Source of the DNA: Promethearchaeia archaeon
GTDB taxonomy: Archaea; Asgardarchaeota; Lokiarchaeia; Sigyniarchaeales; SOKP01
Direction of reading: 5' to 3'
Assembly: GCA_046497275.1 (NCBI GenBank)
Contig: JAWOFX010000113.1
Coordinates: 10,869-42,868, forward strand
DNA: 32,000 nucleotides
Part shown: piece after piece, positions 1 through 32,000 of the stretch
How the letters are laid out: each line of letters begins with the position of its first letter
Numbering within the stretch: the stretch's first letter is position 1
Notes under the pieces: model-generated
Seen by the model: the letters and a program-made list of their open reading frames with translations, nothing else
What the model was told of the DNA's origin: nothing
Database searches by the model: none
Position numbers and translations under genes: made by a program

Positions 1-146
1 TAAGATTTATCGTTTGGTTAAATATTATAAAGATAATGATGTTTTAGCCCCCGATTTTAAGTATGATTCTGAAAGAGTAAGAACTCTTGTGGCAAAATGA
101 TATCTTTTTATCTACATTCAAAATTATTTAAATAGGATTATTTAAT

Positions 147-968
147 ATGAGTCAAAAATCAAAATCTAAACGAAGAAAAAGAAAACCTAAAACAAAGAAA
201 GCAGATTATAGATCAAAAAAATGGTTCGAAGTGTATGCTCCTGAAAGTTTCGATAATAAAAAAATTGGAGAAATTATTGGATTAGAAAATAATGTTTTAG
301 ACAGAACCGTAGAAACTCTCTTATATGACTTCACAGATAATTATGATGATATTAGTTGCAAATTAAGATTTAAAGTGATCAATGTAAATACGGAGGCACA
401 GAATTGTTATACTACTTTAGTTGGACATGAATACACAAGTGATTATATTAGAAGCTTGGTTGGAAGAGGGGCTACAAAAATAACAACAATAAATAATTTC
501 ACCACTAAGGATGAATATATTTATCGTTTAACTACTGTTTGTGTTACAATTCGAAGAGCTCGTAGTTCTCAACAAAATTTAATTAGAAAAATAATGAGGA
601 AAATCCTTAATGAGTTTTCGAAAACAACAGAACACGAAAAATTCATCCGTGGAATGATATTCGGAGAGTTCGAAAATCAGATTAAGAGAATCGCGAAAAC
701 TATTTATCCTCTTTCCAGTTGTACGATAATAAAGAGTAAATTGATTTCTATGCCTGAAGGAGGTACTGACAAAGAAATTAAAGATGAAGAGTTTGATATT
801 GTAGAAATAGATGTTGAGAGATCAAGAAAATCTGAGATACGTCGATCAGAGAGAATTAATGTCAAAAAGTATGCTTATGAAAAGCAAAAAGAAGAAGAGG
901 AAGAGTCTGAAGAAGAGTCTGAAGAAGAATCTGAAGAAGAAGTCGAAGAGGAAATCAAAGAAGAGTAA
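147..968 (+). CDS. rps3ae: 30S ribosomal protein S3Ae (eS1) with long charged/acidic C-terminal extension
   Basis: KKWFEVYAP, RTVETLLYDFT, KLRFKV, GHEYTSDYIRSLVGRG and KTIYPL match eS1 family motifs. Confidence 0.95.
   Translation: MSQKSKSKRRKRKPKTKKADYRSKKWFEVYAPESFDNKKIGEIIGLENNVLDRTVETLLYDFTDNYDDISCKLRFKVINVNTEAQNCYTTLVGHEYTSDYIRSLVGRGATKITTINNFTTKDEYIYRLTTVCVTIRRARSSQQNLIRKIMRKILNEFSKTTEHEKFIRGMIFGEFENQIKRIAKTIYPLSSCTIIKSKLISMPEGGTDKEIKDEEFDIVEIDVERSRKSEIRRSERINVKKYAYEKQKEEEEESEEESEEESEEEVEEEIKEE
891..960 (+). repeat. Imperfect 12-bp tandem repeat (GAAGAAGAGTCT-like) encoding the EEES poly-acidic tail of eS1
   Basis: gaagaagaggaagagtctgaagaagagtctgaagaagaatctgaagaagaagtcgaagag seen directly. 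Confidence 0.85.
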
Positions 969-1008
969 AATTAGAATAGGAAAAATAAAGATTTATTTAG
1001 TATACTAA

Positions 1009-1021
1009 TCCCTTTTTTTAT
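1009..1021 (+). terminator. Oligo-T tract downstream of rps3ae, possible archaeal terminator
   Basis: ccc followed by a T run about 45 nt after the stop codon. Confidence 0.4.
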
Positions 1022-1130
1022 ATAGGTAATATTGATTCTTATTCAAAGATCCTTCATTAAATTCATCTTATAATTTAAAATAAATAGCTTTCTTATTTAT
1101 TATTAAAAATAATTTAATTAGGTTAAAATT

Positions 1131-2849
1131 ATGTGTGCTCAATATCAAGAAGGTGATAAAAATAATCCTTACGATTTTGATGATTACTTATTCGTGAGGG
1201 ATAATTTTAATTACTATGATGATGAGGAATTCTTCCAAGCCTTAATCAAAACATTTATACCAGAAAATGAATTTGAAAAAATTGATCGTGATTTAAGGGC
1301 ATTATCGGACTATGTTTCGTTCCGATTTCGAGATCTTGCTGAGGAGGCAAATCAGCTTGAAAATCGAATTAAAGTTACTAAAGTGAAACATTATGATGCC
1401 CATAACCATAGAATTGACAGAATCGAGCGGTGTGGAGAGACGGAAACTTTAGAAAAAGAAATCTTTAGCCTTGGATTATTCGATCCGAATCGAAATACTG
1501 CTTGGTCAAGGTTTGCGAAGATGTTCCTTTTATATCAGAACAGTGAATTTGGTTGTATGTGTCCAATTGCATGCACCCATGGAATGTACGAGTTTTTACA
1601 AAAATACGAGGACGATCTTGATCCTGAAGCAAAAAAAATACTTCATCATATCAGAGATGGCATAGAAGGAGATTATGGGGTTGGTGCTCAATTTGTAAGT
1701 GAAATTCAAGGTGGAAGTGATGTACCAGCAAATTTAGTTGAAGCTGTTTTTGAAGAGGAAGAAGGAGAAGATGGAATATCACATTGTTGGCGATTATATG
1801 GTCAAAAATTCTTTTGTTCTGCAGTCCACGCAGACTATGCTGTGGTTACGGCCAAACCTAAAGGAGTTCCCTCTTCTACACGTGTAGCAGCCTTTCTTGT
1901 ACCCTCATGGTTATCAGGAAATAAAGAAAAAGAAATTCGAAACTCTTATACAATTGACAGGTTGAAACCAAAGATGGGTACATCAGAATTACCAACTGCG
2001 GAAGTTACTTATAATGGTGCTATTGGGTATCCTATTGGTCCTTTGGAAAAAGGACTTGCAAACGTGGTTGGAATAGTTCTCTCAATATCACGACTTCATG
2101 TGGCTTTCGGTATGGCAGCAGCAGCTTTACGCATTGCTCGAGAAGCTACATTATATGCCCAATTCCGCGAAGCTTTTGGGGTTCCTGTTTCAAATTTTCC
2201 CTTAATGATAAATCAAATTAACGATCTCAATCAATATGCCAAGAGAGCTGCAGCAGGAGCATTTAAAATATATTCAGAGTATATTCATTTTGATGAAGAG
2301 CTTATTTCAGGAATAAGAAATCTACAAGAAATTGATAATATGAAAGAGCGAAAGCGTCGATTTCGGTTAAGAGAATTAATAATGCTCCAAAAAATTGTTG
2401 TAGCAGATGATGCTCCAACAATGATACGAATGGCAATTTCTTTCTTTGGGGGACATGGAGTAATGGAAGATTTCTTATCATTCCCCAGATTTTTCCGGGA
2501 TAGTATAATCATGGAATTATGGGAAGGTCCTCGTAATGTATTGCTTACTCAAATTCATAGAGATTTTCAAAGAGTTGCTGAATGGTATTCTGCGGATGAA
2601 TTTATAAAAGACCTGCTAGATGGTCTAGAAAAAGAAAGAGTCCAGGATCTTGCCATGAGGTTTCAGAAAATAATTTCTCATGATTCATTGCTAAAAGCAG
2701 ATGAAGAGACTCTTCAATTATGTCGAGATTGGCAATCACTATCAAATGAAATATTCCATGCGTATCAAGATTTAGCTTTAAAAGAAATGGGTTATGAAGA
2801 AAAAGCCTTAAAGTTTTCAAAGCTATTACGAAAATTTAGGAATAAATAA
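1131..2849 (+). CDS. Acyl-CoA dehydrogenase (AidB-like subfamily)
   Basis: GAQFVSEIQGGSDV, LYGQKFFCS, IDRLKPKMGTSELPTAEV, FGGHGVMEDF, LWEGPRNV. Confidence 0.9.
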   Translation: MCAQYQEGDKNNPYDFDDYLFVRDNFNYYDDEEFFQALIKTFIPENEFEKIDRDLRALSDYVSFRFRDLAEEANQLENRIKVTKVKHYDAHNHRIDRIERCGETETLEKEIFSLGLFDPNRNTAWSRFAKMFLLYQNSEFGCMCPIACTHGMYEFLQKYEDDLDPEAKKILHHIRDGIEGDYGVGAQFVSEIQGGSDVPANLVEAVFEEEEGEDGISHCWRLYGQKFFCSAVHADYAVVTAKPKGVPSSTRVAAFLVPSWLSGNKEKEIRNSYTIDRLKPKMGTSELPTAEVTYNGAIGYPIGPLEKGLANVVGIVLSISRLHVAFGMAAAALRIAREATLYAQFREAFGVPVSNFPLMINQINDLNQYAKRAAAGAFKIYSEYIHFDEELISGIRNLQEIDNMKERKRRFRLRELIMLQKIVVADDAPTMIRMAISFFGGHGVMEDFLSFPRFFRDSIIMELWEGPRNVLLTQIHRDFQRVAEWYSADEFIKDLLDGLEKERVQDLAMRFQKIISHDSLLKADEETLQLCRDWQSLSNEIFHAYQDLALKEMGYEEKALKFSKLLRKFRNK

Positions 2850-2940
2850 TATCAATAAAATACATTAAATTATCCCTTGAAACAATACTTAATTTTTTTT
2901 AGATCCTATTTTTATGTAAAAATCTTATAAATTTTTATTA

Positions 2941-4248
2941 TTATTTTTTTAAACTAAGCTTTTTAAGAATAGTTCCTTTTTCAGGATCTTGATAATATAG
3001 AGTATTGGGTGGAATATCATCTGAGACAACTGCATGGGCTCCTATTTGAGCATTTTCACCGATTTTTTTCCCACACATTATACTAACATTAATACCTGTT
3101 TTCACATTTGGTCCAACAAAAGTTCCTAATTTTTTTCTTTTCGAATCAACTGGTTTTCCTTTAATATTCATGGAGATATTACCTTTATCAAGCCTTAGAT
3201 TCGCTACCTTTGTACCTGCACCAAAATTAACTTTATCAGCAATAATTGAATCTCCAAAATAATTAAAATGAGGAATATTTGTGTTTGAAAAAACTATAGA
3301 ATTTTTTAATTCACTCATTCCAATATAACAGTTATCTTGAATTGATGTGCCAGGACGTATAAAGGCATTTGGGCCAATAATATTATTTTTGCCTATATAA
3401 CATGGACCTTGAATATAGGATCCGGATCTAATTAATGTGTCCGCTCCAATGAAAACATTTCCTTTGATAATAACATTTTCCTCAATATCTCCATTAATAT
3501 CTCTATTAATCTTTTCTAATAATAACTTATTTGCATCTAATATTTGCCACGGTAGACCTATATCGTTCCAATTAGATTCTTCCAAGATATATCCGTAAAT
3601 TTTTCCATTTAATTTTTCGACTAATATCTCCATAGAATCAGTGAGTTCATATTCATTTCTGTTAGATAATTTGGTTTTTTCTATCGCTTCAAAAATTAAA
3701 GGGTTAAAAATGTAGATACCTGCATTTGCTAAATTTCCCAAATTTAGTTCAGCAGGAGGCTTTTCAGTTATTTTTTGTACCAAATTTTGAGAGTCCAATG
3801 AAATGATGCCATAATTAATTGGATTTTGGACTTCTATTAGAGATATAAGGCCCTCAACATTTTTATCTTTGTATTCATGAATGATTTTTTTGAAAATATC
3901 GGGATTTATTAATAAATCACCATAAATCATTAGGAAGTTATCATCTTTAACAAATGATTTCGCAAATCCAGTTGCATGGGCGGTTCCTAAATATTCATCT
4001 TGTGTTTTATAATTAATATTTAAACCGACTTTTTCTTTTCCATTTCCAAAATATTCTTGAATAATCTCTTTTTTATACCCTACAATTAGTAAAACATCCT
4101 CAATCCCAGCATTTTTAAGGGCTAAAAGGGTGTACTCCAACAGAGGGCGTCCCGCGAGAGGTATCATTGGTTTTGGTACAGAAGATGTGATTGGTTTTAA
4201 TCGTTTTCCCTCTCCGGCAACTAAGATAACTGCTTTCATAATACTCAC
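2941..4248 (-). CDS. glmU: Archaeal bifunctional sugar-1-phosphate nucleotidyltransferase/acetyltransferase (GlmU-type)
   Basis: AVILVAGEGKRLKPIT...PKPMIP nucleotidyltransferase motif; hexapeptide repeats; PHFNYFGDSII...NFGAGT. The real start may be the second Met (MKAVIL). Confidence 0.88.
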   Translation of the reverse strand: MSIMKAVILVAGEGKRLKPITSSVPKPMIPLAGRPLLEYTLLALKNAGIEDVLLIVGYKKEIIQEYFGNGKEKVGLNINYKTQDEYLGTAHATGFAKSFVKDDNFLMIYGDLLINPDIFKKIIHEYKDKNVEGLISLIEVQNPINYGIISLDSQNLVQKITEKPPAELNLGNLANAGIYIFNPLIFEAIEKTKLSNRNEYELTDSMEILVEKLNGKIYGYILEESNWNDIGLPWQILDANKLLLEKINRDINGDIEENVIIKGNVFIGADTLIRSGSYIQGPCYIGKNNIIGPNAFIRPGTSIQDNCYIGMSELKNSIVFSNTNIPHFNYFGDSIIADKVNFGAGTKVANLRLDKGNISMNIKGKPVDSKRKKLGTFVGPNVKTGINVSIMCGKKIGENAQIGAHAVVSDDIPPNTLYYQDPEKGTILKKLSLKK

Positions 4249-4307
4249 ATTAATTGGCTATATAAGAAAAGTAAATCATAAATTAAAAATTGATGAAGAA
4301 TGAGATA

Positions 4308-5216
4308 TTAATTTTTGAGATCCTCTACTAAATGAATGAGGTATTTTTTCAAATGTTTATATGGTTTCAAATCTCCACTAAATTCATTATATAATACTTC
4401 TTCATTTGAAATATTTTGTTTTAACTTGATAAAGGCTCGAAAAATTTGATCAAAATTTCCAGATGCAACAAAATCTAAAGAATAGCCATTAATATTTCCA
4501 TATAATATAATAATTTTATAGTTTTCGTCTCTTAAATCATTTAAATGTATTTCTTTTACTCTTGTTTCTGCTCTAATAGCAGTATTCATCTCAATAGTGG
4601 CAAGTTTTGCAGATAATTTTGAACAAAATACTTCAATAATATTCTCATCTGAATTACTACCGTTTAAGCTATAAAAAAACTCTGGATGAAATATTTTAGA
4701 AATTATAGGTAATCCTTGAGTAGAAATACCGCAGTAGAGAATTTTATTCTGAGCATTTAAGGGTTGATTAATTATCCCCAATTTTTGCCTTATATCTTCC
4801 GATTTTAATATATTATTATATTTCATTTTTAAGTAATCTGTCGTTAAATTAATCATTTCCTTAAATACAGAATTTTCTGAAGCTTTTTTCAAAAGATCTA
4901 TGGAACTATAAGATGATTCTACCTTATTATGAAAATCTTCTAACATACTATAAGTTTCTTCAGAATTGAAACTGAATTTACCACTTATACAGTAAAAAAT
5001 ATTATTCTCTCCCGATATAATATGTTTAATTACAATACGTTCAGTTCCATTATTATCATTTTCGAAAAAGATATTATTCAAACGCCAGATATTATTTGGA
5101 TTAATACCTTCAACTAATTTTTGAATAAATAGAACTGTTTCAAACAAGGGATATTTTTCTTTATTGGAGCAATAGAGAATATCATTATTAAGAATTACTG
5201 CGAATCCAGAAATCAT
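4308..5216 (-). CDS. Hypothetical protein, possibly two tandem longin-like domains
   Basis: 302-aa ORF; both halves open with a hydrophobic beta-strand then a helix (MISGFAVILNNDILY..; ILYCGISTQGLPIISK..). Fold is inferred. Confidence 0.55.
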   Translation of the reverse strand: MISGFAVILNNDILYCSNKEKYPLFETVLFIQKLVEGINPNNIWRLNNIFFENDNNGTERIVIKHIISGENNIFYCISGKFSFNSEETYSMLEDFHNKVESSYSSIDLLKKASENSVFKEMINLTTDYLKMKYNNILKSEDIRQKLGIINQPLNAQNKILYCGISTQGLPIISKIFHPEFFYSLNGSNSDENIIEVFCSKLSAKLATIEMNTAIRAETRVKEIHLNDLRDENYKIIILYGNINGYSLDFVASGNFDQIFRAFIKLKQNISNEEVLYNEFSGDLKPYKHLKKYLIHLVEDLKN

Positions 5217-5460
5217 TTTTGGTTAATTTGCTATAAGTGTTTTTATCTATCCTACTTTTATGTAAATATTGTAAAATATTAATTTTTTTCTATTTTTCAT
5301 TAATCCTTTATAAAGTAGGGGAAATTAAAGAGGATTTTTTTAAAATATCATACTAAAGATTATTAATATATATAGTTTTTAAGATTATAACTATTCATAT
5401 TATTGATTCTATGATTTCTTAATAAAATTTGGGTTCAATAAATCAATCTAAAATAAAAAA

Positions 5461-6273
5461 ATGAAAGTAATTAAGTTAGCTGAACGAAAAAAGATCCATA
5501 AAGCTGCAGAATTATTGGTTAACTCTAAAGAAGCTATTGCTTTAACCGGTGCAGGAGTATCTACAGAGTCAGGTATCCCAGATTTTCGTGGAGAGGGAGG
5601 GATTTGGGAAAAATATAAGCCCGAAATCTATGGAAATATAAAAAGCTTTATTAAAGACCCGACTAAATTCTGGAAGATGGCAGAAAAAGTCGCTCCTAAG
5701 TTATTTTCAGCCGAACCAAATGCAGGTCATATTGCATTAGCCGAATTAGAGGATATGGATCTCATTAAAGCAACTATAACACAAAATATAGACGAATTAC
5801 ATCAAAAGGCGGGTTCAGTTATAGTGTATGAAGTTCATGGAAATATTAATCGATTTACGTGCTTTGGTTGTAGAGCCAGCTATACTAAGGATCAAGTTAT
5901 GAGAAAATTAAAGAAAGAAAAACATTATCCTCCTCAGTGTGATGTTTGTTCTGCACCTCTTAAGCCTTCAGTTGTATTATTCGGAGAAAGTTTACCCACA
6001 TTCGAGATATATCAGTCTCAAGCTTTAGCAGAGAAAGCGGATGTAATGTTGATAGCAGGTTCCTCATTAACAGTAGATCCGGTGGCAGATCTTCCATTAT
6101 ACACGTTAGGGAACGGAGGAAAATTAATTATTGTAAATGATAAAAAAACCCATCTAGATGAACGAGCAGAAGTAGTGATTAATCATAAAACTGGGATGGT
6201 TTTACCTTTAATCGTTGAGGAAATAAAAAAGATTAAAACGTCTGGAGAATTTGAAGATGTCTCCAAGGCATAA
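5461..6273 (+). CDS. cobB: Sir2-family NAD-dependent protein deacylase
   Basis: GAGVSTESGIPDFRG, TQNIDELH, catalytic HG, CxxC..CxxC zinc site, LKPSVVLFGE, GSSL. Confidence 0.95.
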   Translation: MKVIKLAERKKIHKAAELLVNSKEAIALTGAGVSTESGIPDFRGEGGIWEKYKPEIYGNIKSFIKDPTKFWKMAEKVAPKLFSAEPNAGHIALAELEDMDLIKATITQNIDELHQKAGSVIVYEVHGNINRFTCFGCRASYTKDQVMRKLKKEKHYPPQCDVCSAPLKPSVVLFGESLPTFEIYQSQALAEKADVMLIAGSSLTVDPVADLPLYTLGNGGKLIIVNDKKTHLDERAEVVINHKTGMVLPLIVEEIKKIKTSGEFEDVSKA

Positions 6274-6306
6274 TAATTATCTTATTTTAGTCAAAGCGAT
6301 CTATAA

Positions 6307-7899
6307 ATGAAAGATGAACTGAATGTAATTATTAAAGATTTGCGTAATATAGATATAAAATTTGGATTAATTTATCCAAATATATACTCCATCGGAATGT
6401 CATCTTATTCTATTCGATTTTTATATTCTTATCTAAATTCCTTTGAAAATATAGCATGTGAACGGATTTTTCTCCCTCCAAAAATTAAATATCCTGCATC
6501 TATGGATTATAATTCTATAGATGTTCTTAGAAGCGTGGAAAATAAGCTTTTACCCGAGGATTTTGACATTTTAGGATTTTCTATTCAATTTGAAAATGAT
6601 TTTAGAAATATTTTATGGATATTAGAAAAGGGACGAATTCCCTTACTAAATAATAAGAGAGATAATAAAGAAAAAAAAATTGATCCCCCTTATCCATTGA
6701 TCATAGGAGGTGGTCCCGTAGCTACTTCTAATCCTATACCATTATCTAATATTTTTGATGCTTTTTTCATAGGAGATGCTGAGCCTAATTTAATGAATTT
6801 TTTAGAGCTTTTTATGAATTATAGGTATAATAATCAAAATAAACAAAATTTCTTACAAGAATTAAAAAATATCAAAGGAATCTATATTCCATCATTAAAC
6901 AATAGGACCAATCGAGCGATTTTAAAAGATTTAGATCAATCACATATGCCCATTTATCAAATTATGGCAAGAAGTGATTTAAAGGGTGGAAGTTTCGAGG
7001 ATACATATTTTATAGAAGTAAACCGAGGTTGTCCTTATAAATGTAAATTTTGCATCTCATCTTTTCATAATCGACCATTTCGCAATAGAAGTTTCCAAAA
7101 TATTAAAGAAATGATAGATATTGCGTCCGAAAATCTTGAATTTGAAAGAATAAGCTTAATAGGTTCATGTATCTCGGGACATCCCCAATTTTATGATATT
7201 TGTAAATATATTTTGAAAAAAAATAAAAGACTTTCAATTCCCTCGATCAGAATTGATCATATCTCTCCAAAAATTATCGATATATTAGAGAAAGGTGATA
7301 TTAAGACAATTACTATTGCTCCTGAATCTGGTTCTGAAAGTTTAAGATATGAGTTAGGAAAAAAAATATCAAACGAAAAGCTTTTTGATATTCTAGTTCA
7401 AATGAAAGAATCAAAGATCAGTAATGTTAAAATGTATTTTATAATTGGGTTACCAAATGAAAAAGATGAAGATATTGAAAAACTTATTAGACTAGTGAAA
7501 AAGATGGATAGTCTAGGCTTTGATAAGAACTCTCTGAAAATAAATATCAATCCATTAATTCCTAAACTTAACACACCATATGAGAAAGAAGTGGATTATT
7601 ATATTGAAAACAAAATAAAAATTCTAAAGAAAAGATTAGAAAAAATTGAAAATGAAATATCCAATCTAATTAGTATTAATTTAAAAACTCAAAAGATAGA
7701 TTCTTTAATAAAAAATGCCCGTTTACAAACTGTTTTTTCTTTAGGAAATAAAAATATCTCGGATCTTCTTATAAATTATTATAATAAAGGAGCAAATTTC
7801 GGAGCTTTACGAAGAGCTGAAAATAATTCAAAAATAAAAATAAATGATTATCTATTAGAAATTAAAAACTGTTATAGCCCTTGGAAATATGATCTTTAA
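6307..7899 (+). CDS. Radical SAM protein with N-terminal B12-binding-like domain
   Basis: IEVNRGCPYKCKFC (CxxxCxxC), IIGGGP, TIAPESGSE, YFIIGLP. Confidence 0.88.
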   Translation: MKDELNVIIKDLRNIDIKFGLIYPNIYSIGMSSYSIRFLYSYLNSFENIACERIFLPPKIKYPASMDYNSIDVLRSVENKLLPEDFDILGFSIQFENDFRNILWILEKGRIPLLNNKRDNKEKKIDPPYPLIIGGGPVATSNPIPLSNIFDAFFIGDAEPNLMNFLELFMNYRYNNQNKQNFLQELKNIKGIYIPSLNNRTNRAILKDLDQSHMPIYQIMARSDLKGGSFEDTYFIEVNRGCPYKCKFCISSFHNRPFRNRSFQNIKEMIDIASENLEFERISLIGSCISGHPQFYDICKYILKKNKRLSIPSIRIDHISPKIIDILEKGDIKTITIAPESGSESLRYELGKKISNEKLFDILVQMKESKISNVKMYFIIGLPNEKDEDIEKLIRLVKKMDSLGFDKNSLKININPLIPKLNTPYEKEVDYYIENKIKILKKRLEKIENEISNLISINLKTQKIDSLIKNARLQTVFSLGNKNISDLLINYYNKGANFGALRRAENNSKIKINDYLLEIKNCYSPWKYDL

Positions 7900-7937
7900 A
7901 TAGAAAGATAATTAAAAAAAATAGAAATTTAGAAAAT

Positions 7938-8441
7938 TCATTCAATTTTCTTAAATACTTTTTTCTTGGCGCCACATACAGGGCACTCGTCAGGTGCTTC
8001 TCCCTCAACTGTATAACCACATATAGGGCAAACATACATATCTTTCTCTTCTAAATCTTCTCCTTTTTCTGCAGCTTCTAATGCTTTATTATAGAGTTCG
8101 TGATGTACTTTTTCGACTTGATTTGCATAATCAAATGTTCTAATAGCTTGCTTATTATTTTCCTCTCTGGCGTCCTCTAAAAATTCTGGGTACATTTTTG
8201 TAAACTCATAATGCTCACCATTTATAGCTTCTTTCACATTTTCAACGGTTGATTGTATTCCACCCAAAGCACGTAAATGATTATGGGCATGAACGGTTTC
8301 TGCTGCTGCTGCGGCTTTAAATATTTTTGCAATTTGGGGGAAGCCATCTTTTTCTGCTTTTTCGGCAAATGCTAAATATTTTCTATTAGCTTGGCTCTCT
8401 CCTGAGAAAGCCTCCATTAAATCCTTTTCTGTTTTCGACAT
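7938..8441 (-). CDS. rbr: Rubrerythrin (ferritin-like domain plus C-terminal rubredoxin)
   Basis: AFSGESQANRKY, ETVHA, EHYE, EKVHH, CPICGY...CPVCG. Confidence 0.96.
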   Translation of the reverse strand: MSKTEKDLMEAFSGESQANRKYLAFAEKAEKDGFPQIAKIFKAAAAAETVHAHNHLRALGGIQSTVENVKEAINGEHYEFTKMYPEFLEDAREENNKQAIRTFDYANQVEKVHHELYNKALEAAEKGEDLEEKDMYVCPICGYTVEGEAPDECPVCGAKKKVFKKIE

Positions 8442-8571
8442 AAAATTTCATTGAATTTTTTTATAGTAGAGTGTAGGTTATTATATTTTAAATTACTTTT
8501 TTTAAAAAATAAAATGATCTTTAAATAGAGAAAGATTTGAACGTTCTAAACTATATTTCAGTTAGAAATAG

Positions 8572-9378
8572 TTAGGAATCTTTTTTAAGAATAGAATTGA
8601 TATTTTTGATAACTTTTTTTAATGAGTATTCCGCCATACCTAAAGTACTAACTTTAATATCAAAAATGAGTACAATAAAATAGTATTCATTAACATATCC
8701 CGAATAGATAAGCTCATTCTGAGAAGAATAAAATAATTTTAAAATCGAATTATTGCATATTTGAATCCTAAAATCTAAGTCCTTCAATAATTCTGCTAAT
8801 TTAACTGGTTTTAATGAACTATAAATAATATTTCCTTTGTTATTTAAAAGAATGAGGCCTTCTAATTTATTATTATGAAGAAAATCTATTAAATATCTTA
8901 TAATTGAATATTCCTTGGTTTTATTTTCAATACAGTATCCATTATTTTGTACTAAATTATCTACAAAGCTATTTATTATATCATGGTGGACATTTTGAAA
9001 ATTTATATTGATTCCGCTTTCTTTAATGTATTTTCGAACTCTAATATCTATTTTATTTACATAATCCTCTAATAGGAGTAAATTCACATGAGAATCACAT
9101 AGAAATCCATAGAAGAAGTTATCTCTCTGGATAATAACAATTCTAATATTATCCATGTCTATTGTTTTGACCTTTTTTCCAACCATTTCTATAGAAAAAG
9201 AGATTAAAGCAGAGCAAAAAGCTGTGATTAAATTGTCTTCCATTTTGTATTTATTTGAATAATTTCTAGCATATAAACACATACCTGCATTATTGAAAAT
9301 GAAAAAATAATGGATATTTATTTCTTCTTGAAAAATTTCGATATTATTATCTACTTTCGATGTATTTTCCACAGTCAC
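8572..9378 (-). CDS. Longin-like plus roadblock-like two-domain protein
   Basis: N-terminal half FFIFNNAGMCLYARNY..LITAFCSALISFSIEM (longin pattern); C-terminal half LEGLILLNNKGNIIYSSL (roadblock pattern); GTG start. Confidence 0.6.
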   Translation of the reverse strand: MTVENTSKVDNNIEIFQEEINIHYFFIFNNAGMCLYARNYSNKYKMEDNLITAFCSALISFSIEMVGKKVKTIDMDNIRIVIIQRDNFFYGFLCDSHVNLLLLEDYVNKIDIRVRKYIKESGININFQNVHHDIINSFVDNLVQNNGYCIENKTKEYSIIRYLIDFLHNNKLEGLILLNNKGNIIYSSLKPVKLAELLKDLDFRIQICNNSILKLFYSSQNELIYSGYVNEYYFIVLIFDIKVSTLGMAEYSLKKVIKNINSILKKDS

Positions 9379-9496
9379 ACCTATTTCTATCTAAAGAAGT
9401 ATAAAAAAACCACTGTTATTAAGGATAAATTTTAATTCAAAACAGAATTAAAAATAAAATTTTTAACGAGAACAAAAAAGAGAAGATTATTTTATT

Positions 9497-11338
9497 TTAC
9501 TTATGCTCACTATTTTTTATTAACCTTTCTTTTTCAACTAATTTCCCTTTTTCAATAGTTTTTTTATCAGCGAAAATTAATCCTGAATCTAAAATTAGAT
9601 ATGTTAAGATATAAGCGGGAATGTAGAGAATAATCCATAAGAGAATACCTAGTATTTTAGTATTAAATATTTCGCGTTTTTTATTGAGAATTTTTGGAAT
9701 TCTATGATATATCATTTTATTCTCATTTTTTTCACTCACGATTCCTTTTCTATTATATCCTTCTTGATACTCATTTTGCCTTAAAAATGATCTGAAATCT
9801 CTGTAGATCCAGATAAACCAACCTGCTAAGTAATTTTTCGCGTTAAATGTTCTAATTGAATAGTCGAGAACATGAAGTTGTCTTTCTTCACTGAATTTCG
9901 TTTGGTTCTTCCATTTATCATGAAATCCATACTTAGCTCCTGCTCCGAATTCTGTATATATCCAAGGTTTATTAAAAGTAGGAGTACGCATTACATCCAA
10001 CATCAAGCTAATCATACGAGAACTTCCTACATACCAACCAAAATAAAAATTAATTGTAGCAACATCAGCATATCTTCGAGTTAAATCTGTAAATAATTTC
10101 ATGGATACATAAGTTACTAATCTCGTATCGTCATGCATTCGAACCCAGTCCATTAATCGTTTCATAAATTTTGCTACTTCAGGTCTTTCGATGGGGATTT
10201 CATTACCAACACTCCACCAGATGACTGATGGGTGGTTAATATCTCTTTTTATAAGACTTCTTATCATTTTCGCAGCAGCTCTAAATGATTTATTACTTTT
10301 AAAATTACATGCCCAATATACTGGAATCTCTTCTAAAATTAACATTCCCTCCTTATCAGCAATACTAATTAAATCTTCATCATGAGAATAATGTGCGGTT
10401 CTTAGGGCATTGAAACCTAGCGATTTCATAGATTTAATATCTTTCACTCGCTCCTCATAAGGTATTGTTCTCCCATAGGGCATTAACTCTTCGTGAAGAC
10501 TGGCACCTTTAAGAAAAATTCTTTTTTTATTCAAAAAAATATATTTTTCTATTACCTCAATTTCTCTGATTCCAAAATGGGATTCATAGAGTAATTCATT
10601 TGTTTCTTTATTGAAGATTTTTAAAAGGTATAAATAAGGATTCTCTGGAGACCAGAGTTTGGGATCATCAAAAGTAAAAGAGATCTCCCCTTTTCCCATG
10701 GTTTCTGAGATTTCACCATAATATAAAGTTTGACTTTCTGAGTTATTTAATATTTGCCAATATAAAGAAAGTTTTCCTACTATCTTATAGGAAATGCTTA
10801 TTTTACTTTTTGATCTTGATTCTAAAGTGGTTTTTATGACAACATCTTTAAGTCTATTTTGGGTTAAAAATATTAATTTAACATTTCTATAAATTCCACC
10901 CCAATTGAACCAATCAAAGGATATTGCAGGAATTCTGTCTTTTCTCCTAATATTTTCAGTTCGTACCACGAGTAGAATCTTATCTTGATTAATGGATTGA
11001 ATATTAAAATGAAAAGGCACAAAACCACCATCATGTTCTCCTAAATATTTTCCATTAAGCCAGACTTTCGTATTATAATTAGAACCATTGAATTTCAAGA
11101 GATAAATCGAAGTACCCATACTACCGTTCTTTTTTATTTCGAACTCATAAAAATGCCAAAAAATTCCTTCATATACTTCATATCCCTTTAAAATATTGAA
11201 ACTATTTGGAATTTCAATATCTAACAAATCATTATGATTTTTATGATACCATTGAGGTTGGAACCATTCAGATTCAATACCTTTATTGTCCTTGTCTGCT
11301 TTAGCTTTCCATTTCCCATTAAGTGAGTAAACATTCAT
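9497..11338 (-). CDS. Glycoside hydrolase family 2, beta-glucuronidase-like, with C-terminal hydrophobic helix
   Basis: YLGEHDGGFVPF, WFNWGGIYR, FGIREI, LRTAHY, WSVGNE (acid/base), TEFGAGA (nucleophile), YNRKG (NxKG glucuronidase motif). Confidence 0.9.
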   Translation of the reverse strand: MNVYSLNGKWKAKADKDNKGIESEWFQPQWYHKNHNDLLDIEIPNSFNILKGYEVYEGIFWHFYEFEIKKNGSMGTSIYLLKFNGSNYNTKVWLNGKYLGEHDGGFVPFHFNIQSINQDKILLVVRTENIRRKDRIPAISFDWFNWGGIYRNVKLIFLTQNRLKDVVIKTTLESRSKSKISISYKIVGKLSLYWQILNNSESQTLYYGEISETMGKGEISFTFDDPKLWSPENPYLYLLKIFNKETNELLYESHFGIREIEVIEKYIFLNKKRIFLKGASLHEELMPYGRTIPYEERVKDIKSMKSLGFNALRTAHYSHDEDLISIADKEGMLILEEIPVYWACNFKSNKSFRAAAKMIRSLIKRDINHPSVIWWSVGNEIPIERPEVAKFMKRLMDWVRMHDDTRLVTYVSMKLFTDLTRRYADVATINFYFGWYVGSSRMISLMLDVMRTPTFNKPWIYTEFGAGAKYGFHDKWKNQTKFSEERQLHVLDYSIRTFNAKNYLAGWFIWIYRDFRSFLRQNEYQEGYNRKGIVSEKNENKMIYHRIPKILNKKREIFNTKILGILLWIILYIPAYILTYLILDSGLIFADKKTIEKGKLVEKERLIKNSEHK

Positions 11339-11578
11339 ATCTTATCTCAAAAAATTTTATATTTTCATTAATGAAAATTAAATCTCATTTTAACATCTTA
11401 TTGTTTCAAATAAAACAATTTTTAAGAATAAAAAATAGAATTCAAAAAATTGAAATATAGGAGTTCCCTTTCATTATCCTATAATACCTCTCCTTTCTTC
11501 CCTATTTAAGAGACTTAAGAACATATTATAGAAATGCCTTAATTTAGGAGTAAGAGGTTCAAGATTGTTCTCTCTCAC

Positions 11579-11611
11579 AGAATGTTATTATGAATCCTTT
11601 AATAACATTCT
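11579..11611. repeat. Perfect 12-bp inverted repeat with 9-nt spacer
   Basis: AGAATGTTATTA-tgaatcctt-TAATAACATTCT in the divergent GH2/histone intergenic region. Confidence 0.8.
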
Positions 11612-11704
11612 ATGAGCAAAGAATCGTAGAGTTTAAATAGGAGTAAAATAGATTGTATAATAATAAATTATAATTTAAACAAAAACTCAATTTAAAATAA
11701 TAAT

Positions 11705-11710
11705 AGGAGG
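11705..11710 (+). promoter_or_regulatory. Shine-Dalgarno site of the histone gene
   Basis: AGGAGG 9 nt upstream of the ATG at 11720. Confidence 0.75.
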
Positions 11711-11719
11711 AATAATAAA

Positions 11720-11929
11720 ATGGCTAAGAAAAAAGCAGCTGCGGCTTCAACAGAAACTTTATTTGTTAAAAGTAAAGTAAGAGATTATATTAAGAGCAAA
11801 AATTGTAATACAAGCGGTGATGTAATAGATGGAGATGCTCTTAATAAGAGAATAATAGAGATTCTTGATAAAGCTGTAGAAAGAGCAAAAGCGAATGGTA
11901 GAAAGACAGTCCAAGAAAAAGATCTGTAA
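11720..11929 (+). CDS. Single histone-fold protein with short Lys/Ala N-terminal tail
   Basis: LFVKSKVRDYIK...ALNKRIIEILDKAVERAKANGRKTVQEKDL with the C-terminal RKTxxxxD histone signature; strong SD. Confidence 0.88.
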   Translation: MAKKKAAAASTETLFVKSKVRDYIKSKNCNTSGDVIDGDALNKRIIEILDKAVERAKANGRKTVQEKDL

Positions 11930-11954
11930 GCTTGGATAATATTAGAAAATCTAT

Positions 11955-11985
11955 GTTTTTTTTTCCCTATATTTTTCTTTTTTTA
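11955..11985 (+). terminator. Oligo-T tracts after the histone gene (convergent with nikR)
   Basis: Long T runs shortly after the stop codon. Confidence 0.45.
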
Positions 11986-12216
11986 GAACAAGTAATTAAA
12001 TTTAAAAAATCATCATAGTCTTCCTTTATATAAGCATCTCTATCTTTTTATTATTTAACACACACAATCTTAAATTAGAATAGAAAACAAATAAATAATC
12101 CCTGCAAATCGCCTTTACCCTAATAATTTTTTTGAACTAACAATTTTGGATTTCATATTTGTTTTTCTATTTCTCCCTTCTTTTTCTTAACTTTTTCGAA
12201 ATCAAGAAATAGAGGC

Positions 12217-12738
12217 TTAATCGGAGATTTCTTGTCCTATATTTTTATCGATAATGAAGAAATCAATTGATAAAACACTTTTTAATCTTTCTAAATCTTG
12301 TTTTAAATCTCTTATTCTATTATAATCTCCGGAAACAGCTATAATTTCAATACATTTTTCGTATTCTATATGAACATGCATTGTTGAGACAATGACATCA
12401 GCAAAATGATGTTGGATATCATTATTTAAAATTAAATCTGTCTGATGAATATTTGCATATATCGGTCTTGATTTAAAATCATGATCGTGTGTATCGGTAT
12501 CGTTTTCATGAATGTGATCTTGTTCCTCTCCTATATGTTCATGAGACATTATCATTGCTATACATCCAACAACATCACCTGCACTTTCGGGAAGATTCTC
12601 CTCTATAGCCATATATCTGTGCATTGCTTTTCGAACAGCATCAGATCTAGACACCTCCAATTTCTTTCGAAACTTCTCAAATTCTTGATAAAGAGTTTTG
12701 GGAAGGGAAACAGTAAAACGTTTGTATTCTTCACTCAT
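12217..12738 (-). CDS. nikR: NikR-family nickel-responsive regulator with His/acidic insertion
   Basis: Ribbon-helix-helix N-terminus (KRFTVSLP..SRSDAVRKAM); QHH...STMHVHI...CIEII Ni-binding motif. Confidence 0.88.
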   Translation of the reverse strand: MSEEYKRFTVSLPKTLYQEFEKFRKKLEVSRSDAVRKAMHRYMAIEENLPESAGDVVGCIAMIMSHEHIGEEQDHIHENDTDTHDHDFKSRPIYANIHQTDLILNNDIQHHFADVIVSTMHVHIEYEKCIEIIAVSGDYNRIRDLKQDLERLKSVLSIDFFIIDKNIGQEISD

Positions 12739-12843
12739 TTGAATTTTATGTTTCTTTTTTAACTATTTTTATTAATCTTACACTTTTTAAATATATTTGA
12801 GATGAAAATAATTTATAACTGTTTCTTATCAATTAATTTTTCT

Positions 12844-14298
12844 TTAAAATGAATCAAATATTCCTATTTTTCCCTCTATAGGTTTTAGGATTTTAATACC
12901 TTCATTATCGATGGAGTATTCTATAAAATGTTTAGAATGATTCGAATCTCTCATTTTTAATATACCTATGCCACGAGTCATTAGACCGTCGCGTTCAAAA
13001 TATCTTAATAAAATTATTGCATCAGCAAGAGTTGAGATATGTCCCATTCCTTTATTAAAATGATCTGAAAATGTAGGAGTAGTCGTTGTAAAGATTGCTA
13101 TAATATTATTTTCTCGGATGAAAAGAAAAAGATTAATGAGTGATTGTCTAAAAGTAAGGTTGCTAGTTATTCGTTCTAAAGCAGAAATACTGTCAATATA
13201 AATTCTATCCGGTTTAAAGGATTGTATTTTTGATTTCATATCCACAATAAGCTCTTCGATTCCTTGAGATTCTGGATAAATACAGTTCAACATAAATATA
13301 CCATCATTTTCCGGTTGTTCTAAATCTATATTCCAATTACGAGCTTTCTGGAGAATCTGTTCTCGACTCTCCTCAAAATTGAACATAATGCATTTTTCCC
13401 CATTTTGTAAAGACCCCTCTAACAATAGAAGTGTTATTAATGTTTTACCTGTTCCTGTTTGACCAGAAATCAGGATTGATGAGCCCTCGAAGAACCCTCC
13501 TCCCACCATATCATCGAGTTCGCTATAACCTGTAGATTCTCTTTCCCGCTTGGCAGGTAGTTCATTAGGATTTCTTTCAAATGAAATAATTATTATTCCT
13601 TCATTTTTTTTGATGGTGAAGGACTCTCTACCCTTTTTATGAGGCACTCCTCGATATTTTAAGATTTCAATTGTTCTTCTACGATGCTCTTCAAAAATAG
13701 TATTCTGGAGGAGGATTACATTATCACTAACGAAATCAAGAATATTATAATGTGAATCTTTTCCAAATTCTTCATATTGTTCCATTGTGATGATAGAGGT
13801 TACCGATAACGACTTTAAACATGATTTTAATCTGATAATTTCCTTCCGAACAATTGATTTATCAGGAAATCTATTGAATAAAACAGCGATAGAATCTAAT
13901 ACTACACGTTTTGCATTGATTTTTTCTACTGCATTCTTAATTCGAATAATTAAACCACTTAAATCATAATCGCCTCGTACTAGAAAATCATCCTCTATAC
14001 GCGGGGAAATATCAACAAACTCCCAAAATCCTGAATCCTTATATTTTTGAATATCTAATCCAAAATCTTTCATATTAATTATTATATCTTCGGGTGATTC
14101 TTCAAAAGTGATGAAGACTCCAGGATCTTTTGAATGGTTTATTCCTCCAATGAGAAACTGTACACAAAAGGTACTTTTCCCGCTGCCAGGCGTACCTGAA
14201 AGTAACGTCATTCTATTTTCCGGTATTCCACCCATCGATAAAATATCGAATCCATCAATTCCACTCGGAATTTTTTTTATGCTTTTCATAAAATTCAA
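12844..14298 (-). CDS. kaiC: Circadian clock protein KaiC (double RecA-like domain)
   Basis: CI P-loop GTPGSGKST, FEE, RRTIEILKYRG; CII P-loop GQTGTGKT, FEES, DSISAL, phosphosite HISTLAD, LKMRDS. Likely ATG start at 14289. Confidence 0.95.
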   Translation of the reverse strand: MNFMKSIKKIPSGIDGFDILSMGGIPENRMTLLSGTPGSGKSTFCVQFLIGGINHSKDPGVFITFEESPEDIIINMKDFGLDIQKYKDSGFWEFVDISPRIEDDFLVRGDYDLSGLIIRIKNAVEKINAKRVVLDSIAVLFNRFPDKSIVRKEIIRLKSCLKSLSVTSIITMEQYEEFGKDSHYNILDFVSDNVILLQNTIFEEHRRRTIEILKYRGVPHKKGRESFTIKKNEGIIIISFERNPNELPAKRERESTGYSELDDMVGGGFFEGSSILISGQTGTGKTLITLLLLEGSLQNGEKCIMFNFEESREQILQKARNWNIDLEQPENDGIFMLNCIYPESQGIEELIVDMKSKIQSFKPDRIYIDSISALERITSNLTFRQSLINLFLFIRENNIIAIFTTTTPTFSDHFNKGMGHISTLADAIILLRYFERDGLMTRGIGILKMRDSNHSKHFIEYSIDNEGIKILKPIEGKIGIFDSF

Positions 14299-14316
14299 GT
14301 AATTTTGAGGTGAAAT

Positions 14317-14568
14317 TTATATGAAAAAATCCTTTTCAGAATTAGAAAAATCTCCTATAAATCTCCTGGTTGGTCCAGGTAGGGTTCTTATCAAAAAAGG
14401 TGTTGCTATAACTCCAGCTTGTTCCGCAACTTGGGGATTATTCAATATATCAATAATCGTTAAATCATAATCAATATTCTTTAAACTTTCTTTTAAATTG
14501 CTTAATGCTGTCTTAGATTTGAGATCATTAGAACCGGCTAAAAATAATAAAAATCTTACCTCGGACAT
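14317..14568 (-). CDS. kaiB: Circadian clock protein KaiB
   Basis: LLFLAG, IIDILNNPQVAE, IATPFLIRTLPGPTRRFIGDFS closely match KaiB; directly upstream of kaiC. Confidence 0.93.
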   Translation of the reverse strand: MSEVRFLLFLAGSNDLKSKTALSNLKESLKNIDYDLTIIDILNNPQVAEQAGVIATPFLIRTLPGPTRRFIGDFSNSEKDFFI

Positions 14569-14803
14569 TTTTTTATATTCTATTTTTTTTTCTATACCTT
14601 ATCATATTACCTATAAAAAAAAGATTTAAAAATGTTTCTTATGAAAATTATTGATATTAATAATAAATAAGATTAAATATCAAAACTCAATCTTTAATTT
14701 TAATTTCGTAACAACATTTTTGAGAGAAACTTTAAAAACTAGAAATAGTCTTTACTAAGATCTGAAATTCCTAAAATATGTAAAAGTAATTTCAATTAAA
14801 ATA

Positions 14804-15538
14804 TCATTTACTAATAAATATAGCAATAGGTACACTTGCTTCGCGCCATTGAGCTATCTTTCCGGAAAATTCGAAATCCATGCGTGATCTGCCATGATCT
14901 CCTATAATAATCATTAATGAACCATTTCTTAATTGCTTATAATTACTTAGTATCCATTTATCTGTTCGATTTATGAGTTTTTCAATTAATTCCTCAGGAG
15001 TCTGTTGCCTTAATCTTTGTTGCTGTTTATGAAGATTTTCAAAATCTAAATAATGCATCCAAGAGAGATCATAATTATTTATAGCTTTTGCTGATTCTAT
15101 CCATGTTGCCATGTCAGTATCTTTTGCAATAGAATTAGTTCCCCCATCATAACGCTCTATATCTTTTTTACGTCCAACAAAACAAGTATTTTTTCCATTT
15201 TCATTAATATATTTAAGTAGATGAAATCCATTCGGTTCGTATTCAAACCCACCGAACATTAATTGGTGAAGAACTCCCAAGGTGTATGGATTCTTGGTGC
15301 TTAAAAGTGTCATTATTTCAGATTTTTGGATCATAAACTCGGGTTTAAAATACGTAATTTCAAATAATCCCGCATTAGAGATTAAATTAATCGAAATCCG
15401 CTTAACTCCTTTATATCTTTCAGTGATCTCTTTGATTGGATGTGGAATAGTATTTGTTGGGGGATCCAAATCAAGCAATTTTATTAAAGTTGCCGGTAAT
15501 TGAGAAAGATAAGCCTTTACAGTTTTTAATTCACTCAT
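14804..15538 (-). CDS. Alkaline phosphatase-superfamily (phosphodiesterase/PglZ-like) protein, apparently degenerate
   Basis: WMHYLDFE and MIIIGDHG motifs; no clear N-terminal metal-binding DG motif. Confidence 0.5.
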   Translation of the reverse strand: MSELKTVKAYLSQLPATLIKLLDLDPPTNTIPHPIKEITERYKGVKRISINLISNAGLFEITYFKPEFMIQKSEIMTLLSTKNPYTLGVLHQLMFGGFEYEPNGFHLLKYINENGKNTCFVGRKKDIERYDGGTNSIAKDTDMATWIESAKAINNYDLSWMHYLDFENLHKQQQRLRQQTPEELIEKLINRTDKWILSNYKQLRNGSLMIIIGDHGRSRMDFEFSGKIAQWREASVPIAIFISK

Positions 15539-15686
15539 ATTATAAGATCTCTTAATTATTGAAGATAGATTTTAATGTTAAATTACTTAATATTATAATA
15601 ATAATCACACTTTAATTATTTTATTTAATCAATCTAATTAAAGATAATTTCGAAAATTATACTTAATCAAAAAATAAGGAAATAGT

Positions 15687-15926
15687 ATGAATGCAAAAAA
15701 GAAATTAGAACTTATTGACACTATATTAGAGAGACATCATGAAGGTAGCTGTCTTTATTGCGGAGGAACTTTAAATAGGGATTTATTGGGAGAGGATTGG
15801 GATGAGATGAATCCTGATACCTACTGTACTTACTGTGGCAAGGATATTGACCCTTATGATGAGTGGGATCAAATGGCTATAGAAGCTATAGCAAAAGTTT
15901 TAAATGATGAGCGTTTTAAAGCTTAA
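15687..15926 (+). CDS. Small zinc-ribbon protein
   Basis: CLYC...CTYC in a 79-aa ORF. Confidence 0.7.
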   Translation: MNAKKKLELIDTILERHHEGSCLYCGGTLNRDLLGEDWDEMNPDTYCTYCGKDIDPYDEWDQMAIEAIAKVLNDERFKA

Positions 15927-15953
15927 ACTTTTTTAATAATTAATTTTTATTTT

Positions 15954-17660
15954 TTGAGTAAAATTACGAATTTGAATATGAGACTAAAGAAAAACAAGAA
16001 TTTAATTATTGCAATTATTGGATTTTTACTATCAATCAATTCACTCATTATAATATATGTTGGAGATCTCCCGTTGTTTAATTTGCAATTAATATCTTTT
16101 CAAGATGAAGGGGGAGATAATCTCATTGGTCAATATCATAGCGGAAATAAAAAGGCAGGTATTATTATACTAGAAGGATTTAGTACCGACCAAATGGCTA
16201 TGAAATCTATTAATTCTGAATTCAGTAAGTTAGGATTTCACACATTTAGTTTTGATTTTTCTGGACAAGGACGATCGGGCGGGACTCTTGGATTTGATAA
16301 TGCTGCAACCGATCGCCTGGCAAAACAAGTATTAAGTGCGAAAGAGGAATTTAAATCATTATCAGGTTTGAATGATTCTCAAATTGTTCTTTTAGGTCAT
16401 AGCATGGGTGCACGTGTAGCTCTTCAATCAGCAACTATAGATACATATAATGTTTCAGGATTAATACTAATTGGCGTTCAAGTAAATTTAATTCCAAATG
16501 TTCAAGCGGGATTCTTTACAGGAGTCTCAGATTTGGAACTGGAATGGATCCAAAATTTATCAATAACTAGTCCGCCCGTGGATATTTTGTTATTATCTGG
16601 TTCACTCGATGATATCATTAGTCCAAAAGCAGCAAGATTATTATTTGAAAAGCTGGGAGAAAATTCTGGATCATTTATAAGAGAATTGGAGATATATCCA
16701 TTATTGTTTCATAATTACGAAATTTACTCTCCGTTTTTAATTACTAAATCAATAAATTGGGCAGTTGAAAACCTAGGTTTAGAATCCAATCCACAATACT
16801 TTGCTATACAAACTTTATTAAGGAAAATATTTTGGATAATCGCATTAATAGGTTTATTCATGATTCCACTGTTCGGAGCTCACTATTTATCTGAAATAAG
16901 GAAAAGTTCCTCACCGAGAGAAACAAACAAGCATCAGAACCATCAAATAAGTAATAATTTGCAAATAAAAGATGTAAGCCGATTTTTTAAATTTAAATTG
17001 CTTTATTGGATAGGCGCGATTCCAATTGCATTATTATTACTTTTTTTATTATTTTTTATTCCCATAGGGTTGCCAATATTTAGCCTTTTTTATGTTGGTT
17101 TTATTGGGAGCTATGGAATTTTGATGTTGATTCTTTATAAAAAAGGCAAAGTAGCAGGAACTCAAGGTAAATTGATGATAAATTTTAAAGTTGAAAAAGA
17201 ATCTATCAATAAAAATTTGGGAATATCAATTGTTTTTTCATTATTGTTTATAGTCATTTGTGGATTATTTTTTAATTCTGGGATAAATTACGTATTTCCA
17301 TTCAATGCGAGAGTGAATTGGTTAATAATCTTTACAATCCTCACCATTCCAGGATTTTTTATAGGGCAAAAAGAAGCAACGCTATTAAATGATTCGGAGT
17401 ATGCAAGTGGGAGAAATAAAATAATCTTATGGATCATTGGCTTAGTTCCTTTTCTCATAATTTCAATTTTCTTTGCCATTTTGGGTTCTATCTCAGGGAT
17501 GATTGGCTCTATACATGGAATAATCATTCTTGTTTTCATAATTGTTTCTGGAAATTTTATTTCAAAATTAAGTAAACAGCCATTTGTCACAATAATTTAT
17601 CAGTCTTTTCTCATTCAATTACTTGTTTTAACACAAGGTGCACTTTTTGCCATTTTATAA
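15954..17660 (+). CDS. Alpha/beta hydrolase with N-terminal anchor and C-terminal multi-pass membrane domain
   Basis: FDFSGQGRS, GHSMG nucleophile, GSLDDII (Asp), LFHNYE (His); several hydrophobic segments in the C-terminal half. Likely ATG start at 15978. Confidence 0.8.
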   Translation: MSKITNLNMRLKKNKNLIIAIIGFLLSINSLIIIYVGDLPLFNLQLISFQDEGGDNLIGQYHSGNKKAGIIILEGFSTDQMAMKSINSEFSKLGFHTFSFDFSGQGRSGGTLGFDNAATDRLAKQVLSAKEEFKSLSGLNDSQIVLLGHSMGARVALQSATIDTYNVSGLILIGVQVNLIPNVQAGFFTGVSDLELEWIQNLSITSPPVDILLLSGSLDDIISPKAARLLFEKLGENSGSFIRELEIYPLLFHNYEIYSPFLITKSINWAVENLGLESNPQYFAIQTLLRKIFWIIALIGLFMIPLFGAHYLSEIRKSSSPRETNKHQNHQISNNLQIKDVSRFFKFKLLYWIGAIPIALLLLFLLFFIPIGLPIFSLFYVGFIGSYGILMLILYKKGKVAGTQGKLMINFKVEKESINKNLGISIVFSLLFIVICGLFFNSGINYVFPFNARVNWLIIFTILTIPGFFIGQKEATLLNDSEYASGRNKIILWIIGLVPFLIISIFFAILGSISGMIGSIHGIIILVFIIVSGNFISKLSKQPFVTIIYQSFLIQLLVLTQGALFAIL

Positions 17661-17684
17661 TCAAATCATTAATTAATTTTTTAA

Positions 17685-18974
17685 TTGAAAAATATGAAAG
17701 TTTTGTATATTGATACTGAGAACTCAGGAATTTCTGGTGATCTTTTTTTAAGTGCTTTACTTGCCTTAATCAAGAATCAGAATAAGTTAATCGCAGAATT
17801 AGAAGAGCTGAAAAATTATTTACCAGGAGTGAAAAGACTTAATATCAAATTAATTAAAATAGAAGTCAGCGGTATCATCGTGAATAAATTGATAATTGAA
17901 TTAGAGGAGAAAAAAAATCATAGAAGCGCCTTAGATCTTAAAAAAGCGTTGAAAAATTTTTTAGATGATAAAGAGTTTTCTGAAGCTGCTAAAAAGTACG
18001 CTAAAGATGTTTTAGATTCCTTAATTAAAGCTGAATCTTCGGTTCATAATAAATTAGAAGATAACATTCATCTTCATGAATTAAGTTCAGTTGATACATT
18101 AATTGACATTTTAGGAGTAACAAAAACTCTAGACATTTTAGGCGCTTTTAGAGGTGATTTGAGTATTTATACTAGCAAACTTCCCTTAGGCGGGGGTAAC
18201 ATTGAAGCAGCTCATGGTACCTTACCAATACCCGCTCCTGCGACGAGTAAAATCATTGAGAATTCTAAACTTATTGTATATCTCGGTCCTATTGACGATG
18301 AATTAACCACACCTACAGGGGTGGCTCTTTTAGTAAATCTAAACCCAAAAATAAATAAAATTGAATTTAATCTCAAAAAAGTTGCATATAGTACTGGAGA
18401 AAAAGTATTCGATGAGTTTCCAAATATATTCCGCATTCTTTTTGGGAAAAAATACTTAGATTCTGAATTTGCTACACATCTTATTCAATACAGAGAAAAA
18501 GTTTCTGTTATTGAGACTAATGTTGATGATGTATCGGGAGAAATAATTGGTGATTTCATTGAGCAAATGGAAAATAAGGTTTTAGATATTCAAGTGATTC
18601 ATTGCTTAACTAAAAAAAATAGACCGAGTTATATTATTAAAATTTTATGTGATCCTGAAAATAAATTCAAGATCATTGAGGAAATTTTGGAGAATTTGGG
18701 AACATTAGGAGTAAGATATTACGACATTGACAGGATATGTGTTGATAGGGAAATTAAATCTCTAAATATTGAAATTGATAATACTATTTATTCTGTGAGA
18801 TATAAGATTTCTTTTATAATAAAAGAAAATCAGAAGAAGATTATTAACATTAAACCCGAATATGAAGATCTTAAAAAATTAAGAGATATAACTAACTATT
18901 CCATTAAAAGACTAAAATCAATAATTCTTCCAAAATTAATGAATGATGTCTATAAAGATAATGATATAGGTTAA
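17685..18974 (+). CDS. larC: Nickel-pincer cofactor biosynthesis protein LarC
   Basis: GISGDLFLSAL, HLHELSSVDTLIDI, AHGTLPIPAPAT, ELTTPTG, IETNVDDVSGE, TLGVR. Likely ATG start at 17694. Confidence 0.92.
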   Translation: MKNMKVLYIDTENSGISGDLFLSALLALIKNQNKLIAELEELKNYLPGVKRLNIKLIKIEVSGIIVNKLIIELEEKKNHRSALDLKKALKNFLDDKEFSEAAKKYAKDVLDSLIKAESSVHNKLEDNIHLHELSSVDTLIDILGVTKTLDILGAFRGDLSIYTSKLPLGGGNIEAAHGTLPIPAPATSKIIENSKLIVYLGPIDDELTTPTGVALLVNLNPKINKIEFNLKKVAYSTGEKVFDEFPNIFRILFGKKYLDSEFATHLIQYREKVSVIETNVDDVSGEIIGDFIEQMENKVLDIQVIHCLTKKNRPSYIIKILCDPENKFKIIEEILENLGTLGVRYYDIDRICVDREIKSLNIEIDNTIYSVRYKISFIIKENQKKIINIKPEYEDLKKLRDITNYSIKRLKSIILPKLMNDVYKDNDIG

Positions 18975-19132
18975 AAAATAGTTAGAGAAAAATAAGAGAA
19001 TAAAAAAATGAAGTAGGAATAGGATTCATTGAATTTTTAGGAATTTGTTTATTTGACAAATATTCCCACTCATTCCAGTTTATTTGATTAGATTGTTTAT
19101 ATTTAAAAATCTTGGTTTTTCAGTTTATTCAG

Positions 19133-19666
19133 TTAGAATTCATCGATATTAAACTTGTTTAGCATATAATCTTCCTCAAGAGCCTCTTTCGAATAATCTT
19201 CTAATCTCTTTAATTCCTTATTAATTCTAAGAACGCGGTCTTTTTTTCCGAGTGTCTTAAAAATATCTCTTGCTTCAGTATAGGAGTTTACAGCTTCATC
19301 AAAATCACCACTTACTTCTTGATCTTCAGCAATAAATTGAAGGCCTTCTGCAACTTCCATTCTTTTGCCTAATTTTCTCTGAATTTTTAAAGCTAACCAA
19401 TGATGTTTTAAACTATCGACATATTCCTTGAATACAGAATAAGTTCTTCCCATCGCCCTTAAGACTAAAGCTTCTTCTTCTTTGAGATTTTTTTGTTTAC
19501 AATATTTTAAGAGGTCTCTTAGAAATTCAATATAATATTCACTTTTTTTCGATCGGTCAATATTAGAAAGCGCTATTTCATATGTATTGAGAGTATTCTT
19601 AATGTCACCGCTTTTAAAAAATTCTTTTGATCTTTTAAAAAGATCATCTGGCATTGTCGCCACCAT
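19133..19666 (-). CDS. Tetratricopeptide-repeat-like helical protein
   Basis: Paired-helix pattern (ALVLRAMGRTY..ALKIQRKLG; AVNSYTEARDIFKTLG). Confidence 0.65.
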   Translation of the reverse strand: MVATMPDDLFKRSKEFFKSGDIKNTLNTYEIALSNIDRSKKSEYYIEFLRDLLKYCKQKNLKEEEALVLRAMGRTYSVFKEYVDSLKHHWLALKIQRKLGKRMEVAEGLQFIAEDQEVSGDFDEAVNSYTEARDIFKTLGKKDRVLRINKELKRLEDYSKEALEEDYMLNKFNIDEF

Positions 19667-20009
19667 ATCTTCAGAATCACTTTTGATATTGATTCAAATG
19701 AATTTTAATTTAAAATAAGTTCAATTGATATATAATCGATAACATATTTATACTTATTGATCATAGAAATATGTATTAGGAAAGCCGAAAATGGAGCATT
19801 TAATACATTGTTTTCTTGATTACTTTTAGCTAGCCTTTATTAAGATAACCGTTTCTTTAAATCAAAGATTTAATAAGTAAAGATTTCAACCCATAAATAA
19901 AAAATTTTAAAGAGTAGATTCTACATTTGATTCTTTTTTAACATTTTGATATTTTCAAATTTTTAGATTTAAAAATTAAAATAAAAAAAAATAGAAAACA
20001 GATTTACGA

Positions 20010-20663
20010 TTAAATCCATCCCAATGGAATGAATACGACTAAAGCAACGATTCCTATAGCATAAAGAATCCCAACAAATTGGATTTGTTTTTTCTTATCT
20101 TCCATATCATAGACATAAAACGCCCCTACAAAGAAAATCAAATATCCAATTATGAAAATCAAAGGAGGAAAATACCAATGCCACCATGGATATTCCCAAA
20201 TTAAATAGTTGCCCCAGTTTAAAAGAATTTCAACAAAAACACAAAATGCAGCGAACAGTATAGCATTAAACCATCGATTTGAGATTCGTCCAAAAACTTT
20301 CTCTTCCTTATTATCTGGTAAGAATTTCGCAAAGATGATCCCCGCAATTGAAAACATAAATAATATTTCAATATTCCATCCAATTAATATTATATATGCA
20401 CTAGATCCAGGTGTAGTCCAGAATGCAGAATAATTAGTAAAGAAAAACACTAACGCATTCCAAATCTCATTGATCATATCTAAGCCTAAAACTGTGAGTC
20501 CAGCGAAAATAGTGCTCCAGTTACCAGTTTCTCGTGCTTTTTTCAATTCAACCCCATAAATATAAAGTACAATAGCTAATAAAGGGATGATATACCAACC
20601 AAAATCTTGATTTAATATTCTTAATTTACTAAGAGCTAATAATGAATCAGGTGTAGGTACCAT
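20010..20663 (-). CDS. Integral membrane protein of unknown function
   Basis: About 6 hydrophobic segments; NEIWNAL, GWNIEILFMF. Confidence 0.75.
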   Translation of the reverse strand: MVPTPDSLLALSKLRILNQDFGWYIIPLLAIVLYIYGVELKKARETGNWSTIFAGLTVLGLDMINEIWNALVFFFTNYSAFWTTPGSSAYIILIGWNIEILFMFSIAGIIFAKFLPDNKEEKVFGRISNRWFNAILFAAFCVFVEILLNWGNYLIWEYPWWHWYFPPLIFIIGYLIFFVGAFYVYDMEDKKKQIQFVGILYAIGIVALVVFIPLGWI

Positions 20664-20818
20664 AAGTTATAATCTCATTTTTATATTTATATTGTTATTA
20701 TTTTTGTTTATTTGTTATTTATAATTTTCTTAAAAATTAGAGATCAAGATTTTAAAAATTAGTTTTTACTTTTGTAAACAATTTAGCAAGTAAAAGCAAA
20801 TAATTATTTCTGATGTAT

Positions 20819-21601
20819 CTATTTATTTTTTATTCTCCTTGAAATTAAAGCTGCTGAAACACCTGCTCCAAATCCATTATCAATATTTACTACTAATAAC
20901 CCAGGACTACACGATTGCAGCATTGTATTTAAGGCACCTTCTCCTTTTCCCCCGACTCCATAACCACTGGAGACAGGAACTCCGATAATTGGAACATCTA
21001 CTAATGCGGCCACTACACCCGGGAGTGTTCCTTCCATTCCAGCACAGACAATAATAACATCCACCCCACTCTCTATCATATCTATGAGTGGCTTGAAAAT
21101 ACGATGGATTCCAGCGATGCCAACATCATAACTAGATATGACTTGGCATCCCATAACATCTAAAATAATTTTAGCTTCTTCCGCTACAGGTATGTCTGAA
21201 CTGCCTGCGGTAATTACTCCAACGGTGCCTTTTTTTTCTTCTGGGATTGCATCCGTTTCTCTTATAATAATTGTTTTTGCTAGTTCATTAACTTCTATAT
21301 TATAATTTCCTTGAGTTGAATAAACTTCTTTTAACGTTTTCTTCTGATTTTTAGTCACTCTGGACACTATCACATAGGGATGTTCCTCCAAATACGATTT
21401 TACAATACTTAAAAGTAGATCAGAATTCTTGTTTTCTGCAAAGATTACTTCAGGTACACCAGTTCTCATCTGACGAAAAATATCTAATTGTGCTAATCCT
21501 TCCACATCTTTTATAAAATTAGCTCTTAGTAGTTTTTCTGCCTCTGAAAGTTCAATTTCTTTATTTAATAATTTTTCTAAAATTTCTCTTATATTTGCCA
21601 T
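20819..21601 (-). CDS. larB: Nickel-pincer cofactor biosynthesis protein LarB (AIR carboxylase family)
   Basis: RTGVPEVIFAENK, TAGSSDIPVAEEA, DVGIAGIHR, AGMEGTLP, PVSSGYG, VVNIDNGFGA. Confidence 0.93.
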   Translation of the reverse strand: MANIREILEKLLNKEIELSEAEKLLRANFIKDVEGLAQLDIFRQMRTGVPEVIFAENKNSDLLLSIVKSYLEEHPYVIVSRVTKNQKKTLKEVYSTQGNYNIEVNELAKTIIIRETDAIPEEKKGTVGVITAGSSDIPVAEEAKIILDVMGCQVISSYDVGIAGIHRIFKPLIDMIESGVDVIIVCAGMEGTLPGVVAALVDVPIIGVPVSSGYGVGGKGEGALNTMLQSCSPGLLVVNIDNGFGAGVSAALISRRIKNK

Positions 21602-21607
21602 TTCATA

Positions 21608-24262
21608 TCATCCAAACAATTTTGCTCTTTTAACTATAAACCCAATTAAATATTTTAAGAAAAACCTAATAATTTTACCAAAAAATATCTCGATTCCCGC
21701 AAAATAATATCCTTGAGCGCTAAAATAATTCTGAGTGAGAGAAATTTCTCCATTGAGTAAGTTAGGTTTTTTAAGATCTCCATTAAGATTAGGTGGTGGA
21801 CCGTAAGACTTGACATTTCTCCAATCATTATCATTAAATTCGAGGGTTTTCCAATGATCCAACGAACCCAATTTTTGATTTTTTGTATACAACCAAGTTT
21901 TATCCGATATAAGTTCTTGGACTAATCCATTTTCTTGTTCAATTTCGGCAAATATATTAAAAGCACCTTTTAATCCATCATAATTAGTAGCTTCTATGGA
22001 GATTATATTTTTCCCCTCTTTCAAATATTCAGTTATGTCAAATACTCGTACTCTAAATATTATCGGTAATCGTGATAGTGAAAATCTCCCTAATACTTCA
22101 CCCACATATTCTTGATTTAGATAAATTTTCATATGATTACATACAGTTGCTTGAATCAAAGCTTTATTAATCGGTTTTTCAATGGTAAAAATTTTTCTAA
22201 AAAAACGAGGTTTTTTTGGACAAGTTTTCTCATCTGCCCATATCCATTCAGATTCTAAAAAGGGATTTCTGAAATATATTTTATTTCTAAGTTGAGAAAT
22301 CTTCTCCCAATAAGCATCAATTAAATAATCAAACATGCGTAGATTATAATCAAGGCAAGGTCGCTTGGCGGCTCTAAGCCATAATCTTTGATATTTTTCT
22401 TTAAGATATTTTACCTTGTCTCGTATGTATTCAATATCTTGGATAATCTTCTCAATTTTTACTTTATCTAATTTAGTTCTTCTAAGATGATCTGATATAT
22501 CAACTGATAATTTAATTTTTTCTCCACAGTATTTTGCCAATTCTGCGCCAAATCCAATATATTCAAAATTATCTTTTTCTAATTTTATTTTGGGAAGTAA
22601 CTTATTATATAAATTAAGGCAATTAGTACCTAACTCCAATAATTCATTATATTTTTTTAGACCTGGCTTGAATTTCTTAGCTGGAAAGGGATGTTTAAAA
22701 AGATCTGTGTAGAATAGAGGAGGGAGAATTAATCTTAACCTATAATATTTTTCTGCCGAGGAACTTAAAAGAGTGTATAATTGATTAAAATCCTCTAAAT
22801 AATTCTCTTCTATTCCATAAAATAAAAATCCAAATTTTTCTTTAAATTGATCATATTCAAAATGTTTTACATTCCATGCTTTATCTGCACTTAAAATTGC
22901 TCCAAATATTTCATTCTCTCTTAAGGAGAAGTATCTCTGATCGCCCCATGTAGATGTAAGTACTCCTAAACATCCCTCATTTCTAAATTTAAAACCAATA
23001 TTAATCATATTAATGATATTTTTACTCGCATTCTTGTTATCAGGAAAATTTCTATTCCAGTTTAACATGGATGGGCTAACTATTACTCTATGACCAGACT
23101 CTAAGAATTTTTCGACAGGAGGGTTTTTTATTTTTGGGTTATACTCCCAATACATCAATATCATTTCTTTATTCAATTTTTCGAGGACATTATTATCTTT
23201 TCTTACGATATCATCGTACATAATAATATTATTATTATCATAAGTCGATGCGATATCATATATCTTGTTATAAAAATTTGCTAGTGCCTCGCTTTTTCCA
23301 ACTTTCTCTATATATTTTTCAGAATTATATCTCCCAACATCAAAACTTTCATCACATCCAATATGGAAATAATTTGTGGAAAAACATTTACTTATCTCGG
23401 AAATATAATCTTTCAAAAAGGGATAGATCTCCTGATTTGAAATATCCAATGAATGAGCTCCTGGAAATTCTCCTAAATTTCGATATTTCATATGTTGTAA
23501 AATATTATCCATATGTCCTAAACATTCAAAGATTGGGACGAGCTCTATAAAATGTTCTCTAGCATATGTATCTATTTCCTTAATTTCCTCACATGTTAAG
23601 GCCCCCCGTTCCTTCCCTATAAGCGGATGATTGGGGTGCGCAAACATATCCTCGATATAAAGACAATAGAAATTCATTTTATAATGGCTTATTAATTTGA
23701 TATATCGTTTCGCATTTTCTACAGAGCATATTTGACCGCGGGATATATCTTGTGCAACTCCTCTTACTTTTAGATCTGGTATATCTCTAATTAAAACAGA
23801 AGGTACTATGATTTCAAATGGATCCTTGACTTTTTTTTGAAGAATAGAATTTTTGATAATTTGAATTAATGTTTGAATTCCATAAAACAAACCTTTTTCG
23901 TGGAGACTATAGATTATGATTTTATTTTCTGCGATATTAAGATTATAGGATTCCTCATCTTCGGGTTGAAATAGATCAAGTATTTTATAATCTTCTAATA
24001 TTTTTGAATCTGAAAGGAGAGTATCCTTTATATTAAAAGATAAAGGAGGGTATTCTTCAAAAAATTCCATCAAATTATTAAAAAGGATCTCTTGATTTTC
24101 CACATTTACAAACGAAATTGGAGAGTTTGATCCTATTTTGAATGAATGTTCATCTTCAATGATAATTTCTTTAGGTTCAGGGATAAAAATAGGCTGTTTT
24201 AAACCATTTTCTTCTACTGATTCCAATCCACTAATTATTATGAATTTTAATTGAGAATCCAT
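21608..24262 (-). CDS. Glycoside hydrolase family 20 (beta-N-acetylhexosaminidase) with C-terminal jelly-roll domain
   Basis: GLFYGIQTLIQ, DIPDLKVRG, DISRGQ, FHIGCDES catalytic motif; C-terminal WIW...FFRKIF module. Confidence 0.87.
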   Translation of the reverse strand: MDSQLKFIIISGLESVEENGLKQPIFIPEPKEIIIEDEHSFKIGSNSPISFVNVENQEILFNNLMEFFEEYPPLSFNIKDTLLSDSKILEDYKILDLFQPEDEESYNLNIAENKIIIYSLHEKGLFYGIQTLIQIIKNSILQKKVKDPFEIIVPSVLIRDIPDLKVRGVAQDISRGQICSVENAKRYIKLISHYKMNFYCLYIEDMFAHPNHPLIGKERGALTCEEIKEIDTYAREHFIELVPIFECLGHMDNILQHMKYRNLGEFPGAHSLDISNQEIYPFLKDYISEISKCFSTNYFHIGCDESFDVGRYNSEKYIEKVGKSEALANFYNKIYDIASTYDNNNIIMYDDIVRKDNNVLEKLNKEMILMYWEYNPKIKNPPVEKFLESGHRVIVSPSMLNWNRNFPDNKNASKNIINMINIGFKFRNEGCLGVLTSTWGDQRYFSLRENEIFGAILSADKAWNVKHFEYDQFKEKFGFLFYGIEENYLEDFNQLYTLLSSSAEKYYRLRLILPPLFYTDLFKHPFPAKKFKPGLKKYNELLELGTNCLNLYNKLLPKIKLEKDNFEYIGFGAELAKYCGEKIKLSVDISDHLRRTKLDKVKIEKIIQDIEYIRDKVKYLKEKYQRLWLRAAKRPCLDYNLRMFDYLIDAYWEKISQLRNKIYFRNPFLESEWIWADEKTCPKKPRFFRKIFTIEKPINKALIQATVCNHMKIYLNQEYVGEVLGRFSLSRLPIIFRVRVFDITEYLKEGKNIISIEATNYDGLKGAFNIFAEIEQENGLVQELISDKTWLYTKNQKLGSLDHWKTLEFNDNDWRNVKSYGPPPNLNGDLKKPNLLNGEISLTQNYFSAQGYYFAGIEIFFGKIIRFFLKYLIGFIVKRAKLFG

Positions 24263-24494
24263 CGAATATAACTCCTTAAAAAATTCTACAATATACGATG
24301 AAATTAATTAATGCTAAATTAAATGTTTATAGTTATTTTGTAAGATAATTTATTCTAATTATCGAATTCTACACTTTTAAATAAATTCTGATTTCGATAA
24401 AATTTAAGTTTTAAGCAAATGCGTTAAAATCTAACTATTAAGCTTATAACCAAATTTTTTAAATAATAAATACATAATTTCGCAATTCTAATGA

Positions 24495-25190
24495 TTAATT
24501 GAACTCAAAAAGAATATCTTCTTTATCTAAAGGATGGACAATTACTTTAAGAGCTCCGAAAGGTGGATCAAAGTTACGCAGAATACGTTTCACTTTATTA
24601 TATACATCAATTGATTTATCCTCTTCATAACCTTTGATCCATATAATAACCTCATTTCCTTGTGGAGAAGAACTTAATTCAATCCCATCCAGTAATAAAG
24701 ATTCGGGTTTGATTACCTTTTTGCTTAGACGCTCTTTTTCAAGTATTAACTCTAATTTCTCTGCTAATTGATTCAAAATATCTTCCATAGCATTATTAAA
24801 TTCTCTTTCTCCTATAGTCCAGATAATTGTCACTATTCTTCGACTAATCCCAAATTCCTTCTCTTCCTCTTCTAGCTCAACAAGAGCTTGCTCCAACTTT
24901 ATTTTATAATTCTCAACAGCCTTTTCATATTCTGATTCTAAAATGGGTGTAAATTCTTTTTTATTTAAATTATTTGAGTGAGTTAATGAATATTTTAAAT
25001 CATTAATTTCTTGAATTTTTCCTTCTGAGAGAAGCTTTTGCAACGCATCATTAAGCTCTGGGAGCGATACGAGAATTCTTAGACGAAGATCTATCCAACC
25101 TATTAAATTCACTAAATTCATAGTTTCATATGTTCCATTCATATCAAGAGCCCACAAGATAGCTTCTTCTATATCATTATTATTTGACAT
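24495..25190 (-). CDS. Hypothetical protein
   Basis: 231-aa ATG-started ORF filling the intergenic space; no recognised motif. Confidence 0.6.
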   Translation of the reverse strand: MSNNNDIEEAILWALDMNGTYETMNLVNLIGWIDLRLRILVSLPELNDALQKLLSEGKIQEINDLKYSLTHSNNLNKKEFTPILESEYEKAVENYKIKLEQALVELEEEEKEFGISRRIVTIIWTIGEREFNNAMEDILNQLAEKLELILEKERLSKKVIKPESLLLDGIELSSSPQGNEVIIWIKGYEEDKSIDVYNKVKRILRNFDPPFGALKVIVHPLDKEDILFEFN

Positions 25191-25393
25191 TCAATCAATC
25201 CATTTAATTTTATTTCTTGATAAAGAATAAGTGATTTTAAAATTTATTAAAATTGCCAATTTTTATAATTCTAATATTTTAAGAATTATTTGATCCTACA
25301 TATTGGATTCAATAAAGATTTATAATATATAGAAAAAGTTTATTCATATTCAAAAATTATTTTCATATAAAAAATCTAAAGAGTTGAAATTTA

Positions 25394-26614
25394 ATGTCAT
25401 TTGACTATGTGTCTTATAGAGATGTAGATTTAAAAGGTAAAAAAGTACTAATTCGACCTGATATTAATTCAAACATTGATGTAGAGAATAACACTATCCG
25501 AGAGTCTCCTAGAATACAGGCTCTGGGTCAAGCTCTGGAGGAGTTTAAAGATTGTGCGGTTGTAGTTATGGCTCATCAATCTCGTCCTGGAAGTAAGGAT
25601 TTCACATCCCTAAAGCTTCATGCAGATGAATTAAGGAAACACACAGATATGCCCGTCAAGTTTGTTGATGATATTTTTGGGGATGAGGCCGTCCAAGCAA
25701 TTAAAGATCTTAATATCGGTGAAGTCTTAGTTTTAGATAATGTGAGAAAATGGGACACTGAGAATGAAATATTTGATGATTTTTCTGAAGCGCAGCAAAC
25801 TGAAATGATCAAAACTCTATCACCTTTATTTGATTATTTTATTGCAGATGCGTTCGGGGCGGCACATCGTGCACAACCTTCTATAATTGGTTGGCCTACA
25901 CTTATCGCAGGACCTACTGTAGTTAAAGAATTCGAATATATGACTAAATTATTAGAAGACCCCCAAAAACCGGTAGCAATGCTCATTGGTGGAGCTAAAG
26001 CCATCGATAAGTATAAAGCAATGAAATATAACCTGGAGAATGATAGACTAGACTATGGTTTGTGTGCAGGATTGACTGCAGTTCTTATTTTAGAAGCTCT
26101 TGGAATAGATACAGGAGAACCTAATAAAGAGGCTATAGGAAAGGATTTAAAAAAAGCCAAAGACGATATTGTTGAGACCTATGAAAAATTCAAAGATAAG
26201 ATTATCCTTCCAAAAGATCTTATTGTTGAAGAGAACGGTAAAAGAGAAAATGTTGCGATTGAAGAAGTTGGAAAATTAAATAAAGTTACTGGCGATATTG
26301 GGAAAAAGACATCTAAAGAATTTGAAAAATTAATGACGAAATGTAAAACAATCGTAGCTAATGGCCCACCGGGTATATTTGAGAAAGAAATATTTAGAAA
26401 AGGTACAAAAGAAATGGCTGGTGCTATGGCAAAAGCTACAAAGAAAAATGATGCTCTCACTGTTATAGGAGGCGGAGAAATGGGAACCGCGGCCGAAATG
26501 TTTGGATATTCAGATGATGTATCATTTATCTCAACGGGTGGTGGAGCTATGTTGGAAATCCTAAGTGGTAAAGATGTGCCCTTAGTAAAAGCACTAAGAG
26601 AGAAAAAACCATAA
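25394..26614 (+). CDS. pgk: Phosphoglycerate kinase
   Basis: RPDINS, AHQSRPG, DAFGAAHR, GGAK, NGPPGIFE, GGGE, STGGGA. Confidence 0.97.
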   Translation: MSFDYVSYRDVDLKGKKVLIRPDINSNIDVENNTIRESPRIQALGQALEEFKDCAVVVMAHQSRPGSKDFTSLKLHADELRKHTDMPVKFVDDIFGDEAVQAIKDLNIGEVLVLDNVRKWDTENEIFDDFSEAQQTEMIKTLSPLFDYFIADAFGAAHRAQPSIIGWPTLIAGPTVVKEFEYMTKLLEDPQKPVAMLIGGAKAIDKYKAMKYNLENDRLDYGLCAGLTAVLILEALGIDTGEPNKEAIGKDLKKAKDDIVETYEKFKDKIILPKDLIVEENGKRENVAIEEVGKLNKVTGDIGKKTSKEFEKLMTKCKTIVANGPPGIFEKEIFRKGTKEMAGAMAKATKKNDALTVIGGGEMGTAAEMFGYSDDVSFISTGGGAMLEILSGKDVPLVKALREKKP

Positions 26615-26912
26615 AAATTCTTATCTATTTTATTTTCATTTTTTTCATTCTTATTTTTTCTAATAATATTTTGGATAAATATTGTAGCTTATTTGATATA
26701 GATTGTAGACTAACGAATTATCACAAATAAATATTAGAAAATTTATGTTTAAAGAGATCCTTTCATTAAAAATTCAAATTGATTTTTTATGAAAAAATCG
26801 TGGGATCTCGGAAAAAATTTAAATATTTAATTAAGATCAATTTTAATGTTAAACGATTAATAGCGAGATCAAATTCGAAATATAATTATCATCATACGTG
26901 AGGTATTAGATA

Positions 26913-28349
26913 TTGACTTCTCATTTGGGTGAAGCTATAAAACATAAAACTCCTATATTAAATAATAATATTTTACTCGTCTTTCTAAGTTGGGGGAAAT
27001 GTGTTCAATCCCAGCTTTCTGGATATTATAAAAATCAACATGTGAATAAAATCGATACAGACATAATTATCTTTTTTAGTGGCTCAGAATCCTCGGTTTC
27101 AACCAACAAGGGATACCTTCATTGTTTTTTTGGGTTAGGATATTATTATAATAAATTTGAAATAAAATCTGGGAACTATATAACAGATAAAAGAGAATTG
27201 ACAGGTATAATATTATCTGATTTTGTGTATGATTATTTAGCTACTTCAAAAAGTATTACTTTCCAAAATGAGGAGGATATCATTTTTACTGATCTGATTG
27301 TAAAAGTCCCGATAGATTTATCATCAAAATCAAATACTAAAAGAACATTTATTAAGGGAACTTTAATGAGAAATCTATTTATTCCATATAAAAATATCTT
27401 TTTAGAAATGATGGATAATATTAAGCAAGAAGAATCTTATCAAATTAATAAGAATGGGCATAAGATTTTATGTGCTAACTGGGATAATTTTAATTCGATT
27501 TTAATCTCGGAAAATATGAAGGAAGAAAAAAAGAATGAGTATATTAATCCTACTGCTGGCATAAATAATATTAGTAAAGGAGTAGATGGTTATTTAAAAA
27601 ATTATTTTAATGAGTCGGATAAGATAAAAATAAAACAAAATATCGACAAGTTAAAGGAAGTCTACTCAACAATAAAATTCGATCCATCTTATTTATTTTC
27701 GATAATTGAAAACGCATCTAAATATCTGATAAATCAAGATTATTCGGAATTAATCCAGAAAAGTTTGGGAGGAAAAAATGGTTCAAAATCTTTGAAAAAA
27801 CAGATTTTATTATCTGCTCAAGAGAGAGAAAATGATATTGCTCCTTGGCCAAATGAATTCAAACTAAATAAAAAAGATTTATTAAAGTCTCCATTACAAG
27901 TGGACAATATAGATAGGAAAAAGATGGAAATGAACCTAAATCATAATTCTAATCTTGATAACGAGGATATGGAGAGGTATAACACTCCAAAAAAAGAAGA
28001 CTTTATCTTGCGCAACTTGAGGCCTCGAATAGTTACACAGAAGAAACTCCCAGAATCTGATATGGACAGTATTAAGGAAATTTTAAATTATTTAATTTTA
28101 GTAATTGAAGAAGATTATGATATGCCCTCCATAGGTAAAGCCTTCGAACTTGCTCATAAACACATAAGGAACATCGCTTTATATGTTGATTATATGTGGG
28201 AGATGAGTAAATTAGCAAACATTTATAAGAGAAAAAACCCAAATTTGGGTTTGAGTCGTAAAGAAAAAGAAGATTTATTAAGAAAGGTTCACAGGTGGAT
28301 TGAATATTCCTCAAATAAAAATCAATTAATGTTGGATCCGCAAAAATAA
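26913..28349 (+). CDS. Hypothetical protein (globular N-domain, low-complexity linker, helical C-domain)
   Basis: 478-aa ORF, TTG start preceded by GAGGTA; 14 bp upstream of the profilin-like gene. Confidence 0.65.
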   Translation: MTSHLGEAIKHKTPILNNNILLVFLSWGKCVQSQLSGYYKNQHVNKIDTDIIIFFSGSESSVSTNKGYLHCFFGLGYYYNKFEIKSGNYITDKRELTGIILSDFVYDYLATSKSITFQNEEDIIFTDLIVKVPIDLSSKSNTKRTFIKGTLMRNLFIPYKNIFLEMMDNIKQEESYQINKNGHKILCANWDNFNSILISENMKEEKKNEYINPTAGINNISKGVDGYLKNYFNESDKIKIKQNIDKLKEVYSTIKFDPSYLFSIIENASKYLINQDYSELIQKSLGGKNGSKSLKKQILLSAQERENDIAPWPNEFKLNKKDLLKSPLQVDNIDRKKMEMNLNHNSNLDNEDMERYNTPKKEDFILRNLRPRIVTQKKLPESDMDSIKEILNYLILVIEEDYDMPSIGKAFELAHKHIRNIALYVDYMWEMSKLANIYKRKNPNLGLSRKEKEDLLRKVHRWIEYSSNKNQLMLDPQK

Positions 28350-28363
28350 TTGAAAGAAGAATT

Positions 28364-29059
28364 ATGACAAGTTATAAATCAGCAATTAAATATTTGAAAA
28401 AATCTTTTCCAGATGTAATGGAAACAGCATTTATCTCGGGAGAGGGGAAGATTTTATATTCTAATGATAAGTGGAGCATCAAAAATGATTTAGGAGCTCT
28501 CTTATCAACATGGTTTAGCCAAAATGGTCAATATGTGAATCTTAATGGAATAAGATATTCTATCCTTCAGATGGAACCTGAACGTTTTGTGGCAACCAAT
28601 CGAAAAAAAAAAGGACATTTAGTTGGAGCTGCAACTCCAAGTTTGGATAAATTCCTTATCGCCCATATAAGCCCAAAATCCAAGAATTGGTTTCATGGCG
28701 CCTATCCTACCATTGCTAGAGTGGCTGCTATGATTCAGAGCGGATTTAAAATCGATATGAAAGATAATGCGAAACCAACACGAACTAAGCATAAAAAGAA
28801 AATAAAAGAAAGCTCATTGGAGAAAGATTATTTTACTTCATTCATCGGATCTGAAAATAACCAAAATACTTATCTTGTACAGCAAAATCCTCAAAGAGAT
28901 TCCTACTTAATTCAAGAAATTGAAAATTTATTAGAATGGATAAAAGACCCAGATGGATTAGCTGGATTTATAAGATATTATCTTAGTATCAATGATTCAA
29001 TTATGATATCTAAATTATCGGAGATATACCAAAGATTTTATAAAATATTTTATGAATAA
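28364..29059 (+). CDS. Asgard profilin-like protein with C-terminal extension domain
   Basis: AFISGEGKILYSNDKW, LNGIRYSILQMEPERFVATN..KGHLVGA resemble Lokiarchaeal profilins; about 100 extra C-terminal residues. Confidence 0.75.
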   Translation: MTSYKSAIKYLKKSFPDVMETAFISGEGKILYSNDKWSIKNDLGALLSTWFSQNGQYVNLNGIRYSILQMEPERFVATNRKKKGHLVGAATPSLDKFLIAHISPKSKNWFHGAYPTIARVAAMIQSGFKIDMKDNAKPTRTKHKKKIKESSLEKDYFTSFIGSENNQNTYLVQQNPQRDSYLIQEIENLLEWIKDPDGLAGFIRYYLSINDSIMISKLSEIYQRFYKIFYE

Positions 29060-29194
29060 TCCGATGTTTTAGAATTTAAAGAACTTGAAGAGATTGGTTT
29101 TGATAAATTATTTATTTTTTGATATAATATTTAATTTAACTTTTAGTTCATAGTAAAATTAGATCTTAAAAAAAGTAAACAAAAACGCTTATAT

Positions 29195-29296
29195 GGGCCG
29201 ATGGTCTAGCTGGAATGACGTCCGCTTGACGTGCGGAAAGATATCTTGAATAATAGATATCCCGTAGGGTCGGGAGTTCAAATCTCCCTCGGCCCA
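29195..29296 (+). tRNA. trnV: tRNA-Val(GAC) with 29-nt intron (29239..29267) at position 44/45
   Basis: Acceptor stem GGGCCGA/TCGGCCC, anticodon arm TCCGC-TTGACGT-GCGGA, T-loop GTTCAAAT; removing the intron restores AGGTC. Confidence 0.92.
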
Positions 29297-29327
29297 CTTT
29301 CTTATAAATAATAAAAAAGGTTATAAA

Positions 29328-29807
29328 ATGCCTATCAGGATTCGATGGAGATCAAAAGACTATATTGGCATAGCTCTTATGCTTTTAGGAGGCTGTGGGT
29401 TATTTCAAACCTTTTTTATTCTGTTCGCTCAATATTTCTTGCTTGTGGCTAATTATTTTGTAATCATTATAATCCCAATCGGAAGTACATTAGCGTTATT
29501 TTATGCTTCTATAATTATTTTTGAAAGCATTGCTGAAGTTAAGCGTCAGAGAAAATTAAAAAGTCAATTTAAAAAAAAAGAAGAAGAGACTCAAATCCTA
29601 AAAAAGTTTCTCAATTTCCCAATTACTTTCCCGTTATTAATTAGTTTTATTGTATTCATAGGATTCTTTTCCTTGATTTATGCCATTTTTGCAACCATTT
29701 TAAATAATCAATTATCATTTTTAATTTCTGAAAATCTTGCCGCTATTATACTTCTATTAGTTGCTAACGCAATCGAAAGATATTATGCGAAAGTCAGAAG
29801 ATATTAA
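29328..29807 (+). CDS. Four-TM membrane protein of unknown function
   Basis: Two hydrophobic hairpins separated by a basic loop. Confidence 0.7.
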   Translation: MPIRIRWRSKDYIGIALMLLGGCGLFQTFFILFAQYFLLVANYFVIIIIPIGSTLALFYASIIIFESIAEVKRQRKLKSQFKKKEEETQILKKFLNFPITFPLLISFIVFIGFFSLIYAIFATILNNQLSFLISENLAAIILLLVANAIERYYAKVRRY

Positions 29808-29945
29808 TTCCCGAGCTATAGCAAAATTTATATCAACAAGGTATTATAATATTATTAATAAGAGTTTTGATTGAGTTTATTTTAGTTTACTTAATGTTAT
29901 TCCTATCAAGTACTTTTCAAAACTTAAAGAAATGGGAAATTTGTT

Positions 29946-30791
29946 ATGAAAGTTGAATTAAGATGTCCAGCGTGTAATTCAATAGGATTTATCGAGGTCT
30001 CTGAAGAGGAGTTAAATAATGTTTCTCGAGGTTTGTTAGCTGTTAATGTTTCCGAAGATATAATCTGCCAGCATACTTTCGTCGCCTATGTAGATAAGAA
30101 TCTTAATGTTCGAGACTGTTTTATAGCCGATTTTCATATTGAGATCCCGGATATGGCTTCAACTCAAGCAATAGAAGGAGAGGATATTTCTAAGACTGAT
30201 AAAATCGATTTAGTATTAATTAAATTAAATATGCCCGCTTCTTTAATTGCTTATGTATTAAAATCTATCTTATTTGGACAAAAATTTGTTATTGTAAATG
30301 ATCAAAATTATTTGTATGAACATATTAAATTATTTATAGAATATCTCACAGAAAATTCATTTAAAACCAATTATGAAATAGTTCCGCGAGAAGAATATTT
30401 AAACAAAAAAAAGGAATTTAAGGATCATATTGTATTTGAAGGAAATGAAGTTCTAAATGATAAAAATAAGATTTTAACAGACAAAGAAATAAGTGTGGAA
30501 AGAACTATTATTGAAAAATTTCTTTCTGAAGCAGATGAGAGATCAAGTTTGATTATTCTCAAAAATGAGATTCAAAAAGCATATAAATTATCAGAAAAAA
30601 TTATGGAATTTGTTGATAATTTTGAAGGTAAAGAAATTCAATCGAAAAAGATTCTGGATTATCTCTCCACTGAAGAGAATATTGTGATTAAAATCCCTTA
30701 TTTACGATTTTTAATAGATATCGTGGAAAATTATTTCAATGTGAAAGTTCCCATTTCTTCCGACATCAGCAATTTTCTTGGTTTCTTGTAA
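29946..30791 (+). CDS. Hypothetical protein with N-terminal Zn-binding motif
   Basis: CPAC...CQH; C-terminal alpha/beta and helical region. Confidence 0.7.
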   Translation: MKVELRCPACNSIGFIEVSEEELNNVSRGLLAVNVSEDIICQHTFVAYVDKNLNVRDCFIADFHIEIPDMASTQAIEGEDISKTDKIDLVLIKLNMPASLIAYVLKSILFGQKFVIVNDQNYLYEHIKLFIEYLTENSFKTNYEIVPREEYLNKKKEFKDHIVFEGNEVLNDKNKILTDKEISVERTIIEKFLSEADERSSLIILKNEIQKAYKLSEKIMEFVDNFEGKEIQSKKILDYLSTEENIVIKIPYLRFLIDIVENYFNVKVPISSDISNFLGFL

Positions 30792-30990
30792 AATTCTTTT
30801 TTTTAATTTTACATTTACTTGAAAAATTCTCAGTATCACGAATTTATCACCCTCATATATATTCATATATGTATGATAGATCATGAAACGCTTATTTCAC
30901 GAAGATTATTCCCAAAAGGTTGTTTTTCATTACATATTGAAAAGTTCAAATTTTTAAAAAAATTCTTTAACATATAATTTAGAAATAATA

Positions 30991-30996
30991 AGGTGA
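30991..30996 (+). promoter_or_regulatory. Shine-Dalgarno site
   Basis: AGGTGA 5 nt upstream of the ATG at 31002. Confidence 0.6.
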
Positions 30997-31001
30997 AATA
31001 A

Positions 31002-31478
31002 ATGGGGAAAAATAAAACACTCATAGCTTATGAAACGAAATCGGGGGTTTCTAAAGATAATGCTCATCTCATAGCAACCATTTTGAGGGAAAAGTATGAA
31101 ATGGAGGTTGATATTATTGATCTCAAGGAGAATAAAAATCCAGATACAAATGGCTATGAGAATATAATAGTAGGAAGTGGAATAAGAATAGGTCGGTGGT
31201 ATAAGCGACCAAAATCTTTTTTGAAGAAAACCGATTTTGGCAATAAAAAATTAGCAATCTATTTATCTTCAGGCAAGGCAGGTAATCCAGAATTCGATCA
31301 TGACCAAATTGTTGAGGAGTATGTTGGAAAAATCCTAAATAAGAGCCCACAATTGAAACTAGTGGCGTATAATGCATTTGGAGGATGCTATGAACGAGGG
31401 GGAAAAATACTAGAAGATTTTCGGGATCCTGAAAAAGTAAAGCAATGGGCTGAAGAATTAGGAAAATTACTAGTATAA
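31002..31478 (+). CDS. Flavodoxin-domain protein (HemG/flavodoxin_5-like)
   Basis: IAYETKSGVS phosphate loop, IIVGSGIRIGRW, AFGG, DFRDPEKVKQWA. Confidence 0.85.
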   Translation: MGKNKTLIAYETKSGVSKDNAHLIATILREKYEMEVDIIDLKENKNPDTNGYENIIVGSGIRIGRWYKRPKSFLKKTDFGNKKLAIYLSSGKAGNPEFDHDQIVEEYVGKILNKSPQLKLVAYNAFGGCYERGGKILEDFRDPEKVKQWAEELGKLLV

Positions 31479-31579
31479 TAATTTTTTTTCTTCTGTTTCT
31501 ATTTTTTTAATTAATCTGATTCATTTTATAATTTATAGAATAGTTCTAAGTTAGGAAGATTAAATTTAAAATAAAAAGA

Positions 31580-31650
31580 TGCGTCCGCCGGGATTCGAAC
31601 CCGGGTCACGTGGATGGCAACCACGAATACTGCCACTATACTACGAACGC
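31580..31650 (-). tRNA. trnG: tRNA-Gly(GCC)
   Basis: Reverse complement GCGTTCG..CGTGG-TTGCCAT-CCACG..GGTTCGAATCC..CGGACGC-A. Confidence 0.96.
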
Positions 31651-32000
31651 TTTTTGTAAGATAGAGATACATATGAGAATATATTAAGAAATTAAAATTT
31701 AATGAAAATGATTTAATTAATAATAAAGAGTCGAAATCCTTAATATCTAAGAAGATTATTATCTTAAAAAATTGTTAAGAACCAATTTTAAATACTTTTA
31801 AGAGAAAAAGACTATGATCATTGAAATTTAGATCATTACTGTAGTTTTTCCTTTAACGATGGTGAGACGATGATAGGGCATGAGAGACGCTGAGAGATAC
31901 GCATTTGAAGGTTTTCAATTGTGCGCATTCCGCATTGAACTCGATATAACTTATTTATATGCGTATTAATCGATTCATTTACTACTTTAATTGCTTTACT

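Follow-up and report, generated by a model that had tools for sequence, protein, structure and literature searches.

A KaiA-free kaiB–kaiC pair, probably related to KaiC3-type systems, in a Lokiarchaeia genome

The 32,000-nucleotide stretch of Lokiarchaeia DNA analysed here (the window) carries an intact, conserved pair of adjacent kaiB and kaiC genes. On balance, we favour the view that they encode a functional KaiB–KaiC signalling pair that operates without KaiA, is related to KaiC3, was probably acquired from bacteria and has been kept in one Lokiarchaeia family. KaiA-free KaiBC is regarded as the primitive version of the one clock known to consist purely of proteins, and to our knowledge the mechanism has been worked out for a single KaiA-less system, the KaiC2-type system of Rhodobacter. 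The pair described here is a genuine addition to the KaiA-free group, of modest novelty. The names KaiB and KaiC are already attached to these genes at NCBI, as automatic annotations in public MAGs, and our literature search found no paper on these Asgard kaiBC genes. What they add is a compact, apparently expressed, probably KaiC3-related KaiBC in an Asgard archaeon that also has two rhodopsins.

The kaiBC locus and its transcription

Both genes lie on the minus strand, kaiB at 14317–14568 and kaiC at 12844–14289, with a 27-nt spacer between them (14290–14316). The kaiB product is an 83-aa 'mini-KaiB' that matches PF07689 with 61.5 bits (cut-off 27). The kaiC product is a 481-aa double-domain protein (CI, residues 1–240; CII, residues 241–481) with two matches to PF06745 in Pfam, 367.8 bits in total, and 532.8 bits against the NCBIfam model NF006799, 'circadian clock protein KaiC' (cut-off 408). 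Chance similarity is ruled out by the E-values (8e-160 for KaiC and 6e-17 for KaiB). The likely start of kaiC is the ATG at 14289, matching database copy P0003 and the gene as called in a close relative; an alternative TTG at 14298 would add three residues.

The two RecA-like domains of KaiC each contain a Walker A motif, a Walker B motif and a catalytic glutamate pair, as identified from the sequence and its alignment. CI carries GTPGSGKS (residues 32–39, with K38; 14173–14196, minus strand), the pair E63/E64 and the arginine region LKYRG from residue 210, and CII carries GQTGTGKT (residues 276–283, with K282; 13441–13464, minus strand), the pair E306/E307 and LKMRDS from residue 444. The P-loops, EE pairs and arginine fingers listed in the first-pass annotation of the adjacent genes were thus all found, and its B-loop-like string coincides exactly with CI residues 93–113 (13951–14013, minus strand). 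This segment, predicted from the sequence and a structural model to be the KaiB docking site, is one residue longer than the B-loop of KaiC1, as in KaiC3-type sequences. The phosphosite pair S419/T420, within HIST, is encoded precisely where it had been placed (13030–13035, minus strand) and aligns with S431/T432 of Synechococcus KaiC; T420 is invariant in the KaiC alignment and S419 nearly so. Both genes are intact, and KaiC keeps every catalytic residue as well as the Ser-Thr pair. The protein ends near KaiC1 residue 494, with only part of the A-loop and no C-terminal tail.

RNA-library contigs from the metatranscriptome assemblies of three salt-lake studies, 100% identical to the window, cover kaiB, parts of kaiC and the junction between them. 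The spacer is bridged by a contig from run X6 (14248–14591) and another from run X5 (14289–14586), and contigs of four runs from the three studies share a 5' end at 14577–14592. A candidate kaiB promoter region lies at 14586–14622 on the minus strand, where a T8-ATAG TATA-like box at ∼14611–14622 gives a weak hint. The genes are apparently transcribed, although the contigs could include carried-over DNA and come with no strand. The runs are kept as contigs only, and the lack of cover at 14641–14761 and over parts of kaiC is not a sign of silence. Both genes are under purifying selection: in comparison with a relative that is 92–93% identical, dN/dS is 0.106 in kaiB and 0.107 in kaiC.

Placement among Kai systems and absence of KaiA

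The first-pass annotation had proposed that KaiB and KaiC be placed by phylogeny against KaiC1, KaiC2 and KaiC3. The resulting trees put KaiC in a clade made up only of Loki sequences (support 100/100), on a long stem, within or beside the bacterial KaiC3-type radiation, separate from the KaiC1 clade and far from KaiC2; a matching Loki clade of KaiB has a support of 97. The radiation itself is poorly resolved, with backbone supports of 41–90, and KaiC1 also emerges from it in the careful tree, which was built from a 48-row subset of 98 rows. One tree makes the Loki clade the sister group of the bacterial KaiC3 clade and the other nests it inside that clade, both being rooted on a single long KaiC2 branch that makes the rooting unreliable. 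Throughout the clade KaiB and KaiC co-diverge as a pair and their genes are strictly adjacent, and the kaiB-then-kaiC order is common to nearly all of the nearest bacterial relatives. KaiB homologues were taken from an exhaustive search (1951 representatives at E ≤ 0.001), a word-indexed search with the 83-aa query having returned only two proteins because of a limit of the index. A quick tree suggested that the tandem kaiBC of genome G168 was a separate transfer. When all 16 Asgard KaiCs were held together in a constrained search, the likelihood was better (+37 lnL, p-AU 0.866), and a single Asgard origin is therefore not rejected.

KaiC scores 438.3 bits against the KaiC1 equivalog TIGR02655, below its cut-off of 546.25, and with no tail and a position outside the KaiC1 clade it is not a KaiC1. 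Nor does it resemble the Rhodobacter type of KaiC2, as it has no C-terminal extension, has Ser-Thr phosphosites and has kaiB upstream. KaiB falls short of the canonical KaiB equivalogs (50.9 bits for TIGR02654, cut-off 145.3; 53.7 bits for NF006798, cut-off 110).

The highest-scoring group for the window's KaiC comprises the KaiB3–KaiC3 system of Synechocystis sp. PCC 6803, which includes a KaiA3, and the bacterial KaiC3-type operons (PMC11372060; 10.1101/700500; 'group III' of PMC12081879), at ∼445–485 bits and 43–47% identity, compared with ∼400–407 bits for KaiC1 of the same cyanobacteria. The gene order, the Ser-Thr phosphosites, the longer B-loop and the lack of a KaiA1-type tail are common to both. 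The differences are an archaeal host, a distinct long-stem clade, a KaiC without the last ∼20 residues and an 83-aa KaiB without K57, G88 and D90, all three of which KaiB3 keeps. KaiBC of Rhodobacter (Cereibacter) sphaeroides, of the KaiC2 type, is also free of KaiA, with KaiB on CI and an ATP/ADP drive (PMC10076222; 8DBA, 8FWI, 8FWJ), features that we infer here. It is more distant from the window's KaiC, which matches 8DBA in the PDB with 257 bits and is 32% identical to a KaiC2-type sequence. The Rhodobacter protein forms a dodecamer and has a coiled-coil C-terminal extension of ∼50–90 residues, absent here, together with Ser-Ser phosphosites and a kaiC-then-kaiB order. Among solved structures the best match is KaiC-beta (8ZN5; PMC12081879), with 494.5 bits over residues 6–475; it is a synthetic reconstruction, described in that paper as a pre-oscillator KaiC, and, unlike the window's KaiC, keeps T426 and the full C-terminal tail.

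Other archaea also combine a full-length KaiC with a KaiB and no KaiA (PMC5520375). Their KaiBs are described as KaiB2-like, or KaiB1-like in Methanothermobacter (PMC5520375), whereas the present system is probably KaiC3-related, belongs to an Asgard archaeon and has no kinase next to it. The suggestion that KaiB is rare in archaea is borne out, with four genera reported (PMC5520375) and solid matches in ∼11 of the 400 Asgard genomes that we searched.

The absence of KaiA, proposed from the window alone, extends to the genome, which is 98.9% complete and contains a single KaiB and a single double-domain KaiC. A Pfam KaiA search of this genome found no KaiA. Because the Pfam model misses KaiA3-like proteins, a separate search was made for the KaiA3-like C-terminal domain, and none was found genome-wide (best match, E = 0.19). 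KaiA3 consists of a response-regulator receiver domain and a KaiA-like C-terminal domain and is encoded upstream of kaiB3. The gene upstream of kaiB in the window encodes instead an alkaline-phosphatase-superfamily protein.

Predicted KaiB fold, docking and mechanism

In canonical circadian KaiB, the C-terminal segment makes up strand 4 of the ground state and turns into helix 3 on switching. In the window's KaiB this region is curtailed: the chain stops at the column aligned with cyanobacterial G88, lacks the LDL/D90 segment and has a glycine in the K57 column. K57, G88 and D90 have been named as important for fold switching (10.1101/700500). AF2 predicts a b-a-b-a-b-b topology both from a deep alignment (pLDDT 90) and from the 12 closest sequences (pLDDT 85.5), the latter being a setting that told ground-state from fold-switched KaiBs apart (PMC10808063). 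The best Foldseek matches of the model are Legionella KaiB (4KUN; TM 0.86) and the fold-switched structures 5JYT, 5JWR and 5JWO, and no ground-state KaiB tetramer is among the top 50 matches. The modelling thus predicts a thioredoxin-like, binding-competent fold for KaiB. AF2, however, tends towards this state when modelling KaiB.

KaiBs that are constitutively thioredoxin-like have been described before. The Legionella pneumophila protein (Lpp1115, 4KUN; 91 aa) and KaiB-TV4 (8UBH; 86 aa) are likewise short and thioredoxin-like without KaiC, and both were predicted and found to be fold-switched (PMC10808063). Both retain the helix segment at their end; the window's KaiB stops eight residues after the GDFS motif.

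In a model of the KaiB–KaiC complex, CI residues 92–119 are predicted to contact KaiB residues 41–58 and 67–77. Its ipSAE is 0.81, against 0.01 for the best control. Of 80 solved complexes, 58 attained that mark, as did 2 of 110 mismatched pairs. At least 90% of contacts are common to the runs, with a partner pLDDT of 84 or more. The prediction may simply reproduce solved KaiB–CI structures (5JWO, 5JWQ, 8FWJ) and indicates resemblance to them rather than binding.

In the mechanism that we propose, KaiC would be a hexameric ATPase and autokinase whose S419/T420 pair is phosphorylated by default at high ATP, because neither an inhibitory A-loop tail nor KaiA is present. The short KaiB, with the cyanobacterial ground-state fold out of its reach, would be permanently thioredoxin-like and for this reason would dock on the CI B-loop at once in the ADP-bound post-hydrolysis state, with no slow fold-switch delay. 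Docking would lead to dephosphorylation of KaiC or to a change in its ATPase activity. In this way the module would follow cellular ATP/ADP as an hourglass or a switch and not as a self-sustained clock, and its output partner would be encoded elsewhere than beside kaiBC in its own genome. Parts of this scheme have precedents: in the Rhodobacter hourglass, which is driven by the ATP-to-ADP ratio, KaiB-RS binds CI after hydrolysis (PMC10076222), monomeric KaiB3 lowers the ATPase activity of KaiC3 (10.1101/700500), and ancestral KaiC-beta (8ZN5) is a KaiC that does not oscillate and whose ATPase activity depends on temperature (PMC12081879). A natural KaiB that is seemingly unable to switch folds would provide a direct test of what the delay contributes, and a natural KaiC with neither A-loop tail nor coiled-coil would test the idea of an autokinase that is 'on' by default.

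Some further observations sit uneasily with a functional pair of this kind. The residue equivalent to T426 is a glycine, at a position that is variable within the Loki clade, and the MRGS motif of CII reads MRDS throughout it. The structure nearest to the KaiB model, Legionella KaiB, comes from a system that is reported to lack a KaiB–KaiC interaction and to have a role in stress response (as reviewed in PMC10671191).

Alternative readings, habitat and gene neighbourhood

It is possible, though we consider it unlikely, that kaiBC serves in stress response and has nothing to do with timing. KaiC would then be an ATPase or kinase at the centre of signalling under osmotic, oxidative or metal stress in salt-lake sediment, whether or not KaiB binds it. 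The closeness of the KaiB model to 4KUN fits this reading, as do the salt-lake origin of the RNA runs and the genes that often flank kaiBC in the Loki clade (cation/heavy-metal P-type ATPases, a mechanosensitive channel, rubrerythrin and NikR). A general role as signalling hubs in archaea has also been put forward for KaiC-like ATPases (Makarova 2017, as cited in PMC13700489), and PMC11372060 summarises stress roles for the Legionella and Pseudomonas homologues. The strict adjacency and co-divergence of the two genes across the clade argue the other way, and the full-length B-loop and a docking model scoring above its controls may point to a working interaction. This reading overlaps with the signalling pair that we favour, since an ATP/ADP-driven switch could serve either purpose. 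A self-sustained circadian oscillator like cyanobacterial KaiABC seems extremely improbable. The conserved ST phosphosites, EE pairs and B-loop would suit one, and so would the light–dark cycles that an organism with rhodopsins probably meets. Against it stand the lack of KaiA or KaiA3, the missing A-loop tail and replaced T426, a KaiB without the fold-switch determinants that would supply the delay, scores below the TIGR02655 and TIGR02654 cut-offs, and a nearest reconstructed ancestor, KaiC-beta, that does not oscillate.

We give almost no credence to the idea that kaiBC is a decaying or misbinned bacterial fragment, whether on a contaminant contig or left by a recent, functionless transfer. 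A bin contamination estimate of 4.4%, the patchy distribution of KaiBC among Asgard genomes and the state of the locus in genome G017, where one kaiB is followed by merely 51 kaiC-like codons, could be read in its favour. However, the window encodes ribosomal protein eS1, an archaeal histone-fold protein and Asgard-typical genes, its GC content is uniform (26–34%), and 16 kb are syntenic with the Promethearchaeota MAG SHMW01, with two further assemblies also syntenic. The Loki-only clade on its long stem and dN/dS values of 0.11 point the same way. The first-pass annotation had named a probable Asgard host and would have given up its proposal for a bacterial or chimeric contig; eS1 and the synteny mark the contig as archaeal, from a Loki-type archaeon.

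The same annotation took the lineage to be dark-dwelling. This premise does not stand, since two rhodopsin genes are present in the genome, one for a heliorhodopsin (272 bits) and one for a type-1/schizorhodopsin-like protein (94.7 bits); the matching RNA runs, moreover, come from salt lakes. The organism probably meets light–dark cycles. Going further, the tail-less KaiC and a permanently binding-competent mini-KaiB might form an ATP/ADP-driven day–night hourglass in rhodopsin-bearing Lokiarchaeia of light-exposed salt-lake sediments, a proposal that we regard as decidedly speculative. Day/night or energy-state tracking in an Asgard archaeon could be tested with two small recombinant proteins and the existing salt-lake campaigns. 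Heliorhodopsin is not enriched with KaiB: it is present in 5 of 9 KaiB-positive genomes and in 72 of the family's 135. For the type-1-like rhodopsin the counts are 3 of the 9 and 12 of the 135 overall, which are not independent evidence because all three are in one genus.

As the first-pass annotation had observed, no histidine kinase adjoins kaiBC, and nikR (12217–12738, minus strand) begins 105 nt downstream of the kaiC stop on the same strand. It encodes a 173-aa protein with NikR_C and RHH domains and a His-rich insert and is probably a neighbour outside the KaiBC module. The suggestion that nikR or the phosphatase-fold gene might be an unconventional output does not hold up, as this neighbourhood is common only to the closest relatives, which are syntenic throughout the region. 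In the neighbourhood survey that had been proposed, the nikR adjacency recurred in near relatives, but seven other Loki-clade loci had different neighbours. We therefore think it very improbable that kaiBC and nikR form one operon that couples kaiBC to nickel or metal homeostasis, with NikR or nickel status as input or output. The short same-strand gap, the adjacency retained in two near relatives, the P-type metal ATPases upstream of kaiB at three other loci and an RNA-library contig (run X2, 12177–12892) over the kaiC 3' end and all of nikR would be expected of such coupling. Yet a contig over two genes is not a single transcript, and the 105-nt spacer has TATA-like AT-rich boxes that fit a separate nikR promoter. 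The adjacency is found only where the whole 12–16 kb region is syntenic and is missing in the congener G006, which has the same kaiBC type, and at six more clade loci. Close to nikR lie larC and a larB-like gene, and such a nickel-cofactor setting accounts for a local NikR without Kai. The link between nikR and kaiBC is local synteny only.

No conserved output gene was found among the Loki-clade loci surveyed. In deeper-branching relatives, PAS histidine kinases and response regulators adjoin kaiBC. Searching the window's own genome with the PAS kinase and response regulator that flank the G004 locus returned only generic two-component proteins (28–40% identity), and we therefore name no output candidate. 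This genome has ∼7 PAS kinases and also TFB paralogues, and in relatives an ArsR/Arf-like GTPase pair is a neighbour of kaiBC. A NikR-type palindrome at 11583–11607 is real, but chance alone should produce 2.1 copies of the pattern, with at most one mismatch, in the window.

The kaiB–kaiC pair and its host

The kaiB gene (14317-14568, minus strand) encodes an 83-residue protein that matches PF07689 with 61.5 bits against a cut-off of 27. kaiC lies 27 nt downstream, running on the minus strand from an ATG at 14289 to a stop at 12844, with a TTG three codons before this ATG as an alternative start in the ORF listing. The 481-residue product is matched twice by the Pfam KaiC model and scores 532.8 bits against NCBIfam NF006799 (cut-off 408). 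The first-pass annotation had read a full motif set from the sequence, and we find all of it in place, namely a Walker A loop and a Glu-Glu pair in each of the two domains, the arginine regions, the B-loop string and, at 13030-13035, the Ser-Thr pair. The reported position of nikR, 105 nt downstream of kaiC on the same strand, is also confirmed. Upstream of kaiB, the gene at 14804-15538 is a member of an alkaline-phosphatase-superfamily cluster that many Asgard genomes share. The genome contains exactly one KaiB and one double-domain KaiC.

The contig is Asgard, as first proposed, and neither bacterial nor chimeric, given that the window carries the gene for ribosomal protein eS1 (147-968), keeps an even GC content of 26-34%, and shares 16 kb of synteny with SHMW01000067.1, a contig of 'Promethearchaeota archaeon isolate BC3'. 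Its nearest public KaiB and KaiC relatives are likewise proteins from Promethearchaeota or Lokiarchaeota MAGs, which NCBI names circadian clock proteins. Two further assemblies share 12 kb of synteny, and the genome bin (3.85 Mb) is 98.9% complete with an estimated contamination of 4.4%. The kaiB and kaiC genes of such MAGs are already auto-annotated in public records.

The description of the module as KaiA-free also holds for this genome. The Pfam KaiA model finds no match in it, but that model misses the KaiA3-like response-regulator-type proteins encoded upstream of kaiB3-kaiC3 in Crocosphaera, Hydrococcus and Lamprobacter. We therefore also searched the genome with the C-terminal half of one KaiA3-like protein, for which the best match has an E-value of 0.19.

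Comparison with a relative whose proteins are 92-93% identical gives a dN/dS of 0.106 (kaiB) and 0.107 (kaiC), with dS about 0.3. Contigs assembled from salt-lake metatranscriptomes of three studies are identical to the window, with zero differences, although they carry no strand information and could derive from DNA carry-over. They span kaiB, parts of kaiC, nikR and the gene upstream of kaiB; two bridge the kaiB–kaiC junction, and one extends from the 3' end of kaiC across nikR, which falls short of proving that the genes share one transcript. The pair is thus conserved and real, and is probably expressed. The kaiB contigs from all four runs end at 14577-14592, a point some 22 nt ahead of the kaiB ATG and some 25 nt past a T8-ATAG box, which is a weak hint of a candidate kaiB transcription start. 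A single contig from one run (X2, depth 5) links 14628-14649 to 14765-14985 with nine other letters between, omitting most of the intergenic region upstream of kaiB.

Ancestry and distribution

Among solved structures, the best match to the window's KaiC (494.5 bits) is 8ZN5. This is KaiC-beta, a reconstruction of the ancestor shared by cyanobacterial and 'group III' KaiCs; it is non-oscillating, and its ATPase is temperature-dependent (PMC12081879). Scores are lower for the KaiC1 structures of cyanobacteria (about 394-416 bits) and for Rhodobacter KaiC (257 bits). We built a quick tree of 98 rows and a careful tree of 48 rows, using references from named genomes for KaiC1 (kaiA-kaiB upstream), KaiC3 (a KaiA3-like gene upstream) and the KaiC2 type (kaiB downstream, long tail). 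In both, the window's KaiC falls in a clade composed only of Lokiarchaeia-family sequences (support 100 and 100/100, respectively), on a stem of 1.3-1.6 substitutions per site, apart from KaiC1 and far from KaiC2. One tree places this Loki clade as sister to the bacterial KaiC3-type sequences and the other nests it within them; backbone supports are 41-90. Sequence comparison points to a KaiC3-related ancestry for this Lokiarchaeal pair, with an unstable place beside the KaiC3-type sequences. The KaiBs from the same loci form a clade that mirrors that of the KaiCs (support 97), which argues that kaiB and kaiC were inherited as a pair. We infer transfer from bacteria to Asgard archaea as the likelier direction, because kaiBC is widespread in bacteria and present in about 3% of Asgard genomes.

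Another genome of the same class, G168, carries two tandem kaiB–kaiC pairs (B93-C507 and B101-C506; L118:5259-8946) that look bacterial; the KaiBs are canonical and of full length (about 100 bits), and the KaiCs retain their tails. Its KaiCs group among bacterial sequences in the quick tree; a constrained search uniting them with the Loki clade gives a better score (p-AU 0.866), so a single clade is not rejected.

The claim that KaiB is rare in archaea is borne out. At E ≤ 1e-6, 17 of 400 Asgard genomes have a KaiB match, and about 11 have a solid, near-full-length one (>50 bits), all in the window's class; the weak matches in other Asgard classes cover only part of the KaiB model. KaiB is found in 8/134 genomes of the window's family and in 5/7 of its genus, our genome included. 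Schmelling et al. reported KaiB in four archaeal genera only, with Asgard archaea not among them (PMC5520375), and our literature search combining KaiB/KaiC with Asgard names found no paper linking the two.

Two genomes from the window's Loki family have kaiB ORFs, of 89 and 68 codons, that overlap the kaiC start (G282, L119:6281-7271; G017, L025:3129-4056). The KaiC there is a single-domain, CI-like protein of 243 residues, 48% identical to the window's CI, and no CII domain is detectable across the fetched loci; KaiB is here partnered by a KaiC without the phosphorylation domain. A second G017 locus (contig C344, L024:1761-2193) has a window-type kaiB of 83 codons followed by just 51 codons resembling the kaiC N-terminus, which could mean that kaiC is disrupted or that the assembly is at fault.

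A short KaiB and a tail-less KaiC

Whereas typical KaiBs continue 14-26 or more residues past the GDFS motif, through a conserved LxGLDL segment, those of the window's subclade (83-92 residues) all end 8-19 residues past it, mostly 8-10. The window's KaiB has a Gly in the K57 column and terminates at the G88 column, so that K57, G88 and D90, residues named as important for fold switching (10.1101/700500), are not kept. AF2 predicts a strand-helix-strand-helix-strand-strand order followed by coil, with a pLDDT of 90 from 99 sequences and 85.5 from the 12 closest only, the latter being the setting that told ground-state from fold-switched KaiBs (PMC10808063). Foldseek matches this model to Legionella KaiB, a fold-switch-stabilised KaiB and KaiB-RS in its bound form; ground-state tetramers are absent from the top 50. 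The predicted structure is thus the thioredoxin-like, KaiC-binding state minus its last helix. KaiC is also shortened: throughout the Loki clade it ends near KaiC1 residue 494-500, with no counterpart of the KaiC1, KaiC3 or KaiC2 tails. The MRGS of other KaiCs is MRDS across the clade, and the T426 equivalent, which varies within it, is Gly in the window's KaiC.

A two-chain model of CI (residues 1-245) with KaiB gives an ipSAE of 0.81 (0.79-0.82 in three runs; best control 0.01). Of 80 solved complexes 58 attain this mark, and of 110 mismatched pairs 2 do. Contacts agree between the runs to at least 90%, partner pLDDT is at least 84, and the interface places CI residues 92-119, the B-loop, against KaiB residues 41-58 and 67-77. 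Because KaiB–CI complexes have already been solved (5JWO, 5JWQ, 8FWJ), this pass indicates likeness to them and is not proof that the window's copy binds. The pair would most likely act as a KaiA-independent phospho-switch that follows ATP/ADP, with a non-switching mini-KaiB docking on CI; we infer an hourglass or an energy/stress sensor as the most likely role, rather than a clock. The two natural simplifications make this pair a useful test case.

Neighbouring genes and light

From the neighbours nikR and a phosphatase-fold gene, with no histidine kinase adjacent, the first-pass annotation had suggested that the output may be unconventional. The order phosphatase-fold gene, kaiB, kaiC, nikR occurs only in the nearest relatives, where the whole surroundings are syntenic. 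In a congener that shares this kaiBC type, the upstream gene is a cation P-type ATPase and nikR is missing. Elsewhere in the clade the neighbours include a copper-type P-type ATPase at two loci and a TFIIB gene at two loci, besides a mechanosensitive channel and a gene pair for ArsR and an Arf/RagA-like GTPase. We found no conserved partner gene across the clade loci examined, and nikR is therefore an unlikely output. In deep branches of the Loki clade, PAS histidine kinases and response regulators flank kaiBC. The window's genome encodes several PAS kinases and receivers elsewhere, none of them a clear orthologue of the kaiBC-linked ones.

The lineage had also been assumed to be dark-dwelling. 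This premise is unsupported, since other contigs of the genome encode a heliorhodopsin (C51:36740-37486, 272 bits) and a type-1/schizorhodopsin-like rhodopsin (C156:93873-94445, about 200 residues, 94.7 bits). Rhodopsins in Asgard archaea have been interpreted as pointing to a habitat in upper sediment that light reaches (10.1101/385732). With that premise undercut, a day-night role for kaiBC, itself only a possibility, appears more plausible than first assumed. Of the family's 135 genomes, 72 have a heliorhodopsin, and KaiB carriers show no enrichment for it. About 6 kb separate the schizorhodopsin-like gene from one for a PAS histidine kinase (C156:100506-101546).

Metal and ion genes recur beside kaiBC, though as few independent events: the window's nikR, and P-type ATPase genes directly upstream of kaiB at three subclade loci (L139:1193-4204, L140:1419-4433 and L019:5143-7800), two of copper type (HMA and YHS domains) and one of cation type. 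The window's nikR (12217-12738) has a His-rich insert, about 30 residues long, that separates the RHH domain from the nickel-binding one. Within 9 kb it is accompanied by larC, encoding a nickel insertion protein (17685-18974), and a larB-like AIR-carboxylase-domain gene (20819-21601), possibly a nickel-pincer cofactor island.

In G014, genes for an ArsR-type HTH protein and an Arf/RagA-like small GTPase lie directly upstream of kaiB–kaiC–PAS-kinase on the same strand (L021:1813-6860), and the same pair occurs 2 kb from kaiBC in another MAG (L142:1621-2514). The G014 kinase downstream of kaiC is split into overlapping ORFs in different frames, a PAS part (L021:4928-5746) and a HisKA/HATPase part (L021:5595-6860), which could reflect a frameshift, a sequencing error or a mini-intron of the kind reported for this lineage. 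In the window, an exact TGTTA-N15-TAACA palindrome (11583-11607) lies upstream of a 69-residue histone-fold gene; allowing at most one mismatch, about two occurrences of the pattern would be expected by chance in the window.

Follow-up and report, generated by a model that had tools for sequence, protein, structure and literature searches.

Locus and architecture of the fused profilin

The window, that is, the whole 32,000-nt stretch of DNA analysed here, contains on its forward strand an open reading frame with an ATG start (28364..29059) that encodes a 231-aa protein composed of a profilin domain (aa 1–126; 28364..28741), a variable linker (aa 127–177; 28742..28894) and a three-helix C-terminal domain, termed the C-domain (aa 178–231; 28895..29056). 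In the AlphaFold2 model, the profilin domain and three helices of the C-domain (residues 180–194, 196–208 and 212–230) are confident, and residues 131–175 have pLDDT values below 50, so that the linker is predicted to be disordered. The first-pass annotation, made from the sequence alone, had proposed a multidomain protein with a profilin-like domain of about 125 aa, a basic linker and a C-terminal helical domain. Both motifs that it quoted are found in this reading frame, and the model bears out its architecture as a profilin fold, a disordered linker and a three-helix domain spanning residues 180–230. It had missed the near-universality of the C-domain in the order, a second fused paralogue, a stand-alone version of the C-domain and a linked upstream gene. 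Sequence searches returned 63 homologues of the 231-aa protein, nearly all full-length and 39–81% identical, of which those with names are mostly hypothetical proteins of Lokiarchaeota/Promethearchaeota. Moreover, a DNA contig obtained in another, unrelated study covers positions 27414–28883 with no letter differences and no gaps. Given the full-length homologues and this contig, the fusion is real and not an assembly artefact. Metatranscriptome contigs overlap the gene in parts and one crosses the gene junction, but such contigs cannot show transcription; promoter and terminator scans at the gene gave only chance-level signals.

By fold and by sequence, the N-terminal domain is a true profilin. 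Residues 1–126 match the Odin profilin 5zza in a sequence search (E 2e-8) and the Odin, Loki and Thor profilins 5yed, 5zza and 5zzb in a profile search (E 1e-11). When the AlphaFold2 model was searched with Foldseek, profilins occupied all of the top 43 rows (5zza: E 1.8e-11, TM by target 0.89), and structural comparison with VIA gave a Z score of 19.6 against the Odin profilin (rmsd 1.9, 119 aligned). A roadblock-like domain, the outcome that the earlier annotation had itself set against its reading, was not what the comparison returned: profilins scored Z 12–19.6 and the best roadblock 12.3, and in the predicted structure a three-strand motif (aa 62–88; 28547..28627) replaces half of the roadblock central helix, so membership of the Roadblock/LC7 family was rejected. 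Pfam PF00235 gave no hit to the window protein, and the canonical profilins of the same genome likewise score below its cut-off. Eight residues (G62, R64, Y65, S66, T78, N79, G84 and H85) match the Odin profilin in the alignment, and the three-strand motif touches actin in solved Asgard profilin complexes (PMC10933270). It is from these conserved motifs that we infer actin binding by the window profilin.

The gene immediately upstream (26913..28349, forward strand), called from its open reading frame, homologues and fold model, ends 14 nt before the profilin ATG and encodes a 478-aa protein, which represents the short form of a family (about 460 aa) specific to this order. Its confident fold model combines a long-stranded beta domain with a C-terminal four-helix bundle; neither Pfam, NCBIfam, Foldseek nor Atlas returned a match, and profile comparison revealed no likeness between this family and the C-domain. 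A Vps28-CTD assignment for the last four helices (Z 10.3, rmsd 2.4, 88 aligned, 4% identity) was rejected because its score lies below the threshold of about 13 applied to helical bundles. Long forms of the family end in a long, charged tail, a Glu/Arg coiled coil whose end is basic, which rules them out as profilin fusions.

Other features of the window include a tRNA with a GAC anticodon at 29195–29296 (forward strand; Rfam E 1e-10, missed by ARAGORN), in which some 30 nt are inserted behind the anticodon arm, as would fit a non-canonical intron. By eye, two reverse-strand proteins (4308–5216 and 8572–9378) resemble tandem longin-type domains, and a third (12844–14298, reverse strand) reads as a 484-aa KaiC-like double ATPase.

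A basic profilin subtype

In a tree of 85 profilin domains, the C-domain-bearing proteins grouped together with moderate support (80/86), separate from the canonical Loki profilins, although a few members of the group have other tails instead of the C-domain. The clade of the window protein, which we term subtype B, received support of 100/100. Profilin domains of this subtype are strongly basic, with a median net charge of +9, compared with −1 to −4 for the other fusions, the canonical Loki, the Pro2-like and the other Asgard profilins; the canonical Loki-type profilins are net acidic, with a median of −4. Subtype B also carries a specific, almost invariant insert, K105-x-K107-x-W109-x-H111 (28676..28696), which in the profilin fold follows the last strand and precedes the C-terminal helix. 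Across 36 homologues, column identity is 0.75 in the N-domain and 0.71 in the C-domain, as against 0.32 in the linker. Conservation is maximal at residues 61–90 and 101–120 (identity 0.82–0.94); the first block, the most conserved of the family, corresponds to the three-strand motif with its Odin-type residues G-x-R/K-Y-S, T-N and G-H, and the second contains the insert.

The linker is less constant. It ranges from 29 to 120 aa in the same 36 homologues, and its net charge exceeds +2 in 7 and is negative in 24. Thus, the basic linker described in the first-pass annotation exists in the window protein, but the aligned sequences place the basic tract in few lineages, and the membrane role implied for it is unsupported because the linker is acidic in most homologues. 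The conserved basic surface lies on the profilin domain itself and not on the linker. Asgard profilins have been reported to be subject to anionic lipids (PMC9433394), and the conserved basic surface is suggestive of phosphoinositide sensitivity. The basic face of subtype B would still bind something acidic, most simply actin and, competing with it, anionic lipids.

Profilin-like domains also open seven longer reading frames (245–861 aa; L130, L134, L137, L138, L145, L146 and L155) that lack the three-helix domain, in this order and in sister orders; Lokiarchaeia have multidomain profilins more often than is usually stated. On contig C84 of the window genome, a gene that reads as actin-like (L005:92–1231, forward strand) is directly followed by one for a 410-aa protein (L005:1492–2724, forward strand), possibly a profilin–transcription-factor fusion: its N-domain resembles a degenerate profilin, and it also contains a TrmB-type helix-turn-helix (Pfam E 2e-11).

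Distribution of the C-domain and data from cultured strains

Residues W192, G198 and L199 are invariant among 41 C-domain sequences, and 16 of the 53 positions hold a hydrophobic residue in 95% or more of the rows, which in our judgement exceeds what a 50-residue monomer is expected to bury. The domain is net acidic (mostly −1 to −6), and all three helices are amphipathic and rich in aromatic residues, with a hydrophobic moment of about 0.5. It has no Pfam or NCBIfam family; a PDB profile search yielded only noise, and the Atlas structural neighbours above TM 0.55 were members of its own family, with no villin headpiece in either search. A SAM domain was rejected on the basis of three long helices as against the five-helix SAM fold, with SAM_1 matching 2 of 41 members (best E 0.095), although a W..GL..Y/W likeness to SAM persists. 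A four-copy complex prediction scored 0.03, with the fold of the domain itself uncertain in that prediction and the score lying outside the two-copy calibration.

A profile of the C-domain detected it in 153 of the 154 genomes of the order, usually in two to three copies each, and in none of 246 other Asgard genomes sampled across the phylum. The window genome has three copies: the subtype B protein, a second fused profilin of 204 aa on contig C34 (subtype A; L002:1486–2100, forward strand) and a stand-alone protein of 53 aa on contig C169, recognized by its reading frame and the profile (L007:3929–4090, reverse strand). Here, as in most genomes, subtype A lies between TFIIB and a zinc-finger gene, which is probably the ancestral locus. 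The stand-alone gene (about 50 aa) has homologues of its own and is mostly flanked by the same two neighbours, a helicase gene and a gene for a DnaJ-like zinc-finger protein. In some genomes, among them those of L. ossiferum and MK-D1, the gene directly 3′ of subtype A encodes a conserved two-helix membrane protein (L083:3255–3989, reverse strand) with no family match; a gelsolin-like appearance of this neighbour was not confirmed on follow-up.

Searching other proteins for the domain recovered, besides the stand-alone copies and the second profilin paralogue, fusions to Ras-family GTPases in four clusters, one on a leucine-rich repeat (LRR) protein and one in front of a profilin, among 63 cluster representatives. 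One GTPase cluster has eight members and is further backed by a contig of 76 kb. These fusions mark the C-domain as a portable module, and the GTPase and LRR examples are rare and probably recent captures. A separate search for longer C-domain proteins found none, a weak negative given that the cluster-representative search did find some. In P0085, P0093, P0109 and P0114, Ras/Rab-like GTPases are followed by proline-rich linkers and then the three-helix domain (for example, L126:5001–6059, forward strand); the P0085 locus is rich in small GTPase genes, and the GTPase of P0114 comes with a weak gelsolin match.

The two cultured strains, L. ossiferum and MK-D1, lack subtype B; their subtype A proteins are UYP46361.1 and WP_147661710.1 (DSAG12_00584), respectively. 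In the L. ossiferum study (10.1101/2025.11.30.690169), UYP46361.1 appears as B35_Pro1, is listed as a profilin and was detected by proteomics, with a mean log2 value of 19.51, compared with 17.38 for the single-domain Pro2 and 21.69 for actin. The Lokiactin co-immunoprecipitation (co-IP) of the same study detected B35_Pro1 without significant enrichment (log2 0.31, P 0.17), whereas Pro2 was enriched (log2 1.07, P 0.0018), and its authors state that membrane-associated proteins are under-represented. From these values, the fused profilin is abundant but is not a strong soluble partner of actin in the co-IP. The stand-alone protein of L. ossiferum is UYP44705.1. Because the next accession, UYP44706.1, matches the mass of GNAMCCOK_01000 (39.8 kDa), we take UYP44705.1 to be GNAMCCOK_00999, which has a mean of 22.36 and stands at row 38 of the 3061-protein proteome, with actin at row 59 (10.1101/2025.11.30.690169). 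On this mapping, the mini-protein is apparently very abundant, above actin, although the intensity measure may be biased towards very small proteins. The co-IP rows listed do not include this protein, which is small enough to be easily missed.

A proposed docking role of the C-domain and its alternatives

We tentatively favour a reading that we hold to be just short of evenly balanced, in which the window protein would bind actin, respond to lipids and be clustered by its C-domain, a portable module that docks to proteins. On its motifs, the profilin domain would bind Lokiactin monomers through the usual barbed-end face and, judging from known profilin behaviour, its basic surface could place it under strong control by anionic (inositol-phosphate) lipids, which might either keep the profilin membrane-bound or set actin free at that site. 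The C-domain, on its flexible tether, would act as the docking module, joining copies of itself, the subtype A fusion, the abundant stand-alone mini-protein or a partner that they share, such that profilin–actin might be concentrated in a multivalent assembly instead of occurring as free monomer. The computed basis of this reading is fold, architecture, distribution, portability, charge pattern and gene linkage. In its support are the profilin fold, the Odin-like actin motif, the position of the insert, the charge of +9, the portable, acidic and hydrophobic C-domain, its presence almost throughout the order and the expression of subtype A above that of Pro2. It is weakened by the co-IP data, in which B35_Pro1 is not significantly enriched and the stand-alone protein is not among the rows listed, by the failure of structure and sequence searches to find a C-domain relative of known role, and by the rarity and recent look of the GTPase and LRR fusions. 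The properties of the C-domain fit the first-pass suggestion of a tether to "another complex".

The best-surviving alternative, although in our view unlikely, is that subtype B left actin regulation and that the remodelled basic face would serve to bind a dedicated partner, with the upstream protein of about 460 aa as the likeliest candidate, or lipid alone, as in its roadblock and longin cousins. Of the 154 genomes, 88 have subtype B, always in one copy (a count that includes two basal members at the subtype A locus), and in 53 of these 88 it adjoins the short-form upstream gene, separated by about 14–36 nt or overlapping it slightly. Conversely, 53 of 73 short forms but none of the 61 long forms lie beside subtype B, counts that cover listed places only, in fragmented assemblies and in kin genomes that are not independent. 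A dedicated partner is also favoured by the restriction of the almost invariant insert and the high charge to the subtype B clade, and by the lack of significant enrichment of the sister paralogue B35_Pro1 in the actin co-IP. Against it, the actin-face motif of subtype B remains Odin-like, the upstream protein is not markedly acidic, and 35 of 88 subtype B genes have none of the listed partners beside them, as 20 of 73 short-form genes have no subtype B gene beside them, again in fragmented assemblies.

Nearest to the membrane tethering of the original annotation is an amphipathic, in-plane membrane anchor, by which the C-domain would hold the profilin and the captured GTPases without prenylation; we regard this as improbable. 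The amphipathic, aromatic-rich character of its three helices would suit such an anchor, and in the GTPase fusions the C-domain follows a low-complexity, proline-rich linker at the position at which Rabs carry their lipid anchor. The under-representation of membrane proteins acknowledged by the co-IP authors also counts in its favour. However, the mostly negative charge of the domain is unfavourable for anionic membranes, it is confidently modelled as a three-helix unit, and an abundant, cargo-less stand-alone protein would be hard to explain. Least probable of all is a second, villin-headpiece-like actin-binding site that would let the fusion grip a filament and hold a monomer at the same time. 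The small size, conservation and helical make-up of the C-domain, its place at the C-terminus behind a flexible linker and the weak gelsolin match in P0114 speak for it, but villin headpieces bind through a basic patch whereas the C-domain is acidic, the fusion is not significantly enriched in the actin co-IP, and the stand-alone protein is not among the co-IP rows listed.

A bolder form of the docking reading, which we consider speculative and rank behind the dedicated partner and ahead of the membrane anchor, is that the C-domain is an order-specific assembly module. The stand-alone mini-protein would form a scaffold or oligomer that holds tethered profilins and captured GTPases as a fused, multivalent profilin–actin delivery device, with subtype B as its membrane-charged version, doing the job of VASP/formin-type polymerases. 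To our knowledge, such polymerases have not yet been found in Asgard archaea.

Asgard cells crawl with actin-filled protrusions, and machineries that recruit profilin–actin for nucleation have not been found there (PMC9433394). The tethered profilin that 153 of the 154 genomes of this order retain is a tangible candidate for organising actin in a lineage-specific way. On the mapping above, its C-domain also occurs alone as a protein that ranks among the most abundant of a cultured strain, and the presence of subtype A and the stand-alone protein in MK-D1 and L. ossiferum makes the candidate directly testable. Because the C-domain belongs to a single order, with no copy detected in the other sampled lineages of Asgard archaea, it informs Asgard cell biology more than eukaryote ancestry. 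Although B35_Pro1 is already known as a profilin, the extra domain, the stand-alone protein and the basic subtype may be new: the main texts searched, as far as available, do not describe them or mention a three-helix domain, a headpiece or the accessions, although a 2023 review of predicted Asgard profilin structures (10.1002/bies.202200119) may already cover the architecture.

Among known systems, the Odin and Loki profilins (5zza, 5yed/5yee and 5zzb) share the fold (Z 19.6 and 18.6) and the actin-facing motif residues with the window protein, but they are single domains without the KxKxWxH insert, the linker or the C-domain, all three of which it has; the Loki loop of the Loki profilins is in turn absent from it, as a gap in the alignment. 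Polyproline binding varies among Asgard profilins. The profilin of Leishmania (8c47) has an insertion at the same place as subtype B, the junction of the last strand and the C-helix, and contacts actin there (PMC10907219). That insertion is WH2-like and about 20 aa long, whereas the insert of subtype B comprises a few basic and aromatic residues. B35_Pro1 and DSAG12_00584 share the architecture of profilin, linker and three-helix domain, but belong to a different paralogue, subtype A, with a mostly acidic profilin domain and the TFIIB/zinc-finger locus. Finally, Ena/VASP-type proteins cluster profilin–actin, in that an oligomerizing module and a flexible linker concentrate it, and offer a functional analogy only: VASP recruits profilin through polyproline, whereas in the window protein the profilin is fused directly and oligomerization is putative, and we claim no homology to VASP.
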